Source of the DNA: Catajapyx aquilonaris
Taxonomy: Eukaryota
Assembly: GCA_000934665.2 (NCBI GenBank)
Contig: JYFJ02001535.1
Coordinates: forward strand, 1 to 64,000
Reading direction: 5' to 3'
DNA: 64,000 nucleotides
Shown piece after piece: positions 1 through 64,000 of this stretch. Position numbers and translations under genes: made by a program. The first letter of the stretch is position 1. Each line of letters begins with the position of its first letter. The notes under the pieces were generated by a model. That model was not told the DNA's origin. It worked only from the letters and a program-made list of their open reading frames with translations, and made no database searches.

Positions 1-59
1 CGCCGGCCGGGGTTGCCAGGTAACGCACTACAACATAAGCAGCTTAGGCCGAATTTGTC

Positions 60-96
60 AATAGCTGTTCGGACAAAAAAGTTGGACCACCCTGTA
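60..96. mobile_element. Possible right end of a TA-target MITE in an RWDD1 intron
   Basis: Ends ...GGACCACCCTG|TA, the common CAGGGTG terminus. The partner end is outside the window. Confidence 0.35.
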
Positions 97-991
97 TAGG
101 CTAATATTGCTGTCTAGATGTACAGACAATTTTCAGCATTATATACCAATATGTACAGAGGAGGACAAGCCAGGTTGAAGTTACGGGCTTCAATCTGGTG
201 CCTGATTAAAATAAACGGTTCTTCATATGAAGCTCTCGCTTAGCTAACATTTACAATTTAAGTTCTTGACCATAAAGTGGAATTAAACACGCATATTTTG
301 ATTGCTTCGGACGGTTTATCATACGTGCAACGTTGCACGCCATAGCAACTTTTTTCTCAATACTGACAGGAAACGGTGGCAAGCTATGGCTTCCAATTCA
401 CATGAGACAAAATTGCTCAAAATGAATATTGAAAACTAGCACGACTGCCCTATAACCCACTCAATGGCATGTTTTTAAATCTATTTCATTGCACCCCACA
501 CACCGTGCAGAGTCCACTTCTGATGCGAATGCCAACTACTTAATGTCGAATAATTGTCCTCATCCGCCATGGATCGCGGTCATATTATTCTCGGCTTGTG
601 CCCCGTGCAAAGCGAAGTGAAGAAATATTTTTGAAAGGTCCCATTTAAGCCTGTCAAAATTCATGTGATTTCATGCACAATTTCGCATTCAGAATGTAAC
701 ACATTCAAGTGCGATTAATTTTACCAGTTCAGGTTCCATATCAAAATTAATTTCAGATTCGGAAAATTTGGCTCTTTCTGATTCCAACGATGTATCACTC
801 AATGCCAACATGTATTTTTCAATTTTTGTCGCCGATGTTTACTTTTATGTGGAATTGCTCATTGGCATTTGGTTTTATGTGTAATCGGGCCTATCTGGAA
901 TTGCATTAAAAATGATCGCAATATTTATTACTAGAACCTTAAATTGCAATTTGTACTTTACATTCACTATGGATGTTTTTTTCTGTTGCAG

Positions 992-1351
992 AAAAAGCTA
1001 GAGGGCACGCGAGTGACAGTGGAGAGCTTTATGGCCTGGAAATTAAAGTTTGAGGCTGAGCTTACATCCTTGAAGAAAGAAGAGAAGGAAGACAAGGAAT
1101 CCAAAAAGTTGACAGGGAAAGAGCTTTTCCTGCGAGATAAAACTCTGAATGAATCAGATCTCAAGTTCCTTGAAGAAGGTGAGAACATAACATGGAAAGG
1201 AAAAATAATTGAGCTTCTTGGATATTTCATTTTTTACATTTGCACTTAATTTTTAGGGGAGGATGCTGTGAAAGTAGACGAGTCCCTTTTCCAAGATTTG
1301 GAAGATTTGGACTTGGAAGATGATGTGGATTTTGATGTGGAAGACTCATGA
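992..1351 (+). CDS. RWDD1: RWD domain-containing protein 1, last two coding exons (5' part outside the window)
   Basis: Exons 992-1178 and 1257-1351 with GT-AG borders splice to KKLEGTRVTVESFMAWKLKFEAE...LTGKELF...VKVDESLFQDLEDLDLED...*, the recognisable RWDD1/Gir2 C-terminus. AATAAA at 1417-1422. Confidence 0.9.
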
Positions 1352-2459
1352 ATGACGCTTAAATATCAATTGTTTTCATTGTGTGGTGGAGATTATAGTG
1401 TGTGTGCATGTTTGTAAATAAAGAGGGATTTATTTTAGTAATCTTTGTACCTGGGGTGATGCCCATTATTCTTAAACTCTCTTGGAGGCCCAAACCCTCA
1501 ATTTTGATCCTAGAGCTAGAAAGCTATCAAAACCATATTGGGCGGAAATAACTTCAATCTGACCAACTACAATGGAACTGACAAGTTGTGTGGGACCCAT
1601 TTGTCCTCCCTTGGTGTCATCCTCACAGACCTTGTATGTTTCCCTATTTGGCTGGCATCTGCATTGTTCTAATTCTGGTTCTTGGACGTCACAGAGCCAC
1701 AGGAATTGCAAGTTAATTAGCTGCTTCTGTAACACTGTGACAAAAGCAAGTCAAGTGAACAAATGTTGAGTGGCATCTGCATTGTCTGAATAATTAGGCC
1801 TTATGTCACACCAAATGTGGTAATGGCCATGTGACATATGTGTAGCCTTCTCAGAAAGCACATACTCGCTACTGCAGCATTTGTTGATAGTTTTAGCATT
1901 ATTAAGAAGCACATAGTGATTTTGGGATATGGAGTAAGTCTTAATAGCATCTGACAATTCTACAAGTACAAATGCTTCACATTTTGACAGTATTGAAGTA
2001 TGCCATGAGTGCAAAAAAATGCTATACTACCCACGTCTCACCATGCATGCAATGTCGGTATCTCCATCATTTTTCCTACTCATGGTCACCAATTCCCCTA
2101 CAACATCCGGGTGGTGAATCAATAGCATACAGTCCCTCGATATTTCCATTCAGAACTTGTCAATCACATTCGATCTACCCCATTTTCATAGACCACACAA
2201 TAAGCGAACGTCAAACTACATTGTTGTGAAACACATCCAGGTATTCGCCCTTTTGCTAAGAACATCATAATGAAGAGACCTTGCACACTCAAGCTGTGAC
2301 TCATCTACACCACTGGATACCTGGAGTATATTAGCTTGGGTTCAAGGAGCAGACAGAACAAAGACCTGTGGGTGGGAGAGAGTAACGCACCTGGATTGAT
2401 TCCCTGCATACGTATACACTGCACACTCCTGAGACGCCAAGCATTGAATACCAACCATC

Positions 2460-5064
2460 ATGTCAGAAGAGTCTGATGAGAAGACGTCTCCAGTTAGCAA
2501 GAAGTTTGTGCAGAAGATTCTGAAGAGAGGGCTGAAGAATGAAGGGAAAGTGGAATTGATCTCCATGAAGACTGGACCTGGAAGCAGGAAAGGAGACAAT
2601 GTTACTAGCAATCTCATTGCCATTGATGTCGAGGTAATTTCAATCACCTAGTTCTATGCTTAAATACTCGTTTATGTTGTTCTATGATGACCAACATTGT
2701 CATTGACATGCACGTGGTATGCCTGCTTTATTGTTTCTGATGCTCAGCAGCACAGCAGATGCTCATTCATTCTTCCATTTAACTGCCACTGCACGTACTG
2801 CTACTTTTATAATCAGTTCTGGTGTGCTGAGGCATGTCTAGCACTGCATAGTGAAGCGCTCAGTTATTTCAGCTTCAGTTTGGTATTTAAACTAGTGGTT
2901 TACTTGTTTTAGGTAAAACTCTATGATGTAAATTAAATATGGATCACGTGTAGAACTGGGCTGTCCTTACTGTATCAGCATACAGCATTATCAGTGTAAC
3001 GCTCGTTTGTTGACAACAAATTGGCTTAACCTCGACAATAAATTTTTGAGCATTTTTTGTTTGTTTCTGGCTTAGCACAAATGACATGTTAAATTTTCAT
3101 GACTTCGATTATTATAGCAACAGAAACTTCTTATACTGTGTTGGTTCAAGTGGAAGAATTTATCATAAACATAATCATGTATACTTGTAGTCTACACATT
3201 GTTGCATAATAATCACACATACCAGATTGTCCTACTCTAATTAGTCTATGCTTTTTCTTGCTGAAAATGATATCCCAATAATGCATAAATACTGCAAAAT
3301 TTAATAATTGAATATATTAATCATAATGAAAATTTTAAAGACGTGCACTTTTACATATGACTTACACCAATTATTACACGCAATATATCAAAAGGAAGAA
3401 TAAAAAGTTCCGGTACCGGGAATCGAACCCGGGCCTCCCGGGTGAGAGCCGGGTATCCTAACCACTAGACCATACCGGAGTTCGATATACATGTCACATT
3501 TGGTTTAATATTGCTTCTTTTTGCATAATACATTGCACTGCTATAAATAAGCCCATGAATCTCCAAAGTCAAGGACCGAACATATGGCAAACTTCCAAAG
3601 GCAAACTATCAACATCTCCGGTATGGTCTAGGGGTTAGGATACCCGGCTCTCACCCGGGAGGCCCGGGTTCGATTCCCGGTACCGGAACACTGTTTTTTT
3701 TGCCGAGTTTTCCTTCGCCCAAAAAGTACACACGTGAAGAAAAAAGTGTCGGTTCTTAATTTACATAATTATGCGATTATTCCTTGCATTGTATTGTTAG
3801 GAATCGAAGGGCTCTACTCCATATAATATACCGTTACTCTTCCATATAGGTGAATATTGACGGAAAGGAAGAAATGATTCACATGCTGATGAAAAAGTTG
3901 CCAGAAAACAATGCCTTTGTCAGAGACTTCGCCAACTCTGCCCAGCTCTTCGTCAAAGAAGTCTCCGCCTACAAGGAGGTATTTCCATACATGATCGAGT
4001 TCCAGAAGAAGAGAGGCGCCGAAAACATATTCATTCCTCCAGTCCCGAAGTTCTACGACTCCAAGATTGATGGCTTCAGAGACTACATTGTGGTCGAGGA
4101 TGTCCGACCCCGAGGTTTCAAGATGCAAAACCGGTACAATGGACTCTCCTTTGAAGAGAGCTGCATGGCCCTGAAGGAACTGGCTCGTCTTCACGCGATC
4201 ACCTACGGGATGAAAATTGTCGAAGGGCGTTCTCTGATCGACATATTTCCTACTGCACAGGAGAAGATTGTTACCGAGAACAATCGAGAGCATGGGAAGA
4301 TTTACTTGTACGCTCTGAAGGAGGCCATTCGCATGGTGGAGTTCGAGGTTGAGGATGATGGTCCACAGCTGGCCTCCCGAATGAGGAAGCTGCAGGATCA
4401 GGCTTGGTGCACTGTCCTCAAGGGATTCAATGACTTCGACCATCCCTTAGCAGTGCTGAATCACGGAGACGTGTGGGTTAACAATATGCTGTTCAAGTAC
4501 GATGATGAGGAGACGAGAAAGCCGGTGGATATGATCTTCATTGACTTCCAAATGACTCGAATCATCCCGTTGACACTAGAGTTGACTTACTTCTTTTACA
4601 CCAGCACTACACTTGAACTTCGAAGAGCTCATATCAAGGTAAGTGTGTTTATGTAGAGCATACACGTCTTGTACTCACTTCAATTTATCTCACTCTCTTA
4701 GGACATGATGAGAGCTTATTGGTACAGTTTCATCGACACCCTTCGAGACATCAAAGTAGAGCCACCCCCAGAGCTGACCTACGAAACACTTCGAAAGAAC
4801 ATGATAGACATGCTTCCTTTCGGCCTCATCTACATGTGCTTTGCCATCCCGATGCAACTTGCCAATCCAGAAGACACGTTTGAAGAAAGTCCTATCCACA
4901 GAAGGAGGGGATCAGGAATGTTCGACAAAGAAGACGACGAGGAAAGCTTCGTGACATCATATCTCAAGGCCTTCGCCATTGAGTTGTACAGGAAGACTTC
5001 TCCCATTGGGAAGAAACGACTCGTAGAAATTGTACGGGAGATGATAGAGAGAAATGTTATCTAA
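2460..5064 (+). CDS. EcKL-1: ecdysteroid kinase-like (EcKinase/CHK) protein, 3 exons
   Basis: Exons 2460-2633, 3850-4638 and 4702-5064 (phase-0 GT-AG introns). Motifs KGDN..S, LARLHA, NHGDVWVNN and FIDFQ are typical of the EcKL/choline-kinase-like fold. Confidence 0.9.
3408..3479 (-). tRNA. tRNA-Glu (CTC)
   Basis: 72-nt cloverleaf TCCGGTATGGTCTAGTGG...CCCGG-CT-CTC-AC-CCGGG...GGTTCGATTCC...CCGGAA, followed by a T5 Pol III terminator (3402-3406). Confidence 0.95.
3617..3688 (+). tRNA. tRNA-Glu (CTC)
   Basis: Same sequence as the other copy except one D-loop base (TAGGGG vs TAGTGG). T8 terminator at 3694-3701. Confidence 0.95.
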
Positions 5065-5773
5065 CTTACAGTTAGTATATTACCAATTTTTTGCGTCGTT
5101 TTTACATGGGGTTTAGGAAATGTCTTGTTATGCAATATTTTTATGTGGTTGTGGTCATGAGGTGACTTTTGCTCATAAATATTCTGAGTAACTAGGAAAA
5201 ATAAGTGCATCATGTCCGTATGTATAGAGTTTGATGACATAGTTGCTTACTTATAAATACTTCAGTATAGGCCTATCACTCGCAGAACTATTTTTCAAAA
5301 TAGTTGCAGCACTACCTGACACTCAATATTACTGTATAACCTTTACTATTTCTCAATAAATGACATTCTTGCAGCCAAAGTGACCATACGTCATTAGGCG
5401 ATGTATTTTCTCTATCCTTATACTTTATCTTCAGCACAGCAGTTCTCTACTGAGCATTAAAGTCATTCCCTTTGCAAGAGCCCGTTTTCGCAACATCAGG
5501 AGTTATCTCCATGATGATGAAATGGTGACTGAATAATTGAATATAGCTTCACTGTATGGGTCACAACTCCTGTCACCAAATATGGCAGCAATTATGCAAA
5601 TACACCAGTAAAATTGTTCGGGTCTAAATACTTCGGCATGTGTCTGCCACTACACGTTTTTCAGGGTATGCATTATCGAGAAAAAGAAATTCCTTACGAG
5701 CATTCTCCTCGCGTTTCTTTTTCATTTGACCGGATCAGCCCACGGACACTACCCCTATCTTCTGGGCTTATCA

Positions 5774-6074
5774 CCTGCCGAGGGGTTTTGCAGCGGGTGC
5801 TCACCTGAGACCGCCACGAGACATTTCCCAGAGCATTTATGTGGCGACCCTATCGGACTGAGGCTGAACTTTACAGGTACGAAAGGGTGGCTACATGCTG
5901 GCCCAACATGGCCGCCGCCGGCCATGTTGGACCACCCAATGTAGCCATCCCGAGAGCCCCCCCCCCNGTACCTGTAAAGTTCAGCCTTAGTCCGGTAGGG
6001 TCGCCACATAAATGCTCTGGGAAATGTCTCGTGGCGGTCTCAGGTGAGCACCCGCTGCAAAACCCCTCGGCAGG
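5774..6074. repeat. Approx. 300-bp near-perfect palindrome (foldback/MITE-like)
   Basis: Arms 5774-5880 and 5968-6074 are reverse complements with 2 mismatches in 107 bp. The inner stem CCAACATGGCCG/CGGCCATGTTGG closes a 4-nt loop. Confidence 0.9.
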
Positions 6075-6999
6075 GGGTGGGTGGGGAGTGACCTAACCGG
6101 AGTCTTCTACAACCATGGACCGGATACTCGTATGTTGATTGAGGTTTTGACCACTTCCACTAACTGGAAAAAATTATTTAAACGGGCCCCATTTTCAAAA
6201 TTTCGCGATTTTTTCCTTCTCCGCGGTATATCACAATTTGGCTAAAACTTGATATGCAGTGTTATGGCATACAGCTGTGATTTTTTCAGCAAATTCCGAG
6301 ATGGTCTAGCTTTCTAGCAACATTTAGGCCCACTTCACACTATACGAACGTGACGTATATTTATGGACTGTCATTTAACCTACTTCATCTCTAGTCATCA
6401 CATACTGCCGTTTTGGAACTTACCTCTTGATCATCTTGTACAACTTCTATCGCAGGCGGAGGGACAACGCCAGTCAGGTTGATGTTTCTTTTTATCCTGG
6501 TCCAAAACTCCTCTTCTTGGTACAGAGCCTTGTTTCATCAGCTTAAAAGAACTTTGTAAACCCAGCACACTGTTGGCTACTCTTGCATGCTGCGTAAAAT
6601 AACTGGCCACGTGTTGACGCACAAAAGTAACCCTTACATAACTAAAAGTTTCCCTGGTGCACCGCTTGTGCACCGGATGCACCGTCCATCTTCAATTATG
6701 CAACCTGCGCAGGCAAACCGTCCCTATATAAACCACTTGCAACCCCTTTTGAACGACTAATGCAAGGGCACTTGGAAGCCCTCAGTTATTGGCTCTTGCT
6801 TCGCTGTACTTTCAGTTGACCTGGAGGCTTCGATGCAGACAGCTGAACTTTTGTGACTGGAGATGTCAGCATTATAAATTCCGACTCATAACACGAGGTA
6901 AGTCCGCAGTTATTTGGCTCTGATCACGCTGCATTTCACGCCTCCATTTGATATATAATATTGAAATGATGTTGCAGTTGCATCTGTGCTGTATAAGTC

Positions 7000-8280
7000 A
7001 TGGCGGACATCAACACCATTACAAATGCACTGAAGCGCAGCCTAGGTGTGAAGAACCCTGCAGCCAAAGTGGTGGTGCTGTCAATAGAAGCCGGATCCAA
7101 AGAAGGCATAGCAACCAGTGCAACTAGCAACTTCTCCATCTACCGAGCCATGGTTGAGGTGGATGGCCGGTTAGAGAAGCACAGTTTGTTCTGCAAGACC
7201 ATGTACGAGGTCGAAGGGTGTGTCCGGAAATTTGTGACTAGAGCTCGGCTATACCCAACGGAAACTGGGGTGTACCAGGACTTGTTTCCGTACATGGAAC
7301 AATTTCAGAAGGAAAGGAAAGTGTTGCCTTTGTGCCTTGCTGTGACGGAATTGTACGGTGTGTCTGACAATTGCATAGTGCTGGGTGACCTCATGGCAAA
7401 GGGGTTTCGAACCACGAATAAGATTTGCCTCAGCTATGAGGAGGTTGTCATATCTCTACGTGAGCTGGCTAAACTGCATGCGATAAGTAACACACTTTTG
7501 TTGTGTAAGGACAACATATTTGACCAGTTCTTCCTGCGAGAAACGGTATTCACCAGTGATATGTTCGATGTAGTGTATCACCTTTTCACTACTTCTTATA
7601 CAGCCGCCATAAACATGGTCAACAACGTCGATCAAGAGCTAGGGCAGAAAATGACCAAGTATCAGAACAAAGTCTTTGACACCTTGATGGAACAGGTCAG
7701 TAGGCACGACAAATCATTTCGGACCATTTGCCACGGAGATTTGTGGTTCAGCAACATCATGTTCTTGTACGACCAAACTGGAGTTCCGGTTGAAGTCAAA
7801 TTTGTCGATTTCCAAAAGACAAAAGTGGGATCTCTTGCTTTGGACCTGACATTTTTATTGTACACCAGTACCACTCGTGAATTCAGAAAAGCTCATTATC
7901 GTGAGATACTTCAAATATATTGCAACGAGTTTCAAAGCACTTTGACTTATCTTGGAGAGTCGCCCATGTTTACAATAGAAGACCTTATGCAAGAGATGAA
8001 AGAGGCTCTTCCGTTTGCCGTGACTTTCATGGCATTTTCAATGCCCATGCAGCTCAATGGCGATCCCAAAGATTTTTGCAATATGAATAGTGGGAATCAA
8101 ATACCACTACTTATTGATATTCCAGACATATGGAAAGAAGCTGATAAATGTGCATCAGATCGTGACAAGAATTCACAGGTTTTTATGGCTCAAAATTTGG
8201 CTAGGAATATGTACCACCCGGATGTGCAAAGGAGGATGTTAGAATTCTACCGAGAAATGTCTGAAATGGATATCATATAA
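7000..8280 (+). CDS. EcKL-2, single coding exon (426 aa)
   Basis: Motifs LAKLHA, CHGDLWFSN, FVDFQ. Probable 5'UTR intron 6898-6977 and TATATAAA at 6725. Confidence 0.9.
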   Translation: MADINTITNALKRSLGVKNPAAKVVVLSIEAGSKEGIATSATSNFSIYRAMVEVDGRLEKHSLFCKTMYEVEGCVRKFVTRARLYPTETGVYQDLFPYMEQFQKERKVLPLCLAVTELYGVSDNCIVLGDLMAKGFRTTNKICLSYEEVVISLRELAKLHAISNTLLLCKDNIFDQFFLRETVFTSDMFDVVYHLFTTSYTAAINMVNNVDQELGQKMTKYQNKVFDTLMEQVSRHDKSFRTICHGDLWFSNIMFLYDQTGVPVEVKFVDFQKTKVGSLALDLTFLLYTSTTREFRKAHYREILQIYCNEFQSTLTYLGESPMFTIEDLMQEMKEALPFAVTFMAFSMPMQLNGDPKDFCNMNSGNQIPLLIDIPDIWKEADKCASDRDKNSQVFMAQNLARNMYHPDVQRRMLEFYREMSEMDII

Positions 8281-9510
8281 GTGCTACATTCACCTGTAGG
8301 CCTATCCTATTCTGGGACCTTCCATTAATATGCGTTTATGTAGCCTTGCAGTTTTTAAATCGCATGTATAATAAATCATATGATGTGATATTTACTGCTC
8401 TTGAGTGCCACTAAAATATAGCTTGCATAGTTATTAATTGCTTTCTCATTTTTTTATTCTCATATAACATGCACATTGACTTTGTCATATCTATTCCTCA
8501 CCCCCTGTAGTTCTAGAGAATATAACAACGGAAACCGCTATTAAAACTCTTGCTAACAAACACATTTTTAAAGCAGTACGAGTCAGTAGGTCAGTGCCCC
8601 GACGGTATCGACTAACACACCCGACAACTTGAGTAATGTTTTATAAGCGATAAGCATATTCAAAGTTCATTGCTATTCATCGGAGTATCTTGGAAGGAAG
8701 GAGGTCAGAGGGGCTGTATATATTTTAATGTAAACGAGGACCGTACCTCCAGGAGAGTCGTTCTCCATTGCAACCAATGAACCAAAAACAAATCAAGGTA
8801 CAGTACAGTTTGGTATACTTGTTCTAAGCATTCAGTAAACTGTAATACAGTGTAGTATTGTGTAGAATTATTATTAACACAATATTTTCCAACTCGACCA
8901 ACTCGTAATTGAATGGACCATGTCAATAAGGACACATCCAAATGCGGTGACATACTCGTAACTGTAGCATTACTGCATAAGTGAGAGAGTTGCTATTGTT
9001 TGCTATAGAGTAAAAATATCTGACAGTATTGTTTTGCACTTGGTACCAACTTGGTACTCCCTGTGTGCCGGACAATATTGGTTTAACATTGCATATTTTA
9101 GGAGTGAATATCTGAATGAAACACACAGTAAATTGTCATTGATGATTTTGTGTGTTTTTGTCACACTGTGATCCTCGGTTATGATTGTATGCCTCGTTTT
9201 TCATTTTTTGCTTCAGATCACAATAACTATCATCCATAAGCTCCGAACATCCACCTATACATACAATACAATGTGATCAACTCGAGAACAAAGGATTGTT
9301 GGTTTTCTGGTTATAGAACCGGTTTTGACGGAAATAACAGTGATTTAAACACTTCATGTGCTCTAAGTGTTTTCTTCTGCCAATCTCAAACCACCAAGCT
9401 ATTGTAACATGACATCCTGCATTTGTATATCATATGATGTGTCTTGTATTAACCGGAAACTGATTCTATTATAATACGAAGAAGGGTGAGCTATTTCAAC
9501 AAGATCCTGT

Positions 9511-9533
9511 TATATATATATATATATATATAT
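9511..9533. repeat. (TA)n microsatellite
   Basis: Direct reading of the sequence. Confidence 0.9.
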
Positions 9534-11645
9534 GGGAAAACCCTACATATTGCTCTCCTCATTGTGAACAGTGCTAGTTCGCTACCGGAGACGCTGCACT
9601 GGTGAGGACATCACCGTCTTTGTCACTAACATAGGTTTTGTTTAGTTTCATATGTGTTTCGCATTAAGACATTAAATTAATGTTAGATTACAGTGGCTAC
9701 ATGCGCTGTTATTTGTAATGTGCAAAAATTACCTGCAAGATTATTAATTAGTAGGAACTTAGGAACTAATTTTTCATGACTTTTGTTGTTCTACACGTAT
9801 ATGACTTTTTTGACAAGTAAGTGTAACTTACTGTAATGTCTCAAATTTCTCAGAGCAGCAAACCAGAGGATGCAGATCCAGGTTCACACACAAACTTTAG
9901 AACAACATAACTTACTATATCCCTGAGCTCTGGTGGAAAGCGTCATACCGAGCCTGGAGGGTGATCAACTAGAAACAACTTCAAACTACTATTCTTCAGG
10001 CTCTGTCTTTGAAGTGGGAGGTATGTAACGTGCAACACTAAACTCAATTGGTTATAGTGTATTATAAAAATGAATGAATTAATTTGCGATTTTCCACACT
10101 CAAAGAAAATTAATAATGGTATTTCACCGAGGTTCAAGGTCTTATGAGATGTGGGTATAATATTGGGATCATGACACTGCATTGTCATACAACCAGGATT
10201 CTGAAGTCACACTGTATGCAATATTAGTCGTATAGAAAGCATCATCGTGTACATACCATTGTAGTTTGATCTGTATTGTATTAATATTATTTGTTGAATA
10301 ACATTCGGCGGAATTTCTGTCTAGAAAAGTGAATACCGGTACACCTTACACACTTATGTGCATCATAATGCTGCAAATGTCATAACCATTCATAAATTAT
10401 GCAGTCCGGGACAATCGTGTTCATCTATCTTTCATTGCCTCAAACAATGCGAATGGCATTAGTGTTATAATGACAAATTACGGAAGGTGATCTTCACGCA
10501 TTATATCTGGCCTCTAATTACCCTCATCTCCACATTCATACAGAATCAGTGCAATGCAACACGCACTATTTCGCCATTGGATCGGAGTTCTCCCAGGTCC
10601 ATCGACTAAATACTAGACAGGACAAGAATAGTGAAGGAATTTCATATTTTTATCATGGTACTTGATTTTTCATATTTAACTTTCTTTACTTCATGGGCAA
10701 TTTTGGCCTGGAGTTATTCTTTAAAATATTTTCTTGCTAGGAGAAAATAATATATTGCTGTTTATTAATACTTTACCACGCAATCGTTACTATGCGAAAA
10801 CTAATCTAGGCTGTTTTTCAATACCATCTGTTATACATATAGGTATTATTTTTTATGTTTATCAATGCACTGTGATTGATTCTGATATTAACTAGTGTAT
10901 AACTTACATGCAAAAGTGACACACATCATGTTCATGTATAGCTAACAATCTGTCACAAATTAACTGTTATTATCATTTGAATGTCAAAGAACAACAAACA
11001 ACAAGGCTGCTGGAACAGATGCTGCATGATGTCACAAGGTCCCATTATTTAACAGCTCGGGCATGTATATTGATATAATACATGATTCTGCATTGACATA
11101 ATGTAGCCTAATGGTTTCAGGACACCAATTTGTAATTTTTATATCTCTCACAAAAATATAGCTCCATTTCTGATCATTTAGGCTAATGCTGCTTGTAACA
11201 ACTTATCATTTTATGTAATTGCAACCTACCATTAGTTTCACTATGATATCATTGTTTTCCTGTTGAGGTGTCCCTGAAATAATTGAGGGATATGCTAGGT
11301 CAGCACTGTAATCCATCATTATGACCTTAGTAGTGTCAAGCTGCATATGTGCTCAGTAGATGACAAAACGTGGAAGCACTGTGTTCAACCTCTCTGTGCA
11401 TCGTTATTTCTTCAATTTGAAATAATCAAGGTGAGTACGACGACAATTGCACCATTTTCTGGATCAACACCCGAGCAGACTATGTTACGACATTATACCG
11501 ATTAGTTTCTCGACATTTCTTAGCCCTAATGATGACCTAGAGTTATGACTCATCATGTACATGTGCATTTCTGATATTGGCTAAATTAGTGGCTAAATTA
11601 GCAATTATTTTTGTCTTTCACAGAATTCAAGTTGAATCACTCATC

Positions 11646-12962
11646 ATGGATGACATTAATGAAAGCAACATTTATTCCAACATCACAAATGCAGTGAAGG
11701 ACCACTTGCAGTCCAAAAACCGTGGTACGAAGATCAATGTCTTGTCGATTGAAACCGGATCTGGAGAAGAGCTGGCCAGCAGTGCCACCAGCACTCTGAC
11801 CACTTGCAAGGTCATAGTTCAGGTCAATAACAACTCGGAGACACATCGAGTTTTTTGTAAGAACGTGTACGATGGGGATCGGCAGTTTGTCACACGTTCC
11901 AAAATGTACGAGAAGGAAATTGGAATGTACAAGCAGCTAGTACCGTTCATAAATAAGTTTCAAGAGAGCAGAAACGTAACTCCATTGCCACTGGCTGTTC
12001 CCATATTTTATGGTTCATCCAGCAGCCTTTTGTATCTGTTACTGAATGACATCAGGGCTGATGGGTTTCACACCTCGGGAAGAAATTATTTTGACAAAGA
12101 TGAAGTTGACATATCTGTAAGGGAGATGGCAAAAATGCATGCTATAGGTCATGCCATCACTTCAGTGTACAAGGATCGAATTGTTGAGATGTTTCCTTTC
12201 CTGCAAGAAACAATCTTTAGGAAGGAAATGTTCAATGCTTTGTACCACCGCTGGACCAGGATCTATGATGGAGCTATACACTTGGTAAGCTGCATTGACC
12301 CACATATTGGCAAGAGAATGACCAAGTACCAAAACAAGGTGTTTGATACATTGTTAGAACAGGTCAACAGATGTGACGAAACATTTCGCACAATCTGCCA
12401 CGGAGACCTGTGGTTCAGCAACATCATGTTTTTGTATGACAAACTAGGGGTACCCATTGGAGTCAAATTCGTCGACTTTCAAAATGTCAAGGTCGGATCT
12501 CTTGCCTTAGATCTGACCTTCTTCTTGTACACCAGCACCACCAGCGAATTCAGAAAAGAGAACTACAGCAACGTGCTTCAAACGTACTTCAATCAATTTC
12601 AAAGCACTCTGATTCACCTGGGTATGGACGATATGACACCAAAGTTGACACTTGATGGTCTGAAGCAGGAGATGATGGAAAGCCTACCATTTGCAGTCAC
12701 ATTCATGTCATTCGCCATGCCCATGCAGCTAAATGGTGACCCCAAAACGTTTCAAGCCAACGACCTGAAAACCTGCCAGGAGAACCAGTACAGTTACGAA
12801 GTTCCAGATCAGTGGAAGGAAGCAGACAGGACTGTCGGAGACCTGGAGAAGTATGCTCAGATTGTCATGGCTCGGAGGGTATCGAAAAACATGCACCATC
12901 CAAGCGTCAAGTACAGGATGTTTGAATTCTACAGGGAAATGGCTGAACAGGGTGTTATTTAA
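11646..12962 (+). CDS. EcKL-3, single coding exon (438 aa)
   Basis: Motifs MAKMHA, CHGDLWFSN, FVDFQ. ATG 11646 follows an acceptor at 11623 with a donor at 11431. The ORF-track start at 11577 is a TTG inside the intron. Confidence 0.88.
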   Translation: MDDINESNIYSNITNAVKDHLQSKNRGTKINVLSIETGSGEELASSATSTLTTCKVIVQVNNNSETHRVFCKNVYDGDRQFVTRSKMYEKEIGMYKQLVPFINKFQESRNVTPLPLAVPIFYGSSSSLLYLLLNDIRADGFHTSGRNYFDKDEVDISVREMAKMHAIGHAITSVYKDRIVEMFPFLQETIFRKEMFNALYHRWTRIYDGAIHLVSCIDPHIGKRMTKYQNKVFDTLLEQVNRCDETFRTICHGDLWFSNIMFLYDKLGVPIGVKFVDFQNVKVGSLALDLTFFLYTSTTSEFRKENYSNVLQTYFNQFQSTLIHLGMDDMTPKLTLDGLKQEMMESLPFAVTFMSFAMPMQLNGDPKTFQANDLKTCQENQYSYEVPDQWKEADRTVGDLEKYAQIVMARRVSKNMHHPSVKYRMFEFYREMAEQGVI

Positions 12963-13444
12963 ATTACCCTGTTTTGTGTAAGGAAATAATGTAAATTGTA
13001 CCACACACATTAGAAAAATATGCACGTCAACAATGCCTCAGTATACCGTCAGGAATTCGACATATTTTGCTTCTTACAACATAGTACACTTAATTATGCC
13101 TGTTATTTTAATAAATGGCATGAATATTCTCTCAAATATTTTATTTATTTACTTTTCGCAGGGGAAAGGTAGTCTTCATTTTTCTACGGTCTCTTCCTTA
13201 TGTAATTTTATTGTGTACACCAGTACACGAGTAACAAAAAACTCTTCCTCGTTAGTTTTTGCAGTGCTGACATTCACAAAATTGCGTACTTGTGTGATTG
13301 ATGGTAGCTATTTTGAACAACATTATTTGGGTTCATATTTATGACTGTGAAAACCTCTTGATTGACAGGAAAATGAAGTATTAAATATACGGTATATATT
13401 CTCATGGTCATATAGGCATAGTTCGTTATGAGTTTAGTAGACTA

Positions 13445-13652
13445 CCGTGTTTCCAGAATTTAGCCCACAGCCCCACATCCGGGTCAGCTGACATTCGGGA
13501 ACTATTCGCGGCCTAAATGGAAAAGTAATGGCCATTTATCATTCGGTTTTTCTGACTTATTAATTGTCGGGTATAGGATCAGCCCTACCAACTTGAAGCA
13601 CAAGCGTCGCAACATTTCAATCAAGCTGTGAGCTCAGTTCTGAAACACACGG
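13445..13652. mobile_element. Possible degenerate Tc/pogo-type MITE
   Basis: TA-CCGTGTTTCCAGAA ... TTCTGAAACACACGG forms an imperfect terminal inverted repeat. Confidence 0.35.
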
Positions 13653-13896
13653 TGTGAATAGGAAACTAACTTGGCACATACCTGTAAGAGCCTGAATATA
13701 AAGAGAAATAATCACTCCCAAATCACAGCCCAATTTATTGCCACATTGACACTCAGCCATTGTTCAGCCCCCTATTTAACAATATTTTATGTCTCCTGCA
13801 ATTCATTTCAACTCCAGCACTGGAAACACCAACGTGAGGTCGACCCAACCTTTCCTAGATTTCTGGGATAATCATCAACTAACTGTCTCTAAGGTA

Positions 13897-14543
13897 CAGT
13901 AAAACTTCTCTAAGTCGAACTTCCCTAAGTCGAAGAAAATGAAGGGCTTGGTTGGTCACAATGTAAAAGAATAGGAAATAAACTTCCCTAACTCGAATTT
14001 CTACGTATAACTCGAATTTATACGTATAACTCGAATTTATACGTATAACTCGAATTTATACGTATAACTCGAAGTTCTCCATAACTCGAAGTCCAGGCAG
14101 GGCCTTAGGAAGGGATATCAATGCATTTTCAGTCTCCCTAAGTCGAAGTCCATGTTGGCGAGTAGGCCTACGGAAAATTTTCTCATTTCCCAGCCGAAGG
14201 GTCGAGAGTAGGGCACAAGTACAGAAAGGCTCAATTTCCTGATCTCCGTCTACCAGACGTACCGAAAGAAGTGTTTGACTCGATTGTGACAATTGAATCC
14301 ATGGATCTAAGAGTAGGCAAATGTCCGAGTGTTTTTTTTACAACAAATCAACGAGGAACATTATAGGTGTGATAGTGAGAGTTATTTTCAAGTTATGAAC
14401 ACCTTTCGTCGCTGGATATAAAGGTATGCTTCCTTATAGAGTTATGTGCTTCAAAAAAAATCCAAACTTCTCTAACTCGAATCTTCTATAACTCGAAGTT
14501 TTTTTCCGGTCCCATGGAGATTCGACTTATGGAAGTTTTACTG
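13897..14543. mobile_element. pogo/Tigger-like MITE, copy 1
   Basis: TA|CAGTAAAACTTCTCTAAGTCGAA ... TTCGACTTATGGAAGTTTTACTG|TA (TIR plus TA target duplication). Internal 19-bp tandem (TAACTCGAATTTATACGTA) at about 13989-14090. A second copy lies at 31425-33289. Confidence 0.88.
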
Positions 14544-14549
14544 TATACT

Positions 14550-14900
14550 GTATACTCTAAGGTAACTCTTAGAGAGTATTACCTTATAAGGCAATAATCT
14601 CTAAGGTATACTCTAAGGTAATACTCTCTAAGGTATACTCTAAGGTAATACTCTCTAAGGTATACTCTATAAGGTATACTCTATAAGGTATACTCTATAA
14701 GGTAATACTCTCTAAGGTATAATAAGGTAATACTCTCTAAGGTATACTCTATAAGGTAATACTCTCTAAGGTATAATAAGGTAATACTCTCTAAGGTATA
14801 CTCTATAAGGTAATACTCTCTAAGGTATACTCTATAAGGTAATACTCTCTAAGGTATACTCTATAAGGTAATACTCTCTAAGGTAACTGTGTCTAAGGTA
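14550..14900. repeat. Minisatellite of 14/15-bp units (GGTAATACTCTCTAA / GGTATACTCTATAA, ~29-bp higher-order unit)
   Basis: Direct reading; it abuts the right TIR of the MITE. Confidence 0.92.
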
Positions 14901-15044
14901 GGGCTTACATGTGTTGTCTGCAATTGGAGTGTATTAACTATATGATTGTTGTCTACCCTACTCAAAAATCATGAAACCTATTTTAAAATGGCAAAATTTA
15001 CACACAATTTCCTTACTTGTCCAGAGGCTGCCTGGGACATCACC

Positions 15045-16358
15045 ATGGAGTTACAAGGTAACGACTACCTGGCTGAAGTATACAATGCAGTAAAGAAGTA
15101 CATGCATCTGAACCGTACATCTCGGGTTCAGATCATGTCAGTCGAGATGGGTTTCGCAGATATGATTCACAGTAGTGTCGACAGCACCAAAATTGTCTAC
15201 AAGATCGTGGCCAGAGTGGGCGATACCTACGAGACACTTCATCTGTTTCGTAAGGGTCTGTGCAAAGACGAAGGGTATCTGAGAACCTTTTCCATTCACG
15301 CTCAGGTGTATCCAAAAGAGATTGGATTTTACAATGAGTTGATTCCATTCATAAAGATGTTTCAAGAAAATGAAGGGTTGGCTACATTGCCTTTGAGTGT
15401 TCCGGAGCTTTACGGGGCTGAAAGCAATCCGGAATTTTCTTATCTGATCCTGCAAAATATTGAGTACGATGGGTTTAGAAATTCGGGAAGGTCATTTCTT
15501 GACTATGAGGAAGTTCTTTTGTGTGTTCGTGAGCTGGCAAAAATTCATGCTGCAGGTCACGCACTATTGTCTGTTCATAAGAATCAACTTTTGGAAATGT
15601 TTCCTTTTCTTGAAGAAGCCATAAACCACAAGAAAGCTTTTGGAGTAACATTTTATGTATGGGTTAAGTGCTATGAATTTGCAATAGAGGCTATTAAAAG
15701 CGCTGATAGTGTGCTGGGTATGAAAATGGAAAAGTACAGAGGCAAAGTTTACGAAACTATTTTGCAGCAAATGAACCGAAACGACCGTTTTCTTATGGGG
15801 TTAAGTCATGGTGATTTGTGGTTCTCCAACATAATGTTTCGTTATGAGAAAGAGGTCGCAGTTGATATTAAGTTTGTGGATTTTCAGAAGTTGAGGATTT
15901 CATCAGTTACGACCGATTTGACTTTTTTTTTGTATACCAGTACGACCCGTGCTTTCAGAAAGCTTCACTACCGCGTTGTTTTGTATTCCTATTTGGTCAG
16001 TTACATAGATACATTGCGGTATATGGGGGTAAAGGTATCACTAGAATTGACTCTAGATTATTTGATGCAAAAAATGACAGAAACTCTTCCGTATGCAGTA
16101 ACGTTTTTGTCATTTACTATGCCCATGCAATTAATGGATGACTACTCCAAAGGCTGTGGAGTCCATATTGAGCATAGTATGGCAGATGCATTGCACATTC
16201 CAGATCAGTGGAAAGAGTTGGATCAGTCAACAGAGGAGCACTTGAAGTTGGATCAAATCGAAATGGCTCAAAATTTGTCACGAAATATGCATTGCGACAT
16301 TGTGAAAAGTAGAATGCTGGAATTTTATCAGGAGATGAACGACTTAGGAGTTATATGA
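15045..16358 (+). CDS. EcKL-4, single coding exon (437 aa)
   Basis: Motifs LAKIHA, SHGDLWFSN, FVDFQ. ATG in CACCATGG context 20 nt after an acceptor at 15024. Confidence 0.88.
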   Translation: MELQGNDYLAEVYNAVKKYMHLNRTSRVQIMSVEMGFADMIHSSVDSTKIVYKIVARVGDTYETLHLFRKGLCKDEGYLRTFSIHAQVYPKEIGFYNELIPFIKMFQENEGLATLPLSVPELYGAESNPEFSYLILQNIEYDGFRNSGRSFLDYEEVLLCVRELAKIHAAGHALLSVHKNQLLEMFPFLEEAINHKKAFGVTFYVWVKCYEFAIEAIKSADSVLGMKMEKYRGKVYETILQQMNRNDRFLMGLSHGDLWFSNIMFRYEKEVAVDIKFVDFQKLRISSVTTDLTFFLYTSTTRAFRKLHYRVVLYSYLVSYIDTLRYMGVKVSLELTLDYLMQKMTETLPYAVTFLSFTMPMQLMDDYSKGCGVHIEHSMADALHIPDQWKELDQSTEEHLKLDQIEMAQNLSRNMHCDIVKSRMLEFYQEMNDLGVI

Positions 16359-18283
16359 ATGGTCAATGTGGTAATTATTGATGATCTAGTGGATGTGCAG
16401 ACCTGAAATTCAGAACCGTCAGAGTCACTTTTTTTTGGCCAAAAATGAATATGCTTTGCACTCTTGTACTTGTAGGTGTTTGGAGAAAAATCATGAGCAA
16501 ATATGGAATCGCATATTCCTTTGGATTGCATCCTGTACCATTATGGTAAAGAAGGTTACCGGTACTTTGTTTAGTAGCAGCACTTTATGCGACATTATGT
16601 TACATAACGTAGTTCTATTGTTCTGCCTGCTGTACAGTAATTTTGCTTTATGTGCCATCAGTACAATAAGCCTGTTTCATTAATATTTGTGTATCAGACA
16701 GTTACACTGCCTTATTTACATACTTGTGCCACTATGACGTTTGACAATATTGTAAATAAAATGTTTCCAAAATAACACTATACAGTTTGAATCCCATGTT
16801 TCCAACCCTGATAATTTTCAGTGAGATTTGCGACCTTTTATTAACATTGGCAATGACATGAATCCATTTGCATTAAAAGTCAGTGATTTAACTCAATGTT
16901 TGCAGGCCACGTACCTCTGCTGTGGTAGTGTTGTCAATATTATTTATGCCAATACTTTATGATGAGGAAGATGAGATAAGTTGCAAAACAATTATATTAT
17001 TATAACAATGGCTGTTTTAGTTACCCCTCTGCATACATTGTTTCTCTTTATCTACTACAAACAATAGCCTATTGCCACTCACAACCTCTATTCCCTTTAT
17101 TTGGAGAGGACAGTCATGGTGTAAGCTTGCACAATGACAAAGAGAGACTTACAATAATACAGGGCGGACCTTATTGTTTTTGACTATATTATTATGGTAC
17201 ATCAACCTCAATAGTTATTATTCCCGTTTATTTTCGAGAGTACGGTTATGGCAACTACGAGGCTCATCATAGTGCAGGAAACATCGCCGTTCACTGTGAG
17301 ACGTACCGTAAGGAAATTGGCATGTAAAGTGCAGAGAGATGATTCTATTTATGGATAAGTTACAAAATGATCGGGGAGTGAAACCTTTGCAATAATTGGC
17401 TGTACCTATAGTTTTACGTGGCAAGAAATGAGTCGCACATACTGTCATTTATGATATACGAGTTATGTTGTGTGTTCTTTTAACTCGGCTATTGTGATGT
17501 GACAATATGAACAATAGGTTTTGCTTACAACATAACATTTTGTTGATGACTTCTTATTATGCGCACTATACAGAATTACCACGCACTTCAGACAACCCAG
17601 TGAAAATTTAGGCTCGGGATGATGTGTTGGTCATATCCTGAATTTGGCCGCATTTGACACCGACACATAGCAACTCGATGTCTTTCCAGGCATATCATCG
17701 CAGTGAGTGACGTTAGGGTATGAGAGTGAACATCCGGTATATCTGGGTAATTTCCCGTCTGTCAACAAAGCACGCAAAACACACGTGAAATAACTCAATA
17801 CTGTACATTGTGTTCACACAGCATCTGATTGGTCGTCTCTGAATTTATTATTTCTATCTCTTCTTATATGCAAATGACGGCTCCATTATAATAGTAAATA
17901 TCTACTGTATATAAGCCGACCTTCATATGGAAAAATCCATGTGGGCTTCCATCTTCAGTGTCGCACAGTATTGCAGTTCTGTACTCCACAGTGGAGAGTC
18001 CATTGCGATTGTTTCGCTGAGCAAGATCAAAGAAGTCTGCAGGGAACAAGTTAACTGGATATCATTCGCTATTTTACTGACACTGCCGGTAAACGATTTA
18101 ATATATTTACCTCTTATTAAGCTATGGAGTGTTTGTCTTATTTAACTGATTAAGGGAGATTAAGGGAAATGCATTCCGCTCTGTATTTTAATCAAACAGT
18201 AACTAGGATAGCTATAAAGGAACACTGCCCATATTATCATCATTTTTTTCCTTATAAAAAGATTGTGAGCATCACGCATCACC

Positions 18284-19618
18284 ATGTATGGCAGAAAGTG
18301 CAACAACTTCGCCATCATCAGTAATGCCTTGCGAAAGAAGCTGGAGCTGACACGTCCTGGATCTCGAATTGAGACCATGTCCACTAAATTTGGTTCAGGA
18401 AACAATCAAATGGCCAGCGGAGCCATGGGGACACTCACCAGCTACAGTGTTGTTGTTAAGGTGGACGACAGCTGCGAGACTTACCATCTTGTGTGCAAGG
18501 AAATGGTGGAGAAGGAAGGGTTTCTTCGAGATGTTGCCAAAGATGCACAGTTGTATCCAAAAGAAATTGGAATGTATAAGGAGTTAATTCCATTTATGAA
18601 CAAGTTTCAGAAAAATATTGGAGTCACTCCCATATCTTTGGCTGTTCCAGAATTTTATGGAGGTACACTTGGCCAGGATTCGTCATTCTTAATTATGCAA
18701 AATATTGGTGAGAGTGGGTTCAAAAATGTAGACAATAAGTACTTAGGATATGAGGAGGTCATGCTGTGCGTTACTGAATTGGCCAAAATTCATGCCCTGG
18801 GCCATGGACTCATTTGTGCATATGACCAGGAGCATCTTTTGAATTTACTTCCATTTCTTCGAGATACTCGTTTCGTGAAACAACATTTTGGTTACTCATT
18901 TTACTTATGGCATGAATGCTATGAATATGCGATAGACATGATCAAAAGTATTGACCATGAATTGGGAATAAAAATGGAAAAGTATCGCAATAACTCGTAC
19001 GATACAATTTTACAGCAAATGAATAGGTATGACCATTTTCTACAGACGGTAACGCATACGGATCTGTGGTTCTCCAATATGATGTTTAAGTATGAAAAGT
19101 GTGGAATTGCCACTGAAGTTAAATTACTGGACTTTCAAGCGATTCGATTGGGATCTGTTACGACTGATTTAACATACTTTATGTACACATGCACAACACG
19201 TGATTTCAGAAACATTCATTACCGTAACGTACTTGAGTCTTATCTTACCAGTTACAAAAGCACTTTGAAGCACATTCATATGAACATATCTACATCATTG
19301 ACTTTGGATTATCTGATGCAGAAAATGAAGGAAACACTTCCTTTCGCAGTTGCATTCATGTCATTCGCTATGCCCATGCAATTAATGGACCGGGATGATG
19401 CTTTAGACAAAATTCCTGAAGTAAGCATTAAAAATGGTTACTCCATAAAACAAATTCCAGAGCAGTGGAAGGATGCAGATCAGAAAACAGACAAAAAATC
19501 AAAGATCGAACAAAAGACATTGGCTAAGAACTTGTCACATATCATGTGCTCTTCAAAAACTGCGAAGGAGAGAATGCTGGAATTTTATAGAGAAATGGGT
19601 GACTTAGGAATTATATGA
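18284..19618 (+). CDS. EcKL-5, single coding exon (444 aa)
   Basis: Motifs LAKIHA, THTDLWFSN, LLDFQ. Confidence 0.9.
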   Translation: MYGRKCNNFAIISNALRKKLELTRPGSRIETMSTKFGSGNNQMASGAMGTLTSYSVVVKVDDSCETYHLVCKEMVEKEGFLRDVAKDAQLYPKEIGMYKELIPFMNKFQKNIGVTPISLAVPEFYGGTLGQDSSFLIMQNIGESGFKNVDNKYLGYEEVMLCVTELAKIHALGHGLICAYDQEHLLNLLPFLRDTRFVKQHFGYSFYLWHECYEYAIDMIKSIDHELGIKMEKYRNNSYDTILQQMNRYDHFLQTVTHTDLWFSNMMFKYEKCGIATEVKLLDFQAIRLGSVTTDLTYFMYTCTTRDFRNIHYRNVLESYLTSYKSTLKHIHMNISTSLTLDYLMQKMKETLPFAVAFMSFAMPMQLMDRDDALDKIPEVSIKNGYSIKQIPEQWKDADQKTDKKSKIEQKTLAKNLSHIMCSSKTAKERMLEFYREMGDLGII

Positions 19619-21440
19619 ACTATTTTTTGCTCAATGCGTAGCATATTCGTGAACATAATTAAGATTACACGTATAGTTTCGGTTTCACTTAAGCCATCAG
19701 CAACTGACCTGAATTCTTTCGCTTCAAGCTACATATACCGGTACCTTTCATGTTATTAATGACATCACAGACTATAATGACCTCATTCTCTGGAGAAGCA
19801 ATAGTAACTACTATACTAACCCTCAGATTCAATAGTGCCAAGCTCTTGATAGTACTCATGCAGCAGAACGCCTTGCACATGGATTAGTTTGAACTTACAC
19901 AGAGTAGTTAACAATATTCTCAAACCTGACAGAAATCTAGGTAAATAATGATATTCTTAAGTCCTATTGAAATATTGGTGGAATAAATTATTAATCCATC
20001 ACTGATGTTGCATGATCTCTTGTCGTAAATTAGGTGTACACATTACGTCCAGTTTTTAAATATGCTTATCTCTGGTTCAACACTCTTGTTTCTGACGAGT
20101 TGTCTAATTAATAACAATTACGTGCACCATATGGTACTGTACACCCTCTTTCCTATTCCGAGTATTAGTAGGCCTAAACTTTTTATTGAAATGCTGATAC
20201 CCTGATGTATGATGACGAGAAACAAAATTGCCCCTCAACAACCCATTCCGCCTTTATTGTATTGTATTGTATTTTGTCGCACAAGTGAATAATAAATATT
20301 CAATTAACATCTGTTAAATTTATTAGAACTCCACTCCTCCGTTGCTTTATTCAAGACAATCATGGCAGCAGCTATTGTATCAGATACAACAATGTTTCTG
20401 GCCTACTTGGTGGATATGTAGGTGCTTGACTGTCATAATAATTATACTGGCTGCTGCTTTCATTTTCCTAAAGACAATGCAAACGCCATATCGCACATGC
20501 TATGGTGACAGCGAAGGGATTATAATAGCAAATGCAATAGAAAGTACTGTATAATATGGCTATTCCCCTTCACCATTACACATTCTGTATTAGAGTGAAT
20601 AGGTTTATTAAGTTCCACTGCGGCCGTCAACCGGACCACATTCTACACTATTCAGACTGGTACAGCACATAAAGAGGTCGTCTGTTGCATTACCACGAGT
20701 GTTAGAAAGAGTTATCTATAATTGAATCGGTCATTTGGAAAAGGGGTCATCTCCAGCGCATTTCCAGAGGATATGACACCTTTTCAAAATGACCGATTCA
20801 ATTATTATTATGACAGACAATTCCAAGTAGGATGTAACACCTGATTCCTTCGTGATGTAATTATTGCCTCTTCTCACCTCACAATACACCCAACTGTAAT
20901 TATTGACGACATACGAATCATGAGATACATTGTACGCAGTTGTTACATAGTAGTCAGTTTGTAATAACGACAGAGGACATAAATAATCAGATATCTCACT
21001 AATATACTTGTACACTCACAAATCTAATGACTGACCGGTTGTTTGAGTCGACCTAAAGACAATAGCAACACCATTTGTTTAAATGTCAGCAGAATTATAA
21101 TAACCAATTGCACCTAAGGTAATCAGAGCACATAAAAGGTTTCCTCATCGCTTTCATTCCCAGCACTGCAATTTCCGCATTCGAGTGATTACGTTGCACG
21201 GTTGCTGTGAACTGGAAGACACTCTTCACTGTCATCGACAGTTGTAGTCCAAGAGGTCGTCTTGCTGAGCACAAGGTAATATAGGACAATGTGATGTCCA
21301 AAAATAAGTACCTTACTAGATTTTATCTGTTCAGATTACATTCGTACGTTCATCGCCTAAATGTATGTACATTGTAACTGTCACACCGAGGTGTCACAAG
21401 TTCTCTCTCTTGAAGCAGAAAACCGAGAGCCTGCATCACG

Positions 21441-22775
21441 ATGGATGATTGGAAATGCGACAACTTTGCTATAGTCAGCAACACCGTCTTGAAGAAACTG
21501 CAGATGACACGCCCTGGAGCTCGAATAGAGATTGTGTCCACTAAGTTTGGTACAGGAAAGAACCAAATAGACAGTCTTGGAGCCATGGGAACACTCACCA
21601 CCTACATGGTTGTTGCTAAGGTGGATGAGAGCTGCGAGACTTACCATCTTGTATTCAAGGAAAATATCATAAAGGAAGGGATTCTTCGCGACATTGCTAA
21701 AGATGCACAATTTTACCCAAAGGAAATTGGAGTGTATAAGGAGTTAATTCCATTCATAAACAAATTTCAAAAAGATGTGGGAGTCACTCCATTGCCATTG
21801 GCTGTTCCGGAATTTTATGGAGGTACACTTTCCCAGGATTATTCATTCTTAATTATGCAGAATATTGGTGCCAGTGGGTTCAAAAATGCAGGTCGGTACT
21901 TAGGATATGATGAGGTCCTGGTGTGCGTCACTGAACTTGCCAAAATTAACGCCCTGGGCCACGCACTCATTTCTGAAAATGGCCAGGAACATCTCCTCAA
22001 GTTATTTCCATTTCTAAGAGATGAAATTTTCGTCAAGCACCACTTTCTGTACTCCTTTTATTTGTGGTCTGAATGCTATGAACATGCAATAGATATGGTT
22101 AGAAGTGTGAACTATGAACTAGGCACAAAGATGGGAAAATATCACAACAAGTCGTATGATATAGCTTGCCAACAGATGGCCAGATATGACCAACATCTTC
22201 AGGGGTTGAATCATGCTGATCTGTGGTTCTCAAACATGATGTTTAAATATAACAACAATGGAGCAGCCATTGACGTAAAATTTCTCGATTTTCAAACAAT
22301 TCGTTTGGGATCAGCTGCGACAGATTTAACATATTTCCTGTACACAAGCACAACACGTGCTTTCAGAAACATTTATTACCGCGAAGTACTTCAGGCTTGG
22401 CTTACCAGCTACAAAAGTACTCTCACCCACATTCATATGAACATATCGCCAACACTGACTTTGGATTACTTGATGCAAAAAATGAGGGAAACCCTTCCTT
22501 ACGCAGTTGTATTTATGCCCTTCGCTATGCCCTTGCAATTAATGGACGGGGGCAAAGATGCTCAAGACAAAATGCTTGAAGTAAGTGTCAAAAATGATCA
22601 TTCCATACAAGTGCCAGAGCATTGGAAAGATGCGGATCAGCAAATGAACGAAAAATCAAAATCGGACCAAATGAACCTGGCGATGAACTTAGCCCATATC
22701 ATGTACTCTTCAAATAATGTTAAGGAAAGAATGCTGGAATTTTACACAGAAATGAGCCACTTCGGAGTTATTTGA
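21441..22775 (+). CDS. EcKL-6, single coding exon (444 aa)
   Basis: Motifs LAKINA, NHADLWFSN, FLDFQ. 5'UTR intron 21276-21418. Confidence 0.9.
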   Translation: MDDWKCDNFAIVSNTVLKKLQMTRPGARIEIVSTKFGTGKNQIDSLGAMGTLTTYMVVAKVDESCETYHLVFKENIIKEGILRDIAKDAQFYPKEIGVYKELIPFINKFQKDVGVTPLPLAVPEFYGGTLSQDYSFLIMQNIGASGFKNAGRYLGYDEVLVCVTELAKINALGHALISENGQEHLLKLFPFLRDEIFVKHHFLYSFYLWSECYEHAIDMVRSVNYELGTKMGKYHNKSYDIACQQMARYDQHLQGLNHADLWFSNMMFKYNNNGAAIDVKFLDFQTIRLGSAATDLTYFLYTSTTRAFRNIYYREVLQAWLTSYKSTLTHIHMNISPTLTLDYLMQKMRETLPYAVVFMPFAMPLQLMDGGKDAQDKMLEVSVKNDHSIQVPEHWKDADQQMNEKSKSDQMNLAMNLAHIMYSSNNVKERMLEFYTEMSHFGVI

Positions 22776-23049
22776 ACTCTATATTATGTTCGTCACGCAG
22801 GCTATCTTAAGCGCCTGCCATGCAGTACTCCAGACCCACTTTATAGAGGGCTAATTCCACGCGTGACTTACACGACATGACACTCAGTTTATGCTTAACT
22901 TTAAATTTTTTTAAAGCACAAACTTAGCATTTAAGGAAACGGTGTTTAAACCTAAATATATTATGCACTTTGTATCTAAGTGTTAATTAATGTTTTGATT
23001 TTAACAGTCGCCCAGGAAGAAATGAATGAAGGGAAAACACCTGCCAGTA

Positions 23050-23299
23050 TACCCCCGTCAACTGTCTGTCTTTCTGTGTGTCCGGCCACCAATGCCATCT
23101 GTGGTCCTGCTACTCCAACACCTTGAACCTGTTCCGCCTGTATAACGGCAACCGTCATTTGCCTGCCATCTGTATTCAACTCCCACCACCTCCATCCTCT
23201 CCCGGCCAGGGGGTGGAGCACAGATGGCAGGCAAATGACGGTTGGCAGGCGGACAGACAGACAGACAGACAGACTCACAAACGGCTTTATTTATATAGA
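23050..23299 (-). mobile_element. 5' fragment of a non-autonomous Helitron
   Basis: Minus strand reads A|TCTATATAAATAAAGCCGTTTGTGAG followed by a GTCT microsatellite, a 5'-TC end typical of arthropod Helitrons. No CTAG 3' end found, so the left boundary is approximate. Confidence 0.55.
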
Positions 23300-25444
23300 T
23301 TCATCCAGTTCTTGTGTGATAGAAATCACAGTTTACTGCATGAAAAACACTAGCTTACTTGTTGAATTATGAAGATTCTTATGGAGACTTGAACAAAAAA
23401 AATTGCACACCCGCCATATTGGAAATAAATGTATGCGACAATTCTGTAATATCCGTTCAAAAATAAAAAAATACACAATCTCAGTTTTCAGCCAATACCA
23501 TAATATCATATCAATTATTTATTTTAAAATCTGACCCTGATGTATACTTTTGCATGGAATTAGCCAGAGCTAATTGTGTACATACTTGAGGGGAAGGAAC
23601 CTGTCAATAAAGAGAAGTACCCATTCATCCTATCGCTCTATTATCCCTCTAGCTCTAGGTCGTCGGTATTGTTATGCAATGTGATGCTTGCTCTTCAGAA
23701 AGAGAATGTTCAATTATGTAAGTGCAGAAAAAATTCCCCATTCACATAGTCCCTCAAGGAAGGGCTCAAACACAATGTCTGCAGATATATATTTCCGGAT
23801 AATCCACTTCAACGGCAGACCTCTTTAATTTGTTCATTATTTCACTAGTTCTTCACATTTAAAAAGCAGGTGTCACAAAGTCTACCACAAGGCTCATAGG
23901 ATACGATGTGCCCTTCTTCTTACCCAACTAAGAACAGGTTATATGAAAATACACATTTAAAATAAACATCACGTAATAACTATGCATAATAATAGGAGAT
24001 TTTACATATTTGCTTTCATACCTCCATTATCCTTCTCCCTATGCGAAGCACATGCTTTATCAGTACCGGTAATGATAACAAGTTTTTTTTTCCCAAGCGT
24101 TACAGTACTTCAGGATAACTCACAGTGTGTAGAAAAATTGTTTCAAATATACTTTTGTTCAAACCGAAAATCCTACTTAAATATCACATACCGGTAGTTT
24201 AAATGTCATAAATGTAAACGTTGCTCTTCCATTCACTTCAACAATGTCGCGCATCATGAGCAATGAACACCTCTATGCAGTTGCATTGTCGCCATACCTG
24301 CCATGTGAATGACAAGTACTGGCACAATGTGCCCTGCTATACATATGTAGTGAGTGACTCGTGGGAGTTCCCCCATCCACCTGATATTTTCGTCGACACA
24401 CTTTTTCGTATATATGTAGCCTATATCCTGATGTATGATTATAATAATCCAATACCGACCAGGTCCATCTCAATTTATTAGACCTACAGTTTTGATATAA
24501 CTTACAAGAAAAAAACCAAAATTAATGTCCTTATTTTTACGTTCAATTATAATGAATTATTACAGCTCCTTGTGTATCGCCTCTCTCATAGGTAGTGACA
24601 AAACAATGTCGCTTGTGTATAATGTTGTACAAGTAAGTATTGTGGAATATTGGCTTAAAGCAGAGCTTGTGACATTCTGTACCTGATTAATTATAATTGT
24701 GAATTATTACCAAGATATAGCTGTTAGCCTGTTACAGGATTTAATTCAGTGTCATGTTAGCTCGTTGTAATAAACTCTTTCTGTAGTCATCAATAATTAT
24801 CCAGACAGCCAACCCCAAGAAGGATGTAATATTGATACCGTCGTGATATAACTATACTGCGTCTGCGCATCTTAAAATACACCCAACTGCACAGATACTG
24901 ATTGTATCATGCGAGGCACTGATTCTATGCAGCTGTTGCATGCATAGTAGACCTATCAGTTTATACTAACGGCAGTGGATATAAATACATGTAATCCGAC
25001 ATTTACAGCTAATAATATGCACTTCGCGTGAGTGACACGCGACGGTTGTTTGTGCCCGCCTACAACGACAATGCAACGGCACTTGTTTTAATGTCAGCAG
25101 AAAGGTGATCAGAACACATAAAACGTTCCCTCGTCGCTTTCATCTCAAGCAGTGCAATTTTCGCATTGGACCGATTAAGTTGCACTGTTGCTGTGAACTG
25201 GAGGACACTCTATAGTCTATATACACTGCCCTCGACGGTATAGCCCAAGAGGTCGTCTTACAAGGTAACAAGACTTTTTGATGTCCAAAAATCATCACCT
25301 TACTAGATTTTATCTTGTTCAGATTACATTGGTTCCTAACGTTGATGTGATTAAGCCTAAATGTACCTACTGTACATTGTAACTGTCACACCGAGTGTCA
25401 CAAGTTCTCTCTCTCGAAACAGAAAATCGAGAGCCTGTATCACG

Positions 25445-26782
25445 ATGGATGACTGGAAATGCGACAACTTTGCTATAGTCAGCAACACCGTCTTGAAGAA
25501 ACTGCAGATGACACGCCCTGGAGCTCGAATAGAGATTGTGTCCACTAAGTTTGGTACAGGAAAGAACCAAATGGCCAGCGGAGCCATGGGGACACTCGTC
25601 ACTTACAATGTTGTTGCTAAGGTGGACGAGAGTTGCGAGACCCATCATCTTGTGTACAAGAAAATGGTCGAGAAGGAAGGGTTTTTTCGCGATGTTGCCG
25701 CATATTCACAGTTTTACCAAAAGGAAATTGGGATGTATAAGGAGTTAATTCCATTCATAAACAAATTTCAAATAGATGTGGGAGTCACTCCCATACCTTT
25801 GGCTGTTCCGGAATTTTATGGAGGTACACTTGCCCAGGATTATTCATTCTTAATTATGCAAAATATTGGTGCTAGTGGCTTCAAAAATGCAGACCATAAG
25901 TACTTAGGATATGATGAGGTCATGGTGTGCGTCACTGAAATTGCTAAAATTCACGCCCTGGGCCATGCACTCATTTCTGAATATGACCAGGAACAACTTT
26001 TCGAGTCATTTCCATTCCTAAGAGATACAGTTTGCGTCAAGCACACCTTTCGTTACTCCTTTTACTTATGGTCTGAAAGCTATGAACATGCAATAGACAT
26101 GGTCAGAAGTGTGGACTATGAATTGGGCACAAAGATGGGAAAATATCATAACAAGTCGTATGATATACTTTGTCAGCAGATGACCAGATATGACCAACAT
26201 CTGCAGGGGTTGACCCATGCGGATCTGTGGTTCTCAAACATGATGTTTAAATATAACAACAATGGAGCAGCCATTGACGTAAAATTTCTGGATTTTCAAA
26301 CAATTCGTTTGGGATCTGCTACTACAGATTTAACATATTTCCTGTACAGCAGCACAACACGTGCTTTCAGAAACATTTATTACCGCGAAGTACTTGAGGC
26401 TTACCTTACCAGCTACAAAAGCACTCTCACCCACATTCATATGAACATATCGCCATCACTGACTTTGGATTACTTGATGCAAAAAATGAAAGAAACCCTT
26501 CCTTACGCAGTTGTATTTATGTCATTCGCTATGCCCATGCAACTAATGGATGGAGACCCCAAAGATGCTCCAGAAAAAATGATTGAAGTAAGTATCAAAA
26601 ATGATCATTCCATACAAGTACCCGAGCACTGGAAAGATGCGGATCAGCATATGAATGAAAAATCAAAGTCGGAACAAAAGAACCTGGTGCTGAACTTAGC
26701 TCACATCATGTACTCTTCAAATAATGTGAAGGAAAGAATGCTGGAATTTTACACAGAAATGAGCCACTTCGGAGTTATTTGA
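25445..26782 (+). CDS. EcKL-7, single coding exon (445 aa), recent paralog of EcKL-6
   Basis: Motifs IAKIHA, THADLWFSN, FLDFQ. 5'UTR intron 25265-25422. About 650 bp of upstream sequence is homologous to that of EcKL-6. Confidence 0.9.
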   Translation: MDDWKCDNFAIVSNTVLKKLQMTRPGARIEIVSTKFGTGKNQMASGAMGTLVTYNVVAKVDESCETHHLVYKKMVEKEGFFRDVAAYSQFYQKEIGMYKELIPFINKFQIDVGVTPIPLAVPEFYGGTLAQDYSFLIMQNIGASGFKNADHKYLGYDEVMVCVTEIAKIHALGHALISEYDQEQLFESFPFLRDTVCVKHTFRYSFYLWSESYEHAIDMVRSVDYELGTKMGKYHNKSYDILCQQMTRYDQHLQGLTHADLWFSNMMFKYNNNGAAIDVKFLDFQTIRLGSATTDLTYFLYSSTTRAFRNIYYREVLEAYLTSYKSTLTHIHMNISPSLTLDYLMQKMKETLPYAVVFMSFAMPMQLMDGDPKDAPEKMIEVSIKNDHSIQVPEHWKDADQHMNEKSKSEQKNLVLNLAHIMYSSNNVKERMLEFYTEMSHFGVI

Positions 26783-27084
26783 ACTCTATATGTTCGTCAC
26801 GTGTTTATCCTGACTCTATTTGCACTTGACCCAGAACCACTGTCTTAACCTCAGCCTGTTATGCTATTATAGTGTTCACCTGTTGGTACTGGTAATAAAA
26901 AAGTTTAAAAAATAATTGTAGTGATGACATGTATTCCAAGGCACTATCTGTTGTATTGCATTTTTAAAATATTTATTCCAGGGTGTATTTTCTATTTGAC
27001 CATCCTATGGCCTTCCTGTGTACTGGGGACTTACGCAAATTCGGAGAATTACACCTTACACCATATGTCCACCTTGTTTATGTA

Positions 27085-27510
27085 GGCCGAAAGCTATTAT
27101 GGTTCTTCTCATCTGATTCTGGAGAACATTATGGGTAGTGGGTTTCATAACGCCACCAGTACAGTTCTAAGCTACGAGGTCATGCTATGCGCTCGTGAAC
27201 TAGCCAAAATTCATGCTGTAAGTCACGCACTCCTCTCCATTCATAAAAATCAGCTATTGGAAAGGTTTCCCTTTCTCAAAGAAACAATATACCGAAAGGA
27301 AACATTTGGTTTGACATATTACTTGTGGACGCAGTGTTACCAATCAGCAATGGACATGATCAAAATCAATGACCTTAAATTGGGCATGAAAATGGAAAAG
27401 TACAGCAACAAAACATACGACACAGTTTTGCATCAGATGAACAGATGCGATGATTTCTGATCCACTCCGACTTGTGGTTTTCCAACATGTTGTTTAAGTA
27501 TGACCAAACC
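27085..27510 (+). pseudogene. EcKL pseudogene fragment (most like EcKL-4)
   Basis: Reads AES...LILENI...LAKIHAVSHALLSIHKNQLLERFPFL. A deletion/frameshift at about 27458 is followed by IHSDLWFSNMLFKYD in another frame. No N-terminus; interrupted by a SINE. Confidence 0.85.
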
Positions 27511-27516
27511 TACAAA

Positions 27517-27790
27517 GGGGGCAAGGTAGTTTAGTGGCTATGCTACTGGCCAGCCAGGCAGGTCTGGGGCTCAAATCCTGTTTCCATCACCTTCACTTGA
27601 TCAGGTCTTTTTCTGCCTTTCACCCGACATGTCCAGGCACACCTGCACTCCCTTCTCTGCCCAGGGCCAAGAGAAAAGGTCTGGTATTTAAGAGGGTCAG
27701 AAATGACTGGAAACCATTTAAGAGCGCCCTCCCTTGGGAATCGCCCCTGCTGGCTCTAGCATGGGATAGAAAAACAAACAAACAAACAAT
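27517..27790 (+). mobile_element. tRNA-derived SINE
   Basis: 5' GGGGG, A-box-like TAGTTTAGTGG, B-box-like GGCTCAAATCC, (AAAC)n tail and a degenerate target duplication CAAACCTACAA/CAAATCTATAA. Confidence 0.7.
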
Positions 27791-28173
27791 CAAATCTATA
27801 AGTGCAATTTCAGAACTCCAGATGCCAATGTGTCCAAAAAGTTGCAGGTTATGGGTTGAGGGGAGTATGGGTCAGTTATGTATTGATGGTCACATAAGTG
27901 GGCACAACAAAAAGATACCACATAATACTAAAAACTTTATTATCCATTTACAATTAATCTGTACATTTGTATAGCTGAAGCCTGAAGTGATACCTGAAGT
28001 GAGAAGTTGGCAACTCCCTCTCTAGTTCACACATCTGGCCTTATAAAATTACTTGTAAAAGATATATAAAATCAATATGACACAACATTTTAAACATCAT
28101 TTGACACATTATTTTAAAAATACTGCAATGAGAAACAAAATCAAACAGATACTGTAATTCCACAAAATGCACG

Positions 28174-31100
28174 TCAACGCCGCACCTTGCGGGTTCGCAA
28201 CACTCTGCATGGCTCCTCCTCTGTAACGTCACACTGAAAGATAAGCATGGTGTCAAATATCCATCCATGAAAAAAATGCAATAGGAACAAACAATTCCTT
28301 ACAGGAGATGCATCAAGCAAGTTAGGCTCTTCTGTATGGAGCTTTCTTGTACTTTTAGACATAGAAGTCGACTGCTGAGGCTGGGGTGGGGTCTTGAATG
28401 GTACTGAATTCTCGACCTCCTCGTCACTCTCCTCGGGCCTGTGCTTTATGCGGCCACGTCTAGCACGGCTGTTGAAATAAAGTTGCCAATTAGAATCTGG
28501 CACAGTTTATCAGGAATGGCTGAGGAATTCACTTGACAGTACAAATTTCCCTAAGAAAATGCTAACTACTACCAAATAATTATTTGCTATTTATTTTGCA
28601 CATGTATTGTAACCCTTAAGTCTGAAATATATTACAGATTCACATTTACACAGCTCTTTTTACTGCTACATGGTGCTTGACCATCAACAACTTCATGTAA
28701 AATTGTCAAGCCTTACTTACCTGGTGCTTGCACCCAAATCACATTCGCCATTCTTCTTTCCCTTGGCAGCCTTCTTTAGTTTGTGAGCCTTTGTCTTTTC
28801 CTCATCCGACTGAGGCAGGTCCCTCTCGTCTGTCTCAGATGCAGACACTGCCATCCTCCCACTTCCATTTACGCCTGCAGCACAGGCCATCTCATCCCTC
28901 CTCGGAGTGTTGTGCAGCACACGCGCCAGCTTGATGTTCTCCTCCTTCAGGCACCTGACTTCTTCATGTTTCTTCTTCAGGCAATACTCGTAATGTGCAA
29001 CGAGCTGGTTGCGGTTCTCCGTGAAGCTCTCTAACTCCATTTCAACATTTTCTTTTTCATGTTTGTTCAGCTCCAGATCTTGAATTGTTTTCTCAAGCTG
29101 CTCCTTGAGCACCTGCACAGATCCACTGTGGAAAGCTACGGACTGATTCAGATCTAATCGACAAGACTCAGCATGTGCCTTCTCCTGCCTGGAAGCACAA
29201 GTTATAAATAAGAACACTTCTTTATTTTCAAGTATCGGTACTTCTGAAGATCTCGGCAGAAAAAAGCACGAGGCCCACCTTAATTTAACTTGTAATTCTG
29301 CAATTCGCTCTTCTTTCTCCTCTTCCACTGCCTTCCTCCTCTCCAAGGCAGCAGCGTTATCTTTCAGCAAAGTCTTGATTTCTGATGGTGAAATGTGCAT
29401 AGCATTATTAATACGAGAGAATAAAACTTTGCAAAAAAAAAACTGACCAGCTTCTAGTTTGGATGATTCTGCTTGCCACTGCACTTCCGCTTCCTGTGGG
29501 CCAAAGAGAACAGTATAAATTGTCAATGATAGCAGTAAATCAACTACAGATTTATTCTTCAATCGAACAACCCTGCAATGGGGTACTAGTAGCCTGTTCA
29601 CTGAGTAGTACAGGCTCAACAAAATTCTTTCAAATGGTTTCTTAATGGATTTCACCACTTTTATACCTCCACTAACTTAAAAAAAAAAAAAAAGCCTACC
29701 GAAATCTGACTTGGGGGAAGTGCCTGAGAATAGAATATCGTCGGCCGGCGATCAAAACCTCGTAACTCCATTTTGCGCGAAAATGGACTTATGAGTGAGG
29801 TCAGTCGAGAAAATAATCACCCGTGTATACGCTCAAATCCTCGTACCTCCAGTGACATCACAATGACATCTATTGACCAATTCTGAAACATGAATTGTTA
29901 GCATGAACAGAAACATGATTTTACAAAATGTTTTTTGTCCCTCCTGTAAAATTTGGTCTTGAGGAGTTACGAGGTTTTGATCACCGGCCGACGATATGTC
30001 AAATTCAAGTAATGACTCCCTCTAAAAAAACAGTTACAAACCTTACGGGTGAATATATGGTGTAGTATATCGATTTGTATGTTTACGAGGGAGAGGAAAC
30101 CAAATATGCAACTTAAAATGTGATTTGACCTCACGACATAAGTCTTTCACCTAAGCTCCTCTTGACCTGGAATCTTGGACAGTACACCAGCCGATGTATG
30201 CCAGCTGGCACTTAATCACATGGCATACAGTCAGTGACTAATCTGTGGAAGAATATCATAAACGAAGATTTGACCAGATATGGATTATTTTCACATCGAA
30301 TAACAGTAGTATAAAGCAGTAAGAAATCTATATCAATGAACAAGCATTTTGACATAAATGAAGCTGAAAAACATAATCATGCTGCTGATACTTAATTGTA
30401 TTGATACAGTTTAAAATGCAATGAAATATTGAACGATACTCCCACGTATCTGTGCATCATCACATTTTCAGAAATTCATCATACTAGTAGTCAGTGGTGT
30501 CACTGGAATAATGAATTTGCCGATTTGAGCATGTTATCCCATTACACTGACCACACACCAAGTTACATTTATACATCGAAACAATTAAAAATGTTTAATG
30601 TATATTCCATAAAATAACCAGTAACATTAAGTGTTTTTTCCATGGAGCATTTTTTGGCGGCCATTTTGTGATGTCAAATCACATTTTAAGTTGCACATTT
30701 GGTTTCCTCTCCCTCGTAAACATACAAATCGATATACTACACCATATATTGAGCCGTAAGGTTTGTAACTGTTTTTTTAGAGGGAGCATTCTTGGCAGTC
30801 ATTACTTGGATTTGACATATTCTATTCAGGTACTTTCCCAAGTCAGATTTTGGTAGACCTCTTTTTTTTTTTTTAAAAAAAGAAGTTTAGTGGAGGCATG
30901 AAAGTGACGAAATCCGTTGAGAAACCACTTGAAAGAATTTTGCTGAACCTGCATTGGATATTTCTGTTTAATGATCGGACTACTTACCTTGGTCTGGGAT
31001 TTGGGTAATTTGCACACGAATAGCTCAACCAATACATATAAACATGCATTCCACCACTTTTCAGAAGCAAAATGTCATTACTCGATAAATAATAGGGGGT

Positions 31101-34100
31101 TCAAAATTCATTCTGAGATTAGCGGGGAAAGGGGGGGGGGGGGGGNGTCCTAAAAGCACACTCCCACTCCTGCTTATCACCAGTGACATCAGCAGACTGT
31201 TGCCTGGCGGTCGTTCGATTTGGCTTATTTACTGGTGGTCCTGTTTGATTCAGGGCTTTACTGGTGGTTGTTCGAATCCATTGTTAGGCAACAAACTTCG
31301 GAACAAAGCAGCCAGGTGCATTCCTGCCTCTGCACCGATCTGTTTAGCTACAGTGACGTCAGAGAGCAATACGATACAGTTTAATTATCATTATCTTAGA
31401 TCGATCATAGCTTGAAAACTAATACAGGAAAACTTCTTTAAGCTGAACTTCCCGAAGTCGAAGTTTCTATAAGGTTCTATAGAAAATTATGAGCTTGGTT
31501 GGTCAGAATATAAAATAATAAGAATTAAACTTCCCTAACTCGAATTTTTATAACTCGAAGTGCAGGCAGGGGCTTACGATGGATATTGATGCATTTTCAG
31601 TCTCCCTAAGTCAAAGTTCATGTTGGTGAGTACGGAAAATTCTCATTTCCCAGCCGAAGTAGGCCACATGTACAGAAAGGCTTTCCTGATCTCCATCTAC
31701 CAAAAGAAGTGTTTGACTTGATTGTGACAATTTATTGAATCCTTTATTAAGAGTGAGACCTGATATAAGAGTAAGTAAATGTCCATAATGGAGTTTTTTT
31801 TTACAACAAAACAATGAGGAACATTGAAGCGTGATAGTGAGTTATTTTAGACTTTTTTCAAGAAAGAAAGTCTTATAGAATGGATGTCTGTCTGTCTGTG
31901 GACAGGCATCACACAGATAAGACACTCGTGCTATAAGATTTCCTCCCCCCCCCGATTTTTGGGTTCCAGGTTCACTCTATCTGCCCCCTCCCCCAGATCA
32001 CCCTTCCTCCTTCCCTCCTCCTACAAAAAAACTTCACAATACACTTCAGTGAGAAAAGTTGAACTTTTCTTCTGCAACCAACTTCACGAAGTCTGGTGTA
32101 GGCGAAGTTGTGACAATTTGCAAGCAGGCTTCCAAATGGGCTTATGACAGATAGTTTCGGTAATTATTATTTTTGATCATGTCCTCTGTGTCCACTTTCT
32201 TCCTATTCTTCACGGGTGCCCCAAACTACCCTTTCGACTCACACCACACAAGAACTGTACAGTGTTTCCGCAAAACGTTGTAAGTACCATGTTGGACGAA
32301 ATTCACCTTCAGTGTGCATTTGGTTGTATGTACCTTGCTCGAGTTACTGGTGAAGTGGCGAGCAGGCGAGCCTACAAAATCAGTGGCGGCCAATAGTGGG
32401 CCACAGAGCGAGTCTTATTCATCCATGGCTGTGTATCTAAAAAAAAACTCTCTCCTGAAAAATTTGTGAATCGGTACTTACAACGTTTTGCGGAAACACT
32501 GTACTGATCACTTGGAAAACCAGCGAATATCTGCACCAAGACCTCTGAGAAGTCCCAATGTAGAACCAAGAATGAGATAAAAGGAAATGCGGCTGATAGT
32601 TTCTGTCCTTTCCCAGTAGTGGGCTAGTAAATGGATCTCATGGTAGCCTACCCCTTTTATACAAACTATGGCGAGTCCGTTCAAGTAGGGGTCATCTCTT
32701 GGAAGTGAAAACATGTACAGAAAGGGTCAAGGGCCTATCTTAGGCAGGACACGTTGAAACATTTTTCCATTTGTGATATGACAAAATTGCACATTGGTCC
32801 ATCAGTTGAATAGCCCTGGTCTAAAAGATGGGTTTGATAGGATAGATTTTTTAAAGAGGAAAGGGGCGGTCTGGGGGTAGGAGGAGAGAGGGGGAATAGG
32901 GTAAGTCCACTTATGGCCGAAAATGAGTTACGGGTGGTTTCAGTTTCAGTCCCAGTCCCGTGAGGGATTTTGGGGACAATAGCAGTAAACATGAAAAAGT
33001 CTACTTTAATCACGCTCATGTGATTTGCCATTCTTGCTTAAGTTTCGAACACCTTTTGTTGCTGGATATAAACGCAAGCTTCCTTATGGAGTTATGTGCT
33101 TAAAAATTTCCAAACCTTCTCTAACAAGCAGGGATGGAAAAAGAACCGCTTCTTTGGGAGGAAGCGGTTCTTTTTCCATCCCTGCACATGGAAAAAAGAA
33201 GCGCTTCTTGGAAGGAAGCGGTTCTTTTTCCATCCCTGCTAACAAGGTTTTCCCTGTCCTATGGAGATTTGATGATAGAAGTTTTACTGTATGTATTGCT
33301 TCAAACAAAAAAACACCAAAATTCATTTAAAAATAAGGACGATTTTTTTTACATATCTTTGCAAAATGTAGGCTAGGACTCCATTCTGCCAAGATATTTG
33401 GGGCAATGTCTTGGCTACTACTGTAGATAAACATTCTGATATGTTTCTACTCTCGTCCATTATTTTTATATACCTGTCACAGTCACTTCGTTGAAATTAG
33501 TTCTAATAATTTCTAGTAAATTTGAAACAATAATATTGTGCCCTCAGGTCGAAGTTACTTGGTACAAGTTCAGGCTTTTAGGGTAAGGTGATTTTCATCT
33601 CAAGTACACAATCATAGAACTTTCTGCAGCTGTTATTTCTCACCTTCATGTGCCTCTCCTTCTCGACCAGTTGATTCTCCAACTGCAACATGAAAAGTAT
33701 GCATGAGTTTCCCTTTCCTTACCCGACAGTCAATGCCATGAATAATTAATTATTTTCATACCTTATGCAACTTATGGTGTGCTTCCATGCAGGCAAGACT
33801 CTTTTCCTCCAAAACCTTATTTAGGTCACAATTCTTGGCGATTGCTTCGTAATGGCTGGTGCTGCTCTCCTGGACTTGCGAAGTCATTGTATTCAATTCT
33901 GAATCAAGATTCACATATGAAAAAAAAAATAATTCAAATCTAGTAGCCTACAATAAAAACAAAAAATAGTTACCAGCTGCAAGAGCTTCACATTCCAACT
34001 CCTTTTCCTTGAGAGAAACTTGCACTGCAATCTTTTCCATCTTGAAGAAAAAACCATGGTTAGTATAAATTGAAATAATTGATCAAGTGTTATTACCTTA

Positions 34101-37100
34101 AGTGCGTCAACAACTTTCTTGGAAACTGTGCTCTTGTCATCAAACTGCAAAGGAGGAGGGGAAACATTCACATCCAATACAAAATAAGGACAGATTTCAA
34201 TTAGCTAAATGGGAAGTGAAGGTCAGTCTTTTATGTGTAACCCTTGAAATGATGCAACTGCTGTTCTCTCCACTGGAAAGGATACAGCTATTTGTTTTCT
34301 TTTGGGCAAAAAAACTGGCTTTTTCATTCCCACCTTTGTACTCCTTACTCCCTATTTGTACCTTCAGAAACAGGCCCTCGAGGTCCACACACAGTGATTC
34401 ACCCATCTGAAGTCTGTCCTTGAGCAAGCTCACTTGCCTACGTGATTCCGCCCCCTCCTCTACCAGCTCTGCCACCTTCACCTTCAGTTCATCCCTCTCA
34501 CGTTCCGCAACTCCAAGGTTTAAAAGGGAAGAGTGAAGCTCTGTCTTCAACGACTCTACCTGTGATGACAGTACTATCTCCAACTGTTCGAGTCTTGAGC
34601 ATTCCCTCTCCAAGCTTTCAGCATGCTGACTCTTTGCCCGCAGCTTAACCTCTAGCTGGGTAACCTTGGACTCTGCTTCCTCCAGGGACCTGGTCTTCAG
34701 CTCAATTTCTCCATCTTTGTCACATCGCTCCATTATCAGTCTCTCCATGGTCACATTCTTGTTTCTAATCTCATCCTCCAGCTCTTTCATTTGCACTTCC
34801 AGAGCCTCCTTTTGCTCCTGGATCAACTTACATGCTGTCCTCTGTGTCTCCAGCAGGTCAGACATTTCATCAGAATCTGATGCTTTGTTTGTCAGAACCT
34901 CCTGCAATAGATCTGGATTCTCCTTTGACTCAACCAAATGAATCTGTGATGTCTGTTCAGTAGTTTCAGGTTGCTCTTCCAGTGCACTGGTCTTTGCATC
35001 CAGTTCAGACTCCAAGGTCTTGCACTGGGATTCAGCTTTCTGCAATTGTCCCCGGCACTCAGCCTGTTGAGTTTCCAATTCCTGGAGGGCTTGGGAATTT
35101 GCTTCCAGGCGTGCTTCTAGCTGATTCAGGGCCTCAGCCTTCTGTTCTACCACAGCTTTCTGCTCTTCAAACTGTTGTCCGAGATCATGCAGCTGTTGCG
35201 TCGCCACACCCAAATCAGACTCGAGACGCTTAGCTAGCGCTGCAGATTGCGCGTGTTGCTGCAAAACATCCTGATGCTTGGCCTGTAGCAAATCTAGGGC
35301 CTCATTCTTGGCTAAAAGCTCTGTTTGCTTTTCTTCCAATGACTGGGCCATTGTCTTCAGGTTACCTTCCAATGTTCTGCCGTGTGATACCACTTGCTGT
35401 AGTTCTTGTTCCAAGTCCACTGCCCTGGCCTCAGCCTTCTCCAACATCTCAGTCTTAACTTCCAGCTGCCCTGACTTGTCATAGAGGGCTTCTTCAGCCG
35501 CATCCCTTCCCTTCTCAGCCTCCTCCAGATTGCAGTCCAATTCCTGTTCTCTCTCCTCCAGGTGAGCCAGTTCCCTTTCTTTCAGGTTCAGGGTGTCAAA
35601 CATTTCCTTTAGTTTTGCTTCCTTCTTACCAAGGGCCTCTTCTAATCCCTCGATGGTAGCACTCTTCTCCTCTACTTGAGACTTTACAGCTGTCATGGCG
35701 TCTGCACAGTTCTCTTGCTCTTTAAGTTTCACGTTCATGGCTTCCATCTGTAATTGCATAATTACTATAGTCTCCTGCAGCGAGGCCACATCTGTGCTGC
35801 CACCGTGGCCTTTTCTTGCAAGCTGGTCAGCCAAAGAGAAAAGGTTCATGTCAGTTCCAGCATTTCACTGCATGTTTTCAAAACCACAAGGCAGTCAGCA
35901 TTCAGCCGAGTGGCCAATTTATTTCATCAAAAGGATTACCAGTATTTCTTATCCCTGTCAGTTCTCTGTAATTAATGCTTAACATAACCACTCACCACTT
36001 CCACAAGCCTGTGGTAGTCACATGACCTAGTAATATGTATTTCCTACAACGAGAACTACGTCCAAAATTGGTGCCACATGTATCCTAGAACTAGGCAACC
36101 ATCAGCACTTGTATTTTTATTTCCAGACTTTGCCTCAGGTAAGTGCTGTTGGTTGCATAGCACCAGAATATTATGTTCAGAGGAAACATTTTTAAAACAT
36201 GCAGTATATTCATGTCTCCTTGCACACCCATACCTTAAACTTTTTCTACATGACTTGAACAAGAGTAAGAGTAGTTCAGACACTTCCAGTGTCCATCACC
36301 ACTGACGCTACCTGCAGAGCTCCTTGCAATTGTTCAAGTTTTTCATTCTGAGATTCACATGAGTTTCGTGATTCTTCTAGGAGAGCTTCTAGCACAGAGA
36401 GCTGTCCTGCCATGTCTTCCAGGGCTATATCCTTTTGGGTTACTTGGTCCCTCAAATCTTCAACTGCAGCCTCTGAAACTGCCAGCTCCTGGTCCAAATC
36501 CATGCATGTTCGTTGTAGTTCGGCCTTACGGTTGTTTAGCCGCTGAAATAAACAATGTCAATCACAATTTTCAGAGTGGACAGAGCTGCCTTCACAAGGA
36601 GAAACACCCCATCTTCAAAACTAGTAAGGGTGCCGTCATTTGCACGTTTTGCACTACTCCCCCCTGGTTGAAATGGAAAGAAATAGAAGTTGAAATATAA
36701 TCGTAATGCCATACTATTCATTTGAATTTTCTTGAAGTTTAGTTTCTGCTTTCACAAATGATACTTTTAAAAGAGTATTATTGCATTACACATTTTCCAC
36801 ACCAGGAGATAATGAAAATAAGTAACATGAGTACTAAGCAGACTTCAACTACCAAGAAGGCTTCATACAATGAGGGTTTCCAAACGTGCTGTAGCCCCTA
36901 AGAATATTATTATTTCCGGCATGGCTGTAGTGTACAATATGCATCAGGATTTAGGCCCATGTCTTACCAGGAGCTCTTCGTCCTTATCATTAACGGCCTT
37001 GACAAGATGGGCCAGATTATCTGCATCTGATGATGTAGACAGGCGAGCCAGGCCTTTCAACTGGCTCTGATGCATCTGTTGTAGTTCGGACATCTGAAAC

Positions 37101-40100
37101 TGCAGCTTCGTATACTTCCCCTGCAGGCTAGTCTCTCTCTCGTTCCCCTGCTGCACATATTCCTTCAGTGATGACAGCTGCTCCTGAAGAGCAGCTACCT
37201 TTCCCTCAGAATCTTCATAACTCTGTACCATGGCTTCATACATGGAAAGGGGCACAAAATCCTCGTCATTCTCTGCTATGGAAGTGTGTCGCATCCTTTT
37301 CTTTGCTCTCTGCAAAGCATCATTGAGGACACCAATTCGGTTTCTTGAAATGTCCTCATTGATCTCCTCCATCTGCTTCATCTGTGCCCTGTTTCAAAAT
37401 AGTGAGTAATTCATAAAATGCCACACCACACATGTTATAATGTGCTATCCTTCTGAGGGTCTGGCAAAAATAAAAATTTAAAAATTTAAAACTAACCTAA
37501 CCTACAAAAAACACACGATATTTTGGTGACCTATTTTTTCACAGTAAAAAGGAGGTCTTGGTTTGATTTTCCGCCATCCTTGTGAGGACTGTGTACCTCA
37601 TGAGGGCCTGAAAAAAGTCCTCGTAAGGTTTTTGGTCCTCACAAGGATAGGAAACAAGCGAAAAAAATCCTCACAAGGATAGCAATGTCTGATCACTCAC
37701 TGCAGCTGCAGCTCAACACACACACATTAAAAGCTGTGCTAATTTGCAGCCATGAAGCCATGCCTACAGTTACTAGGGAATGTTCTCCAGCATGCCCACA
37801 CATGCAATGTACATGTTTAAACATTTCAATAGTACACATTTCAATAAACATTGATTTCTTTTTACCTAATCAAAAAAACCGTGTGAGATAATTACCAAAG
37901 AAGTGTCAAAAAATCTTAAATAGGCCTACTGGCAAATGCAAAACAGGTAACATTTTTGCAAGTGCAATTTTGATGGCAATTTTTGTCTATCAAATATAGT
38001 TCGAGGCATTTATAATTATTGTGTGTGGTCCTAATTCTTTGGCGCCTTGCCATTTAAATTTCATCAATTTTCAGCTTTCACATATGGCTCCCCCAAAATA
38101 CCCCAAATTTGTTGCAGAATCCACACAAATTGCACTAAGATGCTTTAAAGAAAATTACCAGTTGGATTCCAACAATTCTCTTCCAAGGACTAGTTTCTTG
38201 CAAGTTTCATTATACTAATCCAGATGCACATGCCAGTAACTATTCGACTGAATGCATTCAGCTGATCTAATTTTTTGCAGGGAGAGAAGGCAACATCTAA
38301 TCTGCCAAGGGCAGTTTGGGTGGCCTAGGAAATAGCAATCTGTCTACTTGAAGAGTTTCAGTGCACTGTACCAGAGCAGTAAGATAATAAAAAACAGCTC
38401 AGTTGAAAGGTAATGTGCAATGGCTGCAAGAACATGAAGAAATATCCACTCACCAGTGCGTCGTTTGCATCTTGTTGAACGCTTCTGAGAATCCATCCGT
38501 AAGCTCGTTTCTAATGCGTATTTCGAGGGCATTCTTCTCGAATGCATGAATACGCTGCAATTGCTCGATGTAGGCGAGGTACTCGCCATAGAAATGAGGT
38601 GTATTGTCTTCTTCTGCAGGCACTTCATCCTCGATGATGACAGTCTCCTCTATCCCTGTCCCTCTCCCGCTTGTCCAGGGAACTGATAACCTAGGCACAG
38701 GAATGGGATCCTGGCAGAGCATGGTCAATCGTTCCGCCCTACGTTTGCGATTCAGTTGCTGCGAAAGAGCTGGAACTGTCTCCACTTCCCGGGCCTTTGC
38801 CGAGAACTTCAGAACATGGCAAGTCTCTTCATAGAGGCGAGGAGACTGGCTCATGTTAACAATCATAGTTCCACGGCCCCCCATGAAGAAGTTTTGGAAG
38901 TAACGAGTTAACTTGGAGTCACGGAAAGGAACATTGCTTGGGTTCACCTTCCCTTTGCTAGAGTTAATAAGAAAAATAAATGAAAAAGATTACAAATGTT
39001 ACTGTCATAATATTATGTATGGTGCACCATGTAGACATATATCAAGCACATTAAAGGACTTGACAATTATTCACTAAGCACAACTTTAGGCCTTAAGACG
39101 GAGAGAGCTGCCAGTAGTTACAAAATGGGGGAAGACAAGCAAGGTGCATCAGGAAGGAACTGCAAGTAGGCCATTATCATATCAAACTTGTGATATATAC
39201 ACATCAGGAGCATTGTCTTAGCATCATACCTCATGACTATCAGCCATTTCAGGAAAGAAAAACCTGGTCAGCCTCATGCAGTGACATAATTCATCAACAT
39301 GGCAAATGGCAAGGAAAAGGCAGGAATTTCTTGCACTGCTGCTATGTCAGGGGGTGGTATTGGTGTGGAGGGGGAAGGCACAGGAAGGAATCAGGCTGCG
39401 GCTGAGAGAGAGAGTGTCAGCGAGATAGAACGGCTCAGTTCATTACAAAGGCACATGCACAGAAAAGCATTGGCACCATCTCAAGAAAGGGAGGAGCTTA
39501 TCACGCTGCAAAGTCGCGTCTTTTTGTCTGTCTTCTCTGAAATGGAATTCACCTGTTGTACTTAAACCAAAAGAAACAGATTCTAAAATTCTCCCTGACG
39601 AGAACAGTGAAGGATCAAAATATGGTATCAAGCGTATCACCCAGTTGGGCTGGCGATCTATCCTCAAGCTAATCTGATGCCAACACATATGCAAATTATG
39701 AGCTATAAACCCTAAGCTTGAACATACATACCTGAGAGCCGCCACACAGCGGCCAAGTACCATCAAGGAAGTGTTGATATTTCCCGTCTCCTTAAGACGC
39801 ATGCCAACATTCTGAGTCTTCTCCGTTCTCTCAATTCCAGCCAAGTCACAAAATGACAACCTAAAAAGAAACAATTGTAAAAACATACTGTACATCCTTC
39901 AGTGCTACGTGACCCTCCCATTCACACACACATTCTGAAAACTCTCAAAGTGCCCTTTCAGACCACACATAAAATGTGCATACCATTGGAGCTGATCAGA
40001 ACAAGAGGGGATGGAAAGGTGAGAATTGCTGCGGTTCCGACATAGGTCACCTGCTTATTGCCACTATCAAGTTGCAGGTGCATTGGACATGAAACATTGG

Positions 40101-43100
40101 GTGACTAAAGGGTCTAAAATGTCGCATGAAAACGCATCAGCCCCATCATCCCCTGGAATGTTGCTGATTTGCCAGATTGCTTAGTAGTGATAGTAATTAC
40201 CCTTTGAAATGTGTTGCACAGGTGCAACATATTTCAAAGCCTGAACACTGCTTTCCTAATGTGAAAATATTCAGATAACCTATCACCAACACCATCACCA
40301 CAATTTCCTATGAAAGGGGTAGTCAATGATTAAGCAAATTGCAAAAAGTGATGCTGCCTCAATAAAGATTGTGCTTCAAGCAGAGACATGCATCACTTGT
40401 GATTTGAAATGATGAGCTGTTATTCACGTTGGAATGAAATTGAAGCTATGCATATAATTATGTTTTAGAGTAACACATTTTATGCTCTTAACCGTCACGA
40501 CTGTAGACAAGGAAAACATACAAAGAAGTATTATTTTAGTGTTTTCTGATAGTGACATGGCGGAAATTTTGGAAAAACCGTTCCAAAATAATTTTAAGCC
40601 ATCAAATTTGAAGCAGCTGTGTTGGTCCCCCGCATTTCAAAATAAAGGGACTTCACAAAATTAGCAGTTCGCAAAAAAGTAGAGAAAGAGCTACACTTGT
40701 AAGGAGAACATTGCTTGTACGAATACTGACATCATTCACACAAGTCAAAATATAAATTAAAACTTACACGCTGACGTGTGGATCACACATGTCTCCACCG
40801 CTCTTGATGAGCTTTATTGTGAAGATGCTGTGTGACCTGCTGGAGTTCAAATTCAGGGTGGTCTCTCCAAAATGGAGGTTGGTTTTCCCAAACCTGAGCA
40901 CTTTATAGGCCTCATCTGCTGAGGAGACACACACCTCAGTTAGTCCTTTGATGTACACTTTCTTCCCATAGCAATCTGCCAGCTTCAGATGGACACGCTT
41001 GGCTCCAACTTGTGTGGGATTCACCAACAGGTCAAAGATGGAGTCATTGTATATCTCCGCAAAAGAAACCCACACCGTGTAAGTTGTAGTGGCCACTATC
41101 CCTGAGAGAGTCAGAGTCCTGCCATCTCGGCGACGCTCCTCCATAAAAGTGGGCTCCAAGTAACAGGCGCTTAGCGGGATGCTACTGGCCAGGCTCTCTT
41201 GGCTAGATGTCACAGGCTTTTTAAACAAAGCCCCAGACTGCAATATAACAATCATTAAAAACAGTCAAATGAAATTGGAATGAGAAACGCAGGCCAAGGC
41301 AGAATTTGTCCTCATCAACTCCGAGTGTGTTCCAACCAATGCAGTGTGTCCAAACGCGGAAATGCTTGGACAAAAATGGCTTTCATTCCGCGAGGATTTG
41401 TCACGAAGGTCACGATATTCCTCTGATTTTCAAGATGAAAAGTAGTGAATTTCACAAGTTTCTCTTTGAATGGCACACCAAACGAATGACTCGACTTCCA
41501 TGTTATAGATTCACTTAGTTTTAAGTGCACATAACATATTGGCAACTTTTGTCAGGGTAGCATGACAAATGCTGCCTCCTTTTTGGAAAAAATGTGGCAT
41601 TATGTGGTATTGAAACGAAGTGAGTCTATAACTAGGGAGTCTAGTCTTTTGTTTAATGTGAGATTTGAAGTGACATATTGTGAAATCCGTTACTTTTCCC
41701 CTTTGAAATCAAATCAATGACATGACGTGTGATGGAGGCCTCAACAAAGCAGTGCCTGGCACTGATATTTCAATGTCACATTCAAATTGCTACACAAGGG
41801 TAAGTAGTACTTAGCCAGAGGTATGTTATGCACAACTTAAAATGCGGATGAGCCTGAATTTGGAAATCCGGTGACCTTTCTTCCGTGACCATTCGAAGCC
41901 GACTGAATAGACACAAAAAGGTGGCAGACGAACACTCGACTTGAGTACCTGCCTGGCATAAAATGCATCTCCATTGAACCTACCAAGGGGTTTTTATTAT
42001 TGTTCAGACATTAATTTCTTACATTAGGGCAGATTTGACAAGACTCTGCCAACTTGGTTTTACCATTTTTGTCCAAGTGTTCTCGCGTTTGGACACACTG
42101 TGCAATGGTACATTTAGTGCAATGGCATGAGGTCCCAAGAAGCAACAAAACTTTGGTTATGAAAATGCCAGTGCCAATAAAATGATACTGAGCCATTCAG
42201 CTGTTAGTTGCTTACTGAGCCATTAACAGGCTGGGTCATTCCACGCCAGATCACCTGATTTTAATGTTCGACCGTGCTCTCATATCTCAGATTTTTTTCA
42301 AAATTTTACCATGAGCAGCTACGTATGAGGTGACATCAAATTATTTTTTCCAAATTTTTTGGTCCAAAATTGGGCTCAGGAGAAATTTTTGAAAATGTCG
42401 ATTTTGTCGCGATTCAAGTGGTCGGAGTTTCTGCGTCAGTTTAGAAAAATCCTCATAATTTAATTATTTTTTCACCGATTGGGCTCATTTTGGTGTCAAA
42501 TTAAAGCTTTTTCTTCTCTCTTTACAAATGAAGTATAAAAGTGGTGCCAAGTGCTGCAGATAATTACCACTGAGTATGCAAAGTGAGTTTTAGTAATGTT
42601 ATACCTCAGTCGCTTCGACAAGCCACAGATCGCAAACCATAACACAAGTACGGATTTTTTTTTGTAGAATGAGATAACCATGTACTTGTTATATTTAAAA
42701 AAAGTACCAGGTGATCTGGCGTGGAATGACCCGGCTGGAATAATTACCCATCTAATATCATGCCATGGAAAAATAACACCAGAGCAGCTAACCTCATTTC
42801 TAGACTGTCCATAGTGAAACGTCATAGGCACTGCCAGAAGATCCCAGTTTAATCCACTATAACCTCAGGTAATTTCTTTTACTTACAGCTATAATGTCAT
42901 CAAATGTTTGCATGATGGCTTCATTTCTCTCCTCTTGCCTTAGCGAGTCATATTCGCCCAATTTTGCTGCCTGGCTAAAACCCTTAGGTTTCCATCTGAT
43001 TTCATCTGCCACGTTACTCTGTATCGAGTTAAAGATGACATCAACAGTTCGTGGCAAGATACCGATATCATCTGGTACACCTAAAATGACAGTCCAGTTA

Positions 43101-44679
43101 CATCACCAGTTTCAAGAGTTTGATTCACTGTGTTTACCTTGAATGGTGTAGGTCTTCCCTGCATTTGTTGTGCCATACGAGAAGACCAGGCTGTCCTTGC
43201 CCTCTAAAAAGGCCTGGACATTTGTGAGGATGCATCCCTCAAAAAAATCATTCTGATCCACAGTTTCATCAAAGATTTTGGTGAAGGTATACCTGTCAAA
43301 TGAGAACCATTAGATTATGTATACACAACCTTGTCTAAAGTGGGCTCTACACAGGCTGTCAAACTCCGACCAGATTTGACCATCGGACGTTGTGTAAATG
43401 GCATTCCGTGTCCGAGTCAGGGAGGCCAGCCCAAGTCACCTAGGCATGTCGGAGATGGGAGAGTGGGTGGGGCGGATTGACTGTGTGAATGACTGCCTGA
43501 CTCCTGGTTCTCTGATTGCCTATTGGGGTCTTCTAGTCGAAAATATTGCCCCCCACACCACCTTCACCTCCACCTGAACATAGTCAACAAACTTGTCCCC
43601 CCACACCCCTCCATAAACACGTGTCCCCCNNNNNNNCCCCAACTTTTCAAACATCGAACAGCAGACCTCTGTCTGAAGAGGGTGTCTGATGCCTCCTAGT
43701 CGGAGTCGGACCACCTGCATAGAGCTCACTTAAATTACAATAGAGGAATGAGTAATAACTTGGTGATAATTACAGGGCCTCGTACTCACCTAGAGGTATA
43801 CTGTGATGCAGGTACTTTTGATGACTCCTTGGGCTTTACTGATATGCAGGTATCACTAATCAGTTTGAAATACGATTCCTGAAACAAAAGTGCAAAAATA
43901 AGCAAAGCACCCTTGTTTAAATATTATCCCTTAACTACGTAGGTGGAGCCTGAGAGGTTCCAATCGCTATTTAAACACATGTAACTTTTTAAGTAATTTT
44001 CCCCTCCCTGTCCTTCCGTGACTTTGTCACAAAAACCTTCCGAAGCATGAAAAGAAGAAACAAAAAATTTTAGTTGCCACTCTTTGGCTGAAAAAAATTC
44101 ATAATGTGGAGCAGGTGCCATCTTGGAGCAGCTCAGGCTCCACCTACGTAGTAAAGGGTGCTGTTGTTTTCCGTATCTCCGTGGAGAGTGTCTGAATAGG
44201 GATAACGACTGCACTCCTTACTACGTAGGTGGAGCCTCGGCGGCTCCAGGTGCGACCTGTTCCTCGTTACGAATTTTTTTCTGTCGGAATATGCGGACTC
44301 AGCGCATGATTTTTTACGCTTTCGGAAGCCTAATTATCTGAGCTGCATTTTCTGTATGTGAAAAGTCCAATATAACAATTGAGCTGATAAGCAGATATTT
44401 AAATATACAGTTGGAGCCCCTCAGGCTCCACCTACGTAGTTAAGGGTTCAAGAAAAATCATCTTACATTGAAAGCGCCTTCAGCGGGCTTGATGCGGAGG
44501 TAAATCTGGAGCCTTTCCGGCAGTTCACCTTGAACACTACAATCAGAGTACTGAAGGGGTCGGCGCAGTTGACTGCTGCTTCGAACGGATGAAATGTCCA
44601 CAGAATCCACTGCATGAATATACGACGGTGGCGGGTCATCCCCCTCCCCCTCCTCCTCCTTCATTGTGGAACTCAGCAT
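28174..44679 (-). CDS. KIF20: Kinesin-6 (KIF20/MKLP2/subito-like) with long coiled-coil tail, ~1659 aa
   Basis: Exons 44467-44679, 43790-43878, 43138-43292, 42887-43080, 40768-41237, 39732-39860, 38454-38957, 36968-37388, 36312-36542, 34362-35822, 34097-34144, 33974-34040, 33762-33898, 33644-33682, 29448-29493, 29279-29360, 28721-29188, 28303-28468, 28174-28233 sum to 4980 nt with compatible phases. Motifs: P-loop YGTTNAGKT, kinesin-6 loop-6 insert, SFAEIYND, NSSRSH, DLAGIER, VPFRDSKLT. Confidence 0.85.
29611..30951. mobile_element. Non-autonomous TIR element with ~260-bp inverted arms (Tc1/mariner-like)
   Basis: TA|CAGGCTCAACAAAATTCTTTCAA ... TTGAAAGAATTTTGCTGAACCTG|CA. The left arm (29611-29737 plus 29997-30128) matches the reverse complement of 30673-30951. 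Confidence 0.85.
29738..29994. mobile_element. TA-target MITE nested in the left arm of the previous element
   Basis: TA|TCGTCGGCCGGCGATCAAAACCTCGTAACTCC ... GGAGTTACGAGGTTTTGATCACCGGCCGACGA|TA. The right arm of the host shows the empty site. Confidence 0.9.
31848..33039 (+). mobile_element. HINE/DINE-1-like Helentron-associated element
   Basis: 5' subTIR TAGACTTTTTTCA with a short IR (AGACTTT...AAAGTCT), a (GTCT)n microsatellite, 3' subTIR TGAAAAAGTCTA (32992-33003) and stem-loop AATCAC-GCTCAT-GTGATT (33008-33025). Inserted in a T-run with no clear TSD. Confidence 0.78.
33129..33238. mobile_element. 110-bp hAT-like MITE made of two hairpins
   Basis: Perfect 8-bp TSD CTAACAAG on both sides; TIR CAGGGATGGAAAAAGAACCGCTTC. 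Confidence 0.85.
37444..37683. mobile_element. Small TIR element with internal CCTAA repeats
   Basis: AATGT|GCTATCCTTCTGAGG ... CCTCACAAGGATAGC|AATGT, with internal copies of the TIR motif and CTAACCTAACCTA. Confidence 0.7.
41342..42100. mobile_element. Non-autonomous TIR element (hAT-like CAG ends)
   Basis: CAGTGTGTCCAAACGCG...CTTGGACAAAAATGG and CCATTTTTGTCCAAG...CGCGTTTGGACACACTG form ~38-bp TIRs; the TSD is unclear. Confidence 0.7.
42233..42732. mobile_element. MITE with 4-bp TSD (Sola-like)
   Basis: GGCT|GGGTCATTCCACGCCAGATCACCTG ... CAGGTGATCTGGCGTGGAATGACCC|GGCT: perfect 25-bp TIR and 4-bp TSD. The superfamily is an inference. Confidence 0.85.
43928..44446. mobile_element. piggyBac-like MITE, copy 1
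   Basis: CCCTTAACTACGTAGGTGGAGCCTGAG TIRs, two internal copies of the TIR motif, and decayed TTAA flanks (TTAT/TTCA). Confidence 0.85.
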
Positions 44680-45200
44680 CCTGGCCGTCTGAAAATATTT
44701 CGCATGGTCAGTAATGTTACAAGCTCCTCTTCCGACAGGCCAGGGTGAATATGCGCGGATGAAGTAGTAAACCAGAACAATTTTTATGGAAAATCTATCC
44801 CCCCCCCCCCCCCCCCNCTTTTCGTATGAAAACATACCGGAGGTGGTCCAGTGGGCAGTGGTGATGATGTCCCAGCTTCCAGATGACGGAGGGTGGCGCC
44901 TGGTCGGAGAACAAAAGATGGGCTGACTCGGCAGGCCTGAAGCTGAAGAATGACCGACTACGAGGCAGGCAGGCGACTGACGAAGTGACGAGGGGAAGAA
45001 AGGAACCGTTGCCTTTTAAAATCTCAACGGTCAAAAGGGCAGGCTTGCCAGGTGTGGAGTGCTCCATTACATTCACGATTTTAAATTCCACATGTTCTTA
45101 AGTGACTCTCTCAATTATTTCCCACCTTATATGGATGATATAATTATAAATTACATTAATCTTTAAAAATAGTTGTGCACAGTGCCCTGACTTCTTTCGA

Positions 45201-45250
45201 GCTCCAACATGGCGGACCTGGCGGACGGACGAGTGCTCCAACATGGCGGC
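45201..45250. promoter_or_regulatory. Tandem YY1/Pho-like sites in the KIF20-XKR divergent promoter
   Basis: GCTCCAACATGGCGG occurs twice (45201 and 45235), matching AANATGGCG, between head-to-head genes. Confidence 0.5.
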
Positions 45251-45740
45251 CAGTCAATGGCCAACTATTATTAGGCTCGAAATATTATCCTTCAAAAAAT
45301 GCGATAGTTGAGATATCGGGGTGCTAAGCGAAGGTCTTCCCGGTTCGTCACCCCTCATGGAATAACCTTGAGGGTGGAGGACGGCACGACGGCAGCCTCT
45401 GCGGTATACATGCCACTGGTGGTTTATTTAGCATTTTTGGCACATATGAATTTGAGGTGTTACAAGCATTCAAAATATTGGCTGGTAATTTGATTACGAA
45501 TATGTGACAATGCGCCGTTAATACTCGGCACATTCTGAAGGTACAGCAACGTGGATTAGAATTATTCTGGACATGTTGTGCCTGGATACTACTGATGAGT
45601 TAGTAGCAAATGAGGGATTTTGTGTGATATCTTTTGACATGTGGTAGTTTCTCTCAAAGGTAACTTTAAAAAAAAAGAAAGGCTTTATGCACATGACTGT
45701 ATGTGATCCTCCATTCAACATTATCATTAGGTGAGTGAGG

Positions 45741-47032
45741 ATGCCTGGAAGTGCTGCCAAAACGCAAGTTCCTAATGGGACGCAGCCCATCTCGGATGAG
45801 GATGAGACTGACGCCCTTCCAGACTCACTGGATGTGACTCCATATGACCTGTTTTGGACGTTTTTATCAGCTGTCACCTACATGGGTGATCTCTGTTACG
45901 ACATGTACCTGGTGCACAAGTTCTATCAGGATGGAAAGACCTGGTACTATTCCCTCACTTTGGCCTTTGCTCTTCTCCCTGCCATGGTCATGTCCGCTGT
46001 CAGCTTCTACTGGTACCTGCTGGATCGGGACAAGCCAGATCTTCCCCCTGTCAGTCGGACAAGATGGGCCTGCAGAGGCGTCTGCTTGGTGTTGTTCATG
46101 GCACCCATCGCAAGATATTATGATTCCCTGGAGTATGGCTGGATGAACATGAAGACAGAGAACCGGTTAGAAAAAAGGAAATTCTTCAGTCTGATGCTGC
46201 ATCAAGACGCAGATGCTGTGTTTCTGAGGCTCTTTGAGGCCTTCATGGAGTCTGCACCACAGTTCATATTGCATCTGTACATTTACAAGGTCAGTCAAGT
46301 TGATTTGTATACTCAAGCACTTACTTTTAATGCGGAATTCTCAAGCTTTGCATGTTTCTTCTGCAGGCGGATCTCACGTATGATGATGGTTTTTTCATTC
46401 CCGTTGGGCTTGCAATATCCCTGCTGAGCCTTGCTTGGTCTCTTACGGCATACCATCGCACCATGCGGTTTGTCCTTCCCAATAAAGGAAACCTCACCTG
46501 GGGTGCCACAGCCATGCAATTCTTCTGGTACCTGGGACTTTTGGCCTCGCGACTCATTGCACTTGCCCTCTTTGCAGTGGTGCTACCAGGATTCCTAGTG
46601 GTAGTGTGTGGTGCACATTGGTTGGTCATGACGGCCTGGATTATGTGGCAGAAGGGAGAAGCCTGCACTAACCGTTGTCTGCAGATCCTTTTTGACATTG
46701 CAATGGGGTTCGTCTACATATTTTGTTACGTAAACATGAAGGATGATGCCACACGCTGGCGGTATGTTGGATACTGCACTGTGTATTTTTTGGAGAATGC
46801 AACTCTGCTCACGTTTTGGTATGTGCAGCTATACCCGCACAGGTGGTACGACATCCTCTTGTTCATATGGGCTTTGTTAGCTTTCTTTGTGGGTGTGGCC
46901 TTCATGATCATGTACTACAGGTACTGTCATCCTAAGAACACCAATAAGAAACAGGTAGAAGAGTTTGCGATACAGCATGGTGTGAAAAGGTCACTTTCCA
47001 TGAGGGACTCCAGAGCGGAAAGTGAGATGTGA
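45741..47032 (+). CDS. XK-related protein (phospholipid scramblase family), 404 aa
   Basis: Exons 45741-46289 and 46367-47032. Multi-pass membrane protein with LRLFEAFMESAPQ, SLLSLAWSL, SRLIALALF and ENA motifs. Confidence 0.9.
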
Positions 47033-47736
47033 AGAGGGCGGTGTGAGTTAATTATCCCGGTTTTGGTTCCCAGTGTTTCTAAAGAGTTGGTAGTTCTTTT
47101 GCACGAGTTGGTTTCCTGACAGATACGAAAGGATACTTTCATGTACAGTAACAGTTCATTGTGGGTCCATGCACATGCAACGTACCTGTGACACATGCTT
47201 TCTTTTGTGCTTGTGTAAGTGACTCATTGCTCAGCTATTATGTGCATGAAGTCTTTATCAATTGTTGCATTGCAGCAAATAGTTTCTGCTAGGATCCTCA
47301 TCACAATTATTGATCCATTACAGTATTGGTGTTGTAGCTTGAATAAGTTTTGTATGAGTAATGAACAATTACAAATGTCTTCCAGTGTAGTTCATAAATA
47401 TGGCAGCAATGTCCCTTCCTTCTTCGCACGTAACTGACGGGAGGCGTCTGAAATAAAATTTTGTGCCTGTGAGCAGCAGTATATACTCAGGGAGAGTTGG
47501 GAAACGTTGACTGCTCTGGATGTTCCTTGCCTGTGAGAAAACCCTTCTGTGCTGCAACGATATGTAAGGTGTGACTTCTAGTCCACTGTGTTCAGTTGCC
47601 AAGAAGCTATAGATTTTTCAAGCTTTATTTTGCAGGAGACATTTAAGAGAAAATTCAATACAAAACACTACTCAGTAATGGACAGTGACATAATGTTTAT
47701 AAGTTTGTATCCTTGTTGAATAAATGCCTTTGAAAT

Positions 47737-48867
47737 CTAAGGAGCTTCAGTTTCTGGAGGAGTGGGAACCCCAGGGTCTTCTGGCTTCTCAGTATTTCCA
47801 GCAGCGACTGCTTCCCCTTGCTGCGGCGGATCAACTTCCATTGGGGCCTCTTGGTTAGCACCTGAAAAGTAGAGCATTAGTCTCAAGCTTACTCAAGATT
47901 AATGACCACACTGCACCTGGTATCCCTTCCTCTGGGCTGTCCTGGCTTGGCCGACGTGGTATCTCACCAGACGGAGGGGATGCCTTCCCCTCGGGAGGCC
48001 CACTTGGCTGTGGTGGAGCTTCCATGGGAGGTTGGCCTCCTTCCATGTTTGGTGGGTATGAATGAGGCGGTCTAATGTGCTGCATGTGTGGTGGTGGCGG
48101 AGGCATGTACTGTTGTGGGGCCGGAGGAGGAAGCGGCGGCAACAATGGCTGTGGTGGGTATTTGGCCTGCTGTTGTTGCGGGGGGTAGTAATGCTGCTGC
48201 TGCTGCTGTGGAGGTATCGGTTGGGGAGGGTAATGCTGTGGATATGGTTGTGGGTACTGTGGCTGTGGCTCTGGATAGGCTTGTGGTTGGGGTGGCATAG
48301 AATGGGGTGGTTCTGCAGGAGCAGGTTGAGATTCCGGCTGTGCTGGTGGAGCTGGTGCTGGTGGCGGGGGAGGAGGAGGGGGAGGTGGGGGAGGAAGTGG
48401 TGCAGGTGGCATGGCAGGCTGCTGTTCAGGTGGGGTCGGAGGTGACTCAGGTTCGGCTTCCGGTTGTGGTTCCGGCTGTGGCTCGACCTGTGGCTGGGGA
48501 GTTTCAGCAGGAATGTCTGCAGCTGGTTGTGGCTGTTGGGGGTTTGGAGAGTCTGTTGAGGAGGACGAATCTTCCTCCTTTGTAACAGCTTCAGATTGGT
48601 TCTGCATCAACAAATCAATGGCAATGATCACATATACCGCAATGTCAAAATTCAAATATAGACAGGTTTGGGACTTTATTTAAACTTGGGCTCACCTGGG
48701 TCTCAGTTGTGTCCATTGGCTGCTCCTCTTGCTGCTGTGCTTGGGATTGTGGCTGCCCTTCCTCCTCACCCTTGCTTGCTGGAGGTGACTTTTCCTCCCC
48801 TTCCCCACCCCCTGGCTGTTGCTGCTCTTGCTGCTGCTGTTGCTGCTGTTGTTGCTGCTGATGTTGC

Positions 48868-48905
<38 letters not shown>

Positions 48906-51900
48906 TGCCCTGGTCTTCTCCTCAAACCCCCTCAATCTTTCATCCCTTTCTCGACGCATCATCTCATACTGTTTCTCTATCAGCTTTTGGTACATCTCTT
49001 CATCAATGGCCTTGCGACATATCTTGCGAAGCTCTTCCTGGAATGACTCACTCGTCTCCAAAAATTTGCGCTTCTTTGCTTCAAACTTCTCTTCAATCTG
49101 CTGGAGTTCGGCTTCCAGCTTTTTCTGCGGCAAAAATGCACCGTTACTTTGCTCAAACGTACAACAAAACTGCAGCTGCAGACTCTTAAGTAACAGGAGT
49201 CATTCTGGCTTTAACAAGAAAGTAAGAATATTGACCAGTAAATGGATCAATAGTGAAAAAAGGTGCAATTTCAATTGCAAAAAAAATAAATGTAAATGTC
49301 CTTTAAAGAATTTTTTTAAAATAAATTAAAGTAGTTATTACCTCTGGTGTTCCCACAAAAATAACGGCTGGGATCATAGACTTATATTTCACATTTTTTT
49401 ATAAATTATAAAAATGCTGTATCTACAGCTATATGCACCCAGTTAAGAATACAGGGTCTACTTGACCTTGACGAACTAAGTGTGGCACAGGGCGTACAAC
49501 CAAACCAAGTGGCTAGCACAGTTTGCAACATAAAGGTAAGTAATACTTCAAATCGCTTCAAATGCAATGAAACAAGAAATGCGGAAATTCAGAGTGTACT
49601 GGAGACCTATCCGTATGCTTACATCTGACAATAAGTAGTGTACAGCTATGAGTGCATTAGAAACATGGTATAGAACTATAGATGGTCTAAAACATTCAAA
49701 TAGGTCATTAAAATCATGTCCTTGAACATCTGACCCCACCTAGGGACGCCTGTGGACGGGTAGTGTCCACGGACATGACATCCACGGACGTGACAAACTC
49801 TCTGTTTATTCCACATAAAATGTGATAAGTTTAGGTTACAAACTTTTAGTTCAAATGAATAAGCTCTTTGTACCTAATAGCACACGTACTTGAGCAAAAA
49901 TTGAAATTTGAACTGCTTACCTACATTTACCAGGTGCCACAGACGTGACGCATTGATCTCGACACTTTACTAAATCTGAGAAACACTCTAAACTCTGAAG
50001 TAATTGAAATTGACAACTTACTGAAACAAATCAAAATGCTACAAAGTAGAAGATCTATGCAAGTGAATAACATGTTAAGCAATGAGTTTTAAAGAGCGCC
50101 TGACCTGGTGCATTGTAAGAGATTGCACTTGTCTCTTCAAGACCTGCATTCTGGCAGTGGTGACCACTGACCGAACATCTGGGACAATGGTGTCTGAGAA
50201 TATCTCGTTTATCAGGCGGTGATTGCGAATGTAGCGGGCATGTGCCACGTGCTTGAATGTGAAGCCATCATCTTGATCTTAAAATAAGAAAGCATTCTTT
50301 CTGGGTAAAATTGTTCACACAAATAAAGCAATGACAGCTAGTAGCTGCTAGTTCACCTAGCATGTGACCACAAATATTATTTACCATCTTCATCCTCGGC
50401 TGGTTGGATGTCAATTCGTCTATCAGCTGCTTTTGCAGCTCCTGGAGTCCTGTCCAGTACTTCTCTTTCCTCGGCTGCTTGCTGGGCTGAGGCACAAAAA
50501 GGTGCGTGTTTATAACAATTCTCAAGATGTAAATCCAAAGCCATGCACTTGCTATGCTTGAGCAGAAACTTACCTCGACTCTTTGCAGCAATATATGCTT
50601 GATAAGCAGGAGAACTGTGATATTGCTTCAAAGCTTTCTCATATTCTAGCTGCAAAGAGGAGGGAGAAGGAAGAGAAGTAGTTAGAAAAATATGCAAGCA
50701 GAATAATCAACAGCCACATGTAAGTTGTAAAGGAGAGAAGAGTGTTCCGGGCCAAGCCTGCACTATACATCTTCATGCATCATTCATGTCATCTTTCTGG
50801 CCAGGCATTGTTACCTTTTGCTTTGGCTGCTACCCACGACTGATACGCTGGTGAACTGTGATATGTTTTCACCAAATCATTATAATCGGCCTGCAAATGG
50901 TTAATTTTACTATTGGTAATACACTGCAATAATACATAAATACGTTTTATGCATGAATCCATGGAGACCAGGGAGCTAGGCTTAAATTGTGGCGTGTTCA
51001 CTGGATTCAGGAATTTGGAGTAATAATGTGCAAGGGCATATATATCCTGTTTTTTTCCACTAGTTCCTGCAACCTCTACTTCTATCCATGTAATCTATTT
51101 CCCCATCTATCCTTGTAATTCCGATCAGTGACAGAGAATATGTTTGAAATGCAATAATTGTCTTAGGATGACAGATTATATCCCCAGTAACATGCAAAAA
51201 CAATGTTCAGTGAACATCACTTCTCTCCATTGCTATTGCCTTCTTAATTTTCAGGTCTCATTTCTTGACATGTGCACAAAACGTTCATGGGCTGATCATT
51301 ATTTACTGAATGGAACTTGTTACCTGGTGTCATGCAGGTCCACTGTCACACATTCACTTGACAGTTTAAGAATATATGGACTTCATGGAATGTTCACTGG
51401 ACATTGTGCTACTAAGGATGGGATACAAAGTTCTCTGACTCTCACCTTCTCAGTCTCGTACTCATCGACATATTCCTGCTTGTCTGCATCAGGCAGGTCC
51501 CTCCACATCTGGCCTATGATCTTTCCAATCTCCCATAGTTTTAGATCCGGATTCTGGGCTTTCACTTGATCCCACACCTTGCGGCTGTATCGCATGTATG
51601 GCATCAAAGGCTTCTCAGGAGCCTTAGGGGGCTTCGGGATGCGTGTGTCTCCCTACAATCAAATATCATTAAAGATGCGCACCCCAACTGAATCATAAAA
51701 TCTACTTACGCCAGCTCCCTTGCTGCCCAATTTCTGAGGGTTGAATTGTGGATGGCTGTGAGAAGTGGTGACGAAAGGACTCTGATTTGCTGATGAGTCT
51801 TTCTGAAATTTTGGCAGAAAATATCATTAATGAAGTGGTTCACATTTCCTCCCTATTGCATTTGTGCAAATATAAGACTTACCGATCCAGAGGTAGAACT

Positions 51901-52845
51901 AGATCCCGTGGAAGCCCGCAAGCGCTCTGAAAATCCAAAAATCAATTACAATGATGCCATTTCAGTACACTTTATAAGTGGTCAATTCAGCAGTAAATAT
52001 CAAACCTAATGAGCCATGCTTAAATGTTAGTTGGTCATAAAATGCAATCATGCACACTAACAAGTAGTAGAAAATGTGAAAACACTACTTAAAACACACA
52101 GCAATATTGTCTTACCTTATCGTCTTTAGTACAAAAAAGAAAGTGTACCTCAGTGCATAGAGATGCACAAAATGAAGAAGAAAAATGATGAAACATGTTA
52201 TTGGGTTGGATTTTCCACACTTCTGATTTAGAGTTAGTTGCATAGAAAACATTAATTCTCTTCCTTACCTTTGAGAATGTTGAATGTCATAGGAGCTGGG
52301 GCTGACATTAGTGCTAAACACAGGAATGAAAAAAAGCCATGACATAACAAACGGCGGCCAATGAGAGTTGAAAAAGTAAAACGTAATAAATCAACAAAAA
52401 CATATTCTTAAGCATAAAGTGCTTTTCTCTTTGGTGGACCAAAATTAACTGAAGCACATGAGCAATAAAAAGACTTCTGTCAGGCCAAAACATTTGATGT
52501 ACACTCCTTTAAATCTGTAACACATGGCTGATTTGCAACTGGTTCCAGTTCATGGGAAACACTTTTTGATAACGTAGAGAAGAAGAGATGAGGAAAGGAA
52601 TGAAGCAAATAATATATTCCAACAGGACAACCAAACAAAAGTGTTTCAAATGCTCGCAAAATAAAGAATGCAGTCTCTATCCAAAAGTTACCCTACCATG
52701 CAGCATTCAAGATGTACGAGAGAGAGCAACATATATATAAAAAAAAGAGGATTTGTTTTGCAAAAGACATGGTGTACTAACGGTTTCCCAGGCCTCCTCC
52801 TGGTGCCGTGCTGGCAATTTGCCTGTAGTTTGGTGGAAGAGCCAT
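47737..52845 (-). CDS. SMARCE1: BAP111/dalao (SMARCE1/BAF57) SWI/SNF subunit, 680 aa
   Basis: Exons 52782-52845, 52269-52313, 51883-51926, 51710-51802, 51446-51652, [50815-50890 or 50574-50649], 50385-50486, 50105-50277, 48696-49124, 47917-48601, 47737-47861 sum to 2043 nt. [11 protein letters not shown] start, HMG box ([19 protein letters not shown]), NHRLI motif, coiled coil, Q/P-rich tail. Confidence 0.92.
48820..48905 (-). repeat. CAG/CAA polyglutamine tract in BAP111
   Basis: Encodes Q14-H-Q11-E-QQQ in the ORF translation. Confidence 0.9.
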
Positions 52846-53034
52846 TGCTGGGACCTGGGTTGCTTCAGCTCAAGATTCCAAAATATGACCTGAAAAATGC
52901 AATTGCCAAGTCCATAAGAGTCATTCCAGTTATCAAATTGACACCTACATTATTTATGACCAATGCACCTATACAACAAAGATTTTAAAAAACATGCATG
53001 ACTGTTTACATCATTGCAGAATGCTAGAAATTAA

Positions 53035-53550
53035 CCCTTGACTACGTAGGTGAAACCTCAGCGGCTCCAACAGTATATTTAAATCTCTGCTTATCAGCTC
53101 AATTGTTACATTGGACTTGTCACATAGAGAAAGTGCAGTTCAGATAATTAGGCTTCTGAAAACGTAAAAATCACACGCTGAGTCAGCATATTCAGAAAAA
53201 ATTCCTAACGAGGAGCAGGTGCCACCTTGGACCAGATCAGGCTCCACCTACGTAGTAAAGGGTGCTGTCGTTTTCCCTATCTCCGTGGAGAGCGTCTGAA
53301 TAGGGAAAACCAGAGCACCCTTTACTACGTAGGTGGAGCCTGAGCGGCTCCAAGGTGGGACCTGTTCCTCGTAACGAATTTTTTTCAGCCAAAGAATGGT
53401 GACTAAAAATTTTATTTTCTTCTTTTCATGCTTAGGAAGGTTTTTGTGACACAGTCACAGAAGGACAGGGCGAAACAACATTTAATTAAAAAGTTACATG
53501 CGTTTAAATAGTGGCTGGAGCCTCTCAGGCTCCACCTATGTAGTTAAGGG
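53035..53550. mobile_element. piggyBac-like MITE, copy 2 (in BAP111 intron 1)
   Basis: TTAA|CCCTTGACTACGTAGG ... CCTATGTAGTTAAGGG|TTAA, with intact TTAA duplication. Confidence 0.9.
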
Positions 53551-54389
53551 TTAACTGTTAAGCATGGAAAGTGACTGGCCTATTTTGCTCCAGGCACCGA
53601 GATTTTCACAAGAAACTAGCTGTGCATAATCATATGAATTTGAAAAGTGAAAATGTTGCAAAAAAATCAGTCAACTGCAATATTTGTCAAAATACTGCAA
53701 TTTTCCAATAATTTTGTTGCTTCAAGTGGCTGCAGGTGTTATATGAAATGTAAATTTTGATCAGAATTTTTAGCTATTAGCAGTTCGTACATATGTTTAA
53801 TTGAATAATTAATTATCCCGTGAGAGTCTGGTAGCCTTTATGGGGGTTGCTTTTAAATGATCCATCTCTACTTAATCACTGCCCTGCCAATGGATTCTGA
53901 CAGTGGGAAGACATGAGCATGGAGCAAAGCCATCAAAGCTCTTTCAATGAGAACTGCCGGTGGACAAGTAGCCTAAATAAAAATGTGCGAATACCCAGTC
54001 AATGGCAGGGCGTGGCAGGTTGAGAACACTTGGTTCCAAACAAGCACCAGTTCATAATTAACCTAATTAGATAATTACATGCAAATTAAAAGATATTCGC
54101 GTAAATAGGGCTCACCCATCTACCCAAAAGAGAACGAAGCCCAAACGGCAGGGGAGCCAACAGAGAGGCAGCCGGGAAGGGAGGGGACTTGATCAATAAA
54201 GGACGATTTCACTGGTATTAATTAGAGGAAAGGAATAATTTCTGGAGACTTTCACATTCGCCCTAATTCAGTAATGTTGACTAATAATTAATAATTGAAT
54301 TGTGCAAAGCCGTGTAAAGCGAGGTGGTATTCGCATATTGGCAATGGTGTATGATAAGAAAGGAGGGTTACATGTTCCATTTCATTAAA

Positions 54390-54690
54390 TCTGGACCAAT
54401 CAGAGAGGGCAATCCTAAAGTCGTACCCAATTGCAGAGTCGCATGACTTCACACGCATGCGCCTTTAATATAGCGCTTGCCGATGTAAACAAAGCCGGCG
54501 TCCTTCGCACCACCTCCGCAAAATCTGGCAAATATTTCACGCCATTATAATACCCAGTGCAATTAAATAAATGCGATTAAATTTTAACACAATGTCCGAC
54601 CCCGTCCACAAGCCTTCCTGTGACGTAACCCCTCCTGGTTCATCTTTTGACCAGCGTAGTGCACGAAACCGACGGCCGCCATTTTGGAAA
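54390..54690. promoter_or_regulatory. Bidirectional promoter between BAP111 and the SCAF4/8-like gene
   Basis: CCAAT boxes (~54397, ~54427), NRF1/Ewg-like ACGCATGCGC (54453-54462) and YY1-like GCCGCCATTTTG (54675-54686) between head-to-head genes. Confidence 0.5.
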
Positions 54691-54829
54691 AAAAGGAAAC
54701 GGTGATGGCGTATCTCCTGCGCCCGTTCCTCTAGCCCCCATCCCTTCAATCCCGTCTCCTTTGGTGCCCACAGGGCGGCCCCCACCCTTCCGAAGGCGCC
54801 CCGGCCCACGGGCGAGTGAGCAGCCAGCC

Positions 54830-57800
54830 ATGGACGCCGTGAAATCATTCAATTCGGAGGTAACCACACTCTTTTTTTGTTCATGTTTTGATGGAGAATT
54901 AATTTTCGCGTTTTGTTCCCCAGTTGTCTTCGCTGTACGAGGTGAAGCCTCCCATCTCCAAGGCGAAGATGACGGCCATCACCAAAGCTGCCATCAAGGG
55001 GATCAAGTTCTACAAGCATGTTGTACAGAGCGTTGAAAAATTTATACAAAAGGTGAGGCCCGTGGATCGTGTGCTGCGTAGTGGAGTCGCCTGATTCCAT
55101 CAGTGGGATGCTTACACTTGACACTTGTGTGTCAGGATGCTGTCAGTATAGATTGGCTTGCATGAGGTTTGAATGCATGTGGCTGGATTCACAAGTGGCC
55201 ATGTGTAGGAAATGCAGTACTGATATGAGAATCTGGCACCTGGGGCTGGATTTGTACAGAACGTGTCAAAATTGTTTCATGGCGCAAAGTTGTTATGAAT
55301 TTAAGAGATTGAAAAAAATTATACATAAGAGTAGGCTCGTGGATTGTATGGAGAGTAGTGAAGGGTATTGCTGCCCTTCGGGATGTTCAAGTGGTCCAAG
55401 TGCTCCCAAAAGTATCAAAATTGCTTTTATTAGCAAGCTATGGGCTGAAAGAAATCTTTAAAACATCTTGTTGATGGGCGCAATGGCTTGGAGGCTTAGA
55501 CTGGAATGTGTAAAATTTAATAGCTAGTGTTAATTGCTGACCAAATAGTAAGAATGACATACAGGCTGTCACGTAAAACTGTAGTGCTAGATAAAATCTG
55601 GCCGTAGTGTTTGCAAGACAAGTTCTGTTCTTAAATTATTAAACCATTTTCTTCAGCAGTGCTATTTGCTTGCTTTGGGAAGAACACTCATTAGGTTGAT
55701 TGCTAATTTGCATTTTTTTTGCAGTGCAAGACGGAGTACAAGATACCTGGATTGTATGTGATTGACTCCATAGTCAGGCAGTCACGCCACCAGTTTGGTG
55801 CAGACAAGGACGTCTTTGCCCCAAGATTTACCAAGAATATTCAGGCAACTTTTGCCCACCTGTTCAAGTGCCCTCCTGAGGATAAGGTTGGCTGTAATAT
55901 GACGATCCCATTTGACGTTTGTTTTGACTTGTGCTTTTTCATTTCAGAGCAAAGTGATCCGAGTCCTGAACTTGTGGCAGAAGAACAATGTGTTTCCTCC
56001 TGAGATCATCCAGCCATTGTTTGACTTGGCTGATCCAAATCACCCAATTTACAATGAGGTAAACAACCAAGTGGCTTCAGTGAAGGCACCCGACAAAGGG
56101 TATCTAGAAGTGCCGGGAGTTGGGTGGAGTACGCCTAACCAGGTACAGTGGAACCTGAGAGTCACTCTTAGCCTCATACTGGATTTTGCGAGCTTTTACA
56201 AGAGGTGAAGAGAAGTTTCAGTGTTGGTGACCTGTAGGGAAAATGAAAAGGAGTTGTGATTTAATCTGCATTGGAAGCCCAGCTATTGGGTTGGTTCATT
56301 GGGATATGGGAGGTTCCACTGTATTGTCATTTTCTTATGTTGTACAAATTTTGCTTGCATGTTCTTTCTTTCAATTAGATCTCACTACAATCCAATGCAT
56401 GATTAGTTTCACTGCCTTTTTTGTGTGCTTAACTTGGCATAATGGAAGAGAATTATGTCAGATTATTATGTTGTTGCTAGTGGAAATTACAAAATCTTAT
56501 AACTGCATATCTTTTCATTGTAATAATCCCATATTCAGCACAGCTTTAGGAACTTTGTGTGTCTGCCAAAGATTTACCAGAAATCAGGATCTCATTATGT
56601 TACGTAACAAGTTATAACTTTCTGCAAGTGAATATTAAAATATTTAGTTTTTATTTTCAGTTTCTTTTCCATTTTCCCCCACTAACTACTAATATGCAAT
56701 AGGCATTGTTTATTGCATTTGTATTTGTGATTCGCTCAGTTTCTGTTCACCACCTGTACTGCATTTTGATCCTAGATTTAAGCATCCTGATAATTTCTTT
56801 CTGTACCTTTGTAGTCTTTGTACTTTGTTCTTTGTTGGCTGGCAATGTCAGCTAAAGTTGCCCAGTATTGTTTGGTATTGTTAGACATTTATTATTTTTA
56901 TCTTTTAAAATTGAGAGACTGTAATAGAAATGTGAAGTTCAGTGTCTGATATTAGGTTGTCCACATGATTCATTAGCAGAGCCAAGTAACTTCAACCCCT
57001 GGTGCATCAGGTAGTGTAGAACCCAGCCTTATACAACAGCTGCAACAGTTGCAGCAGATCTTCCTACAGCAGCAACAGCAGCAGCAGCAACAACAACAAC
57101 AGCAACAGCAACCGTCTGTGCAAGGAACTCAATCACAACTGCAACTGCAAATGCAACAACTAGCCTCACAGCAATTGGATCACAAATCTGAAGAGGTACG
57201 GTGCCGGAAGAAACCACTCTGAAGTGGGGAGGTTCTTTACCAAATAGCACTTATCGATTCTATAGTAATTTCTTAGCTCTATAACTGTATGTTCATGTTT
57301 GTTAAATGATTACTTTTGAAGCATGGTGCAATGTATTTCATTCACTTTACACAGACTCTTGTGCACCTGTACTAATGCACAATTTTCCAGGTCAAGTTCA
57401 ATAAGAAGCTGCTGGAATTTGACTATGGGGAAGAAGAGGATGAAGATCACATGATGGGTGATGGTCCTTCCTCTTCATCAATTGCCAATAACTCTGGAAT
57501 GGGGGGTGGGGGTGGGGGTGGAGCTGGTCAAAACCTGGATGCCCTGAACCACCTTCTGGCCAACCCGGAGATCATGCAGCACCTGCACTCTCTACAGGAG
57601 CAGATGGCGCAACAGCAGCACCAGGCCAAGCAGGCTCATGAGATGGAGGAGAAGATGAGGAAGCTGCAGGAACTCAAGCAGCAGGAGGAGGAGTTTGACA
57701 AGCACCTTGCTCAAACAGTTGCTGTGAGTTTGGGGGTGGGAAGGATAACAAGATCTCCCTTCAGCTCTGTGCTGTGTGGATAATTGTTAATAGTGCAACC

Positions 57801-60800
57801 TTAAACTTCAGTTACTTTGCAAGTGCATGCTCAGGTGAATTTTATAGTGAATACTGTAGTATAATATTATTAGTTACCAATGTGGTTAAATGGGAAGTCG
57901 AACTGGGGTACCAGGTGAAGAGGCTTTTTGGCTTGTATTAATTTGGAAGGGACATGTACTATATCGCTCAAAACGATGGAGACACATTTGCATTTGTCTT
58001 CAATGGAAAATCGTCTCCCATCTTTTTGAGCGATAGAGTACCTCTCATGTTGGGTTATAGAAATTGACATGCTGGTGCTTACAAGGCCCATGTAAATTGG
58101 CTGTTCAATTTGGAGAGTAGACTTAATGGGATTTACATGGAACTTGTTGGAGCTTTAGACCCAGTCCTTCTCCCATCATTATGCTTGTGACTGTATATTA
58201 GTATGAAATTGATCATAATAATGGACATAGGAACTTTCCAGGAGGAAACACTTCATTGACTGTTATTTTTATTAGCATCGTGGTGTTTGAGATTTTTTCC
58301 TCTTTATTGACAGTATTAATTTAAATAAATGCCTTATGCCAGCTTGGTTGCATGAAGGAATTTGCTAAGTAGTGCTAGATTTTCTTGCTATTTTGTTTTA
58401 TTTGGAGGCCTTTCAGTTTTGCTCCACTTTTGATTTGGCTTATGCTTTGTGCTGTTTTCTGGTTTTTTTTCGTGCTTGGTGACAGGCTACTCCTTTGCTG
58501 CACTCAACAGTTCTCTACCACATGAACCTGCCGGTTAAGGTACAGTGTTAAGCCATTAGTATCTGACCATAAATTATGAAATCTTGTTGAAATTAATTCC
58601 TTGCCCAAGTTCAGTTTCATCTAATTCGCAAAATTTGTTGCAAATGCATTCACCCTCAGAATAGTACTTAGGTCACATTGGTCAACCACGTCAGTTAACA
58701 ATATTAACTTAACAGTGCCATTAAAAATTTCAGGATTGCAATGTCAGTATTGCTTCATGGCTGAATGCATTACAGCATCCAATTTTCAATTTGGGTTAGC
58801 ACATGTGAAAACAAAGGGCACCATACATGACAATCTCATACTCCATATAACTGGGACATAATATTTGACCTTGTAAAGAATACATGGGACAAGGAGGAGA
58901 AGCACGGGATGCTTTGTAATCATCTCAGATGTCTCAATTACATTCACATTAAATACCTACATACATATTGCCATGTCATTCTAACTGTTATTTGCATGCT
59001 AGTATTTCAGTGTGAAGTGTGTAACTGATTTTTTGTCTCCCGTCCCTAGAAACTACCTTTTGCCTCAGAATGTGAGCTGAAGCCTTCAGATATCAAAGTT
59101 CCGCCGCAGCCAACTCCATTTGATCACACAGCAGACTTTGACCAACGTTCTCTAGCTTTTTCACTGCCTATGGTGGATATGACACAGCCACCACCAGGAT
59201 TTTCCCTCCATCTCCAGATGGCACAGGGAGCTCACAATGCGGATGTTTATGAGATTGATGAAGGGAGATCTATGGACGGGGTCAATCTGGATAGAAACCG
59301 GTGAGAAAATATAATTAAAAGCCTCTTTAGTAACCTACTGGAGAGCTGCGTGTAGTTTAGACTAATGGATCAGTGGGAGATACTTTGCTTTTTAAGCGTT
59401 TACTACGAGCAGTTACTGCAGTATTTAATTTTAATTTGTACATGACAGAGATTTAAGTACAGTAAAAGTAATAATACTTTCCAACCATTCTGGGATTTGA
59501 CATCTCGCTCAAGTTAAATCACTTTGGGTCTTACATGAATGTATTTAGTAATTATGACAGTTATTTGCACTTTCCGAGCGGTCAGTTGCACTTCTCACTT
59601 CCAGGCACTTCTTTTTTGTCACTGACTACATTTGTTGGAAAAATTATCAAGATGGTTTGTGTTGTTGCATGAAAGCAGTGCTTTTGAAGCCTACTGTTCT
59701 GAAGAGGGCTAAGAATTTCTGTGATCGTGTATTCCAGGGTGCACGGTGAGCCAGAAGTGATTGAGATAAAGGAGGACAGGAGCCGTAGCCGCAGCCGTTC
59801 CAGGAGTCGCAGCCGAAGCAGAAGTCGGCGTCATCGCCGCAGCCGTTCCAGATCTCGTGACAGGGGACGTCGCGGTGGAGGGACAAGTGGGCGCAGGTCC
59901 CGAAGCCATTCTCCTCGGTCCTCATCCCGTCGGAACTCCCGTCGTTCTCGTTCTCAAGATAAGGAGCGAGAGAGGCAAAAAGAAAAGGAGAGGGAGGAGA
60001 GGGAGAAGGAACGAGAGAAAGAAAGGGAGCGGCGCAAGCGAGGGTTGCCACCAATCAAGAAGGAGCAATTAAGTGTGTGCAGCACCACCCTGTGGGTGGG
60101 GCACTTGTCCAAGTTGGTTCACCAGGAAGAGCTGTCTGACTGCTTCGGAGAGTATGGAGACATTGTGTCCATTGATCTTATTCCGCCTCGAGGTTGTGCC
60201 TTCATTTGCATGAACAGGAGGCAGGATGCACACAGGGCCTTACAGAAGCTCAAGAATCACCGACTCCAAGGAAAGGCAATCACTGTAAGGAACTCTCATT
60301 CAGGAAATATCATTCATAAATATTTGAGCGCATTATTGACAATCTGAGTTTTAAAATTTAATACTGGGAGGGCATGACATACATACTGTCAAGGAAAATT
60401 TACTTCTCTCTAAAATTCGTGACTGGTTTTCAGCTGGCCTGGGCCCCTGGTAAAGGAGTCAAAGGGAAGGACTGGAAAGACTACTGGGAAGTGGATCTTG
60501 GAGTGTCTTATATTCCATGGAGTAAACTTACCACTGAGACAGACTTGGATGCCTTTGAGGATGGAGGGATGGTTGATGAGGAGACTGTTCCGGAATACTT
60601 GGCCAGTGAGTGCATCCTCCTTTGTAACACAGAATGATGACACTGTGTGGCAAATGAAAAAGTAGGGGAAAGGCTGCCGTCGTGGGGTAAACACAGTCCA
60701 TATTCACCAGCTTGCGGTAGTAGAACATGCAGCATTCTGACAATAATTATCCTACTCTAAATTCAAGTAGAAGCTTAGGGAATTAGTACCTTGCTGCAAG

Positions 60801-63800
60801 TGCATCTGGGTGGGCTTTGTACTCCTTCTCATGGGAATAGAAATAATGAAGTGAGAGGTGATGTACCAGGAATTGAATCAGAATGCAACCCTCCTTCATG
60901 TATTCACTGCGCATGGTAATACTGTTTCGGCGACGCTAACACAATGCTCTTATCATGTCATATCCTTGCAGATCGCTTGCGTCACCGTCCGGATCGCATG
61001 ATGGGCCTGGACGTGAGCAGCATGATGGCTCCAGGGTTCATTCCCTTGCCGGATGCTGCCCCCCTTCCTGTTCTTCCTGCAGTCTCCCTGGCTCCCCCAC
61101 CTACAGCAGGAGGTGCTGGCGACAATCACCACCAAGTCGATGTTTCCAGTGCTGCCGCTGCAGCCTCAGTACTGGCAGCTGCAGCAGTGGCAGCGGCTGG
61201 AGTCGACAGGAACCAGGGACAGATGCCCCCTGCTGGGATACCTCTTGTTCCACCTCACTTTGGACTTCCACGTGAGTTTTTGCAGTGCAAGTACTCTATA
61301 AATCCTATAAGCTGAACTATGACTCCTACTGCAGTAAAATGCACCAAAGGGCTAGAAAATAATTTAAGATCAACTCCAGGACCATTTTCAGTTATTAGGA
61401 GCATGTGAAATTGATTGTGTTGTTTGTTTTGTCAGCACCTCTGGGGCTGCCCCTTCTCGGTGTTCCTCCACCACCGGTTTCGGGACTGCTTGTCCCTCCT
61501 CCTGGAGGAACCCTGCTGAGCCAGGCTCTCATGGGTGGAGTGCCACCTCCTGTAAGCTCAGCATTTGCTGCAGGTGAGTTTTCAAGCAGGGAAAGGCCCC
61601 ACCTATGTAGCAGATGTTTTTTAACATCAACTCTTGATTGTAACTGGCCGTTTATTATTTAACAGGTGCTATGACTCTTTCTGGAGGAATGCTCACGCAG
61701 GATAAGCTTGGACATGGAGCACACCTGATGCCGCCTCCATTTGCCATCCCACTCAGGCTCCCTGGTAAGTATATGACCTGCTTTCGTAAACAGCAGAAGC
61801 AGCAACCTGAGTAGGTATGCGGTGTAAGCACCCTGAATTGAACATGCTGAGATGAAAATGCCAAGCTTAACAGAAAAATTGGTTTCTTTTACCAACATGG
61901 AGAAGGAACCTCATGGCTGAAGAGGGTTTTCATAATCAGATAACGCATAAATAAGAGAGAGAAGCTAACATGTGAGGCTTGTGTATTGCACGAGTGAAAA
62001 GTGTAGCTAGCAGGAAAACCCTCAGCAGTTGAGGAAAGCCAAGAATTGTGAGTTGGAGCTATTTCATGGCAGTATGTTCAAGTGAAGCTTAATATTGCAG
62101 TGTACCAAGAAGGGACGGTCCTGGAAATGGACACAGTTAGTCCTTTGTTGTGGAAAGGCATCAAGGAGAGTAGGTTACGTGGTGTGTAGTCAGGGTGGAG
62201 CAGGTGCAAATGTAGAGCTGCTTGACAGATGGGAATCTGGACCCGAATTTTATCTTTGTTGCAGGAAATGGCCCCATGAATGAGTTGTCACATGACAGCG
62301 ACGAAATGGACATAGAAATGGAGGATGCAGACAAGTCGGGCGAGTCCCAGGATGACAGGTGATGATGATGTTGGTTAAGCCGGATATGTGTCATGCCTCT
62401 TTCACTATGTATGCAAGGCATGACTGGGAAATTACACCACCCATGAGATTTTGAGATGATGCATCAATTTGTGTCACTTGCATTTTAAATGATATGATTG
62501 TTTAAGTTCATAGTAGGTGTACTCAAATAAGAACATTGTGCAATTACTGACTGTAATTAAAGCATCCTGTGGTCTCACTAACTTATTTGCTGTAATTGCA
62601 CAACCATGCGCCTTATTAAACACCACCTCTGTTGGATTAAAAGTAATGCATGGCAGAACTCGCTTCAGGAAAAGATACAAATCGTTTTTTCTTTTTACCA
62701 TGTGCCTACTGTGTCAGAGTTACGGCGACCTGACCATAAAGGCCCCACGCCAATGTATCTCATCATCCACAATGTGCCTACTGTTATTATTTGATTTGAT
62801 GTGTTAATGTTCCATGTTTTTGTAGCTTGCTTATATTGCGATTTCCAATGGATTCTGTCTTTTCAGACGCAAAGAGGATCGAGCATCATTTTCACGTGGC
62901 TCCAATGGTCCATTGGGTTTTGACAGCAGGGATGCAGAGAAGAAGAGGGAGAGGGATTGGGAAGGAGAGTGGGATGGAGGAAGGGGAAGTAGTAGGAGTA
63001 GGGAGCGTGGAGGTGGGAGGGCATGGAGCAGAGGTGCGGGAGGTAGGGACTACCGGGAAGGGGACAGAGGGAGGAGGGAGTCTGGGGGAGGGAGCGGGGA
63101 CAGAGACTGGGAGAGGGGAGAACGAGGGGCGGACAGAGGGGAAAGAGACGGGAGGGATGGAGGCAGCGAGAAGCCTGGGTTGCTGGAGAGGCTGAGGAAT
63201 CTTGCCAATGAGAGCATTTACATGAGCAAGGAAGACATGATCAGGTAAGTCATATGCTTCGACTTGTTGTGTTTTAATGCACTGTTGTGTGTGTGACTGA
63301 ATGTGTGTGACAGTAGGCCCTAGTGTTGGAAGTGCATGAATGCTGAAGAAGGCCCATATTTTTCAGGGAGAGCAGGCCATCAAGGCATAGCAGCGAATCA
63401 ATGGGAGATGCTCCTCATGCCAAGGAAGTCATGGACCGCAGGGTGTCGGATGATGTGGAACACAGGGGTGGCCCAGATGTGGATCACAGGGGTGGTCCAG
63501 ATGTGGATGGAGGCCGGTTCCCTCATAGAGGACCTCCAGGGAGTGGTGGCGGTGGACCTCCAAGCAGAATGTTTGGCCCCAGAGGTGCTCCACCTCCAGA
63601 TGAGTTTGGGATAATTCCTGATGACTTTGGACCACCAGTGCCCAGGGGTGGACATCCAGACGATGACTTCCCACTGATGGATGAGTTTGGCCCACCAGAC
63701 TTTTTTGGTGGGCCACCTCGGGGGCACTTGGAGTTTGGGCCTCGAGGACCCATGGATTTGGGGCCAGATATGTTTGGACCTCCTCCGTTGCATGCCAGAG

Positions 63801-63932
63801 GTGGTGGAATGATGGGTGGGAGGACTGGTAGAGGTCGAGGCTTTGGACCCCGAGGTGCAGGAGGAGGAGGGGGAATGCGAGGGATACCACCTGGGCCCAT
63901 GGGACCAGTTGACGTGCCAGGGGAGTTCAATG
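54830..63932 (+). CDS. SR-related CTD-associated factor (SCAF4/SCAF8-like), probably 3'-incomplete
   Basis: Exons 54830-54859, 54924-55052, 55725-55886, 55948-56142, 56977-57195, 57391-57723, (58486-58539), 59050-59300, 59738-60284, 60434-60605, 60972-61271, 61436-61573, 61666-61764, 62265-62358, 62867-63244, 63367-63932. CID domain (MDAVKSFNSELSSLYEVKPPISKAKM...YVIDSIVRQSR), RS tract, RRM (STTLWVGHLSK...LAWAPGKG). The window ends in an acceptor-like TTTTGATTTGC. Confidence 0.88.
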
Positions 63933-64000
63933 GTTAGTGATACTCCAATCAACTGTTAAATTGTTAACATGACATGAACAGAAAATCAATTTTGATTTGC

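Follow-up and report, generated by a model that had tools for sequence, protein, structure and literature searches.

A probable mutually exclusive exon pair at the end of the HMG box in the SMARCE1/BAP111 gene of Catajapyx aquilonaris

The minus strand of a 64-kb window of Catajapyx aquilonaris DNA (the window being the whole stretch analysed here) carries a gene that, by sequence comparison, is the ortholog of SMARCE1/BAF57/BAP111. In this gene two homologous exons, A (upstream) and B (downstream), are probably a real and functional mutually exclusive pair. Quite likely a single 76-nt exon was duplicated in tandem long ago, and the two copies are spliced either/or. Exons of this kind are recognised as adjacent homologous exons of equal or nearly equal length and the same phase, each with its own splice sites. 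A and B are 76 nt each with no exon between them, have 13 of 25 residues in common, and each is flanked by its own AG and GT (…ccatttgcAG before and GTaaca after A; …cctctttgcAG before and GTaagt after B). The first-pass annotation had described both as running from phase 0 to phase 1 without stops, and its coordinates and translations proved correct. Its statement that including both or neither breaks the frame also held, as 76 does not divide by three. Spliced translations from the window coordinates stay open only for A alone or B alone: joining A to B gives …AKAKARI and then a stop, three codons into B, and skipping both shifts the frame and then runs into stops, so neither joint inclusion nor joint skipping is productive.

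If the pair works in this way, mRNAs with both exons or with neither would meet early stops and be removed by nonsense-mediated decay, and only the A-only and B-only mRNAs would encode protein. B, with splice sites near the consensus, would be the default form. A probably requires an activator or the repression of B, because its pyrimidine tract is poor and its donor weaker, and may be a minor form or one restricted to certain tissues or stages. The outcome would be two flavours of the BAP/PBAP remodeller with slightly different HMG modules, whose DNA or partner contacts may differ.

Gene identity, exon map and transcript evidence

The closest relatives of the encoded protein in protein comparison are those of polyneopteran and odonate insects. 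Among structure chains, the HMG exon matches human SMARCE1 (6lth_Q, E 2e-33) and the crystal chain of the BAF57 HMG box (7cyu_A, E 2e-30); the nearest homologs score 65 bits against Pfam HMG_box. Human SMARCE1 residues 125-147 align with exon A and residues 124-148 with exon B. The HMG exon, A and B all align to human SMARCE1, which confirms the gene identity proposed in the first-pass annotation. As in SMARCE1, a single HMG box lies near the N-terminus with a proline-rich stretch (PKPPKxPxKP) ahead of it. PMC13580576 defines SMARCE by an NHRLI helix together with a coiled-coil helix, both of them docking into the base module. The gene encodes the two (Table 1); these segments are helical in homolog models, with pLDDT about 90, and are predicted to dock.

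A 1,110-nt contig from run X1 of the same organism, with 0 mismatches, spans eight exons; its joints have GT-AG ends, and it includes B and skips A. X1 was the only run with the locus and was available as assembled contigs, with 0.28 of the sampled words present; such contigs drop rare forms, and the lack of cover for exon A in this single run is silent either way on its use. The claim of mutually exclusive use is thus borne out for B, whose joints on both sides (51446 to 50649 and 50574 to 50486) are in the contig, and is not borne out by that contig for A. B alone is found spliced in this organism, and A alone in predicted RefSeq isoforms of relatives and in intron-free JGI contigs. The acceptor of exon A is weak (9 of 20 positions are pyrimidines) and that of exon B is strong (19 of 20); A is probably the minor form because its splice sites are weaker than those of B.

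Table 1 Features of the SMARCE1/BAP111 gene in the window
Feature	Position	Strand	Evidence
First coding exon, with start codon (MALPPNYRQ...)	52782..52890	-	X1 spliced contig; translation; tblastn of insect homologs
Small coding exon, 45 nt	52269..52313	-	Contig joints 51926 to 52269 and 52313 to 52782; open frame
Small coding exon, 44 nt	51883..51926	-	Contig joints; open frame
Coding exon preceding the HMG exon	51710..51802	-	Contig piece; joint with cut +1, the shifted cut giving canonical GT..AG
HMG-box exon: helices 1 and 2 and first half of helix 3; ends ...YETEK, phase 0	51446..51652	-	Structure-chain matches; contig piece
Intron from HMG exon to exon A, 555 nt	50891..51445	-	
Exon A, 76 nt, 25 residues; donor GTAACA	50815..50890	-	Alignment to human SMARCE1; six invariant positions kept
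Intron between A and B, 165 nt; long pyrimidine tract and ctaac motif ahead of exon B	50650..50814	-	
Exon B, 76 nt, 25 residues; donor GTAAGT	50574..50649	-	Alignment to human SMARCE1; contig joints on both sides
Next constitutive exon, entered in phase 1	50385..50486	-	Contig; open frame
Exon with NHRLI helix	50105..50277	-	Contig; translation; tblastn
Coiled-coil exon, start only (helix at ~49127)	48909..49127	-	tblastn of P0018 and P0185; loose end of X1 contig at 50105 reads in; ORF 48645-49199

The 555-nt intron also contains an 18-nt inverted repeat with 94% complementarity (51200-51217 and 51390-51407).

Structural position and constraint of the block

The pair had been described as swapping the last helix of the HMG box together with the linker that follows it. 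This needs correction on both counts: in the models, the block takes in the final 12 of the 27 residues that form HMG helix 3 and, after a break of a single residue, the first 12 of a second helix, which is confidently modelled and no loose linker. The two isoforms (A and B) of an insect-like species were modelled, and each has a helix at residues 150-176, a break at 177 and a helix at 178-203, with pLDDT of 87-96 in the block. In both isoforms the Pfam HMG_box match takes in the first 10 residues of the block, and the scores are equal (65.0 and 65.3 bits). SMARCE1 cryo-EM chains, with 105 (6lth_Q), 92 (7vdv_Z) and 91 (7y8r_Q) residues modelled, proved unusable for placing the block (rmsd 18-23 Å).

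The similarity of A and B is confined to the exons and has the pattern of coding sequence. Their ungapped BLOSUM62 score is 79, and the next best score among the 40,049 stop-free 25-residue windows in six frames of the 64 kb is 21-23; the same scan found no third copy of the exon in any of the six frames. Eight of the 13 identical residues are specified by different codons, and the other 12 residues differ. Nucleotide identity is 43/76 in the exons (the probability of at least this many matches is 2e-8), and 20/76 and 14/76 in the flanks. By codon position, identity is 15, 19 and 8 of 25 at the first, second and third positions, with pS 0.82 (saturated) and pN 0.34. Six positions of the block are invariant in 33 homologs, and all six are kept in both A and B. 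Since third codon positions and flanks are randomised, both copies appear to have been held as coding sequence since an old duplication.

Block types in relatives, rival readings and age

The first-pass annotation ascribed the pair to this lineage, which is too narrow. A/B isoform pairs are present in RefSeq, as computed predictions (XP isoforms), for Oratosquilla oratoria, Palaemon carinicauda and the insect-like species, and both types occur in Penaeus japonicus. In Oratosquilla, isoform X3 is A-type and X4 is B-type, as are P0193 (A) and P0186 (B); a further pair, P0010/P0009, consists of proteins of 480 aa each whose differences are confined to the block. Three of the ten Palaemon isoforms are A-type and seven are B-type, and one contig of Penaeus encodes A-type P0032 together with P0024 and others of B-type. 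In the insect-like species, P0185 (A-type, XP_066998924.2) and P0005 (B-type) are identical at 565 of 576 residues, with all differences inside the block; their gene sits on a 527-Mb chromosome. With the pair annotated in these gene models, its novelty as an annotation falls on the first-pass annotation's own terms, and the suggestion that it had not been described for dalao/SMARCE1 agrees with our literature searches, which returned no paper describing a SMARCE1/BAP111 exon pair. For Catajapyx itself, no such isoform pair was annotated in the data searched.

A-type blocks also occur in mRNA, because the A-type proteins P0120, P0121, P0165 and P0166 (413-510 aa) are encoded on intron-free JGI contigs of 1.7-2.8 kb. 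P0170, a Logan ORF from another genome, reads through two copies, the first like A and the second like B, which is the order seen in Catajapyx. Three of the six invariant positions are gone from the upstream, A-like copy, and A-like copies can therefore decay. Only B-type isoforms are annotated in Periplaneta (13/13), Ischnura (7/7), Rhynchophorus (4/4) and Belonocnema (3/3 members with the region), as well as in four further clusters (10/10 members with the region, then 3/3, 4/4 and 2/2); in Cimex, B is present in three of the five members, those containing the HMG box. Using the A region of P0185 as a protein query gave 52 proteins, almost all of them from ticks, plus P0005 and P0004; this search was blind to further A-type insects because isoforms are hidden within 90% clusters. 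A protein search with a 40-aa exon A query that included intron codons on both sides gave one candidate and no match. With 30 aa around exon A, a search of representatives gave nine matches at E <= 0.001, five of them SMARCE1 exon-like ORFs (P0169, P0170, P0173, P0174 and P0175). Two others, P0168 and P0172, are unrelated repeat proteins, and P0177, which clusters with P0169, is likewise not related.

These observations bear on two other readings of exon A. It might be a silent relic, intact in looks and no longer spliced in this species, as the single transcript contig that skips it, its pyrimidine-poor acceptor and GTAACA donor, the B-only isoforms of most inspected insects and the degraded appearance of the A-like copy in P0170 could all indicate. 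We regard this as improbable: the two exons have diverged to saturation at synonymous sites, and A has nevertheless preserved its length, reading frame, both splice dinucleotides, all six invariant positions and the coding pattern across codon positions, although a recently silenced exon could look the same. Alternatively, A might serve as a dosage valve, its inclusion together with B lowering BAP111 output through mRNA decay with no second protein made. The stop three codons into B fits such a role, and the intron between the exons is long enough, relative to the usual minimum, for A to be spliced to B. A poison exon, however, needs no protein conservation, whereas the protein sequence of A is conserved; in-frame A-only isoforms and mRNAs exist in relatives; and no contig joining A to B was found in X1, though contigs lose rare forms. 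This makes the valve a very improbable explanation, and the either/or pair remains the reading we prefer.

Judged by parsimony over 25 residues, the duplication would predate the split of insects and malacostracans, and many lineages would since have lost the pair, let it decay or homogenised its copies. Exon B has a derived pancrustacean signature (EYEK...AY) common to insects and malacostracans, and exon A has outgroup-like residues (YN...W). The A/B pairs of insects and malacostracans could instead stem from separate duplications, which would make the feature recurrent and not ancient. In a tree of the block, the A and B sequences of malacostracans form a joint group (support 85/80) nested within the B-types, an arrangement that fits homogenisation equally; with 25 columns and 18 of 31 inner branches unresolved, this tree does not separate one duplication from two. 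In the same tree Catajapyx A is placed with outgroup-type sequences, as are P0169 and the A block of the insect-like species, and malacostracan A blocks are identical to Catajapyx B at 15-18 residues and to Catajapyx A at 13-15, both in keeping with separate origins. On the other hand, Catajapyx A and the A of the insect-like species keep the outgroup residues N4, D/E5 and W19, which all B-types, insect and malacostracan, have replaced; therefore the hexapod A/B split should predate the common B signature. Moreover, the mixed residues of malacostracan A (N or T at position 4, K5, Y19) form the kind of mosaic that partial homogenisation would leave. We consider separate origins rather unlikely.

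Extending the single ancient duplication further, we tentatively entertain a switch about half a billion years old, in which an ancestral helix 3 tail (A) stands beside a pancrustacean invention (B). It would make two classes of BAP/PBAP in arthropods, with different DNA or partner contacts, and insects would have lost it or let it decay repeatedly. The best-studied models are apparently among them, and this would be why the pair went unnoticed.

Significance and comparison with known systems

Both major SWI/SNF-type remodellers have BAP111/SMARCE1 among their core subunits, and the HMG box is the part of it that binds DNA. The first-pass annotation proposed two BAF complexes of differing DNA-binding behaviour, and we infer the same possibility; if true, one gene would have an inherent means of yielding two remodeller flavours, by exchanging half of helix 3 together with the helix after it, where vertebrates obtain such variety mostly through paralogous subunits. 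The 12 differing residues offer a small, clean target for isoform knock-outs and DNA-binding assays in crustaceans and hemimetabolous insects, and the pair could serve as a marker to date exon duplications in Pancrustacea. Beyond this its importance is limited, as devices of this type are familiar, public gene models already list the isoforms and the functional difference is a predicted one.

In some insect exon clusters (Dscam1, 14-3-3 xi), exclusivity is enforced by RNA pairing between a conserved intronic docking sequence and a complementary selector beside each variant exon. The present pair resembles these in being tandem alternative exons of an arthropod gene with some intron complementarity, but differs in that folding against shuffles in this single genome found no significant pairing. 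Between introns, there are only short purine- or pyrimidine-rich complements (pairs I6 and I7, in one genome), and the exon B acceptor forms an 11-bp perfect pairing with the exon B 3' end (I5). As a mechanism of exclusivity, RNA structure finds no support from folding in this one genome: the exon B hairpin has z -1.38 with 19 of 200 shuffles as good, and the exon A region has z 0.07. Steric hindrance from a short intron was ruled out by the 165 nt between A and B.

Relatives' RefSeq pairs are the nearest likeness. The 25-residue block is swapped at the same place after ...YE(x)EK, and the remaining protein is unchanged in both whole-protein comparisons (P0009/P0010 and P0185/P0005). B-type blocks have LEYEK...AY in common, and the A block of P0185 has YN, YHSSPAY, W and the final K of Catajapyx exon A. 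These pairs are known from computed gene models, whereas the Catajapyx pair is read in genomic exon order, and malacostracan A blocks (ADYNKALEVYH...QQYLAAKSK) are nearer to B-types than Catajapyx exon A is.

Mutually exclusive exons from tandem exon duplication form a known general class (PMC9741552, PMC5740500). The pair is alike in that homologous exons of matching length and phase lie side by side, with presumably one used per mRNA, isoforms otherwise identical and a probably ancient origin; it is unlike in that SMARCE1 did not surface alongside these catalogues in literature searches, and in that the exclusivity of A and B can be explained by frame alone. Human BAF57/SMARCE1 isoforms belong to the same gene family and likewise diversify a core BAF subunit by alternative splicing, but human SMARCE1 has a single block that aligns to both A and B.

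Exon layout, transcript and reading frame

Reading the minus strand over 50300-51700 reproduced the layout that the first-pass annotation had proposed, in which the HMG exon is followed by two homologous exons, A and B, and then by the next coding exon. Exons A and B each translate to 25 residues, here called the block, which follow the YE(x)EK end of the HMG exon. The HMG exon matched chain 6lth_Q, which is human SMARCE1 within the BAF structure, at E 2e-33, and the BAF57 HMG crystal chain 7cyu_A at E 2e-30. Within SMARCE1, exon B aligned to residues 124-148 at E 7e-5 and exon A to residues 125-147 at E 9e-3. By homology, these matches identify the gene as an ortholog of SMARCE1/BAF57/BAP111, with A and B as alternative versions of one segment. 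The BLOSUM62 score of A versus B was 79, the next best being 21-23 among the 40,049 stop-free 25-residue windows in six frames of the 64 kb, and no third copy of the block was found in this set. The C-terminal part of the gene contains a long glutamine run and a very proline-rich tail, resembling the low-complexity tails of insect homologs.

Features of the BAP111/SMARCE1 locus and its surroundings (a slash in a sequence marks a splice boundary)
Feature	Position	Strand	Remarks
Exons upstream of HMG exon	52782-52890, 52269-52313, 51883-51926, 51710-51802	minus	joined in X1 contig
HMG exon	51446-51652	minus	joined in X1 contig; 3' end ...TACGAGACTGAGAAG/GTGAGA at 51446
Inverted repeat, 18 nt	51200-51217 / 51390-51407		94% complementary; 172 nt between arms
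Exon A	50815-50890	minus	76 nt; ccatttgcAG/GCCGAT...CAAAAG/GTaaca
Inverted repeat, 11 bp	50579-50589 / 50649-50659		perfect
Exon B	50574-50649	minus	76 nt; joined in X1 contig; cctctttgcAG/CTAGAA...GTCGAG/GTaagt
Next exon	50385-50486	minus	joined in X1 contig; begins at 50486 after gtgcctcAG
Following exon	50105-50277	minus	joined in X1 contig
C-terminal gene part	47855-49199	minus	CAG repeats near 48700-48930
XK-related ORF	45735-47032	plus	Pfam PF09815, E 1e-35
EcKL array	3850-26782	plus	seven ORFs
RRM_1 ORF	59703-60347	plus	214 codons, E 8e-12

Transcript evidence came from X1, the sole public sequencing run with the locus, kept as contigs, its kind not on record (0.28 of sampled words). 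One contig of 1,110 nt matched the window with 0 mismatches, and all the parts it skips have CT..AC ends on the plus strand, that is, GT..AG on the gene strand. This contig is a spliced mRNA form with exon B and without exon A; because contigs drop rare variants, the absence of exon A from the X1 contigs is uninformative. When the exons were joined by coordinates and translated from MALPPNYRQ..., the frame stayed open with A alone and with B alone, whereas A and B together gave a stop three codons into B (...AKAKARI, stop) and omission of both shifted the frame and led to stops. The reading frame therefore imposes an either/or rule, bearing out the earlier claim that including both exons or neither shifts the frame. 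On general grounds, such out-of-frame forms would be expected to undergo nonsense-mediated decay.

The exon B acceptor has 19 pyrimidines in the 20 nt upstream of AG and a ctaac motif, and its donor is GTAAGT; for exon A the pyrimidine count is 9 of 20 and the donor is GTAACA. The B-only contig and the stronger splice signals of B suggest B as the default choice, with A as a minor or regulated form.

Constraint on the block and its place in the protein

Exons A and B are identical at 43/76 nucleotides (probability of at least 43 identities, 2e-8) and 13/25 residues, with different codons at 8 of these 13 residues. Identity at codon positions 1, 2 and 3 was 15, 19 and 8 of 25, and the Nei-Gojobori estimates were pS 0.82, which is saturated, and pN 0.34. 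The 76-nt flanks beyond the splice signals were identical at 20/76 and 14/76 (composition expectation 0.26), and no alignment of the flanks was found apart from TTTGCAG at the acceptor. The two blocks differ at 12 positions (1, 2, 4, 5, 6, 7, 9, 18, 19, 20, 24 and 25), and exon A retains all six positions that are invariant in a 33-homolog alignment (Y3, Y10, S13, P14, A22 and K23). These figures do not fit a long-dead pseudo-exon; as judged from sequence, they are what an old duplication leaves when both copies then stay under purifying selection.

To locate the block in the protein, the closest isoform pair among the database proteins (P-numbers), P0185 (A) and P0005 (B), was modelled by AlphaFold2 with a 33-sequence alignment each. 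Both models have the same elements, namely helices 113-128 and 134-146/147, helix 3 at 150-176, a break at 177 and a helix at 178-203. The block, residues 165-189, is predicted to form the C-terminal 12 residues of the 27-residue helix 3, then the conserved S-P turn, and to continue 12 residues into the helix that follows, with pLDDT in 10-residue bins over 161-190 of 94, 92 and 87 for A and 96, 94 and 89 for B. The model HMG box superposed on the BAF57 crystal structure 7cyu with TM 0.95 and rmsd 0.6 Å over 61 columns, and the Pfam HMG_box match stops 10 residues into the block, the A and B forms scoring equally. Cryo-EM SMARCE1 chains, with just 91-105 residues modelled, aligned poorly. The coiled-coil and NHRLI helices are defined in PMC13580576 as the conserved SMARCE elements.

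Block types in relatives and age of the pair

Of the 1,230 proteins found by a search with the HMG exon, the best 120 were listed, and none of these 120 was identical to the window. In its spliced B form, with 268 residues when joined by coordinates, the window protein was 78-80% identical to Blattella germanica (P0018) and P0004/P0005, 73% to Ischnura elegans and 62-66% to malacostracan proteins. From these identities the source is probably an insect or another hexapod close to insects, and the ecdysteroid-kinase-like array in the window is in keeping with an arthropod. When the 25 residues after YE(x)EK were taken from all stored proteins, two block types, termed A-type and B-type, occurred within single species. 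Oratosquilla oratoria has 13 isoforms with ADYNKALEVYHNSPAYQQYLAAKSK and 6 with LEYEKAMKTYHASPSYQAYLNAKSK, both sets including named isoforms (X3, X4), and its P0010 and P0009 are identical outside the block. Of 10 Palaemon carinicauda isoforms, 3 are A-type and 7 are B-type, one Penaeus japonicus contig carries A-type P0032 versus B-type P0024 and others, A-type isoforms were found in Penaeus chinensis and Cherax quadricarinatus, and several further RefSeq species have both types. Intron-free JGI contigs of 1.7-2.8 kb encode A-type proteins of 413-510 aa (P0120, P0121, P0165, P0166), providing mRNA-level evidence that A-type blocks are used. In one insect-like species, P0185 (XP_066998924.2, on a 527-Mb chromosome) and P0005 have 565/576 residues in common and differ only inside the block (VLYNEALKSYHSSPAYVAWMTAKTK vs LEYEKNLKVYHNSPAYVAYIAAKTR), the A-type being present in 1/7 isoforms.

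Only B was found in Periplaneta americana (13/13), Ischnura (7/7), Rhynchophorus (4/4), Belonocnema (3/3 members with the region), Cimex (the 3/5 members with the HMG box) and all members with the region in four more insect clusters (10, 3, 4 and 2). Chelicerates, molluscs, a nemertean, a sea anemone and a vertebrate-like sequence have one block type each. Exon A, searched against 1.84 billion representatives, had 9 matches, of which two, both from other genomes, were informative: P0169, an exon-with-intron-flanks ORF with VDYNDALKSYHNSPAYQNWISLKAK, and P0170 (Logan), a 129-residue ORF with an A-like then a B-like copy in the same frame and in the window's order. The upstream A-like copy of P0170 has lost 3/6 invariant positions (Y10, A22, K23) and looks like an A copy decaying in another lineage.

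All B-type blocks (insects, malacostracans and the window) have EYEK at positions 2-5 and AY at 18-19, while most outgroup blocks carry YN(E/D), with W at position 19. These outgroup states, which all B-types replaced, are retained in window A (YND...SW), in the A block of P0185 (YNE...AW) and in P0169 (YND...NW), so that parsimony speaks against separate origins of the insect and malacostracan pairs. Separate origins would fit the grouping of malacostracan A with malacostracan B (support 85/80) in a maximum-likelihood tree of the 25 block columns, in which 18/31 inner branches are open, but homogenisation would fit it as well. Malacostracan A combines states of both kinds (N or T at position 4, K at 5, Y at 19), which may reflect partial homogenisation with B or an origin as a secondary B copy. 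Parsimony moderately favours a single origin, in which the A/B split would have preceded the shared B signature and hence the insect-malacostracan divergence; we put it no higher because the tree is mostly unresolved and joins malacostracan A with B. The pair is probably old in Pancrustacea.

Two further variations were seen among the homologs. Cockroach- or termite-like proteins vary just after the block at a 3-residue alternative junction (...AAKTRGKSAQQ/AQA vs ...AAKTRAQQ/AQA; P0004, P0018, P0021-P0023 and P0182-P0184 versus P0005, P0019 and P0020), with no obvious equivalent in the window. Transcript-like P0173 (Logan, 269 aa) repeats a PDKPLxPYxRYS stretch and contains two diverged HMG-tail blocks (AAYDEALKSYYSSPEYQAWE..., AEYREALKSYLSSPEYQAWE...); it may represent a SMARCE1 that is misassembled or duplicated in tandem.

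Possible splice-site pairing, neighbouring genes and novelty

Steric exclusion between A and B is unlikely because the intron between them is 165 nt long. The 11-bp repeat pairs the exon B acceptor (CTCTTTGCAG/C) with the exon B 3' end (GCTGCAAAGAG) and could form a hairpin masking the splice site; the TTTGCAG acceptor recurs at exon A, whose GCAAAAG end is partly complementary to it, and purine/pyrimidine complements link the upstream intron with the tract before exon B. Folding was not better than that of shuffled sequences for the exon B region (z -1.38, 19/200 shuffles as good) or the exon A region (z 0.07). The 18-nt inverted repeat lies within the 555-nt intron upstream of exon A.

Elsewhere in the window, a tandem array of seven intron-poor ORFs (~270-470 codons, ~3.4 kb spacing), all matching Pfam EcKL (ecdysteroid kinase-like, E 1e-44 to 4e-61), represents a gene family expanded locally, as is typical of detoxification or ecdysteroid-kinase clusters in arthropods. 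A 233-codon ORF follows and overlaps the XK-related ORF, which is probably an XKR gene next to BAP111, on the opposite strand and just downstream of the BAP111 3' end, and a further ORF carries an RNA-recognition motif.

The first-pass observation of the two exons was confirmed as a whole (coordinates, 76 nt, AG/GT and frame logic). Its suggestion of novelty held in part: as far as our searches reach into the literature on BAP111/SMARCE1/BAF57 splicing, no description of the pair was found in print, and supplementary catalogues of insect surveys of mutually exclusive exons could list it, but both forms are already in public gene models of relatives. We consider it likely that A and B are a genuine tandem-duplicated, frame-enforced, mutually exclusive pair in BAP111/SMARCE1, with B as the default and A as a conserved alternative. 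The pair deserves targeted experimental attention because it lies in the module by which a core remodeller subunit binds DNA and because it seems ancient; the mutually exclusive exon device itself is of an ordinary, well-known kind.
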